Positions 1 through 64,000 of a stretch of DNA of 64,000 bases are shown here, in pieces. The stretch spans positions 1 through 64,000 of the IMG/VR virus record IMGVR_UViG_3300011947_000002. The stretch is one strand, 5' to 3'. The notes below the pieces were generated by a model. It had not been told where the DNA came from. It did not search any database and saw only the letters and a program-made list of their open reading frames with translations. The translations under genes and the position numbers were made by a program. Within the stretch, counting starts at the first letter, position 1. Each line of letters begins with the position of its first letter. Source of the DNA: a virus (taxonomy: Duplodnaviria > Heunggongvirae > Uroviricota > Caudoviricetes).

Positions 1-51
1 ATGGTGATGAAGGAATTGTTGAATTTACTATCATATATGTAGGATGAACAT

Positions 52-405
52 ATGAACCAATATGAAGAATTTATGTATAAGTTAGGCTTTAAGATTGCTA
101 AAGGTCGGCCGTATGCAAACTATTCTACGTTTGACGTTTTTACTGGCGATCCAACTTATATCATTAATTGTGTTAATTTAATCGATTATAATGATATCGG
201 TCGCTGTTTATTCCGTTTTAAATCTGCTGAATATTTCGATCGGTTTGTTGATGTTGAAGATTTATCAGAAGAATATGTTAAGAAAATGTTCATGGAATAT
301 GTTAAGCATATTCGACTTATGTATTCCAATCTTCAACAGCATGATAAATCGCTGATTGATGCATTTGAAGATAACTGTGAAATATATGATGGAGATGTTG
401 AATAA
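52..405 (+). CDS. hypothetical early protein (117 aa)
   Basis: Intact ORF with GGATGA RBS-like motif upstream. An upstream ORF tail ends at ~42. The stop overlaps the next start (ATGA). Confidence 0.5.
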   Translation: MNQYEEFMYKLGFKIAKGRPYANYSTFDVFTGDPTYIINCVNLIDYNDIGRCLFRFKSAEYFDRFVDVEDLSEEYVKKMFMEYVKHIRLMYSNLQQHDKSLIDAFEDNCEIYDGDVE

Positions 406-926
406 TGAGAAGTACACTTCGTCTTGATATGGAATGTGCAATAACATCACTTCCAAAAAATAAATTGATGGATGTTGAGGTGGCGGCCAATCTCCATAAT
501 AACTTTGTATCATTAGATTATTTCAGTGAAAATGGGTTGTATGCATTAAAACAATTGCTACCCGATGATAGCCTTGTAAAGTCTTTATTATCTGATCGAT
601 ATAACTGTGTATATTCCACTGAAATGCTTGGTACTCAATTCTTTCGGGCTGTTCCAGATATAATTTTGACGGATGATGTTGGAAAGTATTTCGATAAATT
701 TCCAGATAATCCACGGGTTAAAATGTTTCGCGAAATGGCTTGTGATGATGATTGGAATAAACCAGATTGGAATGATATGAAACCAAGTGCGATCCAGCGT
801 AGTTTCCTTGGTAGTGGATATATTTCTACTGTGTTTAATGGTCATGCTGACGTTTCTCACTTTGCTGTTCCATTAGATAATGGGGATCATCTAATTTGTT
901 ATTTTAATTGCTTCTACCACAAATAA
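405..926 (+). CDS. hypothetical protein (173 aa)
   Basis: Intact ORF, translationally coupled to the previous gene. Confidence 0.5.
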   Translation: MRSTLRLDMECAITSLPKNKLMDVEVAANLHNNFVSLDYFSENGLYALKQLLPDDSLVKSLLSDRYNCVYSTEMLGTQFFRAVPDIILTDDVGKYFDKFPDNPRVKMFREMACDDDWNKPDWNDMKPSAIQRSFLGSGYISTVFNGHADVSHFAVPLDNGDHLICYFNCFYHK

Positions 927-935
927 GAGGTTGAT

Positions 936-1241
936 ATGAAATACTTGATTTTTACAAAAACCGAAGAATCTAAAGAAGTGTTGGTGTCATCATGGGAAGC
1001 TGAATCTGGATTCCGTGAAGACACGATTACATATATATCTAGTTCAGATGTTCATTATGTACCAGATGTCGAAGATGTTAAAAGTATATATCGTGATTAC
1101 TATACTACAGGCAGCGATAACCAACATGCGCGATTCGGTAAAGAACTTGATCAATTCATCGAATCTGATGACATTGATGAAATTTGGAATATCGACGAAT
1201 ATAATCAATATATTACATTTAAGGTTGTCAAATTGGGATAA
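936..1241 (+). CDS. hypothetical acidic protein (101 aa)
   Basis: AAGAGG RBS 8 nt upstream of the ATG. Confidence 0.55.
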   Translation: MKYLIFTKTEESKEVLVSSWEAESGFREDTITYISSSDVHYVPDVEDVKSIYRDYYTTGSDNQHARFGKELDQFIESDDIDEIWNIDEYNQYITFKVVKLG

Positions 1242-1248
1242 ATCAAAT

Positions 1249-1479
1249 ATGATGATGGATGGGTTCGATCTTATTGGTAGTAGTAGAACTAATGCACGAT
1301 TAACGTTCAGCAAAGAAAACTTTACAATCACCTATTATTCAAAAGGTGAAGGGTATGGGGTTGTGGCTAATGTTACTGAAACAGGGCTGGTTGATGATAT
1401 GCCACAATTTGATTATCAATCATTTGATCGTTTGGAAAAGGCGGTGAAATATGTCAACGAAAAACTTAAAGTTGTTTAA
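1249..1479 (+). CDS. hypothetical protein (76 aa, start moved to first non-overlapping ATG)
   Basis: The long ORF 1015-1479 overlaps the previous gene out of frame. The in-frame ATG at 1249 follows the stop of 936-1241. Confidence 0.4.
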   Translation: MMMDGFDLIGSSRTNARLTFSKENFTITYYSKGEGYGVVANVTETGLVDDMPQFDYQSFDRLEKAVKYVNEKLKVV

Positions 1480-1702
1480 TTTAAACCAGTATGTTTATTT
1501 TATTCCAACCGAATATGGTCGTAATATTATGAACAAATACTTTAATTATCGAAATGGGAACCATAAAATCGATGAAGAAACTGGTTATCATTACCTACAA
1601 TTACATGAATTCATGTCTTGTTTTGGTGACGTTAGTTTTACGGGCGGTGATAATTTCGTAGAAGGTTCAAACATATACATTGACGAAAATTATTTGGATT
1701 AA
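1451..1702 (+). CDS. hypothetical protein (83 aa)
   Basis: AAGGCGGTGA SD upstream of the ATG. Overlaps the preceding gene by 29 nt. Confidence 0.45.
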   Translation: MSTKNLKLFNLNQYVYFIPTEYGRNIMNKYFNYRNGNHKIDEETGYHYLQLHEFMSCFGDVSFTGGDNFVEGSNIYIDENYLD

Positions 1703-1704
1703 AG

Positions 1705-2319
1705 ATGAAGCATTCGATCATTGAAGACTTGTTAAAAAATAAATTTGTTTTGCGTAAAACTACAGGTAGTAAGTTTGCAGTCCATTGTTTGGGTGCACAT
1801 ACCGATAAGTATCCTGTTATGATTGATGTATTAAATGATCGAATCTTTATGTATCGTGATCACGCATCATATTATAAATCATTTATGATGAAAGAATATA
1901 ACCTGAATCAGTTTATTAATAATTATTATGATTTACTAGAAATTGATGTTGATGTTGAAATGTTGGTGAGAAGCTTTTATTTCACCCCCATCACTATGCG
2001 ATTTATTCTTAAACATAGTAATCATACAAGTTTAATGAAGTGTCCTGAATACTCTAAAATACGGGAAGTAGTACGTAAATTAAAAGATGATTTTATGACC
2101 TATATTAAATCTATTGTCATAGAAGATACATTTATGAAGAATCCTGATATACCGCAAGAATTCAAATCATTTGTAAAAAACACACCAAATTGGCAATTTT
2201 TGTGCCAGATGCATACCCTGCCACTAGATATGAAGAAGGCGTACTTACAAGAACGCTTATTACGTAGATTTATACAGTTGCAGAAAACACAAGGTATCAC
2301 ATATGAATCAATTACATAA
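1705..2319 (+). CDS. hypothetical protein (204 aa)
   Basis: Intact ORF in the compact early operon. Confidence 0.55.
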   Translation: MKHSIIEDLLKNKFVLRKTTGSKFAVHCLGAHTDKYPVMIDVLNDRIFMYRDHASYYKSFMMKEYNLNQFINNYYDLLEIDVDVEMLVRSFYFTPITMRFILKHSNHTSLMKCPEYSKIREVVRKLKDDFMTYIKSIVIEDTFMKNPDIPQEFKSFVKNTPNWQFLCQMHTLPLDMKKAYLQERLLRRFIQLQKTQGITYESIT

Positions 2320-2902
2320 TACGGTTATTCGCTTATATGAAGAAGGTTTTGAAATCCAGAAGATTTCTGACACTAAATTTTATATTAAACATAAGGAATA
2401 TCCGCTTGCTAAAAAGAAAGTCATTGTTGAATATTTAGGGGATTCTAATTTCATAATGTATCAAGCTTTTGCGAAACGGTTTAGTAATTGGGAATTTAAC
2501 AACCATCCACATTATGTATTTTTACATCATTATAAAAAACGTATTGAATTTGATTCTGATCGAGTTAAAAAGATTATCAATATAAATGCTGCCAGATCAA
2601 CCATGAAGTTGTTTATCAAGCATCGCAATTTTAATTATGATGGTGGTTTTGCAATCAAGACTGAATCACATAAGGGTTTATACAATACTGCTATTAAGGA
2701 TATGGGTGTACTTTTAGAAAAATATCGGTTAAATCCAGACAAATTTATGAGGTCTAAGAATATACCAAATACCATCAAATATGTGTGTAAATCAACCGAT
2801 GGAGATTTTGATAAATTTGTTTATGGTGAAGGTTGGAATGCAAATACACATTACATACATCGTCTAGTGATGGATATTTTAAGTTATGGAGAAAGCTTAT
2901 GA
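2303..2902 (+). CDS. hypothetical protein (199 aa)
   Basis: Intact ORF. Confidence 0.5.
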   Translation: MNQLHNTVIRLYEEGFEIQKISDTKFYIKHKEYPLAKKKVIVEYLGDSNFIMYQAFAKRFSNWEFNNHPHYVFLHHYKKRIEFDSDRVKKIININAARSTMKLFIKHRNFNYDGGFAIKTESHKGLYNTAIKDMGVLLEKYRLNPDKFMRSKNIPNTIKYVCKSTDGDFDKFVYGEGWNANTHYIHRLVMDILSYGESL

Positions 2903-3711
2903 CCGGAAATAAAGAAACCAAATTTAAGTTTAAAAAAGGCAAAGAATACAATATTAATGTAGATGTTGTTATTTTAGACTCATGGGGTGATGAATGGGAA
3001 TGGAATAAGGTGTATACAGGCATACATCCTGAATATGGCTGTTATGAATTTATTGATGCTTATGGACATGAATCCAGTTTATTTGATGATGAAATTATAT
3101 CTTACAACGAACCTGTATCTGCTACCGAAATGTTCCAGATGCATACAAATTATATGAACTTCTATCGTAAAGGCCCATTTCAAGATTTACGATATGCGCA
3201 AGAATTGCGTCAGAAGATCGTTAATACCTTGAAAGAGCGTCGATATGTAATTCATGGCGCAGGAAAATTTGAACCTTTTGATTATAAGCTAATGTACGCT
3301 ATCAGAAACGATATTGATTCTGGCTTATATCAATTTGAAGTTGGTAGTACATATACACTTCAGAATGGCGAATCAATTACGATTATTGCTAGGGATAATT
3401 ATAGGGTTTTGGGTTCCGATAATATTTGGAGATATGATACGTGTAATGAACAATACAGGTTGAATTTACGTCATGGATTGTGTGTTAATACATCATGGGA
3501 ATTCCTTGATGGCCGTAATATAATCAATGCAGAACTTGGTAATCGGTTTGAATTGATTCAGGAATTTAAGGCTGAATATGGTTATAGTGATCCAGATATT
3601 AAATTAATTGGTAACACAACAAGAATTAATGAAGTATATGATGATTACTTTAAGTTTTTAAAAAGTAAAAAGCTTAAAAACGTAAATCCATATTTCGATC
3701 TTTATATTTGA
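2899..3711 (+). CDS. hypothetical protein (270 aa, start at MTGNKETKF)
   Basis: GGAGAAAGCTT-ATG RBS. The six-frame ORF extends upstream to 2833, but that ATG lies inside the previous gene. Confidence 0.5.
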   Translation: MTGNKETKFKFKKGKEYNINVDVVILDSWGDEWEWNKVYTGIHPEYGCYEFIDAYGHESSLFDDEIISYNEPVSATEMFQMHTNYMNFYRKGPFQDLRYAQELRQKIVNTLKERRYVIHGAGKFEPFDYKLMYAIRNDIDSGLYQFEVGSTYTLQNGESITIIARDNYRVLGSDNIWRYDTCNEQYRLNLRHGLCVNTSWEFLDGRNIINAELGNRFELIQEFKAEYGYSDPDIKLIGNTTRINEVYDDYFKFLKSKKLKNVNPYFDLYI

Positions 3712-3717
3712 TCATAT

Positions 3718-3746
3718 TTGCATATTTCTTAATCTGTGTGTACAAT
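3718..3746 (+). promoter_or_regulatory. sigma70-like promoter TTGCAT-17-TACAAT
   Basis: -35 TTGCAT 3718-3723, 17-nt spacer, -10 TACAAT 3741-3746, ahead of the 3791 gene. Confidence 0.45.
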
Positions 3747-3790
3747 AACCTTATTGAGAAATATGCAGGTATTCTAAAAGGTGATTTAAT

Positions 3791-4114
3791 ATGTTTAGTA
3801 AGTTATTTGCTGCTTCTGAACCATTAGTAATCCACATCACTAATAATTTCACGCCTAAAGTGTTTGGGATGATTAGTTATGCTTGTGATCATGGGGGTTG
3901 GATCAAGTTTGATATTCTTGAATATAACGATGATGAAATGTCAGAATTTCTATTGTTGTCTTCTGTTACTGGTTATATCAAAGTCGATTTCAAAAAAGAT
4001 CGATATCGCATCACGCCAAAAGGCAAAGAATTCGTTGAACTGATCCGAATGTTGCGTGGTATGTCGGATGCATCAATCGATAATTTCGTAAAGCTAATAA
4101 AATCTGGAAAATGA
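3791..4114 (+). CDS. hypothetical protein (107 aa)
   Basis: AAAGGTGA SD 7 nt upstream. Confidence 0.55.
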   Translation: MFSKLFAASEPLVIHITNNFTPKVFGMISYACDHGGWIKFDILEYNDDEMSEFLLLSSVTGYIKVDFKKDRYRITPKGKEFVELIRMLRGMSDASIDNFVKLIKSGK

Positions 4115-4115
4115 T

Positions 4116-4790
4116 ATGTCAAACATTACAACATTAGTTTTATCATCACTTCGAAATTGTATGTGTAAGGCCGCTTTAATAAAATACAATCCAGATATTC
4201 ATCCAATAATATTTTTGATTAATTTGCAATTGGAATTGAAGCGTATCAATATGAATTATCTACCATTTGATGAATTGGTTAGTGTTTTGTATTGTGATGA
4301 TATTAATGATTTCTGGCATGTAATAGCGAAAGGGGGAAGAAATTTAGTCACTTTACCATTAGGATATGATGGAACCAGTCACACCCTAATGTTTGTTAAT
4401 ACTATGATGCCAACTGGTAATATTAACATAATTGATTTGCGTGATTGCAAGATGCCTGAATTCACTTGTTATACCAAGAATGGAAAGGCATGTATTCGTG
4501 TGGATGAAATCGATCTGATTGATGATAAAACAGATGCCGATATTTTAACCAGCTATCACAGATCATTATTTGAAAAATACAAACAAGAGCGTGAAACAGC
4601 TATAAAGTCAAAAAATCGAAATGATTATTCAAAGGTACAATTGTCAATTCGAAAAGAATATTATGAAAAATTGGATGTTGTGAAAGAAATTCCAGATGGT
4701 GTTGAATTCACTATTAATGAAGATAAATTTATTAAAGGTATCCCTGTAACTGAACGAATGTTAGTTGATACATTCTGGTTTCCAGAGTAA
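4116..4790 (+). CDS. hypothetical protein (224 aa)
   Basis: Intact ORF immediately after the previous stop. Confidence 0.55.
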   Translation: MSNITTLVLSSLRNCMCKAALIKYNPDIHPIIFLINLQLELKRINMNYLPFDELVSVLYCDDINDFWHVIAKGGRNLVTLPLGYDGTSHTLMFVNTMMPTGNINIIDLRDCKMPEFTCYTKNGKACIRVDEIDLIDDKTDADILTSYHRSLFEKYKQERETAIKSKNRNDYSKVQLSIRKEYYEKLDVVKEIPDGVEFTINEDKFIKGIPVTERMLVDTFWFPE

Positions 4791-4802
4791 AGGAAAATAA
4801 AA

Positions 4803-4952
4803 ATGCAAATTGAACAGAACTATGTTGATGAACGTAAACGCCAGCGTGATAAGCGTTTAAATAATCAGAAGTCATCAAAATACGATTATGAAGATGCTTT
4901 ATACGATAATCAGATTGCGAATAATCGCAAAAAGAAAAAGCAGCAGAAATAA
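4803..4952 (+). CDS. small highly basic protein (49 aa, MQIEQNYVDERKRQRDKRLNNQK...)
   Basis: Not in the supplied track (<60 aa). AAGGAAAATAAAA-ATG RBS. Followed by a terminator at 5010-5038. Confidence 0.35.
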   Translation: MQIEQNYVDERKRQRDKRLNNQKSSKYDYEDALYDNQIANNRKKKKQQK

Positions 4953-5009
4953 TCCTGAAAAGATGGATTGTGATTTAATTAAAGAAGACAAATAAACATT
5001 TTCAAAACA

Positions 5010-5038
5010 AAGGGAACCTTCAGGTTCCCTTTTCTTAT
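5010..5038 (+). terminator. rho-independent terminator
   Basis: GGGAACC-TTCA-GGTTCCC hairpin followed by TTTTCTTATTT. Confidence 0.7.
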
Positions 5039-5124
5039 TTGTACACACACGATATATCTTTACCAAATATGAACATAAATATAAAATCATCCAGTGCAAA
5101 TAAGATTTGGGATAATTGATTAAA

Positions 5125-7047
5125 ATGAGATTTTACACGTCCGTAAACAGACAAGGTTCTGTGATTTGTCATCGCTATATTGAAGATGGCAAACGACATT
5201 CTGAAATCATTAAAACTTATAATTATGACCTGTTTATTAAATCTGAATATTCAAAAGATAGTTATAACATCCATAAGGAACCATTAAAACAATATACATT
5301 TGATGATATTAATTCAATGGCTGAATTTGTTAAATCAAATGGTAAACATAATGTTTATGGAAATGTTGATCCTGTAGCACAGTTTATTGCTAAAGAATAT
5401 CCAAAACCAATGGCGCTGACTAACCATTATGTCACGTTGAATTTCGATATTGAGGTCGTCCACGGCGGCGGCAAGATCAAATATAAAGATTACCATGAAA
5501 TTAAAGTTCTTCTAAACGACGAAGAAAAATTGATGTCTTTATTCGAATATCGAAAGATTGACTTGAATACGAATACAGCATTGGTGTGGGATATCGAAAA
5601 AGAACAATATATAGATTTTGAAGATTCATGTTTCGCGCCATTATCATTGGGTTTCCCTGATCCAAATCTGGCCTTATATGAGGTCATGACTATCTCTGTG
5701 ATTTCTTCAGTTGAAGATAAAATCTATGTGTTTGGTACAAAGCAGTTTTCAGGTGAACGTACTATTCCAGATAGCAAATATTCAATCGTACACGTCGAGT
5801 GTGGTGGTGAAAAAGAATTATTAATTAGATTCATCCAAAAGTGGCGGGAAATCAATCCAGATATCGTGACTGGTTATAATGTATTAGGGTTCGATATTCC
5901 CTACCTAGTAAACCGTATCGTTCGGGTACTGGGTAAAAAGTTCACAAATAAACTTAGTCCTTTTTCAGCATCAGTTCAAAATTGTATTAGAGAGCGTCAA
6001 ACTGATAATGGTGTGGTTTATCAGATTCTAGGCATTACAGTTTTCGATTATCTTGATCTCTATAAAAAGTTTTCACGCACCAATCAGGAAAGCTATAAAC
6101 TTGATTATATTGGTGAGGTTGAAGTAGGTCATAATAAGGTAAGCTTTGATGAATATGATAATTCCCTGATGAAATTATGGGAATATGATTATAATAAATT
6201 TATTCTATATAACGCTATCGATACCCTGATTGTTAATAAACTGGATGATAAACTCAAGTTTATTAGTTTGGCTATCACAATTGCGCATCTAACTAAATCA
6301 GATTTAAATGAAGCTACTGGTACAGTAAAGATTTGGGATAATCTGATCTATAACTTACTACTTCATAAAAACATTCAAATTCCGCCAAATATCAAGCATG
6401 ATGGCGAAGTTGATATTATTGGGGCATATGTTAAAGAACCACTATACGGCCGTCATGGTTGGGTATTAACAAGTGATGCTACATCACTATATCCTATGAT
6501 CATCCGTATGTTTAACATGAGTCCAGAAACATTGGTGCATCGTGAAGTTGGTAACTCAATTTCAACTAAAGATAAGCGAATTATCGAAGTGTTAGAAGAT
6601 AATCTATCGTATGTCGATGGGATGATTCGTCTTCAGCCAGATTTTGGAGATAGTGAAGATATATCTAGTTTTGATATATATGATGAAGATTTTGATGTTG
6701 AAAAATTAGATATGCTATCCAAGCGTGGATTGATGAATCTGAAGACCAAGATCACTAAAGAAATTGATTATATCGCATCAGGCCATGAATATATTAAGGG
6801 TGTAGATAACGTTCTGGATAATATCGATTTGATGATTGATATGAAGAATGATTTATCATTCGCTAAAGAATTAAATGTTACTGTGGCTGGTAATGGTTCC
6901 ACCTATGATAAATCTGAAATTGGGGTGATTCCTGAAGGTATGACGTTCTTATTCAATTATCGGAAGCAGTTGAAAACAGAAATGAATGAAAAGAAACGGC
7001 TTCTACAGATTAAAATTGCTGAACTAGCTGAATTAGAAACGGCGTGA
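5125..7047 (+). CDS. 43: family-B DNA polymerase, N-terminal fragment (T4 gp43-like 3'-5' exonuclease domain + polymerase motif A only)
   Basis: The N-terminus aligns with T4 gp43 (FYTSVNRQGSVICHRYIEDGKRHSE vs FYISIETVGNNIVERYIDENGKERT). Exo I FDIE at ~5443-5454, Exo II YNVLGFDIPYL, shared LDYLDLYKKF, Exo III YNAIDT, and motif A SDATSLYPMII (~6466-6504) are present. The ORF ends ~15 aa after the FNYRKQ segment (T4 FNQRKEHK). Motifs B (KxxxNSxYG) and C (YGDTDS) are absent. True start is ATG 5125, because the supplied ORF began at TTG 5116. Confidence 0.85.
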   Translation: MRFYTSVNRQGSVICHRYIEDGKRHSEIIKTYNYDLFIKSEYSKDSYNIHKEPLKQYTFDDINSMAEFVKSNGKHNVYGNVDPVAQFIAKEYPKPMALTNHYVTLNFDIEVVHGGGKIKYKDYHEIKVLLNDEEKLMSLFEYRKIDLNTNTALVWDIEKEQYIDFEDSCFAPLSLGFPDPNLALYEVMTISVISSVEDKIYVFGTKQFSGERTIPDSKYSIVHVECGGEKELLIRFIQKWREINPDIVTGYNVLGFDIPYLVNRIVRVLGKKFTNKLSPFSASVQNCIRERQTDNGVVYQILGITVFDYLDLYKKFSRTNQESYKLDYIGEVEVGHNKVSFDEYDNSLMKLWEYDYNKFILYNAIDTLIVNKLDDKLKFISLAITIAHLTKSDLNEATGTVKIWDNLIYNLLLHKNIQIPPNIKHDGEVDIIGAYVKEPLYGRHGWVLTSDATSLYPMIIRMFNMSPETLVHREVGNSISTKDKRIIEVLEDNLSYVDGMIRLQPDFGDSEDISSFDIYDEDFDVEKLDMLSKRGLMNLKTKITKEIDYIASGHEYIKGVDNVLDNIDLMIDMKNDLSFAKELNVTVAGNGSTYDKSEIGVIPEGMTFLFNYRKQLKTEMNEKKRLLQIKIAELAELETA

Positions 7048-7050
7048 TGA

Positions 7051-7090
7051 AAAGGGGGATTGCAAATATAAATATTCAATCCCCTTTACA
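7051..7090 (+). terminator. rho-independent terminator directly after the truncated polymerase gene
   Basis: AAAGGGGGATTG ... CAATCCCCTTT inverted repeat with a 14-nt loop. Confidence 0.6.
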
Positions 7091-7093
7091 TAT

Positions 7094-7122
7094 TTGATCA
7101 AATTGTATAGTATAGATAATAT
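7094..7122 (+). promoter_or_regulatory. sigma70-like promoter TTGATC-17-TAATAT
   Basis: -35 7094-7099, -10 7117-7122, upstream of the 7144 gene (SD GGAG). Confidence 0.45.
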
Positions 7123-7143
7123 ATAAAACTGTGGAGTTCGGGA

Positions 7144-7338
7144 ATGATAGAAGAATATTTAAATCGAAATGTCAAAAGTGATGCTACCCATAAGGGTACA
7201 TGTGAACCATTTGAGTTTGCGGCTTGGTTGATATTACCCAATTGTAAAGATAAATATGTTTGGCTTTCTGGTGAATGGGTTAAAAGCGAAATCAATGATC
7301 CGATAAAGGTGTTTAAGCTAACATCTATTAAAAAATGA
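7144..7338 (+). CDS. hypothetical protein (64 aa)
   Basis: GGAGTTCGGGA-ATG RBS. Confidence 0.45.
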   Translation: MIEEYLNRNVKSDATHKGTCEPFEFAAWLILPNCKDKYVWLSGEWVKSEINDPIKVFKLTSIKK

Positions 7339-7344
7339 ACGGGG

Positions 7345-7593
7345 TTGTTAATGTCTATGCAAGAATATGATGATTTTTTTAAAGAACATCAAGTTCGATT
7401 AAAGCTTGGGCGTAAACGAATTCTTACCCCAACTGTTAAATTTGCACATGATACATTTCTTGAATATATCAAGAATAATGATATGACTTCCATCACTGGT
7501 GAACTTGTGGTTGGAAATGAGGTTATTGCTATTTTCTCTGAAGATGGTCGGTTATGGTCTTCGGATGAAGAAGAAATTGTTTTGGATTTTTGA
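7345..7593 (+). CDS. hypothetical protein (82 aa)
   Basis: Intact ORF. The overlapping alternative-frame ORF 7499-7693 is rejected. Confidence 0.5.
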   Translation: MLMSMQEYDDFFKEHQVRLKLGRKRILTPTVKFAHDTFLEYIKNNDMTSITGELVVGNEVIAIFSEDGRLWSSDEEEIVLDF

Positions 7594-7602
7594 GGTATTT
7601 AT

Positions 7603-8076
7603 ATGGCTACTGCAATTATTACGATTGGTGCTGTTCTTAGTGGAAAAACCACATTTGCAGAAAATTTACAAGAAAAGGATGATTCTTTTGTAGTCATTTC
7701 GCGCGATGATATTCGTTATAGCCTATTTCCTAATGCTACTAATGATTATAAGTTTACGCCTGATGATGAACAAACAATTACTTCTAGACAGTATGATATG
7801 ATTCGTGAGTGTCACCAGTCGAATAAAAACGTAATTATTCCAAATTCTAATCTTAGAATGGGTCACTTAAAACGGTTTATTCGTATTCTTGAAAATTACA
7901 AGTATGATATCAAAATCAAACTGTGTGAAGAACCAAAGTCTGTGATTTATCGCAAACGTGATTTACTTGGAATTAAAATCACTAATGAACATATTGAACG
8001 CCAGATTTCATTATATAATGAAGTTAAGCAAAAAGTATTAACTGATGATCGTTATAAAAAGTATTTGATACATTGA
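7603..8076 (+). CDS. P-loop polynucleotide 5'-kinase-like protein (T4 Pnk kinase domain only, 157 aa)
   Basis: IITIGAVLSGKTTFAE...ISRDDIRYSLF matches T4 Pnk ILTIGCPGSGKSTWAREF...NINRDDYRQSI. There is no phosphatase domain. Confidence 0.6.
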   Translation: MATAIITIGAVLSGKTTFAENLQEKDDSFVVISRDDIRYSLFPNATNDYKFTPDDEQTITSRQYDMIRECHQSNKNVIIPNSNLRMGHLKRFIRILENYKYDIKIKLCEEPKSVIYRKRDLLGIKITNEHIERQISLYNEVKQKVLTDDRYKKYLIH

Positions 8077-8339
8077 TATAACCATTCACAATCTGATTTT
8101 AAATGATGTGTCATCTCGACTGTTTTAATCATATTTCCATTTATTGATACAATTGCAGATAACTCATTTAGTTCAAATTTTAAATCATTGTATGTATATG
8201 TATGCCGTTCATTGATATATCCGTGATAGGTAAAAGGAATATCGTATTGTTGGAAAAAGTTTATTTCGAATTTCTGATGATTAAAACCAAAACAATCATC
8301 AAAAAAATCAGTAATGAATTTTATCATGAATTTTAGCAA
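8052..8339 (-). CDS. hypothetical protein (95 aa), antisense island in the + operon
   Basis: Intact ORF, convergent 25-nt overlap with the kinase gene. No clear RBS. Confidence 0.3.
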   Translation of the reverse strand: MLKFMIKFITDFFDDCFGFNHQKFEINFFQQYDIPFTYHGYINERHTYTYNDLKFELNELSAIVSINGNMIKTVEMTHHLKSDCEWLYQCIKYFL

Positions 8340-8382
8340 ATGCCTTTATTACATATATTTACTTTATTAGAGAGAAAGGAAA

Positions 8383-9021
8383 ATGGCAATGATTGATTTG
8401 TGGGATTTCGATTTCCCAAAAAAGGAAAATAAATCCATATCTCATGATCCTGTTGTTGATGAATATACAGCAGAATTGGTTAAGATTGCTGATGAACGCA
8501 ACTATTCAACTAATTATGTTGATGCTTTAAGTAAGTTAAATGCACAACAAATTAAATTGGATCGAAGTAAGAATGAGAGGGAAAATCGCATATTAGAGAT
8601 TAGTGATTTCTTGGATAAATCATTACCACACCTTAATATGTATATTTCTTCTTTTAAAAATAAAAATTCTGATACTTACTTTGCTATATCTAAAAAATTC
8701 TTAGAACAGTATTATCCATATGATTATATTGACGATAAAGATTTAACTTATATTTTAAATCGATATGGTATATATAATTATATGGCGATTATAAATGGCA
8801 ACTTTGGTGCTGGACTGATACTTTTATCTATGGTCTTATTCGCATCTATACCAGCATATACATATTATAAGGTTTGGCTTGCTAATGGAGCAGATTTTTT
8901 ATTTGGTATGATCATGGCATCCTGTATTGGTTCCATATTGGCCGTTTTATTGTTGATGTATGTTATAGAAAAAATATTATTTTTTATACAGAAGATATAT
9001 TTCTTAATTAAGAATAAGTGA
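8383..9021 (+). CDS. membrane protein (212 aa; C-terminal TM helices)
   Basis: AGAGAGAAAGGAAA-ATG RBS. Hydrophobic stretches GLILLSMVLFASIPAYTYY and IGSILAVLLLMYVI. Confidence 0.55.
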   Translation: MAMIDLWDFDFPKKENKSISHDPVVDEYTAELVKIADERNYSTNYVDALSKLNAQQIKLDRSKNERENRILEISDFLDKSLPHLNMYISSFKNKNSDTYFAISKKFLEQYYPYDYIDDKDLTYILNRYGIYNYMAIINGNFGAGLILLSMVLFASIPAYTYYKVWLANGADFLFGMIMASCIGSILAVLLLMYVIEKILFFIQKIYFLIKNK

Positions 9022-9105
9022 TGGTAATATATTCAATATAATTTGATTATATTTGTAAATATGTTACTATACGCTCAATCTTACAAATGATTAGGTTGTA
9101 AATAA

Positions 9106-9570
9106 ATGAATGATGGTTCAGTAGAAATTTTTGAGTTGATTAATTTATATTTACCCAAAGAATATGAATTGAATCTTGCATATGATAACGGGATAATTAA
9201 AGAGTGGCATTCAGAAAATCATGAATTTAAAATGACACGTGATATTTATAATAATTATTCTTTAGTAAATAAAAAGCGTATAGTAAGTTTTACGGCAGAA
9301 TTAATTATTGGAACAGACTGTCAGCATGAAATTATTATTTCAATGTTAACAGATATTTGTATTGATGTGCTGGCTTTGAATTTGGTTGATATCAAGCTAT
9401 ATAATCAACATCCTATTTATATTCTTAATAAGCGAAAAAGCTATGGCGGAATTACCGCATTAGAATATACACATAGCAAAGATATGATTCTTAATAATCA
9501 TCCTAATTTAATGCATTGCTTAGGTTTGGCCTATGAGAATCAGGTGAAAAAATTGTGTATAAGAGTATAG
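9106..9570 (+). CDS. hypothetical protein (154 aa)
   Basis: Intact ORF. Confidence 0.5.
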   Translation: MNDGSVEIFELINLYLPKEYELNLAYDNGIIKEWHSENHEFKMTRDIYNNYSLVNKKRIVSFTAELIIGTDCQHEIIISMLTDICIDVLALNLVDIKLYNQHPIYILNKRKSYGGITALEYTHSKDMILNNHPNLMHCLGLAYENQVKKLCIRV

Positions 9571-9641
9571 ATAAAATATTAATGTTATTGTTTATGATGA
9601 TGGGTGCGATCATTATATACTATATAAAAAATCATTGATTT

Positions 9642-9669
9642 AGGGATGTTAAACATCCCTTATTTTTTT
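9642..9669 (+). terminator. rho-independent terminator
   Basis: AGGGATGTT-AACATCCCT hairpin followed by TATTTTTTTGG. Confidence 0.65.
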
Positions 9670-9722
9670 GGACATTTATGATTTATGTTATTAATAAAAA
9701 ATTCTATAAAGGTAAGTGTGAG

Positions 9723-10025
9723 ATGGTTTCAAGACCTACACCACTTGGAAATCCATATGCGTCAAAAGATAGTAATATCGCAAAATACCATTGTGAATCT
9801 TCTGATGTGGCTGTTGCTGAATATAAACAATACCTAATAAAAGAGATTAAGTTGGGTAATAAGTATATTCTGGACGAATTGGTGCGATTATACAAGTTAT
9901 CACTCCAAGGTGATATATATCTTGGGTGCTGGTGTGTGCCGTTTAATGAATGTCATGCTGAATTTATAAAGAAAATTCTAGAAAATTTCGATCTGGTTTT
10001 GAAAATACATCCTGATCTTATTTGA
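9723..10025 (+). CDS. DUF4326-like protein (100 aa)
   Basis: MVSRPTPLGNPY ... CWCVPFNECH pattern. Start moved from 9678 (inside the terminator T-tract, no RBS) to ATG 9723 with an AAAGGTAAG SD. Confidence 0.45.
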   Translation: MVSRPTPLGNPYASKDSNIAKYHCESSDVAVAEYKQYLIKEIKLGNKYILDELVRLYKLSLQGDIYLGCWCVPFNECHAEFIKKILENFDLVLKIHPDLI

Positions 10026-10050
10026 CATATATGTTTAAAATGGCTAAGAT
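10022..10050 (+). promoter_or_regulatory. consensus sigma70 promoter TTGACA-17-TAAGAT
   Basis: -35 TTGACA 10022-10027, -10 TAAGAT 10045-10050. Confidence 0.55.
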
Positions 10051-10079
10051 GTGTATATACATTTTTGAAGGAAAAAATC

Positions 10080-10394
10080 ATGAGCGAAACATTGAAGCCA
10101 TTAAAATATTTTGAATTCGGGGATTGTGAGGAAAAAGCAAGACTGTATCCTGACACATTCGAAATTCCATCAAAACAAGAAATAGCCGATTTGAAGGTTG
10201 GTGATTACGTTAAATTAATCTTTGTCCATAGCCCTACCGAACGGATGTGGGTTAAGATTGACGCGATTTATAATAATCATTCATTTACTGGCAGTCTTGC
10301 TAATGATCCAATATTTATTCATATAGTTAAATACGGGGATCGTTTTGCATTTCATGCTAAACACATAGCGAATATTTTAAAAGATGATGAATAA
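10080..10394 (+). CDS. hypothetical protein (104 aa)
   Basis: GAAGGAAAAAATC-ATG RBS. The supplied ORF began at an upstream TTG (10065). Confidence 0.55.
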   Translation: MSETLKPLKYFEFGDCEEKARLYPDTFEIPSKQEIADLKVGDYVKLIFVHSPTERMWVKIDAIYNNHSFTGSLANDPIFIHIVKYGDRFAFHAKHIANILKDDE

Positions 10395-10470
10395 CGAGAT
10401 CGCCACGTTTACTTGCTGAAGAAAGTAATGGGTTTCGTCTATAACTCTGATTACAAATTTATGGAATAAC

Positions 10471-11049
10471 ATGCAAACATATCACTCCAAGTATTATACA
10501 ATTGTTTCTGATATATATTCTCTGAATATTAATCTGAATAACAATGATTATGAATTTATTAATTTACCTTCAATAGAACATGAACTTAGTAAAATAATCG
10601 ATATGTCCATGTTGGACACACCGCTAAGTATTGGTGTAATAATGGAGATGTTGAATTCATTATTCAATGATATGAATGCGCGCGGCCTAATTAAACCCAA
10701 ATTGGATCGTATAATTATCACCCCAACAATCGAAATTGATAAAGCACACAAGGAAAAATTTGAAAGATATAAGGCTGTATTAATGCGATCTGTATCTGAA
10801 GATTTTGGAATTGATAATACACATGATATAAAATATGTCGTTAATAGATTGACTAATTTATATTCGAAATATAAAAATGTTTTTGCGCTGCGTGTTTGTT
10901 ACAGTGATGAAAATAAATCGCAAGATCGTTTGTACTCATATATTAACAAATATGAATCTGGATTTGATAATCACGAAGAATTACTGTACAATGAATTAAC
11001 AGGGAAATATATTCTTATTGGATTAAGTTTCCGAAAAAATGATAATTAA
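10471..11049 (+). CDS. hypothetical protein (192 aa)
   Basis: Intact ORF. Confidence 0.5.
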   Translation: MQTYHSKYYTIVSDIYSLNINLNNNDYEFINLPSIEHELSKIIDMSMLDTPLSIGVIMEMLNSLFNDMNARGLIKPKLDRIIITPTIEIDKAHKEKFERYKAVLMRSVSEDFGIDNTHDIKYVVNRLTNLYSKYKNVFALRVCYSDENKSQDRLYSYINKYESGFDNHEELLYNELTGKYILIGLSFRKNDN

Positions 11050-11062
11050 TCGTGGGGTTAAT

Positions 11063-11479
11063 ATGAAAACATTAGATTTCGTTCTTGCAAATTACAACTT
11101 TGAAGCATTTGACTTGCGGGATAAAATCCGCTTGATGGCTTTCTGTGATGTAGAAATTATTGAAAAAAATGGTTGTGAACTTATCAACCCTTCAGAACAT
11201 GTTCCTTTAGAGTGGACTGAAGAAGTTATTCTAGAACAACTAAAAAACGATTTATCATTTGCTTTTGATAAAGCATTAGATAAACGTGGTATTTCATCGT
11301 TTGCAATGTTCTATGTAATCTCTATGTGGAACTACGTTCTAGATGCTGATATTGAACGCACATATGCGCAATATGGCCTACCATACTACAAAGCTACCGC
11401 TGTGCATTTCGGATTCCCAAATCCAATTGGGGATGATGTAGGTAACGAATACAAATATTCAGCGGGATCGGATTATTAA
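11063..11479 (+). CDS. hypothetical protein (138 aa; start at MKTLDF)
   Basis: GTGGGG SD 6 nt upstream. The ATG at 11039 lies inside the previous gene. Confidence 0.45.
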   Translation: MKTLDFVLANYNFEAFDLRDKIRLMAFCDVEIIEKNGCELINPSEHVPLEWTEEVILEQLKNDLSFAFDKALDKRGISSFAMFYVISMWNYVLDADIERTYAQYGLPYYKATAVHFGFPNPIGDDVGNEYKYSAGSDY

Positions 11480-11483
11480 TAAA

Positions 11484-11876
11484 ATGCGAATATTGTTCAT
11501 TAGGCAAAATACATGGTTTTCTGATATCGGGGATACTGAAATTTATTTCTTTTATCCTGATGGTATGTGGGATGATGATAAATTAATATTATCTGATGCC
11601 TTGGATAAATACCCAAAAGATAAATATGATTGGGTTGAAATAATCGAATATGATATTATTTATTTTAACTTTAGTGATATAGCTAAAGAAAAAGCATATA
11701 GATTTTACCCATTTGGTAAATGGGATGGTATTCTTTTATCTGAAATTGAAGCATTGCAGAAATACCCTGAAGATAAATATGAATGGAATTTGAATGAAGA
11801 TAAGCTTCTTCTAAGCGAAGCATTAAAGAAATACCCAAAAGACAAATATGAATGGAAAGAAATACCAGATGAATAG
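11484..11876 (+). CDS. tandem-repeat protein (3 x L-S-x-A-L-x-K-Y-P-x-D-K-Y-(D/E)-W)
   Basis: LSDALDKYPKDKYDWVEI / LSEIEALQKYPEDKYEWNL / LSEALKKYPKDKYEWKEI repeats, mirrored in the DNA. Confidence 0.5.
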   Translation: MRILFIRQNTWFSDIGDTEIYFFYPDGMWDDDKLILSDALDKYPKDKYDWVEIIEYDIIYFNFSDIAKEKAYRFYPFGKWDGILLSEIEALQKYPEDKYEWNLNEDKLLLSEALKKYPKDKYEWKEIPDE

Positions 11877-12525
11877 TAATATATCAGAGTTTTTCAAACA
11901 GTATTTTGATCAACAAAAGATTGAAATTAAAATTTTGGTTGGTCATTGTGAAAAAGGTCATTACCTGATTGTCCCTCATATGTTGTTTGGGGCTGATACA
12001 ATATTTTTACAAAAGGGTCAATCTGAATTTCAGTTAAACCGTGTTCTTGAACGCATAATTGAAAAAACAGTTATCACAAATGCAATGATTAATAAGTTCA
12101 AGGAATATCCATATCAGCATATTACTGGGCATTCAGGGAATGGTAATCATCTGATTAAGATTCATCAGATTACATTAAAAATTTCAATCGATATATTAAA
12201 TGACTGGGCGTTAGAGCGTTATAATGATGTTGCTTCATATATCCTTTTGAAACAACAGGCACATGATGCGAAAATGTATATGCGATGGGTTGAAAGTCTA
12301 CCTGTAGAAAAGCGACATACTTATTATGGGCTTAGTAAGCCTGAAAATATTGAAGAAATTCGGGATAGGTACGAAATTAGTCGCGACGCTTATGTTAGGG
12401 CACGACAAATAGCTAAGAAAAATTGTGGTTCCAAAGAATTATTTGAAACTATGATTCATCATTACTGGAAAGAACAAAATGCTAAAAAAGGTTTACTAAT
12501 TGAACTGGGTAATACTATTATTTAA
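11869..12525 (+). CDS. hypothetical protein (218 aa; start at MNSNISEFF)
   Basis: First ATG past the upstream stop, GGAAAGAAA SD. Confidence 0.5.
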   Translation: MNSNISEFFKQYFDQQKIEIKILVGHCEKGHYLIVPHMLFGADTIFLQKGQSEFQLNRVLERIIEKTVITNAMINKFKEYPYQHITGHSGNGNHLIKIHQITLKISIDILNDWALERYNDVASYILLKQQAHDAKMYMRWVESLPVEKRHTYYGLSKPENIEEIRDRYEISRDAYVRARQIAKKNCGSKELFETMIHHYWKEQNAKKGLLIELGNTII

Positions 12526-12556
12526 TTATTGAAATTGTTTATTAGGAAGAAATAAT

Positions 12557-13246
12557 ATGGGCCTTGACGCATATAAATATGAAATCGTTACTGATCCGGT
12601 TGAAATTGATGACTTAATGAAAGATTACGTAGAATCTGAAGGTTATTTATCTTTGACAAATGATTATCATGTTGTATCACGTTTTGAATTTAATCTTTTC
12701 TATCGAAATAATAATCGTATTAAAGATTTATTTGAAAAATTCTCTGATCACATTCAGAAGTATACGATTAAAGATGCGTATGATTATGATGAATTAGAAC
12801 GCCGTTATGGGACGCTTGAAGATTTTGATATTAACAATCGCAAGTACCTTCGAGAAGAATATAAATCAGTGTTAGAGGGTCTTCGTGGCGAACCGGATGA
12901 AGATGATCAGAATAATCCTGATTATGATATATTCGCAATCTATAAGAATACTGATGGAAAGATTCATGTGTTGTTGCAGTCTGATTTACCAACCTGTGTT
13001 GTTAAAGATGATATTCTCATATTCAAAGAAGTTGGGTATTGCCGCAAAACGCATAAACAAAGCATTTATAGCGCGTTTATTGGTGATTGTTGGTATGAGA
13101 ATGATAATTCTGGTTTAGATGAATCTGACGCACGTGTGTTCGTATACGGGCATGAATTGGATGATCTTAAACAACACTTCGAATCAGATTCCCCAATTCA
13201 AAGTTGGGATTTAAATGATAATGAAGTCATCTATATTTCAGCATAA
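12557..13246 (+). CDS. hypothetical acidic protein (229 aa)
   Basis: Intact ORF with AGGAAGAAATAAT-ATG RBS. The internal alternative-frame ORF 12885-13118 is rejected. Confidence 0.55.
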   Translation: MGLDAYKYEIVTDPVEIDDLMKDYVESEGYLSLTNDYHVVSRFEFNLFYRNNNRIKDLFEKFSDHIQKYTIKDAYDYDELERRYGTLEDFDINNRKYLREEYKSVLEGLRGEPDEDDQNNPDYDIFAIYKNTDGKIHVLLQSDLPTCVVKDDILIFKEVGYCRKTHKQSIYSAFIGDCWYENDNSGLDESDARVFVYGHELDDLKQHFESDSPIQSWDLNDNEVIYISA

Positions 13247-13301
13247 CTAATAGCGTGAATCCTGAATCATTAAATAAATATAAAACGATTCAGGATTTTT
13301 T

Positions 13302-14444
13302 ATGGCTACTGTTGTTTGGGATCAAAGTAATTTAGAAGTTACAAGGGATTATTACATTCGAGAAATAGTTGATTTCAATAATAAGATGATTCAGGCTGGA
13401 TTGATTGATTATAACCAAAATACAATCGCAATTACGGCACTTCAGAATAATACAACTATATTCAACCAATCACGCGCATCTACCGAAAAATTAAATCTTG
13501 GTATTGATTTGGTGAAATTGCATTATAAGCTACCTATTGGAGATGGATCGGTTAAGTTTGCTGATGTGGTTGATAGTGATTATAAAACCATTGTTGAAGA
13601 AAGTTATGATTCAACTGAATGTTATTTAAGATTTACTATAAAAATGATATTCAATAAATCCCAAAATACAAGCACTACAGCTATTAAAATTACACCTACT
13701 AACATTCCAGCATGTGCGACTATAGCATGCGATTATAATATTTCATTGAGTGATTATTTTGATATATATAATGAACAACGATCATATATTGGAAATATAA
13801 ATTATGATATTACAAAATCTTCTTACGCAACCAAGAAATCTATCATACATCTAGGGGCTAACAATCTATTTATATCATGGATGTTCCTTAGACACGAATC
13901 AACAGGTACATCTAACACAAATACAACTACAGTTCCTAGATTGGTTTTTAATTTATATAGAAAGAATAACAACATTAATGTTTTCACTCCTGATCCCCAA
14001 AGTATTGAATCCGGTTCAACATCTCCAAACGGTTATGGTTACAATCCAAAAGTATACACAGTTTTTAAATATGGAACATATTCAGCTACAACCCCAAGTG
14101 AAATACTCCAAGGGGTCAATGCAAATGCTATACTTATAAATGAAGATCGTATGGAAATCCGTTATACGTATATGAATTCAAAACTTTCAGTAGAATATAA
14201 TCCATCTGTATATAGATTATTATATAAGATTGATGTGGATTATCTGTTTAGTTTGATGAATATAATTTCATTTTATAAAGGGGAAAAAGTTAAGATGTCA
14301 TTTTTACAATATGGTAGATTTACAGACCATTTCAGATGGGCGATTTCTACAAAAGGGGTGACAGAATATAATACTAAAGGAAATACAACATCCTACTTAT
14401 TTTTAATGAATGATCATCCATGCACAACACAATCGGTAGTATAA
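13302..14444 (+). CDS. putative virion structural protein (380 aa, N/S/T/Y-rich)
   Basis: Beta-rich fibre/decoration-like composition. First of four contiguous large ORFs. Confidence 0.45.
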   Translation: MATVVWDQSNLEVTRDYYIREIVDFNNKMIQAGLIDYNQNTIAITALQNNTTIFNQSRASTEKLNLGIDLVKLHYKLPIGDGSVKFADVVDSDYKTIVEESYDSTECYLRFTIKMIFNKSQNTSTTAIKITPTNIPACATIACDYNISLSDYFDIYNEQRSYIGNINYDITKSSYATKKSIIHLGANNLFISWMFLRHESTGTSNTNTTTVPRLVFNLYRKNNNINVFTPDPQSIESGSTSPNGYGYNPKVYTVFKYGTYSATTPSEILQGVNANAILINEDRMEIRYTYMNSKLSVEYNPSVYRLLYKIDVDYLFSLMNIISFYKGEKVKMSFLQYGRFTDHFRWAISTKGVTEYNTKGNTTSYLFLMNDHPCTTQSVV

Positions 14445-14445
14445 A

Positions 14446-15510
14446 ATGAATATAAAATATTTAAATAGTTATCCAATTTATAAAGGGAATGTAAATACAG
14501 ATAGTAGTGGTGCGGCGATAGACCAAACATCTATTAATAATACTATTCTTGATTTTCATAATGCAATGATTCGTGCTGGTTTTATAAGAACTAATATAAC
14601 ACCACAACTAGATATTCAGAATATACCAGTTTTTGATTATAGGGTTAATAACACTAAAACCTATTTTGAACCAATCGATATATTCACCTACAGCCCTTTA
14701 ATATATACGTTTAATGATGAATTGAATGTTAGACATCCATTATATCTTAAATTTACATTTTCTCATAAGATGACTACTGGTAGAAATAGTAGTGCTGTGA
14801 CCAGTAAATTAAACAATACAGTATTAGCCCTATCTTGTACAATATCAAAGACTTCTACATTTGATATTAGTATAAATTTAAGTCCATTTTTCTATTATTC
14901 TAGTGCATCAGCATATTATGCTATAGTATCAGATAATAAAATTTCATTTAGTGAAATTTTGAATGATAAAAATATATTATTTATGAATATATGTCCACAT
15001 TATAGCGTTAGAGAATATAATAACACTCCTTCGACTGAAGGAGTAATGAATAATTTATTTAATATGATACTTAATAGAAAAGAGGACGGGGATGTTATAG
15101 TTTTATGTCATAATCAAGTTTCAACTCCACCGTCATCTAGTATCTCGATGGGTGGTACATGTGATGCAAGAACTTATTATTTAGATGCTGATAATACATT
15201 ATATACAGATGAATTTGGTTATTTCTTTGACTCATTTATCCAATCAAATGCTACTACATTAGATACTAATATATACAGCACACCAGCAGTTTATACTACT
15301 CAATCAAGTAATAAGCATACAGATGATATTTTAATTATAAATCGTTCATTTACTGCAAGCAAGTCGAAAAATTCATATTATAAAGTTCAAATGCCAGATG
15401 GTTCGGTTAATCGTTATAAACTTATTGGTTATCCAGCATACACTTTCAGATTTTGGGATACGGTAAAATCCGTATTAATTAAAATAAATGATCCTGTGGA
15501 AAATGTATAA
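14446..15510 (+). CDS. putative virion structural protein (354 aa)
   Basis: Same composition, tightly coupled (2-nt gap). Confidence 0.45.
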   Translation: MNIKYLNSYPIYKGNVNTDSSGAAIDQTSINNTILDFHNAMIRAGFIRTNITPQLDIQNIPVFDYRVNNTKTYFEPIDIFTYSPLIYTFNDELNVRHPLYLKFTFSHKMTTGRNSSAVTSKLNNTVLALSCTISKTSTFDISINLSPFFYYSSASAYYAIVSDNKISFSEILNDKNILFMNICPHYSVREYNNTPSTEGVMNNLFNMILNRKEDGDVIVLCHNQVSTPPSSSISMGGTCDARTYYLDADNTLYTDEFGYFFDSFIQSNATTLDTNIYSTPAVYTTQSSNKHTDDILIINRSFTASKSKNSYYKVQMPDGSVNRYKLIGYPAYTFRFWDTVKSVLIKINDPVENV

Positions 15511-15512
15511 TT

Positions 15513-17201
15513 ATGACAATTTCAAGAGTAGGCGATGCATCCTTATATTCTATATTATTAAAAAATGATATAGCAACTGATGAATTTATTGGTCAACAAC
15601 CACGGCTTACAATAGAAGATAATGATATTGGGGTTGTAAGTTACACCAACTATCCAATTTTAAATGATGAAAATATTAAAAGATATAGACCAGAATATGA
15701 TTATGCATCAATTAAATTATTTTCTTATAAAGATAAAGAGGAAGATACAAGTAAGTTAGGTGTGGTATATGAATTAATGGTAGAAATAAAAAATAATTAT
15801 TATGTGTTAGAACAGACAATATCTTCTAATGGGGACGCTGTATTTAAGAACCTTGCTATTGGTCAAAAATATTATATTCGTGCATCTGATATAGGATCAC
15901 AGTATAAAAGCCAAATGGTTGATTTCACCCCAACTGAGAAAGATAGTGAGATGGAGATTGTTTTATTAACAACTTATAATCTTGCAAGTAATGAGGGATT
16001 TTCTTATTTCTTTCTTTTAAAAAATGTGATTGATGATAATCCATATCTTTATATTGAAAATCAACCAAAACTTTATTTGTATAAAATCGATAGTGGCAAA
16101 TATGTTATTGTTGGAACCCCAAGTGATAGAGTTATAAAACTTAATATAGAACACGAAAAAGATTTGATGGTTCATCAGGAAAAGATTGAATTAACCATTG
16201 AAGGTAATATTGATCCATTAAGACCATCTAATAATATTATATATCAAGCCCCTTATAGATTACTAATGGAATCAGAACCTAATATTGATACATTATTAAA
16301 TGATGATCCCTACTATTCAAAAGTTATAGTATTATCTGAATATATGGGTGATAGAAACTCAAGCTATGTACTTTACTCATCAAAAGGTAATGAATCATAC
16401 ATTGAAGAATTAATTTATAATCACACTACTACATTTAATCTTGATGGTGCTGTTGAGTTAATTACAAACAAATTTAAGATTAAAAATATTAAAGGTAATT
16501 TGAATACTGATGATATATTAATCGCTGGCGCTGAAAGGATGCTTGTTTTAAGTTACAATGCTTCCAGTAAAGAAGTTATTGTGGAGCGTGGTATTGATGG
16601 AACATATCCTCAAAAGCATGAAATGGACACAATAATATATGTTGAACAAAATAATATTGTTCAAAATGTGTTTAATAATACCCTAACTAACTTCAATATT
16701 ACGGCGCGAAGCTTTTCAAGTGAATTGCCTGTAAATGCTATTAATAATATCCCATATACTTCAACAGGAACATTAAGTAAACCGTTTGGTGTGGCTAACT
16801 TCACTATCAATGATGAATATTTTGTTTCCCAAGATGTTCAAGGTACAGTTAATTTAAAATGGTCTAGTCGCAATAGGAAGTCTAATCGTATTATTGGTTA
16901 TTATAATTCGGATAATATAGATGCTGAAAACGGGGTTAGTTATACGGTAAAAATATTAGATACGCGAAATAATATATTAAAAGAAATAAAAAATATATCC
17001 ATTACATCAATCGATGTGGATATAAATAATATAACCAATAGTGAAATCATATTATATGTTTATGTGGTTAAAGATGGGATTGAATATAATGGATCATTAC
17101 CACATACCTGTTATATATTATTCAAAAAGGTAAATTTCATTATTCCAAGTCAAAGCACTTATATTCCGCCTGTTGGAATAGTTAATTTCAAATTTACATA
17201 A
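15513..17201 (+). CDS. putative virion structural protein (562 aa)
   Basis: Tightly coupled large ORF. Confidence 0.45.
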   Translation: MTISRVGDASLYSILLKNDIATDEFIGQQPRLTIEDNDIGVVSYTNYPILNDENIKRYRPEYDYASIKLFSYKDKEEDTSKLGVVYELMVEIKNNYYVLEQTISSNGDAVFKNLAIGQKYYIRASDIGSQYKSQMVDFTPTEKDSEMEIVLLTTYNLASNEGFSYFFLLKNVIDDNPYLYIENQPKLYLYKIDSGKYVIVGTPSDRVIKLNIEHEKDLMVHQEKIELTIEGNIDPLRPSNNIIYQAPYRLLMESEPNIDTLLNDDPYYSKVIVLSEYMGDRNSSYVLYSSKGNESYIEELIYNHTTTFNLDGAVELITNKFKIKNIKGNLNTDDILIAGAERMLVLSYNASSKEVIVERGIDGTYPQKHEMDTIIYVEQNNIVQNVFNNTLTNFNITARSFSSELPVNAINNIPYTSTGTLSKPFGVANFTINDEYFVSQDVQGTVNLKWSSRNRKSNRIIGYYNSDNIDAENGVSYTVKILDTRNNILKEIKNISITSIDVDINNITNSEIILYVYVVKDGIEYNGSLPHTCYILFKKVNFIIPSQSTYIPPVGIVNFKFT

Positions 17202-17217
17202 TAGGATCATTTTAAAG

Positions 17218-18105
17218 ATGGCAAATATCATCATTGTGACAGAATCACTTTCACATTCGGCATATAACAGAACTCAAGCACTTATATCAAGCTTGGGTCA
17301 TAGTGTAACTGGGGCTGAATCTGCTAGTGTAACATTATCAACATTGATGCAATATGATCTTATAGTATGCGTTCGTTCAACCACTGTTCTTGCACATTCA
17401 GAAGTTATTAAAGAAGCATTTAATGCTGGTATCCCCTTATTGTTGGGTGGTGTACAAGGGTTGCCTTTAGATCAAAGTAGCTCCAATTCAGCGATCACAA
17501 CTTGTGGATTTGGTGGATTTGTGAACACCCGTGAAAGAGGTATTTTTTATGCAATTAAAACTGATCCAATTCTGATAGATGCTGGTGTAACGAATATACC
17601 CACTTCTATAGCACCATATACATCACCGGATTTCGCTTTCGGTATAAGAAAAATGGATATCACCACATCTGCTGTAATAATTGTGCAAGATAGCTCTGTT
17701 AATGATGAAGTATTCATGGCTTACGCTAAGCGTGGTGATCTTGATATACACGGAAACCCTTTCCCAGCCAATATAATGTTTTGTGGGTTTTTGTATGGGG
17801 GACAGGTAGAATATACATATGTGGGTACAGAGATAGTTAGAAATGCTATAGAAGCAGTATTAAAATCAGTAGATTATATTATAGAAGGTACTGTAAAAGA
17901 TGAAAATGACAATCCTTTAGTTAGAACTATTCGCGCATACAGACGATCAGACGGAAATAAAGTCACTGAAATCAAAAGCGATGTGGGTGGTAATTACAAA
18001 ATTTACATGTCTGATGAAGATTATTACACCTTGGTTTGTTTGGATTTAAATGATAATACTAAGAATGCCGTTATCCAAGATAATGTTAAGGGTGTTTTAT
18101 TATAA
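17218..18105 (+). CDS. putative structural protein with C-terminal carboxypeptidase-regulatory-like beta-sandwich (295 aa)
   Basis: C-terminus EGTVKDENDNPLVRTIRAYRRSDGNKVTEIKSDVGGNYKIY fits the CarboxypepD_reg/Big-like pattern. The N-terminal half looks like a flavodoxin/class-I glutamine-amidotransferase-like fold (a weaker call). Confidence 0.45.
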   Translation: MANIIIVTESLSHSAYNRTQALISSLGHSVTGAESASVTLSTLMQYDLIVCVRSTTVLAHSEVIKEAFNAGIPLLLGGVQGLPLDQSSSNSAITTCGFGGFVNTRERGIFYAIKTDPILIDAGVTNIPTSIAPYTSPDFAFGIRKMDITTSAVIIVQDSSVNDEVFMAYAKRGDLDIHGNPFPANIMFCGFLYGGQVEYTYVGTEIVRNAIEAVLKSVDYIIEGTVKDENDNPLVRTIRAYRRSDGNKVTEIKSDVGGNYKIYMSDEDYYTLVCLDLNDNTKNAVIQDNVKGVLL

Positions 18106-18106
18106 T

Positions 18107-18136
18107 TTGCAAATATAATTACAAATATGATATATT
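18107..18136 (+). promoter_or_regulatory. sigma70-like promoter TTGCAA-18-TATATT
   Basis: -35 18107-18112, -10 18131-18136. Confidence 0.45.
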
Positions 18137-18166
18137 GAATCCTATACAAATTTGTATGGGATTTTT

Positions 18167-18556
18167 ATGTTTGTAATTTATGATAAAGATGTGGTAGATG
18201 ATCCGGTTGAATTGATACACTCATATATTTCTTCTGGAAAACTTTACTGCAAGTATGGAAATGAACCATACAAAATTGTAGATACTGATGAATTACGAAA
18301 TCATCTATTGAATGATTTTTATGATATACATGAAATGATTCATATTGTAGACGATGATATGATCGAGTTGGTCTATCACGATAGATATTCATGTGAATTC
18401 ATCACTTATCTGGTAAAACAATTCTGGCCGACATTACATATGGATATGATTGATGAATTTTTTGAATCAAATACCGACATGAATTATCTGGAACGTTCAT
18501 GGAGTCATACGAAACTAATATATGAAAATTCTTATCAAGTTGGAGCTTATGAATGA
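18167..18556 (+). CDS. hypothetical acidic protein (129 aa)
   Basis: First ATG downstream of the promoter. The supplied ORF began at TTG 18152. Confidence 0.5.
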   Translation: MFVIYDKDVVDDPVELIHSYISSGKLYCKYGNEPYKIVDTDELRNHLLNDFYDIHEMIHIVDDDMIELVYHDRYSCEFITYLVKQFWPTLHMDMIDEFFESNTDMNYLERSWSHTKLIYENSYQVGAYE

Positions 18557-18978
18557 GTTTTGATATCGAAAAAGAAGTAGCTAAATTTGAAAGTGTTCAT
18601 AACATCGAAGGTTATGAAAAAGATACCATATTTGCTGTCATGATGATAAAGAAAAATAAAAGCTTTATCAAAAGTTCAGTTGCGGAAAAGAATATTAAAA
18701 AACGAGTTACACATGCTACTAAACTTATAAAACAAGCATATCCTAATGCTGATACAAATATGATTCGCCGTGAACTATTTAAAATAGGAATCTTTACACC
18801 TTTCGCAACATTCATATTTTGTTGTATTGCATATGCATTATTTTCATTAGGTATTATCGCTGGCATCTGTAATATTGCAAATCAAATGGTGGATATTATT
18901 TTCGTATCTGCCTTATACCTTGGTATTTCTGGATTTATTTTTTTCATATACACCTATGAATTAGTGGAAGACTTATGA
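18553..18978 (+). CDS. membrane protein, paralog A of a three-member family (soluble N-domain + 2 TM helices)
   Basis: Shares Y-E-K-D-T-I-F-A-V / ELFKIGI motifs with the 19483 and 19930 genes. C-terminal FIFCCIAYALFSLGIIAGI and FVSALYLGISGFIFFIY hydrophobic helices. Confidence 0.55.
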   Translation: MSFDIEKEVAKFESVHNIEGYEKDTIFAVMMIKKNKSFIKSSVAEKNIKKRVTHATKLIKQAYPNADTNMIRRELFKIGIFTPFATFIFCCIAYALFSLGIIAGICNIANQMVDIIFVSALYLGISGFIFFIYTYELVEDL

Positions 18979-19481
18979 CAAATGTATATTTTCATGCGGA
19001 TGCGCATGCTGGACATAAGAATGTTCATCGCTTTCGCCAAAAGTTTGAGTCAGAACAAGAACATTTTGACTTTATTGCTGATCAATATAATTCAACAGTT
19101 CGAACAAAAGATGTTGTGTACTTCCTTGGTGACGTAGCTTTTACCAAAGAACGTTTGGCTGATATTGACAAATGGAATGGTCGGAAGATTATGATTCTAG
19201 GTAATCATGATACTGACAAAGAAGTTGGAATTCGTGATTTAATTCATGTGTTTGAAGAAGTGCATAGTTTAAAGAAATATAAATCGCATTTCTGGTTAAG
19301 TCATGTTCCTGTTCATCCAGATGAATTACGTGGGCGCTTCAATGTTCATGGGCATATACATAATCATATGATCACATTACCCAATGGTGAGTTAGATAAT
19401 AGATATTTCAATGCATGTATTGAACATCATAATTACAATGTGGTATCATATGATCAAATTAAATCACATTTTGGAATATAA
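18975..19481 (+). CDS. calcineurin-like metallophosphoesterase (168 aa)
   Basis: HADAHAGH, FLGDVAF (GDxxD), ILGNHD (GNHD/E) and VHGHIH motifs. Confidence 0.7.
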   Translation: MTNVYFHADAHAGHKNVHRFRQKFESEQEHFDFIADQYNSTVRTKDVVYFLGDVAFTKERLADIDKWNGRKIMILGNHDTDKEVGIRDLIHVFEEVHSLKKYKSHFWLSHVPVHPDELRGRFNVHGHIHNHMITLPNGELDNRYFNACIEHHNYNVVSYDQIKSHFGI

Positions 19482-19482
19482 T

Positions 19483-19920
19483 ATGAGCGATGAAATTCTT
19501 AAAAAGATAGAAAAATTTGAAAAAGAAATGGGGTCAAATTTATATGATGAAGATACAGTTGCAGCTATTGCATGTATTCAGGGTAAAAAAGCTTCTATTT
19601 TAAATTCTGTGTATGGAAATTCGTTATATAAACGGAATGAAGCTGCAATGAAAAATTTACTCTCTCATTTTCCCAAAGCAGATAAGTATATTATTGAAAA
19701 AGAATTGATTAAGATTGGTTTGCCAACTAAGAATAGCAGTAAAAGGAAATTGCGGATGTGGTTATATCTAATTATGATTCCCATCACCATTTTTGCAATT
19801 ATCCTAACATTTCCTCTTTTAAGCTATGTTTCAATATTGATATTTGGCGCGACCGCTGTGTTTTTATCTTATGTAATTTATGAAATTGCTTGCATCGAAA
19901 TTAATCATCACGGGCTGTGA
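19483..19920 (+). CDS. membrane protein, paralog B (145 aa)
   Basis: MSDEILKKIEKFEKEM...YDEDTVAAIACIQGKK...ELIKIGLP + 2 TM helices. Start moved from 19411 to the ATG right after the phosphatase stop. Confidence 0.55.
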   Translation: MSDEILKKIEKFEKEMGSNLYDEDTVAAIACIQGKKASILNSVYGNSLYKRNEAAMKNLLSHFPKADKYIIEKELIKIGLPTKNSSKRKLRMWLYLIMIPITIFAIILTFPLLSYVSILIFGATAVFLSYVIYEIACIEINHHGL

Positions 19921-19929
19921 GGTTTATGT

Positions 19930-20355
19930 ATGAATATTGAAGATTTGGAAAAAAGGTTAAATTATATAGATAAGTCATATAACTTAACAAAGGTTGAAGA
20001 AGATACTTTTGCAGCAATTGTTTTATTAACCGAAAAAAAGGTGGGTCTTAAAAGAATTGCGCGCAAACATAAATTGGCAGATCGATATAAAGTCATAGCT
20101 TCGATTATTAAAAAAGAATTTTCCCATTGTGATCTAGAAGATATTAAATGGATATTATTTAAGCATGGATATATGAAAAAATCATTTATCCATCGCGTAG
20201 TGATTTGGCCTTCTATTATTAGTTGGCTATTATTTTTAGTATATTCTTATATGTGGTTAGAAATCAAAGTATTAATTATATTTATTTTATTTCTATCTAT
20301 TTTTGTGTGGGGTATAGCTCTTGTATATATTTCTGATCGTTTAGGATTAGATTAA
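19930..20355 (+). CDS. membrane protein, paralog C (141 aa)
   Basis: VEEDTFAAIVLLTEKK...WILFKHGY + 2 TM helices. Confidence 0.55.
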   Translation: MNIEDLEKRLNYIDKSYNLTKVEEDTFAAIVLLTEKKVGLKRIARKHKLADRYKVIASIIKKEFSHCDLEDIKWILFKHGYMKKSFIHRVVIWPSIISWLLFLVYSYMWLEIKVLIIFILFLSIFVWGIALVYISDRLGLD

Positions 20356-20431
20356 TTTTCAAAATAAGAACATATATGTTATAATTATGTTTGTTAATTT
20401 TACAATTTACTTTCTATTGGAGATGGAAATA

Positions 20432-21220
20432 ATGCTGAAAAAAATTTTGGCAGTTGGACTAACTTGTGCAGTGATGTTGTTTTCTGGATGTCAGCGAGTA
20501 GAACCAAACCAAGCTGGTGTATTAATGACTAACTATGGTAAAAAAGGAAAAGCTGATTTCCAAATTGTATCTGGTAAAGTATACACCCTATGGGCTGGTA
20601 CGGAATTATATACTATTCCATTATTTGATCAGCGTAGTGCGTTTGATAAAAACGTTATTTTAAAATCTGCTGATTCTACTGAATTTGTTGTCAAGCCTAT
20701 TTACTCATATCGTGTTATTAAAGATCGTGCCATTGATGTCGTGTTTGATAATAAACAAGCAATGACAGGCGATGATGGGAAAATGAAATCTATTGAAGAA
20801 AACATTTTAAATCCCCGCATTGTTGATATCTTACGTACATCACTGTTAAATCAAAAATCAACTGATTTGATGGGGGAAGGCGGAAACCGTAATTTTAATG
20901 AATTGATTCGCAAACAAGTTAATGAAGAATTTAGTAAACGTGGTTTTGAACTTATTACATTTAGCGCCATGCTTGATTATTCGGCTGAAGTAAAAGATAT
21001 TATTGATCAACGTAATCAAAGTAATACATCTTTGGAAACGATTGAATCAGACATCAAAAAGGCACGTCGTAAATTGGAATTAGAAAAGATTAATACCGAA
21101 ATCGCTTTGATCAAATCGGAAGGTTTGACAAAAGAAATTCTAACTGAACAATTTATTAGAAAATGGGATGGTAAATCAAGTTTGTATGGAAATACGCCTG
21201 TTACACATTTAGCAAAATAA
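20432..21220 (+). CDS. SPFH/band-7 (prohibitin/HflKC-like) lipoprotein (262 aa)
   Basis: Signal peptide MLKKILAVGLTCAVMLFSG|C with lipobox. EPNQAGVL and a following coiled-coil region are typical of SPFH proteins. GGAG SD 11 nt upstream of this ATG. Confidence 0.55.
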   Translation: MLKKILAVGLTCAVMLFSGCQRVEPNQAGVLMTNYGKKGKADFQIVSGKVYTLWAGTELYTIPLFDQRSAFDKNVILKSADSTEFVVKPIYSYRVIKDRAIDVVFDNKQAMTGDDGKMKSIEENILNPRIVDILRTSLLNQKSTDLMGEGGNRNFNELIRKQVNEEFSKRGFELITFSAMLDYSAEVKDIIDQRNQSNTSLETIESDIKKARRKLELEKINTEIALIKSEGLTKEILTEQFIRKWDGKSSLYGNTPVTHLAK

Positions 21221-21225
21221 TTAAT

Positions 21226-21252
21226 AAGGGCCATTCAAAATGGCCTTTTTTG
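21226..21252 (+). terminator. rho-independent terminator
   Basis: GGGCCATT-CAAA-ATGGCC followed by TTTTTTG. Confidence 0.65.
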
Positions 21253-21428
21253 AGGATTTAAATTTGATTTTATATAATTTTATTCTAGCTATATGTTCTG
21301 GTGCTATATCCATCATGGTAATTATTGGTTTTATTTTTAAAGAAACAGCGCCTAATTTCTGGACTATTCTTATATGGTTTATTTGTTTGTTTAGTGGTCT
21401 TTTATTAGGACAGTATTTATTTTATTAA
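21240..21428 (+). CDS. small 2-TM membrane protein (62 aa), doubtful
   Basis: The ORF starts inside the terminator hairpin. The product is very hydrophobic. No RBS. Confidence 0.3.
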   Translation: MAFFEDLNLILYNFILAICSGAISIMVIIGFIFKETAPNFWTILIWFICLFSGLLLGQYLFY

Positions 21429-21525
21429 TATGATCAAATTTGAAATAAGGGATACAAATATGTATCCTTTTTATTTTTTATAGGTATAATGTAACTTAAT
21501 TTTAAACTATCATCGAGTTATATTA

Positions 21526-23256
21526 ATGGATATAAGTGTTACAGAAATTAAAGATTATATTTCTAAAGCATACAAAGATATCGGTATGATTCCAATCAAC
21601 GGCCAAGATTCAATCGTTGAAAGAATTTTAGTAGATTTCTTCATCAATAAGAAAAGAAATGTTATTGCATCATTAGACACTGGATTTGGTAAATCAGTTA
21701 TTGGGGCTGTTGTTGCAAAAGTATTTTCATACGTAGTTGAAGAAGATTCTGAAGATCGTGTATATCCATCTATGATTGTTGTACATAGTAATTCGCTTGT
21801 AAAACAATATGGAGAAACTTTTAATAAATTCAATCCTACTGAATTTCATCAAATCATCGGGGCTAATAACTATCACTGCGAAGCTGCCACGGCACTATCT
21901 AAAGAAGGTGAAGTATTAAATGCTGAAGATTGTTTTGAAAGTATTGCTGATGAACAAATCAAAAAGAAATACTGCATGGACTGTGAATATAAACGTGCGA
22001 AATCATTTGTTAATAACACTGACTGTCTAATCACGAACTATAGTTATCATTTCATTAGTCGTATGGTTTCCAATCATGTAGCCAAACGCAAGATTATGAT
22101 TTTTGATGAAGCACATAATGTGAATGAAGTATTTTGTGATCATAATTCTGTTCACGTTTCACAAGAAAAATTAGAAAAGTATATTGATGAAACTAAGCTT
22201 TATTTTGCGGTTGAAACTAAATCTCAACGTAAAGTATTGCGCGACATCCGTGACCAACTAGAGAATAAAGAAATACGCGAATCCAACTACGTTAATTCAT
22301 TGCGGGATTTAATGAATGCTTATCGTGGTATTTCTAAAATATTTAAAGATAAAAATACAGATAAATCAGATATTGAAAAATATATGAAATTAAATCGTAT
22401 TATGAAGAAATATGATGATCTTGCATCAAAGATTAATGATTTATTTATTTTTAAGTATGATCATGCATTTGATGGGTATGATCCAGAAAATAAAAATCAT
22501 TATGGTGACAAATACCCACGTGAATTCACAATAAAACCAATTTTTGTGGGTTCTATGTCAGATAAAATCATGAGTGAATATAATCTATTCATGAGTGCAA
22601 CTATTTCTGATGAATTTATGGTTACAACGATGGGGTTGAAGCCAGAAGAAACATCATTTATTAAATTGCCACCTATTTATGATCCAGAAAACAAAACGAT
22701 TGTTTTTTCTGGTGCACATAAGTTGAACTTTGCAGCAATGAAAGATCAGGCCGTATTGAATGATCTGTGTGAAACAGTTAAGACGATTCTGGATGATGCG
22801 CATAATGATAATTATAAAGGTTTAATCTTAACGCCTTCATTTGATGTAACTGAAATGATTGCGAATATTGTTCCGCGCCATACTAAAATATTTCAACATA
22901 AACGTGGAACTAAAATTGATCCATTGATCCAGCAATTTAAATCATATACGGGTGGTTCCGCTGTATTAATATCACCTTCAATTTATGAAGGTTTGGATTT
23001 TAAGGATGATTTTTCACGGTTCCAAATTATTTTTAAAGCGCCTTATCCATCACTGGGTGATAAGCGTATGAAATATATCGCAAGTAATTATCCGAAGGTT
23101 TACCGCATCATGACATTGATGAAAATTGTACAAGGTGTTGGGCGTTCTGTACGTAATAAGGATGATTGGGCAATCACGTTCATGCTTGATAAAAATGCTG
23201 AAGAATTATTTAATTCTAATTTGAATGTTTGGTATGATCAATTTAATGTGATATAA
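21526..23256 (+). CDS. DinG/XPD(Rad3)-family superfamily-2 helicase with Fe-S cluster domain (576 aa)
   Basis: Walker A LDTGFGKS, DEAH box IFDEAHN, four-Cys cluster C-x8-C ... C-x2-C (CEAATALSKEGEVLNAEDC...CMDC) between the motifs. Confidence 0.7.
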   Translation: MDISVTEIKDYISKAYKDIGMIPINGQDSIVERILVDFFINKKRNVIASLDTGFGKSVIGAVVAKVFSYVVEEDSEDRVYPSMIVVHSNSLVKQYGETFNKFNPTEFHQIIGANNYHCEAATALSKEGEVLNAEDCFESIADEQIKKKYCMDCEYKRAKSFVNNTDCLITNYSYHFISRMVSNHVAKRKIMIFDEAHNVNEVFCDHNSVHVSQEKLEKYIDETKLYFAVETKSQRKVLRDIRDQLENKEIRESNYVNSLRDLMNAYRGISKIFKDKNTDKSDIEKYMKLNRIMKKYDDLASKINDLFIFKYDHAFDGYDPENKNHYGDKYPREFTIKPIFVGSMSDKIMSEYNLFMSATISDEFMVTTMGLKPEETSFIKLPPIYDPENKTIVFSGAHKLNFAAMKDQAVLNDLCETVKTILDDAHNDNYKGLILTPSFDVTEMIANIVPRHTKIFQHKRGTKIDPLIQQFKSYTGGSAVLISPSIYEGLDFKDDFSRFQIIFKAPYPSLGDKRMKYIASNYPKVYRIMTLMKIVQGVGRSVRNKDDWAITFMLDKNAEELFNSNLNVWYDQFNVI

Positions 23257-23268
23257 AAGGATGCAAAT

Positions 23269-23538
23269 ATGAAAGTGATTAATGATCAATCTAATATGTA
23301 TAATTTTTATAACAAGTTGAAAGAATTGTTGGCGACTTATACGGAAGATGATTTAAAATTTGCTGAAGCAGCATTACCGAAAGGTACGGATATCAATAAA
23401 TATGCTACTATCTATGGTATAAATTACCAAATCAAAAACTTTGAAAGTTTACATGGGTTTGTATTTTATGCCGTAATTGATAGATTACATAATAAGGTAG
23501 TCATTGAAAAAATGATAATGGAAGCAAAAGAAGTTTAA
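23269..23538 (+). CDS. hypothetical protein (89 aa)
   Basis: Intact ORF. Confidence 0.45.
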   Translation: MKVINDQSNMYNFYNKLKELLATYTEDDLKFAEAALPKGTDINKYATIYGINYQIKNFESLHGFVFYAVIDRLHNKVVIEKMIMEAKEV

Positions 23539-23662
23539 AAATAGGTGAATTATTTTGACATAAATAAAATAGTTCACCAACATCCAAATGTGGATAATTT
23601 AGAACATATTAATCGACAATTTTAATTACTGAATGTAATAATGTAAGTCAATGGAGTAAAAC

Positions 23663-24706
23663 ATGAAAGAATTAGTATCAAAAATCGGCGCGCTTAATGC
23701 AGAACCAAAAGTAGAAAAGAAATTAGTTAACCATCTAATCTTTTTAATCGACAGTTCATCATCTATGCACAATCTAGTTAAGACTGTCAAAACTGTATTT
23801 GATAAGACTTTTAGCGAATTCCAAAAACTGTCAGCAAATGACGGTCAACAAATCAATCTATCAATTTACCGTTTTGGTTCTGATATCGATCGCGCCTTGT
23901 ATAACAAAAATATCAAATATGCAAATGAAGACTTGAGTTTCTATGCGAATGGTATGACTAAATTTCGTGATTGTATCGCTAAAGCAATTGATGATCACTC
24001 ACATATCAAATCTACTGAAACTGAAGATCATAGCTTCCTGATGTATGCTATTACTGATGGATACGATAATATGTCACAAATCACCACATCAGCCCTTGGT
24101 GCTAAAATCAATAAACTAAGTGATGATTGGACTGTTGCAGCTTTGGTTCCAGATGCACAATCAATGTATGAATGCAAAAAAGCTGGTATTCCAAGCGGTA
24201 ATATTCAGGTATGGGATATCACTTCAACTAAAGGTTTTGAAGAAGTTGGGGAACGTATTGCAGCATCTTATATGTCATATTCTGATTCCCGTTCGACTGG
24301 CACACGTTCAGTAAGCAATCTGTTCCAATTGAATACTGATCAATTAACTAAGAAGAAAATTTCATCTGAATTAAAACAGGTTGATGGCTTCTTATTTGAT
24401 GCTAAAGAAGATGTCGTAATCAAAGACTTTGTTGAACGTTCAACTGGCAAATCATATGTTAAGGGTAAAGCTTACTATGAATTAGCTAAGAGTGAAATGA
24501 TTCAATCAAATAAAGATATCGTGATCATCTCTAATGTTGATGGTAAGCGATACGGCGGCCAGAACGCACGTGATGTACTTGGATTGCCAGATTACGCCGT
24601 AAAGGTAAAAGTAGGCCAGTTTGGGGACTGGAAGGTATATGTACAATCAACCAGCGTGAATCGTAAAATTAAAGAAGGTACAAGCGTATTTGTGATCCAA
24701 TCTTAA
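23663..24706 (+). CDS. von Willebrand factor A (vWA) domain protein (347 aa)
   Basis: MIDAS motif LIFLIDSSSSM (DxSxS) and downstream T/D residues (ITDGYDN). Confidence 0.55.
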   Translation: MKELVSKIGALNAEPKVEKKLVNHLIFLIDSSSSMHNLVKTVKTVFDKTFSEFQKLSANDGQQINLSIYRFGSDIDRALYNKNIKYANEDLSFYANGMTKFRDCIAKAIDDHSHIKSTETEDHSFLMYAITDGYDNMSQITTSALGAKINKLSDDWTVAALVPDAQSMYECKKAGIPSGNIQVWDITSTKGFEEVGERIAASYMSYSDSRSTGTRSVSNLFQLNTDQLTKKKISSELKQVDGFLFDAKEDVVIKDFVERSTGKSYVKGKAYYELAKSEMIQSNKDIVIISNVDGKRYGGQNARDVLGLPDYAVKVKVGQFGDWKVYVQSTSVNRKIKEGTSVFVIQS

Positions 24707-24722
24707 TTAATTAAATAATTAG

Positions 24723-24752
24723 AAAAAGCATCCAGATGGGTGCTTTTCTTTT
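24723..24752 (+). terminator. rho-independent terminator (imperfect stem)
   Basis: AGCATCC-AGA-TGGGTGCT followed by TTTCTTTTT. Confidence 0.5.
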
Positions 24753-24780
24753 TGACAAATATGAATCATATATGTAATAA
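24752..24780 (+). promoter_or_regulatory. sigma70 promoter TTGACA-17-TAATAA
   Basis: TTGACAAATATGAATCATATATGTAATAAT. Nearly identical to the 25948 and 31437 promoters. Confidence 0.5.
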
Positions 24781-24811
24781 TTAATTATTAGATAATCTGT
24801 TGGGATTTATT

Positions 24812-25219
24812 ATGGGATTAGAAGCTGAATATTGCGATTCAACAACGCAAGTCGCGGTGGATAAAGCAGAGTTTCTTGAAATTTGGAAGTCCTTTCGATT
24901 TTATAAAGAAAAAAACAATATTCAATTTGAATATGATTCACGTTGCGCCGCGCCACACTTAATCTATCAAAATAAATTGATGGAAGCTGGTATGAATGGT
25001 GATAAGCGTCGTGCTGTAGCATCTGAATTATACCATGTAAATACAGCTAAGAAAGTGAAGGATGCCTGCATTTGTCCATCTTGTGGGGGTGAATTCATTA
25101 AGGGTAGTTACCAGCAAAAGTTTTGCAAATCTAAAATTAAAGGTCGATCTTCTTGTAAAGATTTCTTCCATAACTTTGTCAATCCATCACGCATGGCTCG
25201 TCTAAACTGGGATGTATAA
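24812..25219 (+). CDS. zinc-ribbon protein (135 aa)
   Basis: CICPSCGG...C cluster. Start moved from TTG 24800 to ATG 24812. Confidence 0.5.
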   Translation: MGLEAEYCDSTTQVAVDKAEFLEIWKSFRFYKEKNNIQFEYDSRCAAPHLIYQNKLMEAGMNGDKRRAVASELYHVNTAKKVKDACICPSCGGEFIKGSYQQKFCKSKIKGRSSCKDFFHNFVNPSRMARLNWDV

Positions 25220-25511
25220 TATGAAAGTTTATTTGGATGTGAATAGCTTATTCGATAATATTGATTTAGATGAATTCGTGGCTGATCTAGAGGATCATAA
25301 TCAAAAATTGGTTAAGGGCACAATCAAGGTTGCTGGTGGTTTAGAAGCAGCTAAGGACTTGCTTAAAAATCGACCTGAAGGTTGCAATGCCTATGATATT
25401 ATGGATCAATATTATGGTTATCTGGATGACTGGTTTATGGTTGACCACAATATTACTATCAATCTTGATGATCTTGAATTAGCTGTCAAGGATTTCGATA
25501 ATGAAAAATGA
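25212..25511 (+). CDS. hypothetical acidic protein (99 aa)
   Basis: Intact ORF. Confidence 0.45.
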   Translation: MYNMKVYLDVNSLFDNIDLDEFVADLEDHNQKLVKGTIKVAGGLEAAKDLLKNRPEGCNAYDIMDQYYGYLDDWFMVDHNITINLDDLELAVKDFDNEK

Positions 25512-25944
25512 GAATATAACTAATATTAATTTTCGGGACATGAATATTTCCGTAAGTTCATTATTAGAATTAATTAATGCCGAAGAAATAAAATTGGAAT
25601 ACTTTATCAATAAGCCATATTCAATTTGGGATAATTCTAAAAAAAGCCAATTCATTGAATTATTTCTTATACGCGCTCCTATAAGGGATATAATTCTTCA
25701 TGATGGTATTCATAACTTTTCAATTATTGATGGTTTAATGCGACTATCCACGATTTATGATTTCTTTAATGATGGATTTGAATTAGTCGATTTGAAACTT
25801 ATTCATGAATTCAATGGCAATAAATATTCAGATTTGAAACGGGCTTTTCAACGGCGCATAGAAGAAACATATTTACATATCTATTGCATAGATTCCATAA
25901 AAGAACCAGACCTTGCTATTCGGATAGCATCCAACTATCTGTGA
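25501..25944 (+). CDS. DUF262 (ParB/Srx-like nuclease fold) domain protein (147 aa)
   Basis: SIIDGLMRLSTI resembles the vIDGQQRltT core of DUF262/GmrSD N-domains. No DUF1524 partner. Confidence 0.4.
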   Translation: MKNENITNINFRDMNISVSSLLELINAEEIKLEYFINKPYSIWDNSKKSQFIELFLIRAPIRDIILHDGIHNFSIIDGLMRLSTIYDFFNDGFELVDLKLIHEFNGNKYSDLKRAFQRRIEETYLHIYCIDSIKEPDLAIRIASNYL

Positions 25945-25947
25945 TTT

Positions 25948-25975
25948 TTGACAAATATAATCTAATATGTAATAA
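25948..25975 (+). promoter_or_regulatory. sigma70 promoter TTGACA-16-TAATAA
   Basis: TTGACAAATATAATCTAATATGTAATAAT. Confidence 0.5.
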
Positions 25976-26009
25976 TTTACCTAGTGTAATATATTAATGG
26001 ATATATGAT

Positions 26010-26933
26010 ATGTTTTATTTTGATTATAAGAGTATTCATCTTGAGTGTACTAAAAAATCCTTAATTGTATTATTAAAAGCTGCTGGGTTATATGATTTTG
26101 TAGAGAGAGTGAAATATGTAACTGATACTAATCCTGTCAAAATGTTTAAACAAATTGGAATTTCCCGTGGCGATGCATTTCGCATAATGTATTTTGATGA
26201 TAGACTTCCAACAATGGAAAATAAGGAATTAGTCAATTATATTGATTTTGATTCATGGGAGTGTTTTAGTAAAAGACCACAATTAAAAAAGCAATATAAA
26301 GTTGAATTCGAAAACCGGAGAAATTTTCCTATATATACTCAATTATATTGGGCTAGATATATATTATGGACTAAACAGACTACTACTTTAATCCATAGTA
26401 GCAATCAGAATATGCGAGTGGATATATCTAATCGAGAATTAATATTATTTTTGGATAATATAGTACCGAATTTAACCGATGATCTTACTCCACAACAATA
26501 CGTAGAAAATTGCGCAAATTATCTAGATGAGTATATTCTAATTTATTATCGAGATAAAATGACAGTTGATTATAATGCAAAAACGACTGTTCCAGAATAT
26601 ATAACTAATCATTGTTTCACTAATATACATGTGATCAAATCAGTTTGTTCAATGATATATGTGGGAAATAAAATGAAACACTGTGCATCAACCCCATTTA
26701 ACTTAAAGAACTTTGAAAATGGTCATTTATTTGTACAGATCACGACTAATGATCCACGTGTTCCAGAATATACTGTTCACTATAAATGGTTTTTGAATGG
26801 TATAGTTGAAATAAAAGATTATTCTAGAAAATCAAATGGTGTATTTCCAGTAGACTTTGATTTTTCAGATATGAGTAATTTTAGAGATATGTTGAAACAG
26901 CGTCTTATAGATGCAAGCTGGGATAGACTATGA
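26010..26933 (+). CDS. hypothetical protein (307 aa)
   Basis: Intact ORF. Confidence 0.5.
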   Translation: MFYFDYKSIHLECTKKSLIVLLKAAGLYDFVERVKYVTDTNPVKMFKQIGISRGDAFRIMYFDDRLPTMENKELVNYIDFDSWECFSKRPQLKKQYKVEFENRRNFPIYTQLYWARYILWTKQTTTLIHSSNQNMRVDISNRELILFLDNIVPNLTDDLTPQQYVENCANYLDEYILIYYRDKMTVDYNAKTTVPEYITNHCFTNIHVIKSVCSMIYVGNKMKHCASTPFNLKNFENGHLFVQITTNDPRVPEYTVHYKWFLNGIVEIKDYSRKSNGVFPVDFDFSDMSNFRDMLKQRLIDASWDRL

Positions 26934-27559
26934 TCACATTCTATCGTGTAGAACATCCAAGCGGGAAATTCCTGTACGTGGGTAATGACACTTTCGTAAA
27001 AGCTTCTGGCCTTGAAGATCATAATTATGATTCATTCCATACTGGGATAATGAATGATATAGATAAAACGTACTATAAGCGTCAATTATATGATACTTTT
27101 AAATGCACATTGGATAATCCTAATAATAAAGTATACGATGATGTGCATGATGAATTTTATAAAATCATCGAGCCGTATTTGCGTAATAAATCATTCCGTT
27201 GTTTCTTTAATAATCTTGAATCTTTAAAGAAATGGTTTTCACAGGATAATTTACGCGCAATTAAAAAAGGCGGCTATCAATTAATTAAATATTCATTCGA
27301 AGTGGATTTTGATCCGCAAAAGATATTTATTTGTGAACATCAATCGGCCATTGATATTGAATATATGGAACGTGAAAGCACAATTAAAGAATTAATTAAT
27401 TGGGATGTAGTTATTGATAAATCTTTATCTGAAAGATTCTGTGATCACATTCGTTCCATGACTGATGAAGAAATATATGCACGTGCACAAACCGCACCAG
27501 ATTGTGGATTTGATGTTGATTCATTTTTAAGAAATAGAGAAATTATAGGATTCAATTAA
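26930..27559 (+). CDS. hypothetical protein (209 aa)
   Basis: ATGA-coupled. Confidence 0.5.
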   Translation: MITFYRVEHPSGKFLYVGNDTFVKASGLEDHNYDSFHTGIMNDIDKTYYKRQLYDTFKCTLDNPNNKVYDDVHDEFYKIIEPYLRNKSFRCFFNNLESLKKWFSQDNLRAIKKGGYQLIKYSFEVDFDPQKIFICEHQSAIDIEYMERESTIKELINWDVVIDKSLSERFCDHIRSMTDEEIYARAQTAPDCGFDVDSFLRNREIIGFN

Positions 27560-27650
27560 ATGGTTACATGAAAATAATATGATTCACTGGGATAATTCAC
27601 CAGAATTCAAATTATTCATTTTTCGAACTTCAAAATAAAAAGGAAAATTA

Positions 27651-28112
27651 ATGACACAATTGCATGCTAAACATAAAATGCGTGGTCGAATTACAAAACG
27701 TGTTTGTCCATGCTGTGATGATTTAGTCAATACCAAAAAGCGTTATTACTTATCAAAAGAATCATTCCGTGATGAAATTATTCACGGGATTCAGGAGTCG
27801 GATTTTATTAATGATATTACAGACCAGTGTGAATATCTGTATAAATACTTTCCATACGATAAGATCAATGTTCGCTTTAATTTTATATTCGGGGAATACT
27901 TTGTATACCTGAATGATTACACAAAATGGTATCGTCTGGATGATATCGATGACGCATTGGCTTTTGGCCTATGGAGTGACATTGATACGGATCATATGAC
28001 GATTGAACAATTACTACGCATCAGGAATGATTTTGAAGCTGTCGATGCTGAAAACTGGTATGATGTGAAATATGTACCTAAAACTTTACGCTGGCGGCAT
28101 AATAAACATTAA
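27651..28112 (+). CDS. zinc-finger protein (153 aa)
   Basis: N-terminal RVCPCCDD cluster. AAAGGAAAATTA-ATG RBS. Confidence 0.5.
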   Translation: MTQLHAKHKMRGRITKRVCPCCDDLVNTKKRYYLSKESFRDEIIHGIQESDFINDITDQCEYLYKYFPYDKINVRFNFIFGEYFVYLNDYTKWYRLDDIDDALAFGLWSDIDTDHMTIEQLLRIRNDFEAVDAENWYDVKYVPKTLRWRHNKH

Positions 28113-28128
28113 CTAAAGGAAATTCATC

Positions 28129-28491
28129 ATGTTTGATTTAATTGAAGTTGCTGAAGTAAACCATTTTATTGAATATGATGAATCCTTTCATAAGACATTT
28201 TATATCACTATTCGCCTGAATAATAAAACCCAAAGCTTTGTCATGGGGGATTTGTGTGAAGGGGATTATCAACCAATTCCTGAATATAAAATAGTACATA
28301 ATATATGTTTAATAGGGGATTTCCAGTGTGACTACACAAAAGAGAAATTAGAAGAATTTTGCTTGTTAAATGATATTTGTTTAAGTTGGTATGAAGATTA
28401 CAGCGAATGGAGTGAATATTTGATTTACAACGATCCTGAACATATGTATTATTATCAGGAACATATTGCTGAATCATATGGCTACAAATAG
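28129..28491 (+). CDS. hypothetical protein (120 aa)
   Basis: AAGGAAATTCATC-ATG RBS. Confidence 0.5.
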   Translation: MFDLIEVAEVNHFIEYDESFHKTFYITIRLNNKTQSFVMGDLCEGDYQPIPEYKIVHNICLIGDFQCDYTKEKLEEFCLLNDICLSWYEDYSEWSEYLIYNDPEHMYYYQEHIAESYGYK

Positions 28492-28499
28492 GAACATAT

Positions 28500-28859
28500 A
28501 TGGTATACAAATTTGAAGTGGAAATAGCCCGTGATAAATTAAATTTAATTGGAAGTGCTATTCGCCAATATTTCACTATGTATTATAGTGATGTGCATGG
28601 ATTAACATTTAAGATGAATGGCCCTTGTAATCAGAAAGATTGGTTGTTGATTGATGTATCTCTAATCAAGCCAGAATTCGTTAATGTGTGGCCGCTTGAA
28701 GTTATGATTCCACAAATATTACATCGCGTTCAATATTTGCCGAAAGCTGATGCATCTGATTACGATGATTATGACGTTAGCATTGAACAAACAATTACTG
28801 TATCTGTGACTCCCCACGGAATCGAAATCCGTCCTACTTTCCAGCATTACGGAAAATAA
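28500..28859 (+). CDS. hypothetical protein (119 aa)
   Basis: Intact ORF. Confidence 0.5.
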   Translation: MVYKFEVEIARDKLNLIGSAIRQYFTMYYSDVHGLTFKMNGPCNQKDWLLIDVSLIKPEFVNVWPLEVMIPQILHRVQYLPKADASDYDDYDVSIEQTITVSVTPHGIEIRPTFQHYGK

Positions 28860-28860
28860 T

Positions 28861-29061
28861 ATGATTGATAAGAATGGGGAGAATATCAAAGCTGGCACAC
28901 CTGTTAAAGTAGATATGTTTAATATTCATGATCATGGTTTGGTTGTTCGCTTTTGGCATCGCGTCATATTTGATAAGAAAGAAGATGTTGCTGAAGTCAG
29001 ATTAAAATCTGGTCGATTCATAATGGTAACTTCTAAATATTTGGTTAAGGAATTCTGGTGA
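28861..29061 (+). CDS. hypothetical protein (66 aa)
   Basis: Resembles the next gene: MIDKNGENIKAGTPVKV vs MKDKYGVELAVGDHVVI. Confidence 0.45.
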   Translation: MIDKNGENIKAGTPVKVDMFNIHDHGLVVRFWHRVIFDKKEDVAEVRLKSGRFIMVTSKYLVKEFW

Positions 29062-29065
29062 CAAC

Positions 29066-29287
29066 ATGAAAGATAAATATGGTGTTGAATTAGCTGTTGG
29101 GGATCATGTTGTTATTTCCCAATATAATATATTCACAAATAGAACTACATTTGAAAAAGCTGTGATTACTCGATTATATACAGTAGTTTCCGTTGACAAT
29201 GAAAATTTAAAAACTGAAGGTGCTGATGTCGATTTAATTAATGGTGAACAATCCGAAGCATTCACTAAATTTATTATCAAGATTTAA
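29066..29287 (+). CDS. hypothetical protein (73 aa), weak paralog of the preceding gene
   Basis: Same K-x-G-x-x-x-x-x-G-x-x-V opening and similar size. Confidence 0.45.
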   Translation: MKDKYGVELAVGDHVVISQYNIFTNRTTFEKAVITRLYTVVSVDNENLKTEGADVDLINGEQSEAFTKFIIKI

Positions 29288-29296
29288 GGATATAAC

Positions 29297-29605
29297 ATGG
29301 TATATCTTCCATCAAATATATTCATTCGTTTCTTTGGTATCGAAGAAGCACAAGTTGTCGTTATTAATACCCAAGCATATAATGATCCATATTACATTTA
29401 TGATGCTGGTCTTAGTTCTAGTATCATGGTTGATGTTGGAGAATTAAAACAATTCGTTAAATCAATTGAATTAGTGAATGAAGAAGGTTCCCTTGATGAC
29501 GCGAAGGATCGATTGAAATTCATGCGTCGAATGATGGATAGAAATGAACGTTTAGAACAGGCCGTAATTGATTACGAATTATGCTACCTGAAGGAATACA
29601 AATGA
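29297..29605 (+). CDS. hypothetical protein (102 aa)
   Basis: AAGGATATAAC-ATG RBS. Confidence 0.5.
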   Translation: MVYLPSNIFIRFFGIEEAQVVVINTQAYNDPYYIYDAGLSSSIMVDVGELKQFVKSIELVNEEGSLDDAKDRLKFMRRMMDRNERLEQAVIDYELCYLKEYK

Positions 29606-29639
29606 ATATTATTTACGCGAAGCACGGGATGTCGATTAA

Positions 29640-30074
29640 ATGTTAGATTCAATTAAATTATATTTGCATATATTCGAAGATTATCATAATTGCGAAACAT
29701 GTGGTCTTAATTACGGAACCATTTATACACTATCTGAATATCCTTTCGATAGTGATGAAGGCCATAATTGTTTTTCATCTGGCACTGGCGCAAGTTGTTA
29801 TGGTGGTAAAGATGGTACACTTCAACATGTGATTGATTACATCAATAGTGCTTACATCAAAGATATTAATATTGATCATATGGGTAAAGATGATTTGTCT
29901 AGAGATATGACATATGAAGAATATCAAGAACACTATGATCGCGCTATAATCAAATGTTTTGCGCGGCATGGTATTGACCTACATATCACACGTGATGAAG
30001 CTACTATTGATAACGACGATGATTATGATGATTATGATGATTATAATGATCCAGATGATGAAGGTGTCGTGTAA
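29640..30074 (+). CDS. hypothetical protein with poly-acidic tail (144 aa)
   Basis: C-terminus DNDDDYDDYDDYNDPDDEGVV. Confidence 0.5.
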   Translation: MLDSIKLYLHIFEDYHNCETCGLNYGTIYTLSEYPFDSDEGHNCFSSGTGASCYGGKDGTLQHVIDYINSAYIKDINIDHMGKDDLSRDMTYEEYQEHYDRAIIKCFARHGIDLHITRDEATIDNDDDYDDYDDYNDPDDEGVV

Positions 30075-31009
30075 TGTTTGAATGGTTATTTGGAAAACCA
30101 AAAGATAAATCGCCGTCAGAAAGTATTTCGGAATCCATTGTAAACAAATGGTTCGAAGTAAAAGATTTCAAATTTTATGATAGATTATTATATACAGATG
30201 GTAAAAAATATTATTACATTGAAAGAATTCATCATATACGTAAATCAAAATATAATTTAAGAACAATTGATGGTGATTTGATATCATCGGTTGAATATCT
30301 ATCAGGGTGTTATAATTATTCAACTGATTCAAAAGAAGATGCTGAAATATTTGGTCGATTAAAAAAGGTTGATGAAAAAGATTTATGTAATATATATCAA
30401 TCTATTAAAAATAAAAGTCAATTTTATGATATTATTATTGATCACACTGTATATGGTAATCATACGCACCTAAAATTTGCTGTTGATGGATATGTACTCA
30501 TCAATAAAGAGTTATTGATAATTCATAGAAAGCAACCCCAAACATGTAAACCATATCAATATCTAGCGCATAAGTATTCTATTAATGTTAATACTGAAAC
30601 GGTTATTGATTCTAATAAATCCGGTCGCGAATGGTTTATTAAAAGATTACTCAACGGTGATGAATTAAAGGGTGAAATTATTAGCGAGTCTGAATATTTG
30701 GAAAAATATCATCATATTTTAGCATTACATTCGGCTGCAAAGATTGAAGAAGTTAAACAAAAATTTCTTAAATTTATTCAATGGCACTTGGATTATCATC
30801 GGAATGTGAATAAATCTTTGGAAGCTAATGCAGCCGATCCTATTCCCCCTATTGATACATATGAAAAATTTGAATTATTTATTGAAGTTAAGAAAAATTA
30901 CTTTGATATGTTAAAATATCCAGAAGATATACGGGTTGATGAACATTATCCCAAATCACCAGAATTTAAATTATTCGCCATTAATTATTTTGAAAAAGGA
31001 AACAAATAA
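30074..31009 (+). CDS. hypothetical protein (311 aa)
   Basis: ATGA-coupled. Confidence 0.5.
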   Translation: MFEWLFGKPKDKSPSESISESIVNKWFEVKDFKFYDRLLYTDGKKYYYIERIHHIRKSKYNLRTIDGDLISSVEYLSGCYNYSTDSKEDAEIFGRLKKVDEKDLCNIYQSIKNKSQFYDIIIDHTVYGNHTHLKFAVDGYVLINKELLIIHRKQPQTCKPYQYLAHKYSINVNTETVIDSNKSGREWFIKRLLNGDELKGEIISESEYLEKYHHILALHSAAKIEEVKQKFLKFIQWHLDYHRNVNKSLEANAADPIPPIDTYEKFELFIEVKKNYFDMLKYPEDIRVDEHYPKSPEFKLFAINYFEKGNK

Positions 31010-31423
31010 ATGACTACTTTATATGAAGAAATGAAATTAGATTTGATTGAATTCCGTCGTAACCGCGATGTAAATCGAACTAAACTACTTCAGACATTAA
31101 TTGGGGAATTAAATACCCAAGAAAAAAATAATGTCGTAATTGATGATGCATATGTGATTAAACTGGTTAAAATCTTTATTAAAAATAATCAGGAAACACT
31201 TAAAAATGCTAAATCTGAAGAAATGATTGAACGTCTTGAATTCGAAAATGAATTCATGGAAACGTATTTACCGCACATGTTAACTGAAGATGAAGTTAAA
31301 TCTATTATTCAAGATAAAAGTTTAAATGATCTTGCATTCGGCATGAAATATTTTAAGCAGCATTATAACGGCCAATACGACGGAAAAATGGTTTCTGAAT
31401 TATTAAAGGCGGCACAAAAATAA
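31010..31423 (+). CDS. YqeY-like (GatB/YqeY N-domain) protein (137 aa)
   Basis: LYEEMKLDLIEFRRNRDVNRTKLLQTLIGELNTQEK ... LTEDEVKSII matches the YqeY N-terminal helical domain. Confidence 0.5.
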   Translation: MTTLYEEMKLDLIEFRRNRDVNRTKLLQTLIGELNTQEKNNVVIDDAYVIKLVKIFIKNNQETLKNAKSEEMIERLEFENEFMETYLPHMLTEDEVKSIIQDKSLNDLAFGMKYFKQHYNGQYDGKMVSELLKAAQK

Positions 31424-31436
31424 TATTTTCGCCAAT

Positions 31437-31465
31437 TTGCAAATATGAATCATATTTGATACACT
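31437..31465 (+). promoter_or_regulatory. sigma70-like promoter TTGCAA-17-TACACT
   Basis: TTGCAAATATGAATCATATTTGATACACT. Same extended motif as the 24752 promoter. Confidence 0.35.
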
Positions 31466-31614
31466 ATCATTATCGAAGACATGATGGTGTTTCAGATATG
31501 AAAACTTGCTATTACATGAGCGTTGGTGAAAAAACTTACTACTACACTCTTAACGCAACTTACGTCCATACTTCTTACATCCCACGTGACTAATATGATG
31601 GCGGGTATGCAAAT

Positions 31615-31643
31615 TTGATTTCGTATACACGTTTTGTTATACT
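31615..31643 (+). promoter_or_regulatory. sigma70 promoter TTGATT-17-TATACT
   Basis: Positioned ~35 nt upstream of ATG 31676. Confidence 0.5.
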
Positions 31644-31675
31644 CCATTCATCGGATAATCTATGGGAATATCAAG

Positions 31676-32149
31676 ATGTCACAACATACTTTAGCAGCAA
31701 AAGAAATTCGCAAATTCCTTAAAGAAAATAAGATTTCTGCTTCCGTTCGTGGTAAGGCATATACAGGCAGCACATGTGTTTATGTTGATCTACATGATGC
31801 GAATCCAGACCAATTCAAACTGGTTGATGAATACGTCAAGCGTTTCCAGAAGGGTTCATTTGATCCTATTCAGGATTTGTATGTATTCGATAATGTGGAT
31901 AAATCATTACCGCAAGTTAACCATGTTTGCATCGAACGTCAATTTAGCGATGAAATTCGCCAGAAAACACTTGATAAGCTGCATGTTGAACAACCATATG
32001 AATACAAGGATGTTCCAACTGTATACCGCGAATTATCACACGATACTACTGATATTGATGGTGATTATGTTACGTCTTCTATCCGCATGGTTCTGACAAA
32101 TCACTACTTATATGAAAACTTTTGGAAACTGGTGTGGGGTATTCACTAA
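31676..32149 (+). CDS. paralog-family protein (157 aa; family with the 33719 and 39017 genes)
   Basis: AKEIRKFLKENKISASVRGKAYTGSTCVYVDLHD...GSFDPIQDLYVFDN...LPQVNHVCIE vs AKEIKKYFKSLSIPCKTKSSVYAGGSSVTVWVTN...GSFDPMNDLYSFTN...IPQVKFVFLE in the 39017 gene. Start moved past the promoter -10 element. Confidence 0.55.
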   Translation: MSQHTLAAKEIRKFLKENKISASVRGKAYTGSTCVYVDLHDANPDQFKLVDEYVKRFQKGSFDPIQDLYVFDNVDKSLPQVNHVCIERQFSDEIRQKTLDKLHVEQPYEYKDVPTVYRELSHDTTDIDGDYVTSSIRMVLTNHYLYENFWKLVWGIH

Positions 32150-32406
32150 TGCGTATTAAACTAGCAGATATTTTTGACAAAAGCATTCTTTTCTATGTCC
32201 CATCGTTTGGGGAACTTACTGCATGGATCATTGATGATCGCGTCAAATTCGTTAATTCATTTGGTACAGTTAAACTGATGTGTGACTTGGATAGTCGTTT
32301 TGATGTGTATACTGATGAACATGGTGATTATATTAAATTTGAAACTCAAGCGTATACTCATAAGGTTTACCCGATCCGGCGTGAATTTATTAAATTAAAG
32401 GATTAA
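32149..32406 (+). CDS. hypothetical protein (85 aa; start at MRIKLADIF)
   Basis: TAATG overlap with the previous gene. The alternative-frame ORF 31749-32096 is rejected. Confidence 0.45.
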   Translation: MRIKLADIFDKSILFYVPSFGELTAWIIDDRVKFVNSFGTVKLMCDLDSRFDVYTDEHGDYIKFETQAYTHKVYPIRREFIKLKD

Positions 32407-32410
32407 TATT

Positions 32411-32636
32411 ATGAATATAGAATTTAAAAAGGGTGATTTTGTTGTAGTTCCAAATGGTTTTTTTTGATTGGTTATACAAGGTAAATTATCATTGTACCGA
32501 TAATAGAATTATGCTTTATAAACATGATAAACACCCTAATGATGTAGCTTATCAATCATGGCCTAAGATCAATGAAGTTAGAATAGCTACTAAAGAAGAA
32601 ATTAAAAATAAACGACGTGATAATTTGGATGTGTGA
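32411..32636 (+). pseudogene. small gene interrupted by a frameshift in a T8 homopolymer (MNIEFKKGDFVVVPNGFF* / MVFFDWLYKVNYHC...)
   Basis: ATG 32411 with RBS context. Stop at 32465-32467 inside the T run 32458-32465. Removal of one T fuses it to the 32454-32636 reading frame. Confidence 0.4.
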
Positions 32637-32638
32637 AA

Positions 32639-32974
32639 ATGAATCTAATTGAACAGTTAGGTGGCTATGACAAAGCGAAACGCGCGATTGAAAACGACGT
32701 TCTGAAAGATCATGCGCCATACACGTATGAAACGGCACAGCGCGAACTTTTAGAATACCGCCGTGTACATAATAAATATGAATGTGGTGATTACGTAGTT
32801 CTTAATGTCGGTAGTCGAGTTTATAAAATTGATCATATTTATAAAAAAGAAGTTTGGCTTGATAGTGCCAAGGAATCGTTGGATATTGTGAATATAGATG
32901 ATATTTCTCGACACGCCACCAATGAAGAAATTGAAGTGCAAAAAATATTGGAGAAAAAGAATGGATTTGGTTAA
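32639..32974 (+). CDS. LGGY-KAK / LLEYRRVHN paralog 1 (111 aa)
   Basis: MNLIEQLGGYDKAK...LLEYRRVHNKYECGDYVVLN...RHATNEEIE. The supplied ORF began at GTG 32633. Confidence 0.55.
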   Translation: MNLIEQLGGYDKAKRAIENDVLKDHAPYTYETAQRELLEYRRVHNKYECGDYVVLNVGSRVYKIDHIYKKEVWLDSAKESLDIVNIDDISRHATNEEIEVQKILEKKNGFG

Positions 32975-33299
32975 ACAGTTAGGTGGCTATAATAAAGCTA
33001 AAGAATATCTCGAAAATCTACAAAAGATTCATTCACATGAACAAACAGAAGATACTATTGTTTGGCTTCCAAGGGCTTTACTTGAATACCGCCGTGTACA
33101 TAATATGTATGAGGAAGGTGATAAAGTAGTCATGAATGATAAAAGGCGCGCACCTACATTGTGGACTTGGGTTCATGTTACTAATTGGCGACCTAATTAT
33201 TCATTATTAAGTTGTGGAGATAATCTATTGTATCCATTTGGTAATAATGAGTTTCGACATGCCAGCGATGCAGAAATAGAAGCGTGTAGCCGATCATGA
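32961..33299 (+). CDS. LGGY-KAK / LLEYRRVHN paralog 2 (112 aa)
   Basis: MDLVKQLGGYNKAK...LLEYRRVHNMYEEGDKVVMN...RHASDAEIE. GGAGAAAAAGA-ATG RBS. The upstream extension to 32898 overlaps paralog 1. Confidence 0.55.
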   Translation: MDLVKQLGGYNKAKEYLENLQKIHSHEQTEDTIVWLPRALLEYRRVHNMYEEGDKVVMNDKRRAPTLWTWVHVTNWRPNYSLLSCGDNLLYPFGNNEFRHASDAEIEACSRS

Positions 33300-33532
33300 A
33301 TAAAGATATAAGTGTTCGCGTGGTAGAATTAGATGCATTTAAGGAAGGTGATGATGATATATCATTAATTAAAAATCTTGGGGGATATGATCAAGCAAAA
33401 TGGTTTCAAAAACAAATGATAATTGCTGAATCAAATGGTATTGAACAAAATGGCAATGGGTTATTATTATTTTCATTATTGGAATTAAATAAACAAATCG
33501 ATCAATATGAAAAACAAAAGGGAATTAATTAA
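33296..33532 (+). CDS. LGGY-QAK paralog 3 (78 aa, truncated variant)
   Basis: ISLIKNLGGYDQAKWFQKQ. Lacks the LLEYRRVHN half. Confidence 0.45.
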   Translation: MNKDISVRVVELDAFKEGDDDISLIKNLGGYDQAKWFQKQMIIAESNGIEQNGNGLLLFSLLELNKQIDQYEKQKGIN

Positions 33533-33548
33533 TTCCCTTTTCTTTTTA
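33519..33548 (+). terminator. rho-independent terminator (perfect palindrome)
   Basis: GGGAATTAATTAATTCCC followed by TTTTCTTTTT. Confidence 0.65.
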
Positions 33549-33584
33549 TGATCGTTTCCCTGTTTTAATTTCATCATCTGTTGC
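33532..33584. repeat. 53-bp direct repeat, copy 1
   Basis: ATTCCCTTTTCTTTTTATGATCGTTTCCCTGTTTTAATTTCATCATCTGTTGC is identical to 34041-34093. Confidence 0.85.
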
Positions 33585-33659
33585 TGAATTGACATATAGA
33601 CTAAATGATGAAAATCTTTTCTTATCAACATATTTACCAAAGATGTTGTCATATCAAAT

Positions 33660-33688
33660 TTGATTTTGTATATATATGTTGTTATAAT
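33660..33688 (+). promoter_or_regulatory. sigma70 promoter TTGATT-17-TATAAT
   Basis: -35 33660-33665, -10 TATAAT 33683-33688. AGAGGAATATTAT-ATG RBS follows. Confidence 0.55.
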
Positions 33689-33718
33689 CCAATTTAATTT
33701 ATAACAGAGGAATATTAT

Positions 33719-34015
33719 ATGGATATTGCTGTTTCACCACGTAAACTTGCAGTTATTGAAATTAAACAATACTTTAAAAAACTTGGTATTAAATCTATTG
33801 TACGTTCAGGTATGAAGACTGCAAAGATGATTTACATCGATGTCGTTGATGGTGTTGAAAAAGCAAATGTGAAGAAAGAAAGAGTTCCTTATATTAGTAT
33901 AACGCACGATGAATTCCCAAAATCGGATATCAATAATATTAAGGCTTTTATTGAAAGTATCCAAATAAAACACATGATTAAAATTGTATCATTAAAAGAA
34001 CGAATTCCGTTCTAA
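33719..34015 (+). CDS. paralog-family protein, short member (98 aa)
   Basis: LAVIEIKQYFKKLGIKSIVRSGMKTAKMIYIDVVD matches the N-termini of the 31676 and 39017 genes. Confidence 0.5.
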   Translation: MDIAVSPRKLAVIEIKQYFKKLGIKSIVRSGMKTAKMIYIDVVDGVEKANVKKERVPYISITHDEFPKSDINNIKAFIESIQIKHMIKIVSLKERIPF

Positions 34016-34025
34016 GTTCTAATAA

Positions 34026-34057
34026 AAAGGGAATCAATTGATTCCCTTTTCTTTTTA
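34026..34057 (+). terminator. rho-independent terminator (palindrome with compensatory changes relative to 33519)
   Basis: AGGGAATCAATTGATTCCCT followed by TTTCTTTTT. Confidence 0.6.
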
Positions 34058-34093
34058 TGATCGTTTCCCTGTTTTAATTTCATCATCTGTTGC
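34041..34093. repeat. 53-bp direct repeat, copy 2
   Basis: Identical to 33532-33584. Here it encodes (minus strand) the C-terminus ...ATDDEIKTGKRS* of the 34055-34393 gene. Confidence 0.85.
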
Positions 34094-34393
34094 ATGACGA
34101 ATGATATTACCTAATGGCAACACTTCATCAAGCCAACCAGATTTAAAATCATAATCTATAATGGTGTGAACTAATTCAAATTCCCAATCGTATAAACCAT
34201 TAATCGTTTGATATTGATCACACCAGCAAAAATTATCACCTACTTCAAAAATATTATTAGTGCGTCGATAATTTAATAACTGGCGTTCCAAGGTATAATT
34301 CATATAATAGATACTATCTTCATCATTATATATTTCTTTGGCTACAGCATAACTACCAAACTTATCAATCAATGATGTCATCCTGTAATCCAT
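34055..34393 (-). CDS. LLNYRRTNN paralog 4 (112 aa)
   Basis: MTSLIDKFGSYAVAKEIYNDED...LLNYRRTNNIFEVGDNF...RHATDDEIK. Same family as the 32639 and 32961 genes. Confidence 0.55.
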   Translation of the reverse strand: MDYRMTSLIDKFGSYAVAKEIYNDEDSIYYMNYTLERQLLNYRRTNNIFEVGDNFCWCDQYQTINGLYDWEFELVHTIIDYDFKSGWLDEVLPLGNIIRHATDDEIKTGKRS

Positions 34394-34923
34394 CCACTTA
34401 ATTTTTTAAGTTGAATTGGATGATATTCTTTATTCCGTTCAACTTCTTCTTCAGGGATATTCAAATATGAATCACAGAATGATTTATTTAGTGAATGGAT
34501 ATGAACAAGAAAATTTTCCCACATTACACATGGTTCATCATCACTCATAAAGGTTCCGATCATACAATCTGAAACATCACGGTCATAATAAAAGTAGAAA
34601 TAACGGTCGCAACCACAGCTTTTAGATAATGCTAGAATAATAATATCATCTTGATATGCTGATAATACGGGATGATGAGTCTTGTATATATCATTAATAT
34701 CTTTTTCGCATGGATGTCTATATCGATTTATGCCAAAAGCACCAAGGATTTTTACGTGATTAATATATCCATTTAAAAAGGTATGTGAAATATATTCCCA
34801 TAAAATACCTTCCCCAACTTCATTGGCTAATAAATTATCACGCGATGGATCAGGGAATTGTATAATATCCCCGCCAAAATATTTATCAAAAAATTCTTGC
34901 GATTTAGTGTATGAATCAGTCAT
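34378..34923 (-). CDS. hypothetical protein (181 aa)
   Basis: Intact ORF, overlapping-coupled. Confidence 0.5.
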   Translation of the reverse strand: MTDSYTKSQEFFDKYFGGDIIQFPDPSRDNLLANEVGEGILWEYISHTFLNGYINHVKILGAFGINRYRHPCEKDINDIYKTHHPVLSAYQDDIIILALSKSCGCDRYFYFYYDRDVSDCMIGTFMSDDEPCVMWENFLVHIHSLNKSFCDSYLNIPEEEVERNKEYHPIQLKKLSGWITG

Positions 34924-35369
34924 TTAATTTTATCCATTAATAGTTGTTTAATTACTACTGGATCAGCCTTGAATTTCTTCATGGTTTGACCTACTAGCGC
35001 GTTTAGCACCTTATCATTACCATTCTTATATTGATCAACCAAAGTGCCATTAGAAGCGATTACAGCGTCAATAACAGCATGTAGTTCATCATCAACCTTA
35101 GACATCTTATCTGCTAACTGTTGTTGTTTCATTTCAGTTGCAGCAGAATCACGGGCCTTATCACGTTGATCAGCAATTTCTTTATTCAGATTAATATATT
35201 TCGATTTAATTTCTTCAGGATTAAATTTCCCGATAATTACATCCATAATTGAATAATCATATGATTCGATTAATTCATTATTTTTACTGATTGATAAATT
35301 GTACTGGGTTCCCCCTAATTCACCTTTAGGATCATTAGATGTAACTTTGCTTAATACCTGATAAAACAT
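34920..35369 (-). CDS. GatB/YqeY C-terminal-domain protein (149 aa)
   Basis: VIDAVIASNGTLVDQYKNGNDKVLNALVGQTMKKFKADPVVIKQLL matches the GatB_Yqey signature (LVGQVMK..KGKADP). Confidence 0.55.
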   Translation of the reverse strand: MFYQVLSKVTSNDPKGELGGTQYNLSISKNNELIESYDYSIMDVIIGKFNPEEIKSKYINLNKEIADQRDKARDSAATEMKQQQLADKMSKVDDELHAVIDAVIASNGTLVDQYKNGNDKVLNALVGQTMKKFKADPVVIKQLLMDKIK

Positions 35370-35371
35370 AA

Positions 35372-35629
35372 TTAATTTCCAGATTTTGGTGTGGTGTTAC
35401 ATACACAATCCATAGTATTGATGTATGTTTCTAGTTCATCCATTGTTATGCCATATGGTGCAGCTTTATTCGATATAATCTGTAATTGATGATATTCTTC
35501 TGGACTCATATTTCTAGGCCAGCATATATCTACCCATGAAAGATTCAGTTCATTAGTACACATCGAATGATATTCTTTAATCAATTCACAGATCAGGTTG
35601 ATCTTTTCATCTTGACTTAATTCAATCAT
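35372..35629 (-). CDS. hypothetical protein (85 aa)
   Basis: Intact ORF. Confidence 0.45.
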   Translation of the reverse strand: MIELSQDEKINLICELIKEYHSMCTNELNLSWVDICWPRNMSPEEYHQLQIISNKAAPYGITMDELETYINTMDCVCNTTPKSGN

Positions 35630-35772
35630 TTATTAGTCCGATAATACTTACTGGTATATTTGGAAATCTTTTTTAAATGATCATAAAAATCACTTTCAGA
35701 TTTAATATATTCAGGTCGGGAATGTCGATCATTTAATTGATCACAAATAGATTTAATTCTTTCTTTAATCAT
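35627..35772 (-). CDS. small protein (48 aa, MIKERIKSICDQLNDRHSRPEYIKSESDFYDHLKKISKYTSKYYRTNK)
   Basis: Not in the track. Fills the 35630-35764 gap, with ATGA overlaps at both ends (translational coupling). Confidence 0.35.
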
Positions 35773-36211
35773 ATACTTCATCCTTAAAGATATCTTCAGG
35801 GTAATAATAAATTACATCTTTAAAATCGTTGTTTGGGCGAACTTCACATTTAATTATGGTTGAATCGGGGAATGCTTCTAACCAAGCGTCTTCAAATAAT
35901 TCCAGTAAATCTTGCGGGAATTTATCATCGAATCCTTTGGTTCCAAGAACAGTACCAACAGCAAACTTTTTATCAATGCCTTGTATTTCTATCCATCTGG
36001 CATGTAGCATTTCTACTATTGCTAGTGGGGATAAATCATAAGCAATGTTTGTATAACCAGCGTTATAAGCGTGATAAAGAAGGCATTTGAAGAATTTCCC
36101 TTTAACATTCTGATTTTCCCGAAAACTTTCTATCGTAAACTTATCTATTGATCCACGAAATTTATAAAATGTGACAAGGTTTTTATATAAATCACTATCT
36201 TTACTAATCAT
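35765..36211 (-). CDS. hypothetical protein (148 aa)
   Basis: Intact ORF. The antisense ORFs 35829-36041 and 35860-36090 are rejected. Confidence 0.5.
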   Translation of the reverse strand: MISKDSDLYKNLVTFYKFRGSIDKFTIESFRENQNVKGKFFKCLLYHAYNAGYTNIAYDLSPLAIVEMLHARWIEIQGIDKKFAVGTVLGTKGFDDKFPQDLLELFEDAWLEAFPDSTIIKCEVRPNNDFKDVIYYYPEDIFKDEVYD

Positions 36212-36227
36212 GATATATGTTCAAATA

Positions 36228-36262
36228 AGAAAAGGTGATGTTAATATATCACCTTTTCTTTT
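36228..36262. terminator. bidirectional rho-independent terminator
   Basis: AAAAGGTGAT-(8 nt)-ATCACCTTTT flanked by A and T runs. Confidence 0.6.
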
Positions 36263-36266
36263 TAAA

Positions 36267-36593
36267 TCAATTATTTTTCAGCATTCTTTTATAATCATCA
36301 ATTACACCTTTAAGACGGCGTATTTCACGCTTATGATCTTCTAATTTATCTTCCAAATGAAGATATGCTTTTTGGGAATACATTTCATCCATATCTTTTT
36401 TAAGCTGTTTAACTTCATCTTCATATGGATTTGTGAAATTATATAAATATTCTGACGAGTGTACTTCATCATACATATCTATACCCACGATCAAATCATT
36501 AGCAAGAGTTTCAGACTGTTCTTTAGTCAGACTGATACCAATATTGTCTAAAAATTCAACCAATGTTTCTTGTATACATTCAACTCTTGACAT
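36267..36593 (-). CDS. coiled-coil protein (108 aa)
   Basis: Heptad-rich K/E/L sequence. Confidence 0.5.
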   Translation of the reverse strand: MSRVECIQETLVEFLDNIGISLTKEQSETLANDLIVGIDMYDEVHSSEYLYNFTNPYEDEVKQLKKDMDEMYSQKAYLHLEDKLEDHKREIRRLKGVIDDYKRMLKNN

Positions 36594-37533
36594 TTTGACT
36601 ATTCCTAATTTTAGCTAATTCAAAACATTTATTGACTTTAGATACATATTCTTTAGCTTCTTTCCCATTATATTTTTTATTAATTGCTTTAATAGCTTCT
36701 TCTTGTGTGCCATAAAAACAACCAATATAAATTTTGTTTGGATTATCTTTCAGAATATAAATTGGTCGATTATATTCCCCACAATAATGAACCACTGCAA
36801 GGGAATAATAGTATTCTTCACAATATAAATCGTCATATTTGCTCATGAATTGATCAGAAATATTTTGATATTTAACTATATCCACATAATGATTTAGATC
36901 ATATTGCATAATGGATTCAATAATATCATCAGATAATTCTTGACATGCTATCAACTCTCTATATGAATAATTTTCCATTGTATGTAAATTGTCCGCAATA
37001 ACATCGATTGGTATTTTTTGATATTCAGCTACATAACTCCAATGAACAAATCTTTTTGCATTACGCCTAATAAAATCATCTGATAATTTTCTACACTTTA
37101 CCAATATATCACAATCTATCCTATCTATATGCTTTTCAATAAATTCTTCAGAAATTTCTTGTTTTTGAACAATAAAATCCCAAAATAAATAATCAGCATA
37201 TTTATCCATAAATTTCTTGGAAAGTAGTTGTTCGTTACTAATAGAAGCCCAGCCAATTTTATCGATATTATCAATAATTATTGATTCAGGTAACACCTGA
37301 TAAAAAGATGCTGCATTCCAATTAATGCGATCTTTATATTTTTTAAGAACATTAATTGATAATTGTTGATATCTGACTAAATAATTCCAATCTAAAATAT
37401 CAGCATACTTCTGAATAACATCATCTGAAAGGACAGCATCTTTCATCAATCTTTCCCAGTTCATGTATTTTAATGACAGATCACACAATGATATATTATT
37501 GAATAATGGTCTTTCATATAGATTATTATTCAT
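36580..37533 (-). CDS. repeat protein (>=4 x ~27-aa LSDDxIxKYxDxLxWxxxxxYQxLS repeats), 317 aa
   Basis: LSDDVIQKYADILDWNYLVRYQQLS / LSKKFMDKYADYLFWDFIVQKQEIS / LSDDFIRRNAKRFVHWSYVAEYQKIP / LSDDIIESIMQYDLNHYVDIVKYQNIS. Confidence 0.5.
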   Translation of the reverse strand: MNNNLYERPLFNNISLCDLSLKYMNWERLMKDAVLSDDVIQKYADILDWNYLVRYQQLSINVLKKYKDRINWNAASFYQVLPESIIIDNIDKIGWASISNEQLLSKKFMDKYADYLFWDFIVQKQEISEEFIEKHIDRIDCDILVKCRKLSDDFIRRNAKRFVHWSYVAEYQKIPIDVIADNLHTMENYSYRELIACQELSDDIIESIMQYDLNHYVDIVKYQNISDQFMSKYDDLYCEEYYYSLAVVHYCGEYNRPIYILKDNPNKIYIGCFYGTQEEAIKAINKKYNGKEAKEYVSKVNKCFELAKIRNSQNVKS

Positions 37534-37536
37534 TTA

Positions 37537-38076
37537 TTAACACCCTTCAATAATGATAGAATTAATGTTGTAGCGATACAATTTACCAGAATTAACTTCG
37601 CGGCCGATAAACTGTGATGCTTTATGTTTATTAAGAAATACAGCTTCACCATGAGTAGTTTTAACTACAGTACCAGCTTCCAGATTATTGATAAAATCTG
37701 CTTTGATCTTTTTCTGGTGCTGTTGCTTCAGGCATTCAGCTTTATAATTCACAGCCCATTCAGTCATAATCGTAGATTTTTTGATGTATTTCTTCGGACA
37801 GTTATATAGGTATGGATGATCCTTTTCAGTGAATGATTTGTGCATCCAATAACCACCTTGTAATTTAACCTTGTCAATGGTGATCATGATATCAGTACCA
37901 TCAGTGATTAATGAATATATTTCATTACCACGGAAAGAACGTTCAAGCAGTTGCCATTTAGCACCTTCTGAATAACCCAATTCTTGTTCAGCATAATCTT
38001 TAACTGAATCGAAGTGTTTTTGAATACCATCCCAACCCATAGCCATATCCTCATATGTATATCTAACGTATGCCAT
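37537..38076 (-). CDS. hypothetical protein (179 aa; start at first ATG, MAYVRYTYED)
   Basis: The supplied ORF began at TTG 38115. First gene of the minus-strand block 34055-38115. Confidence 0.45.
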   Translation of the reverse strand: MAYVRYTYEDMAMGWDGIQKHFDSVKDYAEQELGYSEGAKWQLLERSFRGNEIYSLITDGTDIMITIDKVKLQGGYWMHKSFTEKDHPYLYNCPKKYIKKSTIMTEWAVNYKAECLKQQHQKKIKADFINNLEAGTVVKTTHGEAVFLNKHKASQFIGREVNSGKLYRYNINSIIIEGC

Positions 38077-38171
38077 TAATATATCATATTTGTATATACA
38101 GTGCAAATTTGACAAATATGATCGTGTCCTATATTATTGACGTATATTCAAAATTCTGATGAGAATGGAAA

Positions 38172-38456
38172 ATGGAAAATAAAAAACTAGAACTTATAGT
38201 TGTTTTGATGACTAAAGCTGGAACTGAAACTGAACGTTTTTTAATCCCACGTGTTAATGCAAAATGGGAAATTAAACCTGTTGTTTCTGAAATATTAAAT
38301 GGATTAGAAATCGATCCGGTTTATGATCCTACAGATGATATTGTAAACAATCTTACTCAAAATTCCACATATGCTTTATATGATCCATTACATAATGATC
38401 TTGAAGGTATACAAGTCACTTTTATTATCAACCGAGTTATTTCTGTAAACTCATAA
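38172..38456 (+). CDS. hypothetical protein (94 aa)
   Basis: Preceded by TTGACA-17-TATTAT at 38126-38154 (not annotated separately). Confidence 0.5.
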   Translation: MENKKLELIVVLMTKAGTETERFLIPRVNAKWEIKPVVSEILNGLEIDPVYDPTDDIVNNLTQNSTYALYDPLHNDLEGIQVTFIINRVISVNS

Positions 38457-38466
38457 GGGGGATATT

Positions 38467-38574
38467 ATGACACAACCTCTACCACATCAATTATATTCAA
38501 TGACGGCTTTTAAGGAAGCCGTTCACGTATTACTACCTTATACGTCTATGGCCGTGATGGTGTTCTACTTGTAA
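38467..38574 (+). CDS. small protein (35 aa, MTQPLPHQLYSMTAFKEAVHVLLPYTSMAVMVFYL)
   Basis: Strong SD TAAGGGGGATATT-ATG. Not in the track. Confidence 0.4.
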   Translation: MTQPLPHQLYSMTAFKEAVHVLLPYTSMAVMVFYL

Positions 38575-38676
38575 GTGGGATTATAGATGAAACATATGAT
38601 GGATTAATTTCATACGTGAAAGAACAAATAGGAATAAATTAAATACCAATTAAATTTGATTAATAGGGATTAAATT

Positions 38677-38964
38677 ATGTCAATGTGTCATTTTGAAGTA
38701 TACAGTTTTGCAAAATATTGGGTGGATTGTTCAAGTAACTATCGTGTTAATCAATTACAATATCCCGAAGGGACTAATTATGATTTCAGTATTGATGATT
38801 TTCGTGAAATGTTGGAGTGCCACAAACTGAAATATTCAGATCAAACATTGCAACATCTTAAAGATAAATTAATTACAGATAAATGCGTATCAAATATTTA
38901 CACACATGAAGTAGATGGTGTGAAACATGAATCACAAATCATTATTATTCTAAAAGAATTCTAA
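38677..38964 (+). CDS. hypothetical protein (95 aa)
   Basis: TAGGGATTAAATT-ATG RBS. Confidence 0.5.
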   Translation: MSMCHFEVYSFAKYWVDCSSNYRVNQLQYPEGTNYDFSIDDFREMLECHKLKYSDQTLQHLKDKLITDKCVSNIYTHEVDGVKHESQIIIILKEF

Positions 38965-38973
38965 ACCTGTAAT

Positions 38974-39002
38974 TTGATCATTATTCATATTTGTGATATT
39001 AT
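38974..39002 (+). promoter_or_regulatory. sigma70 promoter TTGATC-17-TATTAT
   Basis: Same TTGAT(T/C)-17 architecture as the promoters of the paralogs at 31676 and 33719. Confidence 0.5.
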
Positions 39003-39016
39003 TTGTATACACAAAT

Positions 39017-39478
39017 ATGAATATGGGGATTCACGTGAAAACTGCTTCTGAACATGCACAAGTTGCTAAAGAAATCAAAAAGTATTTTAAATCACTTTCT
39101 ATTCCATGTAAAACTAAATCATCTGTTTATGCTGGTGGATCATCTGTAACGGTATGGGTAACAAACATTCATCCAGAAAAGATTGATGAATATACCAAGT
39201 ATGTCGAACAATATGAATGTGGTTCTTTTGATCCAATGAACGATCTATACTCCTTTACTAATCTTCGCGACGATATTCCACAAGTTAAGTTTGTATTTCT
39301 TGAACACCGATATACACCAGAATTTTACCAGAAAGCTTATGATATTATGTGTGAAAATATTGCTGGTCTAGAAAAGAAGTCAATTGATGATTTAAGTTCG
39401 GATGAAATTCGTTTATTGAAAGATATTGTGTTAGGTAAATCTCATATTGATATTCATAACAAAATATGGAATATCTAA
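39017..39478 (+). CDS. paralog-family protein (153 aa; family with the 31676 and 33719 genes)
   Basis: See the 31676 entry. The ATG at 38993 lies upstream of the -10 element, so the start was moved to 39017. Confidence 0.5.
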   Translation: MNMGIHVKTASEHAQVAKEIKKYFKSLSIPCKTKSSVYAGGSSVTVWVTNIHPEKIDEYTKYVEQYECGSFDPMNDLYSFTNLRDDIPQVKFVFLEHRYTPEFYQKAYDIMCENIAGLEKKSIDDLSSDEIRLLKDIVLGKSHIDIHNKIWNI

Positions 39479-39482
39479 AATA

Positions 39483-39508
39483 AAAAGGCGCATAATGCGC
39501 CTTTTTTT
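39483..39508. terminator. bidirectional rho-independent terminator between convergent genes
   Basis: AAAAAGGCGCA-TAA-TGCGCCTTTTTTT. Confidence 0.7.
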
Positions 39509-39848
39509 AAAATTTATAATTTCTGATAGCATTCATTATTAAAGATTTTGGAATACCATTGGCGCGCGTCATTATATCTTTTATAACATCATATGCATTC
39601 TTATTGACAGCAACGTGTTGCCAAGTGGTGGTTGGCATAGGTTCGCCGTATCTATTCTTTCCTGTACATACTTGGCGATCATATGCATCACAGCGATCAT
39701 GATATTCTTTGGCTAATTCAGTTATATGAACAACTACATCGAATTTAGCCTGTTGTTCTGGATCAGGCTCACCCACTTGACGATCATCAAGGTTTAACCA
39801 GTTTCCAGTTATTTTGTACATGTCGAAATAATCATTCTGAAAACTCAT
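39507..39848 (-). CDS. hypothetical protein (113 aa)
   Basis: Intact ORF. Confidence 0.5.
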   Translation of the reverse strand: MSFQNDYFDMYKITGNWLNLDDRQVGEPDPEQQAKFDVVVHITELAKEYHDRCDAYDRQVCTGKNRYGEPMPTTTWQHVAVNKNAYDVIKDIMTRANGIPKSLIMNAIRNYKF

Positions 39849-39995
39849 GATTTAAGAACCTTCTTTTCATCTTCTCTATTCAGACATTTAACCCAATCAT
39901 CAAAGAATTTCTTATCCTTCATGCATTGTTCATGTTCTGCTTCTGATAATACATATGTGATAGTCGCTAAATCTTTATCTTTTTTCTTACTCATA
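39849..39995 (-). CDS. small protein (49 aa, MSKKKDKDLATITYVLSEAEHEQCMKDKKFFDDWVKCLNREDEKKVLKS)
   Basis: Not in the track. ATGA-coupled to the downstream gene and abuts the upstream GIY-YIG gene. Confidence 0.35.
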
Positions 39996-40314
39996 TTGTA
40001 TATTTCCTAAATGTTTTCACTTTGCGATTGCGTGGATTATGTTGAATATTGAATTCAGGTTCATATGCTGCAATAAAATCTCTTTCTTTTTCCATTGCTT
40101 CTTCTTTACTCAAGTTTTCATATATTACATTAACTTCCATATTTGCGCCATCTTTAAAAAATAATTCGTTTAATTTTGGGTTATGGCTTTTTCCAGATTT
40201 GGCGTGAAGTTGGCGTTCAGGTTTTCCGATTCCAATATATACAGTGCGCTTGTTATAAAGAACTTCATAAACAATATAATTATCAACTAAATCTACCATA
40301 ATCAAAATCCACAT
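39991..40314 (-). CDS. free-standing GIY-YIG nuclease-domain protein (Seg-like homing endonuclease catalytic domain, ~102-107 aa)
   Basis: YIVYEVLYNKRTVYIGIGKPERQLHAKSGKSHN matches the GIY-(10-11)-YIG ... R ... H core. The start may be the internal ATG at 40299. Confidence 0.55.
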   Translation of the reverse strand: MWILIMVDLVDNYIVYEVLYNKRTVYIGIGKPERQLHAKSGKSHNPKLNELFFKDGANMEVNVIYENLSKEEAMEKERDFIAAYEPEFNIQHNPRNRKVKTFRKYTI

Positions 40315-40509
40315 AAATAAATAATAAATCTATTTATGGAAAGAAAATCATGGGTATTTCGTTGGTAGTTACAGATAAAAGTGACAAATTAATTGTGGTT
40401 CCAGAAATCAGCCAAAAAAGAAATGAATTAATTGATTTCATGCGCAATAAGAAAAAAACCTCTATGTTATATAAAGGCTTTTTCATCAATCTGGTTGAAT
40501 GTGAAAATA

Positions 40510-41328
40510 TTAATTAAGAAATATTGTGGAAGCTTTTTCAGTTAAAGTGCCACCACATTTGATAGTCCCTGATGAACCAACTTTATTAGTCCAAGATGCT
40601 TTTGTGGTGTTGCTATATGCATTACATGTAATTGTATAATTGCCCTTAATATTACTAACCTTATTTCCTTTAATTGTTTCAGTTAAATTACCATCCACAT
40701 TTAAATTAACATTTCCTTTTACGTATATGTTTAAATCCTTATGGACAATTTGGTATCCAAAACCTTTAACATGATTAACATATGATCCATCAGGATGAAA
40801 TTCAACAAAAGTTCCTGATTTATGATATATATGTAAACGTTCAACCCCACTTGTATCGTCAATCTCAACTATATGACCAGCAGGTGTTTGCATTACTTTA
40901 TTATATGGATATTTTGGCGCTGCACCTGAAGCTTTTTCAGCCCAAGTTCCTGCATTTTCTTGTGTTTTCTTAACAACACTACCACGTGCCAATTTATTCA
41001 CATCAATTTCATTTTCTGTCATAGACGGATATGAGGATGTAATAGCTGGCATCTGTGCTGATTTACCATCTAAAAAGTGTCCCTTCACCACTGATCCAAC
41101 AATAAGACAATGTGGTGTAAATCCAATCCCCTTCACATTCGCACTAAATGGTGATGAATCTACAAAAGCCCAAGGTAATGCATTTGTAGGTACAGCATTC
41201 TTATCTTCGCTATGATACCCTTTAATTCGAACGCGAACTCTACCCATTTCAAGCGGATCAAAAATGTCTTCGACAACACCAATGAACCAGACATATTCCC
41301 CTAATGAAAAATGATTATTACGTTCCAT
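40510..41328 (-). CDS. 5: baseplate central spike/hub protein, T4 gp5-like N-terminal OB-fold domain without lysozyme domain (272 aa)
   Basis: WFIGVVEDIFDPLEMGRVRVRI vs T4 gp5 WFVGVVEDVMDPSLIGRVRVRV. C-terminal HIVEIDDTSGVERLHIYHKSGTFVEFHPDGS and G-N/V-x repeats suggest a short beta-helix. Confidence 0.7.
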   Translation of the reverse strand: MERNNHFSLGEYVWFIGVVEDIFDPLEMGRVRVRIKGYHSEDKNAVPTNALPWAFVDSSPFSANVKGIGFTPHCLIVGSVVKGHFLDGKSAQMPAITSSYPSMTENEIDVNKLARGSVVKKTQENAGTWAEKASGAAPKYPYNKVMQTPAGHIVEIDDTSGVERLHIYHKSGTFVEFHPDGSYVNHVKGFGYQIVHKDLNIYVKGNVNLNVDGNLTETIKGNKVSNIKGNYTITCNAYSNTTKASWTNKVGSSGTIKCGGTLTEKASTIFLN

Positions 41329-41333
41329 TATTA

Positions 41334-42533
41334 TTATTCACCTTCAACACGAATTTTTACGAACTCATAGTTATTTACGTACATTGACGGCGTGATATGA
41401 TGAACCACCGATGTAATTAAATAATATCCACGACGAAATATAGAATAAAAATCACCTTTAGTTTCATTATTAGATGGCATTTCAATATATATATGTTTAC
41501 CCAACCATTTATATGTACCCACACTACCACGTAATTGAGCAGAAAATTTTTCGCTGTCTAATCGTTGTAAAATTGCACGGCGTGATGGCAACCACTTATC
41601 AGCATCATTATACATGTTTTCTCCATCATATAATTTTGCATTTTTTGGAACAAATGATATTGCAGAGGATTCGGCATTATTGAATAATGCATCTTTCCAT
41701 TGCGGGGCAATCTTTGCATCTTCCTTACTATCATCACCATGTGAATAAATAGATTCACCCCATGATTTATTAAAAAAGTCAAATGTTGTTACAGTAGACT
41801 TATAATAACCATTTTGTAAATTTTGCTGAACATCTACATGTTCCCACATATGCTTAATAATATTATAATGATTAATATCCCCAGTATTTTCTACTTTATA
41901 AGTAATAATTTCCCCAATTTCATTTTTTGAATCACTATACATAGATTCAATTGTTTCTAATGTTAATTCATCATGATCACTTTGAAAAAACATAAAGTCA
42001 GCACGACCATCTTTATGCGCTTGTTTCATTAACCAAGCAATTGAAATAAATGGCGACCAATTACTAATTAATAAATCATTTGAATTATCAGATTCAGAAG
42101 CAATATTTACAGTCATTTCAGGAAAGGATTTGGTAGTTACTTCCCTAATTACATCAGAAACTTTTTGTGTTTTAAATTTCTCATTAATTCGAATGGTATT
42201 ATTCAATAAAAATTGTTTGGCAACGCCATGCAATTTATACGTTTCTACATTTTGGTTTTGGGATAATTTTTCTGCAATTTTGTATATATAAAAAGTAAAC
42301 TCAACATCATCATCTGTTGAACAATTATCTTCAGTTGCTACATTAATTTTTAATTCTGATCCATGTTGAATAGGTAATTCTTCCAACATATTTGTACCAT
42401 CAATAATCCCAATATCACAAGACCATGACATGGAATCTAACGATTGATATATATTAATTGCATGCCATGAATCATTTATTGACACACCATCAATAGAAAC
42501 ATTTATCTTTTTAAACGTTCTATCACCAGACAT
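41334..42533 (-). CDS. baseplate hub subunit, gp27-like (399 aa)
   Basis: Size and position immediately upstream of the gp5-like gene. Weak recollected similarity to T4 gp27 N-terminal segments. Confidence 0.45.
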   Translation of the reverse strand: MSGDRTFKKINVSIDGVSINDSWHAINIYQSLDSMSWSCDIGIIDGTNMLEELPIQHGSELKINVATEDNCSTDDDVEFTFYIYKIAEKLSQNQNVETYKLHGVAKQFLLNNTIRINEKFKTQKVSDVIREVTTKSFPEMTVNIASESDNSNDLLISNWSPFISIAWLMKQAHKDGRADFMFFQSDHDELTLETIESMYSDSKNEIGEIITYKVENTGDINHYNIIKHMWEHVDVQQNLQNGYYKSTVTTFDFFNKSWGESIYSHGDDSKEDAKIAPQWKDALFNNAESSAISFVPKNAKLYDGENMYNDADKWLPSRRAILQRLDSEKFSAQLRGSVGTYKWLGKHIYIEMPSNNETKGDFYSIFRRGYYLITSVVHHITPSMYVNNYEFVKIRVEGE

Positions 42534-42545
42534 AATTAACCTCTT

Positions 42546-43064
42546 TTATTTTAGCATCTTTTTATACATTTCAACAAATTTTGAAATATTCTGTTTTGGT
42601 ATAATAGTAATTACATTTCTATTTTCATTAATCGTTTGTTCATGTTCAAAATAATTAACACCATCTATATTTTCAGGTAATATTTGATTATTTCTAATCA
42701 TTTCAAAAAAACGATCGGCATCTTCACCTGTAATAACTTGCTTGGTTGATCTATCCATAAAATAGATAACATTATACATTTTGTCTTCTCCATATTTATC
42801 TTTGCAGAAATCATATAATTGATCCGAAGTCATATACCATTCAGTAAATGGATCAATAATGTTATTCACAAATAGGATAGTCCAGAATAATTTAGCATCA
42901 CCATAAACTTCATAAGCAATCTGTTCAGGTGTTCTTGAATCAACCCTAATAGATTGTAATAATGTTTTATCTCTATTAAGGATCAAATTAGTTTTAGTTA
43001 AATTAGTCATTCGATGGATTTCCCCATCGATTGAATAATCTATTTCTTTATGGTACTTAAACAT
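42546..43064 (-). CDS. baseplate wedge protein, gp53-like (172 aa)
   Basis: PEQIAYEVYGDAKLFWTILFVNNIIDP vs T4 gp53 PEELANAIYGNPQLYWVLLMCNDNYDP (LysM-like segment). Confidence 0.5.
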   Translation of the reverse strand: MFKYHKEIDYSIDGEIHRMTNLTKTNLILNRDKTLLQSIRVDSRTPEQIAYEVYGDAKLFWTILFVNNIIDPFTEWYMTSDQLYDFCKDKYGEDKMYNVIYFMDRSTKQVITGEDADRFFEMIRNNQILPENIDGVNYFEHEQTINENRNVITIIPKQNISKFVEMYKKMLK

Positions 43065-44257
43065 TATGATCTTTGTCCTCTAGAATCTTTCAGCAATATA
43101 TCTTTTTTAGTGATAATATCAACTTCAGTCCATTTTGTATCAATACGAATAATATTTGGAAATCCATTTCGAATTGATGACCAATGCCCCATAGGTGCAT
43201 AATCAATATTAACATCCGTACATACAGCACGTTTGAAGTTATTTAACCACTTGTTAGCACCACTTTCCCACATATAAGTAATTTGACATTCATCAGGATA
43301 AGTAAAGAACATTTTATCACCTGCAAAATCTGGTGATGAATGGGCGCGAAATGCTGTAATAATATTATAAATAAGGTCGCAGTCTGATTCGCTGAATGGG
43401 ACTAGATCAAACACAAAGTTAAATGAACGAAAGTTTACTCCACGGAATAACATCGTGCGGAATGGATTTAATGCTTTTCCATTTACAGCCCCCATGATGT
43501 CTTCTGCATCTAATTGATTACCCCCAGTTTTACTAATCAATTCTGACATACCAGAATAAAACGCAACAGATTTCATTCGTTCAGCCATAGAGTTTAAATG
43601 TGATTTAACACTATCTTCATTATAGCCTGTTGACTTCATAGCGGATAAGCTTTTAACAACAGTATCACCAATCATTCCAAAATCTTTCTGATCCCATGAT
43701 ACAGAATTTGGATTTGAAACGTTGTTTGGCATAGGCAAGTTGATTGATGTTGTTTTAGTATTAGTATTGCGGTCATAAAATTGAAAGTTAATATGTGCCG
43801 GATTTAATGCCACGTTTTTAAGAGTTTCTGGATAAGTTAATCCCATAGATTTAGAACCACCAGCACCACCTAATAATGCCCCAATTGCAGGTATAATTGC
43901 AGCAGCACCAGCGCCAATCCCAGCACCAATAACACCTCCAATCCCTCCACCTTGAAGATCATCCATTGTGTTTTTAATATCACCATATATTGCCACACCA
44001 GCCACGCCAGCAGCGACTACACCAGCCCCAATAGCTTTAGCTTGACCAATTGCCTTGGTTACATCTTGTGTGGCTTCAGCGACCTCTCCAATAGCTTTAC
44101 TAGCTGCTTCTTTGGCGCTATTTACTTGTGTGGCCGCTTTATTGACTGCACCACTTGCACTATCAATAGATTTACTAACTTTATTGCCAGCACTTGTGTT
44201 TTTAAGCACAGCCCCGACACCTGCTTGAACAACCTTCAAGCCTAATTTAGCAGACAT
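43064..44257 (-). CDS. gp19-fold baseplate/tail-tube protein (gp48/gp54 family) with Gly/Ala-rich N-terminal region (397 aa)
   Basis: Start moved to MSAKLGL (GGATTTATAACC-ATG). N-terminal GAGVVAAGVAGVAIYG/GGGIGGVIGAGIGAGAAAIIPAIGALLGGAGG. C-terminal domain HINFQFYDRN...FRGVNFRSFNFVFDLVPF follows the gp19/48/54 NLFQVEI-type pattern. Confidence 0.5.
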   Translation of the reverse strand: MSAKLGLKVVQAGVGAVLKNTSAGNKVSKSIDSASGAVNKAATQVNSAKEAASKAIGEVAEATQDVTKAIGQAKAIGAGVVAAGVAGVAIYGDIKNTMDDLQGGGIGGVIGAGIGAGAAAIIPAIGALLGGAGGSKSMGLTYPETLKNVALNPAHINFQFYDRNTNTKTTSINLPMPNNVSNPNSVSWDQKDFGMIGDTVVKSLSAMKSTGYNEDSVKSHLNSMAERMKSVAFYSGMSELISKTGGNQLDAEDIMGAVNGKALNPFRTMLFRGVNFRSFNFVFDLVPFSESDCDLIYNIITAFRAHSSPDFAGDKMFFTYPDECQITYMWESGANKWLNNFKRAVCTDVNIDYAPMGHWSSIRNGFPNIIRIDTKWTEVDIITKKDILLKDSRGQRS

Positions 44258-44314
44258 GGTTATAAATCCTTTATTTTTATTTGTATTTAAATACAAATAA
44301 AACGGTATAGATTT

Positions 44315-44776
44315 ATGGCTAGAAGATATCCAGAAGTTAAAAGTTTTTATCCAAAAAATCCACACAAATATGCTGGTGATGTAAATAATATTAAATTGCG
44401 TTCATCATGGGAATTTAAATTCGCACATTATTGTGATGATAATCCAAGTGTAATCCAATGGAATTCTGAAGATATTATCGTCCCTTATTGGTCGAGTTCG
44501 GATAATAAGATGCGTAATTATCATTTAGATTTCACAATGGTTGTTCAAGAACCAGATGGATCAACAAAAACTTGGATGGTTGAAATTAAACCATATAGTC
44601 AAACAATAAAGCCAGTTAAAACAAGAGGAAAAAAGGAATTAACTTATTTAAATGAATTAAAAACATATCAGGTTAATATGGATAAATGGATTCATGCAAA
44701 CCAATATGCAAAAGATCGTGGGTGGCATTTTTTAGTAATTACAGAAAATGAATTATATAATGGTAAACCTAAATGA
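44315..44776 (+). CDS. 4: head completion protein, T4 gp4-like (153 aa)
   Basis: FYPKNPHKYAGDVNNIKLRSSWE vs T4 gp4 YYPKSPHKYIGNVNEIIARSSWE. ...IEVKP motif. Confidence 0.65.
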   Translation: MARRYPEVKSFYPKNPHKYAGDVNNIKLRSSWEFKFAHYCDDNPSVIQWNSEDIIVPYWSSSDNKMRNYHLDFTMVVQEPDGSTKTWMVEIKPYSQTIKPVKTRGKKELTYLNELKTYQVNMDKWIHANQYAKDRGWHFLVITENELYNGKPK

Positions 44777-45339
44777 TGGATTTAAATAAACAACAAAAAG
44801 ATGCCGTTCAATGGTTATCTAATGAAATAGAAAATATTCCAAATATTCTATTTCGTAAACCTATTAATCAAAAAAAGAAAAAAGATGGCGAAGAATTAAC
44901 TGAAGAAGAACAACAGATTATTACGGATCAGCAAAAACGCCGTAATCCGCCATTAGCTGAATTAGTATTATTTCGATATGAAGCAAAATTTGGAAATGTA
45001 TTTGGTTACTGGGATAAATTTCCTATTGTATTAATTGTTCGTCCTTTTGAAGATCATTGTTTTGGTTTTAATTTACATTATCTTGATCTACAAACAAGAG
45101 ATAAAATATTAAGAACCGTAATTAATTTGCATCGTAAAGTGCCAAATAAAAAAACAATGTATAAAGCTATATATCCATTTTTAGATGCATTGGTGAAAAT
45201 TGGTTATTATAACTTCGCATATAAGAATTACTCATACTCAAATATAACAAGTGATTTTGTAATCATTAAACCAGAACATTATCAAATGGTCGCAAATCTC
45301 CCTATTGCAAGATTTCAAGGAAATAGAACAGATGAATAA
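44773..45339 (+). CDS. hypothetical protein (188 aa), possibly virion-associated
   Basis: Sits between gp4-like and gp19-fold genes. No recognised motif. Confidence 0.45.
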   Translation: MMDLNKQQKDAVQWLSNEIENIPNILFRKPINQKKKKDGEELTEEEQQIITDQQKRRNPPLAELVLFRYEAKFGNVFGYWDKFPIVLIVRPFEDHCFGFNLHYLDLQTRDKILRTVINLHRKVPNKKTMYKAIYPFLDALVKIGYYNFAYKNYSYSNITSDFVIIKPEHYQMVANLPIARFQGNRTDE

Positions 45340-46150
45340 TTTAGTGAAACTGGCTACATCAGGATTAAGTCAGTTTACAGCATTTACAGCCAAAGCTACC
45401 AACTTGGTAGCCAACGTTGTAAATACTATCAACACCGCAAAAAATCTTTTTGGTTCCTTTAAAAGTGGGGGTGGGGGAAATGGTATTGTTGAATCATTTG
45501 CAGGTAATTTAACTAAAGGTGCAGATCGGCCACGCGATGGTATATATGAATTCCTATCGCATTTTAAAAATGGTGTAATGAAGTCAAACCGATTCCGAGT
45601 TGAATTTAATTTACCAAGTGGTGTGGTTGGAAGTACGGGAACAAAAGCAGTCAATACTAATGCAATGAGTAGTGCTATTAAAAGTGCTAATAATGGTTTT
45701 AATGGTAAATCATCAATTAATATTAAATGTCATACAGCAACATTCCCTCAACGTATGTTGCAAACATTAGAATTTCGCTGTAATTCAGTGCAATTCAAAG
45801 TTCCATATACTGCATCATATGATGGTATTTCATTAACATTCTTTGCTGATGGGAATATGGATACCCGTGAATATTTTGAATTGTGGCAATCAGCAATTAT
45901 TAATTTCGGAAATAATACCGCTAATTTCTACAAAGAGTATGTATCAGATATTAAATTATATATTCAGAACGAAGCTGGTGATGATACATATGGAATCATA
46001 TTATATGAAGCATATCCAATGCAAATCAGTATGCTTGATATGTCATACGGTATGAGAAACACCCCTTTAAATATTCAAGTTTTATTTTCATTCAAATCTT
46101 GGCTTCCTTTAAGTAATAGTAACAGTAACAATTACAATAGGACAGTTTAA
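45332..46150 (+). CDS. gp19-fold tail tube / baseplate tube protein (gp54/gp48-like, 272 aa)
   Basis: NRFRVEFNLPSG ... FKVPYTASYDGISLTFFADG ... parallels T4 gp19 NLFQVEI...FQCKATALP. Start at ATG 45332 (AAGGAAATAGAACAG-ATG); the supplied ORF began at TTG 45305. Confidence 0.55.
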   Translation: MNNLVKLATSGLSQFTAFTAKATNLVANVVNTINTAKNLFGSFKSGGGGNGIVESFAGNLTKGADRPRDGIYEFLSHFKNGVMKSNRFRVEFNLPSGVVGSTGTKAVNTNAMSSAIKSANNGFNGKSSINIKCHTATFPQRMLQTLEFRCNSVQFKVPYTASYDGISLTFFADGNMDTREYFELWQSAIINFGNNTANFYKEYVSDIKLYIQNEAGDDTYGIILYEAYPMQISMLDMSYGMRNTPLNIQVLFSFKSWLPLSNSNSNNYNRTV

Positions 46151-46644
46151 TGGATTATGAAAATCCGTGGATGTATAAAGGTAAAATATTCACATCTGAA
46201 GATATTAATGGTACGCATGGTTTTATATATCTAATTAAAGAAAAATCTACTGGCCGGATGTATATCGGCCAAAAACATTTCTGGACAAAGAAAATTAAAA
46301 CCATTAATAAAAAGAAAAAGAAAGTCAAAGCAGAATCAGACTGGAAAAAATACTATAGTTCCTCAAATTATATTAATGAAAAAGTTGCGAATGAAGGGAT
46401 TGAAGATTTCGAACGTTATATTTTATTAATGGTTCAAAGTGATGGGATGCTTAATTATTATGAAATGCGATTACAAGTTGAATTGAAAGTTTTAGAATTT
46501 CCAGAAAAGTATATTAATGGATATATAGGTGGCCGTATTTCAACAATGCATATTAAGAAAAATATTCCTCTTGAGGGTGATTTTAATTTATTAAATACAT
46601 TATACGAAAACACATATTTTGGATTTTTAAATGAAAACAAATGA
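46150..46644 (+). CDS. free-standing GIY-YIG endonuclease-like protein (164 aa)
   Basis: HGFIYLIKEKSTGRMYIGQKHF = GIY-(11)-YIG core. Inserted between structural genes. Confidence 0.5.
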   Translation: MDYENPWMYKGKIFTSEDINGTHGFIYLIKEKSTGRMYIGQKHFWTKKIKTINKKKKKVKAESDWKKYYSSSNYINEKVANEGIEDFERYILLMVQSDGMLNYYEMRLQVELKVLEFPEKYINGYIGGRISTMHIKKNIPLEGDFNLLNTLYENTYFGFLNENK

Positions 46645-46864
46645 TATCTTACAATACGCTGATGAACAAATTGCTGATGTTAAATATTTCTATGATGAAA
46701 CACTAACTATTTGCGTAATAACAATGTTGAATGGATTTAAAGTAGTTGGAGAATCAAACGTAATTGATCCATCCAAATACGATAAATTAAAGGGTATGCA
46801 AATATCCCGCCAGAAAGCATATAATAAATTTATTGATATTTTAGCATATTCATTAAAGCAATAA
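46631..46864 (+). CDS. hypothetical protein (77 aa)
   Basis: Intact ORF. Confidence 0.45.
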   Translation: MKTNDILQYADEQIADVKYFYDETLTICVITMLNGFKVVGESNVIDPSKYDKLKGMQISRQKAYNKFIDILAYSLKQ

Positions 46865-47140
46865 ATCATCATCAGACGGTGGTAGAATTAAAGGTATATC
46901 ATTAATATTTTTAATGACATTATCATAATTTTCCGAATCAAATCTATCTGGTGAATCTGGTGCATTACTATAACCCATTTCCGCATGAAAATTCGGTCTT
47001 GGGTCTTTTTTCACCATTTCATCAACTAATTTATCTGCATTACCTTTTATATTAACATACACCAATGATTTTATTTTTCTTGCAGAAACCTTTGTTTCAC
47101 TTTGTCTAAAAGGTGTGCATGGCGCACAAATTGTACTCAT
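46853..47140 (-). CDS. hypothetical protein (95 aa)
   Basis: Last gene of the minus-strand structural operon. Confidence 0.45.
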   Translation of the reverse strand: MSTICAPCTPFRQSETKVSARKIKSLVYVNIKGNADKLVDEMVKKDPRPNFHAEMGYSNAPDSPDRFDSENYDNVIKNINDIPLILPPSDDDLLL

Positions 47141-48576
47141 TTTAATGTACCTTCAGATTGATATCCAAATATTGTATGTACTGTTAATGGTAATTTTCTA
47201 AAACTATCTTCGTATAAATCAACATACTTATCTTGTGAATCAACCACTTCTTTTTCAATACCATTATTATTCATCATTCTAATATAATATTCGCCATCCA
47301 ATTCATGGATATCTATAACTATATTATTGTAATCAAACCGTTCATATGCATCCATATCTATATACATAGAAGAAATATCATTTTCCATCAAATATCGTTG
47401 AAACATGCATGAATCTTTTAATTGAATAATTAATATATTATCTTCATCATGCAAATTATCAATGTAAAATTGTGGAATATCATTATTTCCATTACTAGAA
47501 TTTATAACAGGTATACCATTATAATATTCCACATACTGCTTATTCAACAAAATCATTTCTGTGGATAATTCATCATCATACATAAACCCATCAGTTATTT
47601 CATTAATAATAACATCATCTTCATCCGTATAATTAGCTTCTATATCAAAATAAAATTTATTCTTGTCGGAAACATTGTAAACTTCGCCGTCTATTACACT
47701 AATAACTTCATCATTACTTGGTTTAGATATATTTTCAATAACAGCACATGGATCAGGGCATAAACGAATTGTATCTAATTTAACCTGTTCTTCAAACGTA
47801 GCAATCCTTTCATCCTGAAGCATATCATACTGATCAATAAATCTAAGGTTTTTATTAAAATCATTTAAAATAGATATCCAAAACCATTGTTCAACGCCTT
47901 TTTCATAAAACCCTTCTAGATATAAATGCACCTTAAATCTATAATACCTACCCCATGATGTGACATATTGATCATCATGAATTTTTTCATACCATATATT
48001 TGATGTAGGTAAATCCTTATTAAACTCATCCACATCTAGCATTGGAAGTGTACCATTAATATAACCATTTTCTAACATGATTAATCCATACGGTAAAGAA
48101 CCTTCTATAATTTTATATAATAATGGTTTATTACAATCAACCTCAACACGTTTAAATGTTAATTCAGCATTACACTCAAATCCTGTATTTATAACTGGAT
48201 TAAACGTTGGAACAGTAACATAATTAATAAAAGATGCAGTCAACTCTACCGTATATTCTAATAATATAGAGCGAATACATATATAATATTCCCCAGCTTT
48301 AATATTAAATGATGATGATACATTTGTTCTATTGATAGCCATTGTACCAAATATTTGTAACGTGTCTTTTTTATAAATAGTTAACGTGGCATTAATTGAC
48401 GTGAATGATGTTATCATTCTAATATTCAAAAAGATACTTTGATCCATAGAAGATGATAATGAATATATTGCATTTATATCACTATCAATTGTATTGGTAT
48501 ATGGGATATTATTAGATAACCCTATCGCTTGAAATGAACCCGATAGTGTTTGGATACAAGTAGCCATTAATAACAC
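47137..48576 (-). CDS. large virion structural protein (479 aa), probable baseplate/fibre component
   Basis: Operon context, size and composition. Confidence 0.45.
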   Translation of the reverse strand: MLLMATCIQTLSGSFQAIGLSNNIPYTNTIDSDINAIYSLSSSMDQSIFLNIRMITSFTSINATLTIYKKDTLQIFGTMAINRTNVSSSFNIKAGEYYICIRSILLEYTVELTASFINYVTVPTFNPVINTGFECNAELTFKRVEVDCNKPLLYKIIEGSLPYGLIMLENGYINGTLPMLDVDEFNKDLPTSNIWYEKIHDDQYVTSWGRYYRFKVHLYLEGFYEKGVEQWFWISILNDFNKNLRFIDQYDMLQDERIATFEEQVKLDTIRLCPDPCAVIENISKPSNDEVISVIDGEVYNVSDKNKFYFDIEANYTDEDDVIINEITDGFMYDDELSTEMILLNKQYVEYYNGIPVINSSNGNNDIPQFYIDNLHDEDNILIIQLKDSCMFQRYLMENDISSMYIDMDAYERFDYNNIVIDIHELDGEYYIRMMNNNGIEKEVVDSQDKYVDLYEDSFRKLPLTVHTIFGYQSEGTLK

Positions 48577-57381: not shown

Positions 57382-57624
57382 ATGGGAAATATGACTAAGA
57401 AGCAGGTCGAACAGTACCTATATGACCACATGAATGAAACTCTACATGAAGTTCCATTCACACCAAGTAGTGGCTGGTACTATATTACTTTGAAATTCGA
57501 CGGGGAATATGTGGATTTATTATTTTGGGATGGTGCAGATTGTATAGGATACAAGGTTTCGATTGATCGTTTTCTGGATCACGAAGTTTACTATAAAACA
57601 AACAAATGGGATTTTTCCAGCTAA
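57382..57624 (+). CDS. hypothetical protein (80 aa; start at MGNMTKKQ)
   Basis: GGAGTGTGT-ATG RBS. The supplied ORF began at TTG 57325. Confidence 0.45.
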   Translation: MGNMTKKQVEQYLYDHMNETLHEVPFTPSSGWYYITLKFDGEYVDLLFWDGADCIGYKVSIDRFLDHEVYYKTNKWDFSS

Positions 57625-57944
57625 TGAAACCAAAGAAAATTAAATTTGGCGAATCGATTGAATATTCAATAGAGTATCTAGAAAAGCTACATGGTTTAGA
57701 TGGGTTAAAAGAAATAGTCAAAGATAAACCGTTTGGAGCAAATATATTCAAAATAAATAGTGGTGAATATATAAATCACTTTTATCAATCGCCTGTAGGT
57801 CAATATAACTGGATGTATTATTCTGGTTTGTATGCTGAATGGTTTCCTTTTGCCACATATAATAAATCACAAACTAAAGATATGATCGCTTTGGATGTGA
57901 TTGAAGAATACCTGAAGCGATTTGACACATGTGATAATATTTGA
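57606..57944 (+). CDS. hypothetical protein (112 aa; alternative start 57624)
   Basis: Overlaps the previous gene by 19 nt. A TAATG-coupled start at 57624 is equally plausible. Confidence 0.45.
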   Translation: MGFFQLMKPKKIKFGESIEYSIEYLEKLHGLDGLKEIVKDKPFGANIFKINSGEYINHFYQSPVGQYNWMYYSGLYAEWFPFATYNKSQTKDMIALDVIEEYLKRFDTCDNI

Positions 57945-58154
57945 TAAGATTTAATTATTAAGTATTCAAAAGAATATTATGTTAACAATCATACGTATAT
58001 AACATCATCTATTGGTTAGTTTTAATATCAGATATTCAATCAGTAGACGTTATTACATCAAATGAATACAACTCCCATTTAAATTCTGGTGTAGTCGTAC
58101 TATTTTAATGCTTAAACTATATATCCTTTAATTTCTTACTGTGGAGTAATACAT

Positions 58155-58664
58155 ATGCTAGATATAGAAGAACAACCACCAGTTCAACACATCAAATTTA
58201 GTGATTGTATAGGCAAAACACATGATGAAGATTCTATTCATGCGCTTTATGAATGGTTAATCGTAGAATCTATTTCTCATATTGACATTCCAGCCAGCTA
58301 TCAGGATGACGCACTGAAATATTTTTGTGAATCTGAAGGGATTGAAATTAATCAAATTCAAAAACACCCTCTTGAATTCGGCCTAACTGTAAATGGACAC
58401 GTCATTACTTGTGGGAACCAGATTCTACATCAAATATTTAACTTTTATCAGGGGATGTATGAAGAAGTTAAAAAATTAAGGGGAATGGATAAAGAAAAAG
58501 AAGAAGCTGGTGTGACTAATCTTCTAAATTGTGCTGAAGAATTATGCAAATTGGCTGAATCCATCCAAACGATGATTAAGGATGGTGATTCTAAGAAAGA
58601 TCATGAATCCAGAATTCAAATGAACCGTGAACGTGTTGCTATGCTCAAAAATAAATGGAAATAA
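58155..58664 (+). CDS. hypothetical protein (169 aa)
   Basis: Intact ORF. Confidence 0.5.
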   Translation: MLDIEEQPPVQHIKFSDCIGKTHDEDSIHALYEWLIVESISHIDIPASYQDDALKYFCESEGIEINQIQKHPLEFGLTVNGHVITCGNQILHQIFNFYQGMYEEVKKLRGMDKEKEEAGVTNLLNCAEELCKLAESIQTMIKDGDSKKDHESRIQMNRERVAMLKNKWK

Positions 58665-58678
58665 TGGGCTTTTGCCCA

Positions 58679-59272
58679 TTATTTTTTCACATAAATTAGA
58701 TAATTTTCAGCTTTATATCCATAATCGTAATTCTTTTTAATTTTCTCATACCATTCATCAAAATCATCATCTTCCCCGATGTGATCATATCTCTTACCAT
58801 CATAATATGCCCCAATTTCATAATCCTTGGCATAACCTTCCAACAAGATTTTCTTCCACAAAGACATACCGCCATACGACTGAACTTTATCGGATATAAT
58901 ACCATCTAGCTTATAATGATCTATAATCGCAAACATAAAATCAACGATTGTAAATGTACCTATTCCACTTGCTTTTTGAATAAGTGTATTTCTATACATT
59001 TTGCCTAAATTATCATACTTATTCATATCAAACTTACAGTACAACAACACGGTTTTAGTCATATACAATCCGTTCTTTTCTTCTTTAATTAGAAACATAT
59101 AATTTGTTCTCAGATATTCATATTGTTCAACCGTGTATTTATCAAACTTCCACTTATCAACAGGGTCTTCAGATTCATATATTTCATCATAAATTTCCGA
59201 CACTTCATTCGGTTTATTTTTTACTTCAGGTTCAATTCTAGGGGCTTCATTCAAGAATTCTTTAAATTTCAT
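58679..59272 (-). CDS. MKFKEFLNEAP-family protein, copy 1 (197 aa)
   Basis: Paralog of the 61588 gene: MKFKEFLNEAP ... FDGIISD ... LW..I ... Y.IYVKK shared. Opposite orientation. Confidence 0.55.
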   Translation of the reverse strand: MKFKEFLNEAPRIEPEVKNKPNEVSEIYDEIYESEDPVDKWKFDKYTVEQYEYLRTNYMFLIKEEKNGLYMTKTVLLYCKFDMNKYDNLGKMYRNTLIQKASGIGTFTIVDFMFAIIDHYKLDGIISDKVQSYGGMSLWKKILLEGYAKDYEIGAYYDGKRYDHIGEDDDFDEWYEKIKKNYDYGYKAENYLIYVKK

Positions 59273-59327
59273 TTTGATTAATATAATTGATTATGGCAAT
59301 ATTATTTATGCGTTATGCAATTCTTAT

Positions 59328-59357
59328 TTGCATATACATATGCAAATATGATACTAT
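59328..59357 (+). promoter_or_regulatory. sigma70-like promoter TTGCAT-18-TACTAT
   Basis: TTGCATATACATATGCAAATATGATACTAT upstream of the 59387 gene. Confidence 0.35.
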
Positions 59358-59386
59358 TAAATCTGAATCATTGAGGAATGAAATCT

Positions 59387-59689
59387 ATGTTAAAACGTAT
59401 TTCTAAGAAAACTGAAGATTATTTCCTGAAGAAAGGAATTATCGTTACTTTGAATAAACGTGACGGATGTTACCACTTGGTAGTTGGTTATGAAACAGCT
59501 ACCCAACATTTTGCTTCATGGCTTGGTTGCACAGAATTCGGTTCTGATTCTGACGAAATCGTTTATGGCCTTTCATTCCTCAAAGATGAATACAGTCACA
59601 TCAAAGAAGCTGTCCGCGGCTTTCCAATTCGTAACAACCAAGATGTGATCAATCTCATTAATTTCATTGATCGTGAACTAAGCAAATAA
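59387..59689 (+). CDS. hypothetical protein (100 aa; start at second ATG MLKRISKK)
   Basis: GAGGA SD is 9 nt upstream of ATG 59387 but directly abuts ATG 59378. Confidence 0.45.
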   Translation: MLKRISKKTEDYFLKKGIIVTLNKRDGCYHLVVGYETATQHFASWLGCTEFGSDSDEIVYGLSFLKDEYSHIKEAVRGFPIRNNQDVINLINFIDRELSK

Positions 59690-59764
59690 TTGTATACACA
59701 CGATTTTTATTCCTGATTTAAATTTGATCATATATAATCATTTTTTCAATCTGGAATTTACATC

Positions 59765-60091
59765 ATGTCTTTTATCAAAGATTTATACAAGAAAAATGCT
59801 GATCGTCAAGTCGAATGGGATGCCAGTGAAGCGATTGATGAAATGTTTAAAGCTGTTGAACTTGTTGGTGAAGTTGGTGAACTATGCAACAACATCAAAA
59901 AGATCAAGCGTGAAAAACTAGGTTTGAAAGGTTCACGTTGTCAACAGAAAGATTTAGAAAATGAATTCGGTGATGTGATGATTACGCTGGCTTTACTGGC
60001 TGATCATCTTAACATCGACATTGAACAAGTTACCAAGAACAAGTTCAATGAAACATCTGAAAAAATGGGATTTAAAACCAAGTTCGAGTGA
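59765..60091 (+). CDS. mazG: MazG-like all-alpha NTP pyrophosphohydrolase (108 aa)
   Basis: EAIDEMFKAVELVGEVGELCN (E-x2-E-x12-E-x2-E helix) and ENEFGDVMITLALLADHLNIDIE. Confidence 0.6.
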   Translation: MSFIKDLYKKNADRQVEWDASEAIDEMFKAVELVGEVGELCNNIKKIKREKLGLKGSRCQQKDLENEFGDVMITLALLADHLNIDIEQVTKNKFNETSEKMGFKTKFE

Positions 60092-60097
60092 TGATAT

Positions 60098-60331
60098 ATG
60101 AAACAAAAAGATGCTTTCAAAAGTATTTTTGGAACGGAATATGTGAAAGAATCTTATCAAATGAAAGGTCACAGCTTTAACAAACTACTATCAAATAAAC
60201 CAGTTTGCTCAAGTTGTGGTCTTATTGCATTGAATAATGATTTTTCTAAATGGTGTATTGAAAAAGGGTGTTATGCTGATCTACACCCTCAATATGAATC
60301 TACTAAACGGCGATTAACTAAAATGTGGTAA
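60098..60331 (+). CDS. Cys-rich small protein (77 aa)
   Basis: CSSCG ... WCIEKGC. Confidence 0.45.
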   Translation: MKQKDAFKSIFGTEYVKESYQMKGHSFNKLLSNKPVCSSCGLIALNNDFSKWCIEKGCYADLHPQYESTKRRLTKMW

Positions 60332-60546
60332 TTATGAATAACATATTTATTGTAGTCATAGTAATATTGTTCTCTCTAATCATCACTATCCTTGCAATTG
60401 GTGATAACAGAGCAGCAAAACGTGAATGTTTGGAAAGTATAACTAGAAGTGTTGTAGAGCCTAGAATGACTACGATTGGTTCAACTACAATTATGACACC
60501 GAGTACAGTTAATAAAACCGAATGTATAAAATATTCAGAAGGTTAA
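60325..60546 (+). CDS. small membrane protein (73 aa; N-terminal TM helix)
   Basis: NIFIVVIVILFSLIITILAIG. Confidence 0.45.
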   Translation: MVIMNNIFIVVIVILFSLIITILAIGDNRAAKRECLESITRSVVEPRMTTIGSTTIMTPSTVNKTECIKYSEG

Positions 60547-60550
60547 TTAT

Positions 60551-61525
60551 ATGGGCGGAAATGCTTTATTTGAAACGCACGGGTTAGAATCCAAGCGTAT
60601 GACTGTTCAGCAGTATGAACACTTGAAAGAAAATGTATCGAAATTTCTAGATAACCTAGATATCGATTATCGTCATGTAAAGACATATCACACTAAAGAT
60701 AGCTTTGGTGATCTGGATATCGTTGTATCACGTGGAAAAATGTCAGTAACTAAGATTCGTCAGTATTTAAAAATTGGTAATCTTCCAATGACGAATGAAT
60801 TTACTATGTCAGAAAATGTTAGTGGTATTAGCACCTTGGTTACTGGCTTTCAGATTGATTTCATTTTTGTTGAACCTGAAGAACTAGAATCTGCTACCAC
60901 ATATTATAGTTATAATGATATCTGGAACCTACTTGGTAAAGTAATCAAAACTTGGGATTATAAACTTGGTTGGCAAGGTTTGGTGTATACCTATCGAAAT
61001 GGAACACATTACAAAGAAGATATCGTATTAACATATGATTTATATACTGCCCTTGATATCTTAGGTTTATCGGTTGATCGTTATCTTCAGGGTTTCGATA
61101 CTCATGAAGATATGTTTGATTATGTGATTTCATCCAAGGCTTTTGATCCAAGTAAATTTGCATTAGAAAACCTGAATCACCGTAACCGTGTTCGTGATCG
61201 TAAACGACAGACATATAATCTTTTCCTACAGTATATCGAAGGGAAAGAATATCCTGAACCACAAGCATTAATTAGACCTGAAGAACGATTTCCTTTTCTG
61301 GTAAATGAAATCAAAAAACGTGATGATAAATTCACTGATGCAAATAATGCCAAAAAGATCATCAATGGAAATATCATTCGTGAGTATACTGGACTTGAAG
61401 ACATCAAGATTAAAAAGATATTGGAAACATTCCGTGCACGATTTCCAGTTGAAGATATTTTGATGCTATCTAGTAATGAAGTGAAAAATATTATTCTAGA
61501 TATTGTCAGGGAATTTGATCTATAA
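60551..61525 (+). CDS. Pol-beta-superfamily nucleotidyltransferase-like protein (324 aa)
   Basis: KDSFGDLDIVVS (G-D-x-D, cf. pol beta SGDMDVLL / OAS SDADLVVF) and downstream acidic FQIDFIFVE. No K-x-D-G ligase motif. Confidence 0.45.
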   Translation: MGGNALFETHGLESKRMTVQQYEHLKENVSKFLDNLDIDYRHVKTYHTKDSFGDLDIVVSRGKMSVTKIRQYLKIGNLPMTNEFTMSENVSGISTLVTGFQIDFIFVEPEELESATTYYSYNDIWNLLGKVIKTWDYKLGWQGLVYTYRNGTHYKEDIVLTYDLYTALDILGLSVDRYLQGFDTHEDMFDYVISSKAFDPSKFALENLNHRNRVRDRKRQTYNLFLQYIEGKEYPEPQALIRPEERFPFLVNEIKKRDDKFTDANNAKKIINGNIIREYTGLEDIKIKKILETFRARFPVEDILMLSSNEVKNIILDIVREFDL

Positions 61526-61529
61526 AATT

Positions 61530-61553
61530 AAGCGCCTTCGGGCGCTTTTTTCT
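61530..61553 (+). terminator. rho-independent terminator
   Basis: AAGCGCC-TTCG-GGCGCTT followed by TTTTTCTT. Confidence 0.75.
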
Positions 61554-61587
61554 TAAATAAAGATAATAAAAATATAAGTTGATTAAA

Positions 61588-62169
61588 ATGAAATTTAAAG
61601 AATTTTTAAATGAAGCACCAGCATTAATTGATGTACCTAATGATCCAGAATTAGCGAATCGTATGTATGAAAAGGATAAAAAGAATAAAAAATCACTGAA
61701 GGACTGGAAGCAAGGTGAATATGAAATTTCAGCCTACCAAGGTAAGAATGAACATCATCTCTACATATTAAAAGAAGAAAAACTTCAATTATTTATTTCA
61801 TTCACAGCGCCAAATGTAAAAGGTTTAGGCCAAATGATTCAAAACAGTTATATCCAGAAAGCAAAGGGTGGTTCTGTAAACACTGAGATGATCATCGATA
61901 TTATCTTTGGTATTATTGATACGTTTAAGTTTGACGGTATTATTTCTGACGATCTACAAAGTGAATTAGGTGGTAAAAAACTTTGGCGGTCAATTATGCA
62001 ATATGGAAGTGATAAGGGTTATAACATTGGTATATATGACAATGTTGAAAATAAGGTAGAACCTAAAGAAAAAGATAAAAAATTTGCATTATGGTATGCG
62101 ATACGTTCCCGTGAAGTGTATGGTAGTGGTCTTGATAAAGCACGTTATCAATTATATGTTAAAAAATAA
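61588..62169 (+). CDS. MKFKEFLNEAP-family protein, copy 2 (193 aa)
   Basis: Paralog of 58679-59272. Start at ATG 61588; the supplied ORF began at TTG 61579. Confidence 0.55.
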   Translation: MKFKEFLNEAPALIDVPNDPELANRMYEKDKKNKKSLKDWKQGEYEISAYQGKNEHHLYILKEEKLQLFISFTAPNVKGLGQMIQNSYIQKAKGGSVNTEMIIDIIFGIIDTFKFDGIISDDLQSELGGKKLWRSIMQYGSDKGYNIGIYDNVENKVEPKEKDKKFALWYAIRSREVYGSGLDKARYQLYVKK

Positions 62170-62309
62170 TTTGACATATAAATACATATTTGATAATCTT
62201 AATATCAAGAAGAAATAAAGTTAATATCCATATTATATGAGGGTTATGGTATGTAACACTATCTACATGGTATTATCCTGAAACACCGACTGTACACCGT
62301 GTGTACCAA

Positions 62310-62338
62310 AAAAGGCAACGATTAGATTGCCTTTTTTA
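62310..62338 (+). terminator. rho-independent terminator
   Basis: AAAGGCAA-CGATTAG-ATTGCCTTTTTTATT. Confidence 0.65.
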
Positions 62339-62351
62339 TTACCTATCAAAT

Positions 62352-62381
62352 TTGCAATTGTATATACATATATGATATGAT
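62352..62381 (+). promoter_or_regulatory. sigma70-like promoter TTGCAA-18-TATGAT
   Basis: Upstream of the 62414 gene. Confidence 0.4.
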
Positions 62382-62413
62382 TAATTATTGAATAAAAATA
62401 TATAGGGTATTAC

Positions 62414-63166
62414 ATGTCTAGTTTATATAAGTTGATTGAGTCAATGGGTATCAAACGCTTTTCTATGGCGTTAGATAATGCACCATCCCATACCGATAAA
62501 ATTAAGTATACTCCACAGCATGCGTTTGAATATTTTGAAGGTAACTATAGATGGAGTATTTCAAATAATAGCTGGGAAATAGATGCAGACGGTCGAGGAA
62601 AAAGTGATGGTGTATTCAGTATCTATGATATTGAATCCGCCGTAAATGCATGGAGTGTAGTGTATCAATATGGTGGCATCGATAATGCATTAGAACTTTT
62701 GAAATCTACTAGACCAAAAACTATATTATATGACAAGTTAACTAAAGCTATCACCCAATGTCGTCAGTTTATAAATGTGAATCGAGATAACATTATTAAG
62801 GAAAGTGAAGCTTTACAGTTCTTAGATAATGGGATGATGGTAGAATATTCCACTGGGGATAATGTATGGCATATACTTAAAAATGATACATGTATAAATG
62901 ATGTACAAACAAAATATCGCTTATTTATAACACCCGATTTATTTGAAATTAATGGTGTTGAATTGAAACGACCATTTCAACCCATTATTGGGGATAGTGG
63001 GTTTGTTATATCTGGTAAATCCAAGAATGGTTATGAGTATGCCTTAATCAACAGTGATGTGGATAAACCATTGCTAGGTATGTGGAAAAATGAACAAGAT
63101 ATTAAAGCAGTTGTGCAACTGCTTGCAACAGAAATGAAAAATGGTATTGTAAATCAAACTGTATAG
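62414..63166 (+). CDS. hypothetical protein (250 aa)
   Basis: Intact ORF. Confidence 0.5.
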   Translation: MSSLYKLIESMGIKRFSMALDNAPSHTDKIKYTPQHAFEYFEGNYRWSISNNSWEIDADGRGKSDGVFSIYDIESAVNAWSVVYQYGGIDNALELLKSTRPKTILYDKLTKAITQCRQFINVNRDNIIKESEALQFLDNGMMVEYSTGDNVWHILKNDTCINDVQTKYRLFITPDLFEINGVELKRPFQPIIGDSGFVISGKSKNGYEYALINSDVDKPLLGMWKNEQDIKAVVQLLATEMKNGIVNQTV

Positions 63167-63175
63167 GGGTGATAT

Positions 63176-63553
63176 ATGAATATTGATGAAGCAGAACTAC
63201 TTTTAAGTTTATTGAAGATTCGTCGAATGATGATGCCAATTGGAATTTCTGGCGATACCCTTCCTGAAAATGTGACTATTTTATATGGAACCACAAATGA
63301 TGGTTATCATGTGCATGTATATACTCATAAGGGTAAATTATACCATATAAAATATAATGATTTAGAAACTATCGAATTGAATTTTGAAAGTGTGAATGAC
63401 ATTATATTTGAAGCCACATATCATTTGGAATGTTCAAATATGGCTGTTATTGCATGGCTTGAAGTTCATCGGGGTGTTTCTTTACTCACCAAACCATATG
63501 AATATGTTACTCAACGACCTTATTACGGTAAAATCATACAGATGAGTTCATGA
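63176..63553 (+). CDS. hypothetical protein (125 aa)
   Basis: GGGGTGATAT-ATG RBS. Antisense ORFs 63548-63751 and 63616-63867 are rejected. Confidence 0.5.
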   Translation: MNIDEAELLLSLLKIRRMMMPIGISGDTLPENVTILYGTTNDGYHVHVYTHKGKLYHIKYNDLETIELNFESVNDIIFEATYHLECSNMAVIAWLEVHRGVSLLTKPYEYVTQRPYYGKIIQMSS

Positions 63554-63554
63554 T

Positions 63555-63734
63555 ATGAAATTGATAAAAATCCTACTTTCCAAGTTGCGCTCTAAAGTTA
63601 AATCTTCAAATAACTCTATTGCCAAAAATATAATTGGAACAGGTTGGGAAACATTGGATTGTGATGTGAGTGTATACACACCACTTCGCATTGAATATAA
63701 ATTATCAAACCAACCAATTTTAGATAAAGAGTGA
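63555..63734 (+). CDS. small basic protein (59 aa, MKLIKILLSKLRSKVKSS...)
   Basis: Not in the track. ATGA-coupled to the previous gene. Confidence 0.35.
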   Translation: MKLIKILLSKLRSKVKSSNNSIAKNIIGTGWETLDCDVSVYTPLRIEYKLSNQPILDKE

Positions 63735-63741
63735 TATTCAA

Positions 63742-64000
63742 TTGACAACATACAAATTTAATAGCCAGTTTCAAGAACGTGGTAGCTTCGCGCAAGATAT
63801 AGATAACAAAGTTATTAAAAATGAAACTATGTTTTTTAACTGTGATCTGGACTTTGCTTATAAACATGGCAATGAAATCACTCGATCATTCATTGATGCA
63901 TTACCTGATGATTGGAAAACATGTGATACCGTCTTTGATAGTCGTGTTCACATGTTGATGCCAAAATGGATTCCTTGTATCTATGGCGTTCATCATGACG
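63742..64000 (+). CDS. hypothetical protein, 5' part only (TTG start; runs off the window)
   Basis: AAAGAG-N9-TTG. 86 codons open to the window end (LTTYKFNSQFQERGSFAQDID...). Confidence 0.35.
   Translation, partial: MTTYKFNSQFQERGSFAQDIDNKVIKNETMFFNCDLDFAYKHGNEITRSFIDALPDDWKTCDTVFDSRVHMLMPKWIPCIYGVHHD

Follow-up and report, generated by a model that had tools for sequence, protein, structure and literature searches.

The window, by which we mean the whole 64-kb stretch of DNA that was analysed, carries on its plus strand an open reading frame, here called 43A, which encodes the N-terminal part of a gp43-like family-B DNA polymerase (Table 1). The frame opens at an ATG at 5125 or a TTG at 5116, giving 640 or 643 residues, and the ATG is favoured because homologues begin M(R)FYT. 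RB69 gp43 matches 43A in phmmer at 1.9e-55. PHROG 2062 is matched end to end (positions 2-491 of 502, 4.9e-111), and coverage of PHROG 262 is confined to positions 5-491 of 856. The exonuclease domain profile DNA_pol_B_exo1 aligns with residues 179-332. Exo I, NFDIEVV, was located by translation at 5440-5460 with its FDIE core at 5443-5454, and residues D108, E110, D257, Y362 and D366 are invariant in alignment A3, so that Exo I, II and III are all represented. The same alignment showed invariance of D451, R613 and K617, residues that serve polymerization only. R613 and K617, which bind dNTP, lie in the fingers segment ANGSxY...FNYRKQLK at 6886-6975; residues 588-621 align with RB69 457-490, and R613 corresponds to RB69 R482. 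No exact match to the 43A protein with either start codon is on record, and no near-identical DNA was found among GenBank phages.

Table 1 Features of the 43A locus (positions in the window)
Feature	Position	Strand	Basis or remark
Terminator-like hairpin of the upstream gene	5009..5032	+	10-bp stem followed by a T-run
21-nt block TTATTTGTACACACACGATAT upstream of 43A	5035..5055	+	One copy in the window, 0 expected
Candidate sigma-70/T4-early-like promoter, CTTTACC, 17 nt, TAAAAT	5058..5087	+	Consensus match only
43A, N-terminal subunit of a split family-B (gp43-like) DNA polymerase	5125..7047	+	Profile, homologue and structure matches
3'-5' exonuclease domain core	5650..6111	+	Pfam PF03104, 1.5e-20; Exo I just upstream
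Palm motif A, DATSLYP	6475..6495	+	Translation; D451, S454, L455, Y456 and P457 invariant
Helical insertion of about 100 residues between motif A and fingers	6556..6879	+	Clade-specific; model helices 481-503, 525-550 and 563-582
First fingers helix, ANGSTYDK and R613/K617	6886..7044	+	Single helix 601-639 to the C-terminus (model)
TGA stop at the finger tip	7045..7047	+	All clade members stop within a few residues of this position
Intrinsic-terminator-like hairpin GGGGATTG ... CAATCCCC with T-rich tail	7050..7096	+	Folding

The AlphaFold2 model of 43A has a pLDDT of 87. Modelled alone, the protein shows low confidence only at residues 424-454, the strands around motif A; its C-terminus is a single helix of 39 residues. 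The top 50 PDB matches of the model were all RB69 gp43 (E down to 1.3e-32, query-normalised TM-score 0.56-0.64), and the N-terminal, exonuclease and palm regions are thus predicted to fold as in that enzyme. The original prediction had described a frame with exonuclease domain and motif A that ends before motifs B and C, in agreement with the Pfam and motif matches, and had placed the end about 15 residues past an FNQRKEHK-like segment. The actual distance is 23 residues past FNYRKQLK and 28 past R613, the end of 43A corresponding to about RB69 residue 509. The C-terminal helix that had been proposed is present in the model; the idea that it is a 17-residue extra did not hold, as it is the natural first fingers helix. 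The C-terminal tail LLQIKIAELAELE has a heptad pattern, is conserved in 28 homologue clusters and is proposed to be the helix on which the second half of the polymerase, 43B, docks.

All 28 clusters (42-93% identity; from Logan, ENA and NCBI) terminate 25-35 residues after the equivalent of R613, and intact relatives run on for 376-455 residues beyond it. Comparison of 43A with its counterpart in an 83%-identical relative (L004) gave an overall dN/dS of 0.07, with 0.12 in the helical insertion and 0.046 over the last 55 codons. Purifying selection persists to the last codons. Because clusters from independent datasets share this end and the coding sequence is constrained up to it, the TGA, whose reality had been questioned at the outset, is real. 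That a frameshift, a nonsense error or a chimeric join produced the stop is an a priori possibility for metagenomic sequence and nothing more; against the identical end in the independent clusters, the presence of a post-stop hairpin in four contigs, the synteny of the genes downstream of 43A with L004 and the lack of a continuation past the stop in any frame (tblastn with full-length relatives, profile HMM), such an artefact has next to no probability.

The hairpin directly after the stop, already noticed in the original prediction, extends from about 7050 to 7088 and is followed by TTTACATATTTG, with the tail TTTACATATTT. Its 71-nt context folds at -16.6 kcal/mol (z = -2.6; 4 of 200 shuffles as good), and a G+C-rich hairpin with a T-run stands at the same post-stop position in three relatives (L004, L005 and L003), where the sequences differ. 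A simple terminator scan missed it because the loop exceeds 8 nt. The loop contains the T4 late-promoter motif TATAAATA (7067-7074), which was treated as a chance occurrence because the window shows no excess of this motif (16 found against 23 expected). Upstream of 43A, the hairpin listed in Table 1 has equivalents in the same three relatives and is a candidate for isolating 43A from upstream transcription. The TTATTTGTACACACACGATAT block occurs unchanged in L004, where the neighbouring proteins share just 34-85% identity, and is partly retained in L005; it is possibly a gene-specific regulatory site. L004 also has the same promoter-like elements. With two terminator-like hairpins around it and a promoter-like site of its own, 43A would form a separate transcription unit, and assembly of the polymerase could therefore be regulated as a step of its own.

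Motif B, motif C and the thumb were absent from the whole 64 kb by regular expression, tblastn and profile HMM. In line with the original prediction that no frame of the window carries KxxxNSxYG or YGDTDS, neither KxxxNSxYG nor DTDS in a polymerase context was found in its six frames. Full-length relatives matched the window by tblastn only over their own residues 2-533 and 3-523, and an HMM built from 16 C-terminal halves found no match in it, with positive controls scoring 432-487 bits. Thus, no 43B lies within the 5.1 kb upstream or the 57 kb downstream of 43A in the window. No other polymerase was seen there either, and an Rfam scan of the whole window revealed no intron and no other RNA family.

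In relatives, 43B was found as a separate gene of about 395-410 codons, whose family comprises over 20 clusters, with proteins of about 400 residues. Two relatives have both halves on the same contig; the original prediction had called for a 43B-like frame elsewhere in the genome. On the 300-kb contig JAWVHF010000011.1, 43B lies at 76,638-77,825 on the plus strand, adjoining uvsX, regA, gp62, gp44 and gp46, and 43A lies at 158,168-160,063 on the minus strand, so that the two are about 80 kb apart on opposite strands. On the 381-kb contig IMGVR_UViG_3300011242_000001, 43B (61,543-62,733) is 10.5 kb upstream of 43A (73,276-75,192). No 43B was found within 10 kb of 43A in L003, L004, L068 and L069. 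A search of GTDB genome contigs with an alignment of C-terminal halves gave 57 loci, the JAWVHF contig not among them, and most of these were intact polymerases 830-870 residues long; the 43B alignment gave 10 loci in metagenome contigs, none overlapping the window.

The products of these genes carry motif B as KIVLNGGYG and motif C as SSDTDS. They begin about 30 residues before motif B, within polymerase helix sequence, and open with a heptad-patterned helix directly before the motif, in which I7, L10, I14 and L17 are invariant; an N-terminal helix complementary to that of 43A had been anticipated. The 43B model (pLDDT 61, from 7 sequences) is of low confidence and usable only for this helix. 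PHROG 1918 is matched at positions 15-380 of 382 (1.9e-105), PHROG 262 is covered at 498-852, and on the Pfam DNA_pol_B profile, of 453 positions, 43A occupies only 24-101 and 43B 135-327. By this profile coverage, 43A and the 43B of relatives are complementary halves. In this genome a 43B gene is expected as well, with a start of the form I..LK.EI..LE..VERLS..EQAVKIVLNGGYG (alignment A2), probably beside uvsX. The window lacks counterparts of the genes that flank 43B in relatives (uvsX, gp44/62, regA, gp23), and 43B can therefore not be placed relative to it by synteny; the window is syntenic with L004, which itself has no 43B within 10 kb upstream.

The absence of the second half from the 64 kb would also suit a remnant in decay, or an exonuclease acting alone in proofreading or repair, in a phage that replicates with another enzyme. 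The N-terminal fragment of T4 gp43 was solved alone (1noy, 388 residues) and is an active exonuclease. However, a protein of this kind would not be expected to keep the polymerization-only residues D451, R613 and K617 invariant, nor the low dN/dS of its last 55 codons; relatives have a matching 43B on the same contig, and the window offers no other polymerase. We consider this reading highly improbable. Joining of the halves after expression into one polypeptide, by a split intein of the Nanoarchaeum equitans PolB type or by RNA trans-splicing, deserves mention since inteins are common in the lineage: one lies within the 43A of P0027 and P0029, PF14890 occurs in many 43B homologues, and an intein block is present in the terminase region of the window. 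At the break itself the original prediction had seen no intein blocks, and no intein or HINT domain was detected in the 43A frame at E <= 1. Right to the stop, the entire 43A tail can be aligned with the fingers of polymerases, 43B starts with a polymerase helix and has neither a C-intein nor an HN-C/S/T junction at its N-terminus, no intron family was found in the window, and the 43A and 43B genes each have their own start, stop and hairpin. Post-expression joining is thus extremely unlikely.

Sister lineages have the polymerase divided into three genes, encoding the N-terminal, exonuclease and palm-A portion, a finger-helix module of 130 residues, and the finger-P, palm-C and thumb portion; in one of them the middle gene is encoded on the other strand. 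In the two-gene arrangement considered here, the finger-helix module belongs to 43A. The start of the helical insertion of 43A is the second break site in these three-piece relatives, and the insertion aligns with their stand-alone middle-piece genes. No description of a three-polypeptide PolB was found in the literature. Homing endonuclease genes (PHROG 3339, DUF7487, and PHROG 655) stand directly at the break points in L003, L103/L104 and L064. In the window no such gene flanks 43A, and the proposed origin of the split therefore rests on the relatives.

Taken together, 43A is very probably one subunit of a split replicative family-B polymerase that assembles non-covalently with a distantly encoded 43B, the split being of homing-endonuclease origin. 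In such an enzyme, 43A would contribute the N-terminal and proofreading exonuclease domains, motif A of the palm, the first fingers helix and the helical insertion peculiar to this clade. From 43B, a protein of about 400 residues encoded elsewhere in the genome, would come motif B on the second fingers helix, motif C of the palm, the thumb and a C-terminal ...SLF tail; this tail is probably clamp-binding, cf. T4 gp43. The two long heptad-patterned fingers helices may pack as the normal antiparallel pair, lacking only the loop that would join them covalently at the tip; in the palm, the motif C hairpin contributed by 43B may complete the sheet that surrounds motif A of 43A. We infer that 43B is present in this genome and that the two subunits assemble into an active polymerase. 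The split most likely began with insertion of a free-standing homing endonuclease gene at the finger tip, after which genome rearrangement would have moved the two halves apart. A wider proposal, to which we give somewhat less than even weight, is that PolB has become obligately multi-gene in this lineage of giant T4-like phages, its pieces having been scattered by repeated homing-endonuclease fracture and subsequent unlinking.

The known fingertip split, which concerns two neighbouring cistrons, is extended here to unlinked genes and, in relatives, to three. These arrangements form a natural series in which to test how an essential enzyme can fracture and yet still assemble, and they provide ready-made self-associating polymerase fragments of possible use in split-polymerase engineering. 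For giant T4-like phages, polymerase-based phylogenies and completeness checks will err unless both halves are sought.

Split-fingertip gp43, encoded as 43A and 43B, is described for the Aeromonas phages 44RR2.8t, 25, 31 and 65 and the Acinetobacter phage 133 (Petrov et al. 2006 and 2010, cited in PMC3061061 and PMC2988022). The original assignment to this type was borne out, with 43B found in relatives and the break, by alignment, between the two fingers helices, at the site where 44RR 43A also ends. The 44RR protein (498 residues) continues for 31 residues past the R of QRKSEK, compared to 28 past the equivalent R here, and 44RR 43B has 391 residues, compared to the slightly longer products in relatives of the window phage, both starting before motif B. 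As in the known cases, there is no intein at the break, a hairpin follows 43A, and some members have homing endonuclease genes at the break. The known split genes, however, are adjacent cistrons, 43A coming first, with 2 bp to 3 kb between them (PMC3061061). The gap in 44RR is 49 nt, whereas the window has no 43B within -5 or +57 kb of 43A; the distance in relatives is 10.5 kb, with 43B upstream, or 80 kb, with the two halves on opposite strands. The window protein further differs from its 44RR counterpart by the helical insertion of about 100 residues, and identity between them is only about 35%.

Assembly without covalent joining has precedents. For phage 25, the subunits of the split gp43 were found to purify together and to be active (PMC2988022). 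The PolB of the archaeon Methanothermobacter thermautotrophicus (Kelman et al. 1999, cited in PMC3061061) is encoded by two genes 85 kb apart and assembled without splicing, and thus has unlinked family-B halves like those of the relatives here; its break differs in falling within the palm, about 83 residues on the C-terminal side of the fingertip site (PMC3061061). The halves of the Nanoarchaeum equitans PolB are likewise unlinked, but they are ligated by protein trans-splicing, and intein parts are missing at the present break. Pfu polymerase was split at the finger tip, and the separately made fragments refold to an enzyme with wild-type kinetics and full activity, the C-fragment being soluble only with the N-fragment (PMC3061061). 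This engineered split lies between the two fingers helices as here and supports the proposed mechanism, although it is artificial, bicistronic and made in an archaeal enzyme with a short finger tip. The gene-breaking model, in which insertion of a homing endonuclease is followed by its loss and the uncoupling of the halves (PMC2677866), fits the series of arrangements seen here. Both half-polymerase families are already catalogued, as PHROG 2062 for 43A and PHROG 1918 for 43B, in annotation clusters that carry no linkage information. Since the break coincides with the 44RR fingertip site and PHROGs holds both half-families, the split is of a known kind, and it is the unlinked arrangement that is new.

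The polymerase ORF of the window, 43A, can begin at either of two codons (Table); we take the ATG as the start because homologues begin M(R)FYT, which gives a protein of 640 aa. Pfam matched the family-B exonuclease domain (PF03104, 1.5e-20) and, of the 453 positions in the polymerase domain profile PF00136, just 24-101, the first fifth. On the 856-position PHROG DNA polymerase profile 262 the protein covers positions 5-491, and it matches PHROG 2062, itself only 502 positions long, end to end. Exo I (FDIE), motif A and the fingers segment AGNGSTYDK...FNYRKQLK are all present. The ORF was correctly predicted to stop past the latter segment, at a distance of 23 residues rather than about 15. 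In a phmmer comparison with PDB sequences, residues 155-471 and 588-621 align with residues 103-431 and 457-490 of RB69 gp43, and the C-terminus therefore falls near RB69 residue 509, at the finger tip. From an alignment of 43 sequences AlphaFold2 produced a model with a mean pLDDT of 87; RB69 gp43 accounted for all of its best PDB matches (lowest E 1.3e-32). The model contains a helical insertion at about residues 480-585 and one 39-residue helix (601-639) reaching the C-terminal end; low confidence is limited to residues 424-454, the strands around motif A.

Protein searches of Logan, ENA and NCBI assemblies yielded a clade of ~640-aa proteins with 42-93% identity. All 28 aligned members stop 25-35 residues beyond the equivalent of R613 and share the conserved tail pattern K.LQ.KI.EL..LE, whereas intact relatives run on for another 376-455 residues. 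Against the 83%-identical gene of L004, a related contig, dN/dS was 0.07 overall and 0.046 over the last 55 codons, rough values with dS near saturation. Taken together, these alignments indicate that the stop presumed in the original prediction is real and old.

As predicted, motifs B and C are missing from the window. Regular expressions detected neither motif B nor DTDS in a polymerase context in any of the six frames of the 64 kb, and two intact relatives of 893 and 867 aa, used as tblastn queries, matched only through their residues 2-533 and 3-523. A profile HMM of the C-terminal half, built from 16 intact relatives, had zero matches in the window, with positive controls at 432-487 bits. 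Rfam revealed no intron in the window and Pfam no intein in the 43A ORF, in line with the expected intein-free break. The 43B of this genome was thus not found within the window.

The separate second half that had been anticipated was found in relatives, on 43A-bearing contigs from both NCBI and IMG/VR. In L063 and L064, two loci with an earlier break, a 401-aa gene with motif B, motif C and thumb directly follows the N-terminal gene, and searching with its product retrieved a stand-alone protein family whose members are about 395-417 aa long. Every member starts about 25-35 residues ahead of KIVLNGGYG. A candidate for the complementary helix is also there: the N-termini are heptad-patterned, with I7, L10, I14 and L17 invariant. 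One member, P0129, spans PHROG 262 positions 498-852 and PF00136 positions 135-327, exactly complementary to 43A, and shares a 299,728-bp NCBI contig with the 43A homologue P0019, about 80 kb away on the opposite strand. On a 380,997-bp IMG/VR contig 10.5 kb separate the halves, 43B first. In L068 and L069, 43A is missing from the 10 kb around 43B, as is 43B from the 10 kb around 43A in L003 and L004. Synteny around 43A links the window to L004; the window has nothing in common with the 43B neighbourhoods of relatives.

Coordinates of polymerase pieces and associated features in the window and in related contigs
Feature	Sequence	Position	Strand	Remarks
43A ORF	Window	5116 (TTG) or 5125 (ATG) to TGA 7045-7047	+	ORF call
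Motif A, DATSLYP	Window	6475-6495	+	Translation
21-nt block TTATTTGTACACACACGATAT	Window	5035-5055		Between upstream terminator-like hairpin and promoter-like site
Terminase region	Window	55594-56364; 53691-55580; 52979-53719	-	
Context genes	Window	40510-44365 (-); 21526-23256 (+); 7603-8076 (+)		
43B, P0129	JAWVHF010000011.1	76,638-77,825	+	Beside uvsX, dUTPase, regA, gp62, gp44, gp46
43A, P0019	JAWVHF010000011.1	158,168-160,063	-	
43B	IMGVR_UViG_3300011242_000001	61,543-62,733		
43A	IMGVR_UViG_3300011242_000001	73,276-75,192		
Middle gene	L063	207-599	-	
N-terminal gene	L063	1661-3136	+	
43B	L063	3316-4521	+	
Middle gene	L064	210-602	-	
N-terminal gene	L064	1663-3945	+	
43B	L064	4954-6159	+	
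N-terminal gene	L103	2465-3970	+	
Endonuclease	L103	3970-5529	+	
Middle gene	L103	5545-5937	+	
DUF7487/PHROG 3339 gene	L003 (NCBI contig)	11945-13435		
T4-like polymerase loci	L016; L049; L052	1988-4053; 3-2215; 2926-4023		MAG contigs

In intact relatives a variable loop links the first fingers helix (...F..RK..K..M...) to the second (...LD..Q.A.K...NSGYG); in the split form this loop is gone, one gene stopping and another starting in its place. The free ends of both 43A and 43B are heptad-patterned helices, which would pack against each other antiparallel as in an ordinary fingers domain, and motif C of 43B would complete the palm sheet beside motif A of 43A. Its absence from the 43A-alone model would explain the uncertain motif A region. 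There is precedent for such assembly: in Aeromonas phage 25 the subunits of the split gp43 purify together and are active in polymerisation (PMC2988022), and separately made fragments of a fingertip-split Pfu polymerase regain wild-type behaviour, the solubility of the C-fragment depending on the N-fragment (PMC3061061).

At the place of the predicted terminator after the 43A stop, folding gave a G+C-rich hairpin with a T-run (-16.6 kcal/mol, z -2.6); L004, L005 and L003 carry hairpins of different sequence at the matching position. Another terminator-like hairpin precedes 43A in all four contigs, and the window and L004 share an upstream promoter-like site. The 21-nt block occurs once in the window. 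L004 has an exact copy of it despite the divergence of the neighbouring genes, and the block may serve to regulate 43A. Given these flanking signals, 43A looks like a self-contained transcription unit.

Free-standing homing endonuclease genes were found at polymerase breaks of relatives. The gene immediately after the fused 43A of L003 belongs to DUF7487/PHROG 3339 (9e-56). In L103 and L104 a homologue (1.4e-79) sits exactly at the junction of the 501-aa N-terminal gene and the middle gene of 130 aa; its start overlaps the preceding stop (TAATG), and it has weak Vsr and REase matches. L064 has an endonuclease gene of PHROG 655 separating 43B from the N-terminal gene. The pattern is consistent with a model of gene breaking in which an endonuclease inserts and is then lost and the halves become uncoupled (PMC2677866). 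No homing endonuclease gene adjoins 43A in the window. PF14890 inteins interrupt both halves in several relatives: P0027 and P0029 are 43A proteins with an insert after TGWN, and P0128, P0130, P0136-P0140 and others are intein-bearing 43B proteins of 551-575 aa. This lineage's polymerase genes are hot spots of mobile-element insertion.

Some relatives encode the polymerase in three pieces, the most novel item here but one outside the window. In L063 and L064 the N-terminal piece (N-terminal, exonuclease and motif A regions) has 491 aa, or 760 aa with an intein in L064, and the counterpart of window residues ~511-638, comprising the helical insertion and first fingers helix, is a separate 130-aa gene on the opposite strand, located 5' of the N-terminal gene, behind a gene for an N6/N4 methyltransferase. 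This middle gene has its own terminator hairpin and a dN/dS of 0.10 (L063 vs L064), and at 50% identity the stand-alone middle pieces fall into several clusters (P0242, P0243, P0244, P0246). In a P0033-like clade, P0158, P0251 (637 aa), P0250 and P0248 (240 aa) start just ahead of Exo III (KF..YN..D), a further break site; P0248 spans Exo III to the finger tip, suggestive of yet another multi-piece arrangement. T4-like polymerase loci in MAG contigs (L016, L049, L052) have adjacent split forms, one with about 1 kb between halves.

With a G+C content of 31% and relatives on contigs of 300-381 kb, the window probably derives from a giant T4-like phage. Its context genes include a gp5-like baseplate hub, a tail protein, a gp48/54-like tube cap, a DNA helicase (PHROG 2488) and a polynucleotide-kinase-like ATPase. 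For the majority of the remaining ORFs PHROGs gave no match. The large terminase region appears fractured, with an N-terminal Terminase_6N piece bearing a weak HINT match, a 629-aa Laminin_G_3 ORF and an ORF that matches PF14890, an intein C-terminal splicing block, at slightly under the Pfam cut-off (2.1e-08).

Natural fingertip splits occur in T4-like phages 133, 44RR, 31, 25 and 65, with cistrons 2 bp to 3 kb apart (PMC3061061). In the 44RR2.8t annotation, a 49-nt spacer with a hairpin inside lies between gene 43 (498 aa) and gene 43B (391 aa), and 43A ends 31 residues past the fingers arginine compared with 28 in the window ORF, which supports the reading as a 43A/43B-type split. Both half-families are already catalogued in PHROGs, as 2062 and 1918, and other clades (P0035, P0038, P0058, P0082, P0088, P0103) end at the fingertip site too. 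The split as such is therefore of a known kind. Linkage sets this lineage apart: the known T4-like halves lie close together, whereas in the relatives of the window they are unlinked. Unlinked PolB halves occur in Methanothermobacter, 85 kb apart with the break in the palm (PMC3061061), and in N. equitans, joined by a split intein (PMC2677866); for a T4-type fingertip split we found none described in the literature. The 43A of the window represents this known split in a new form with unlinked halves.
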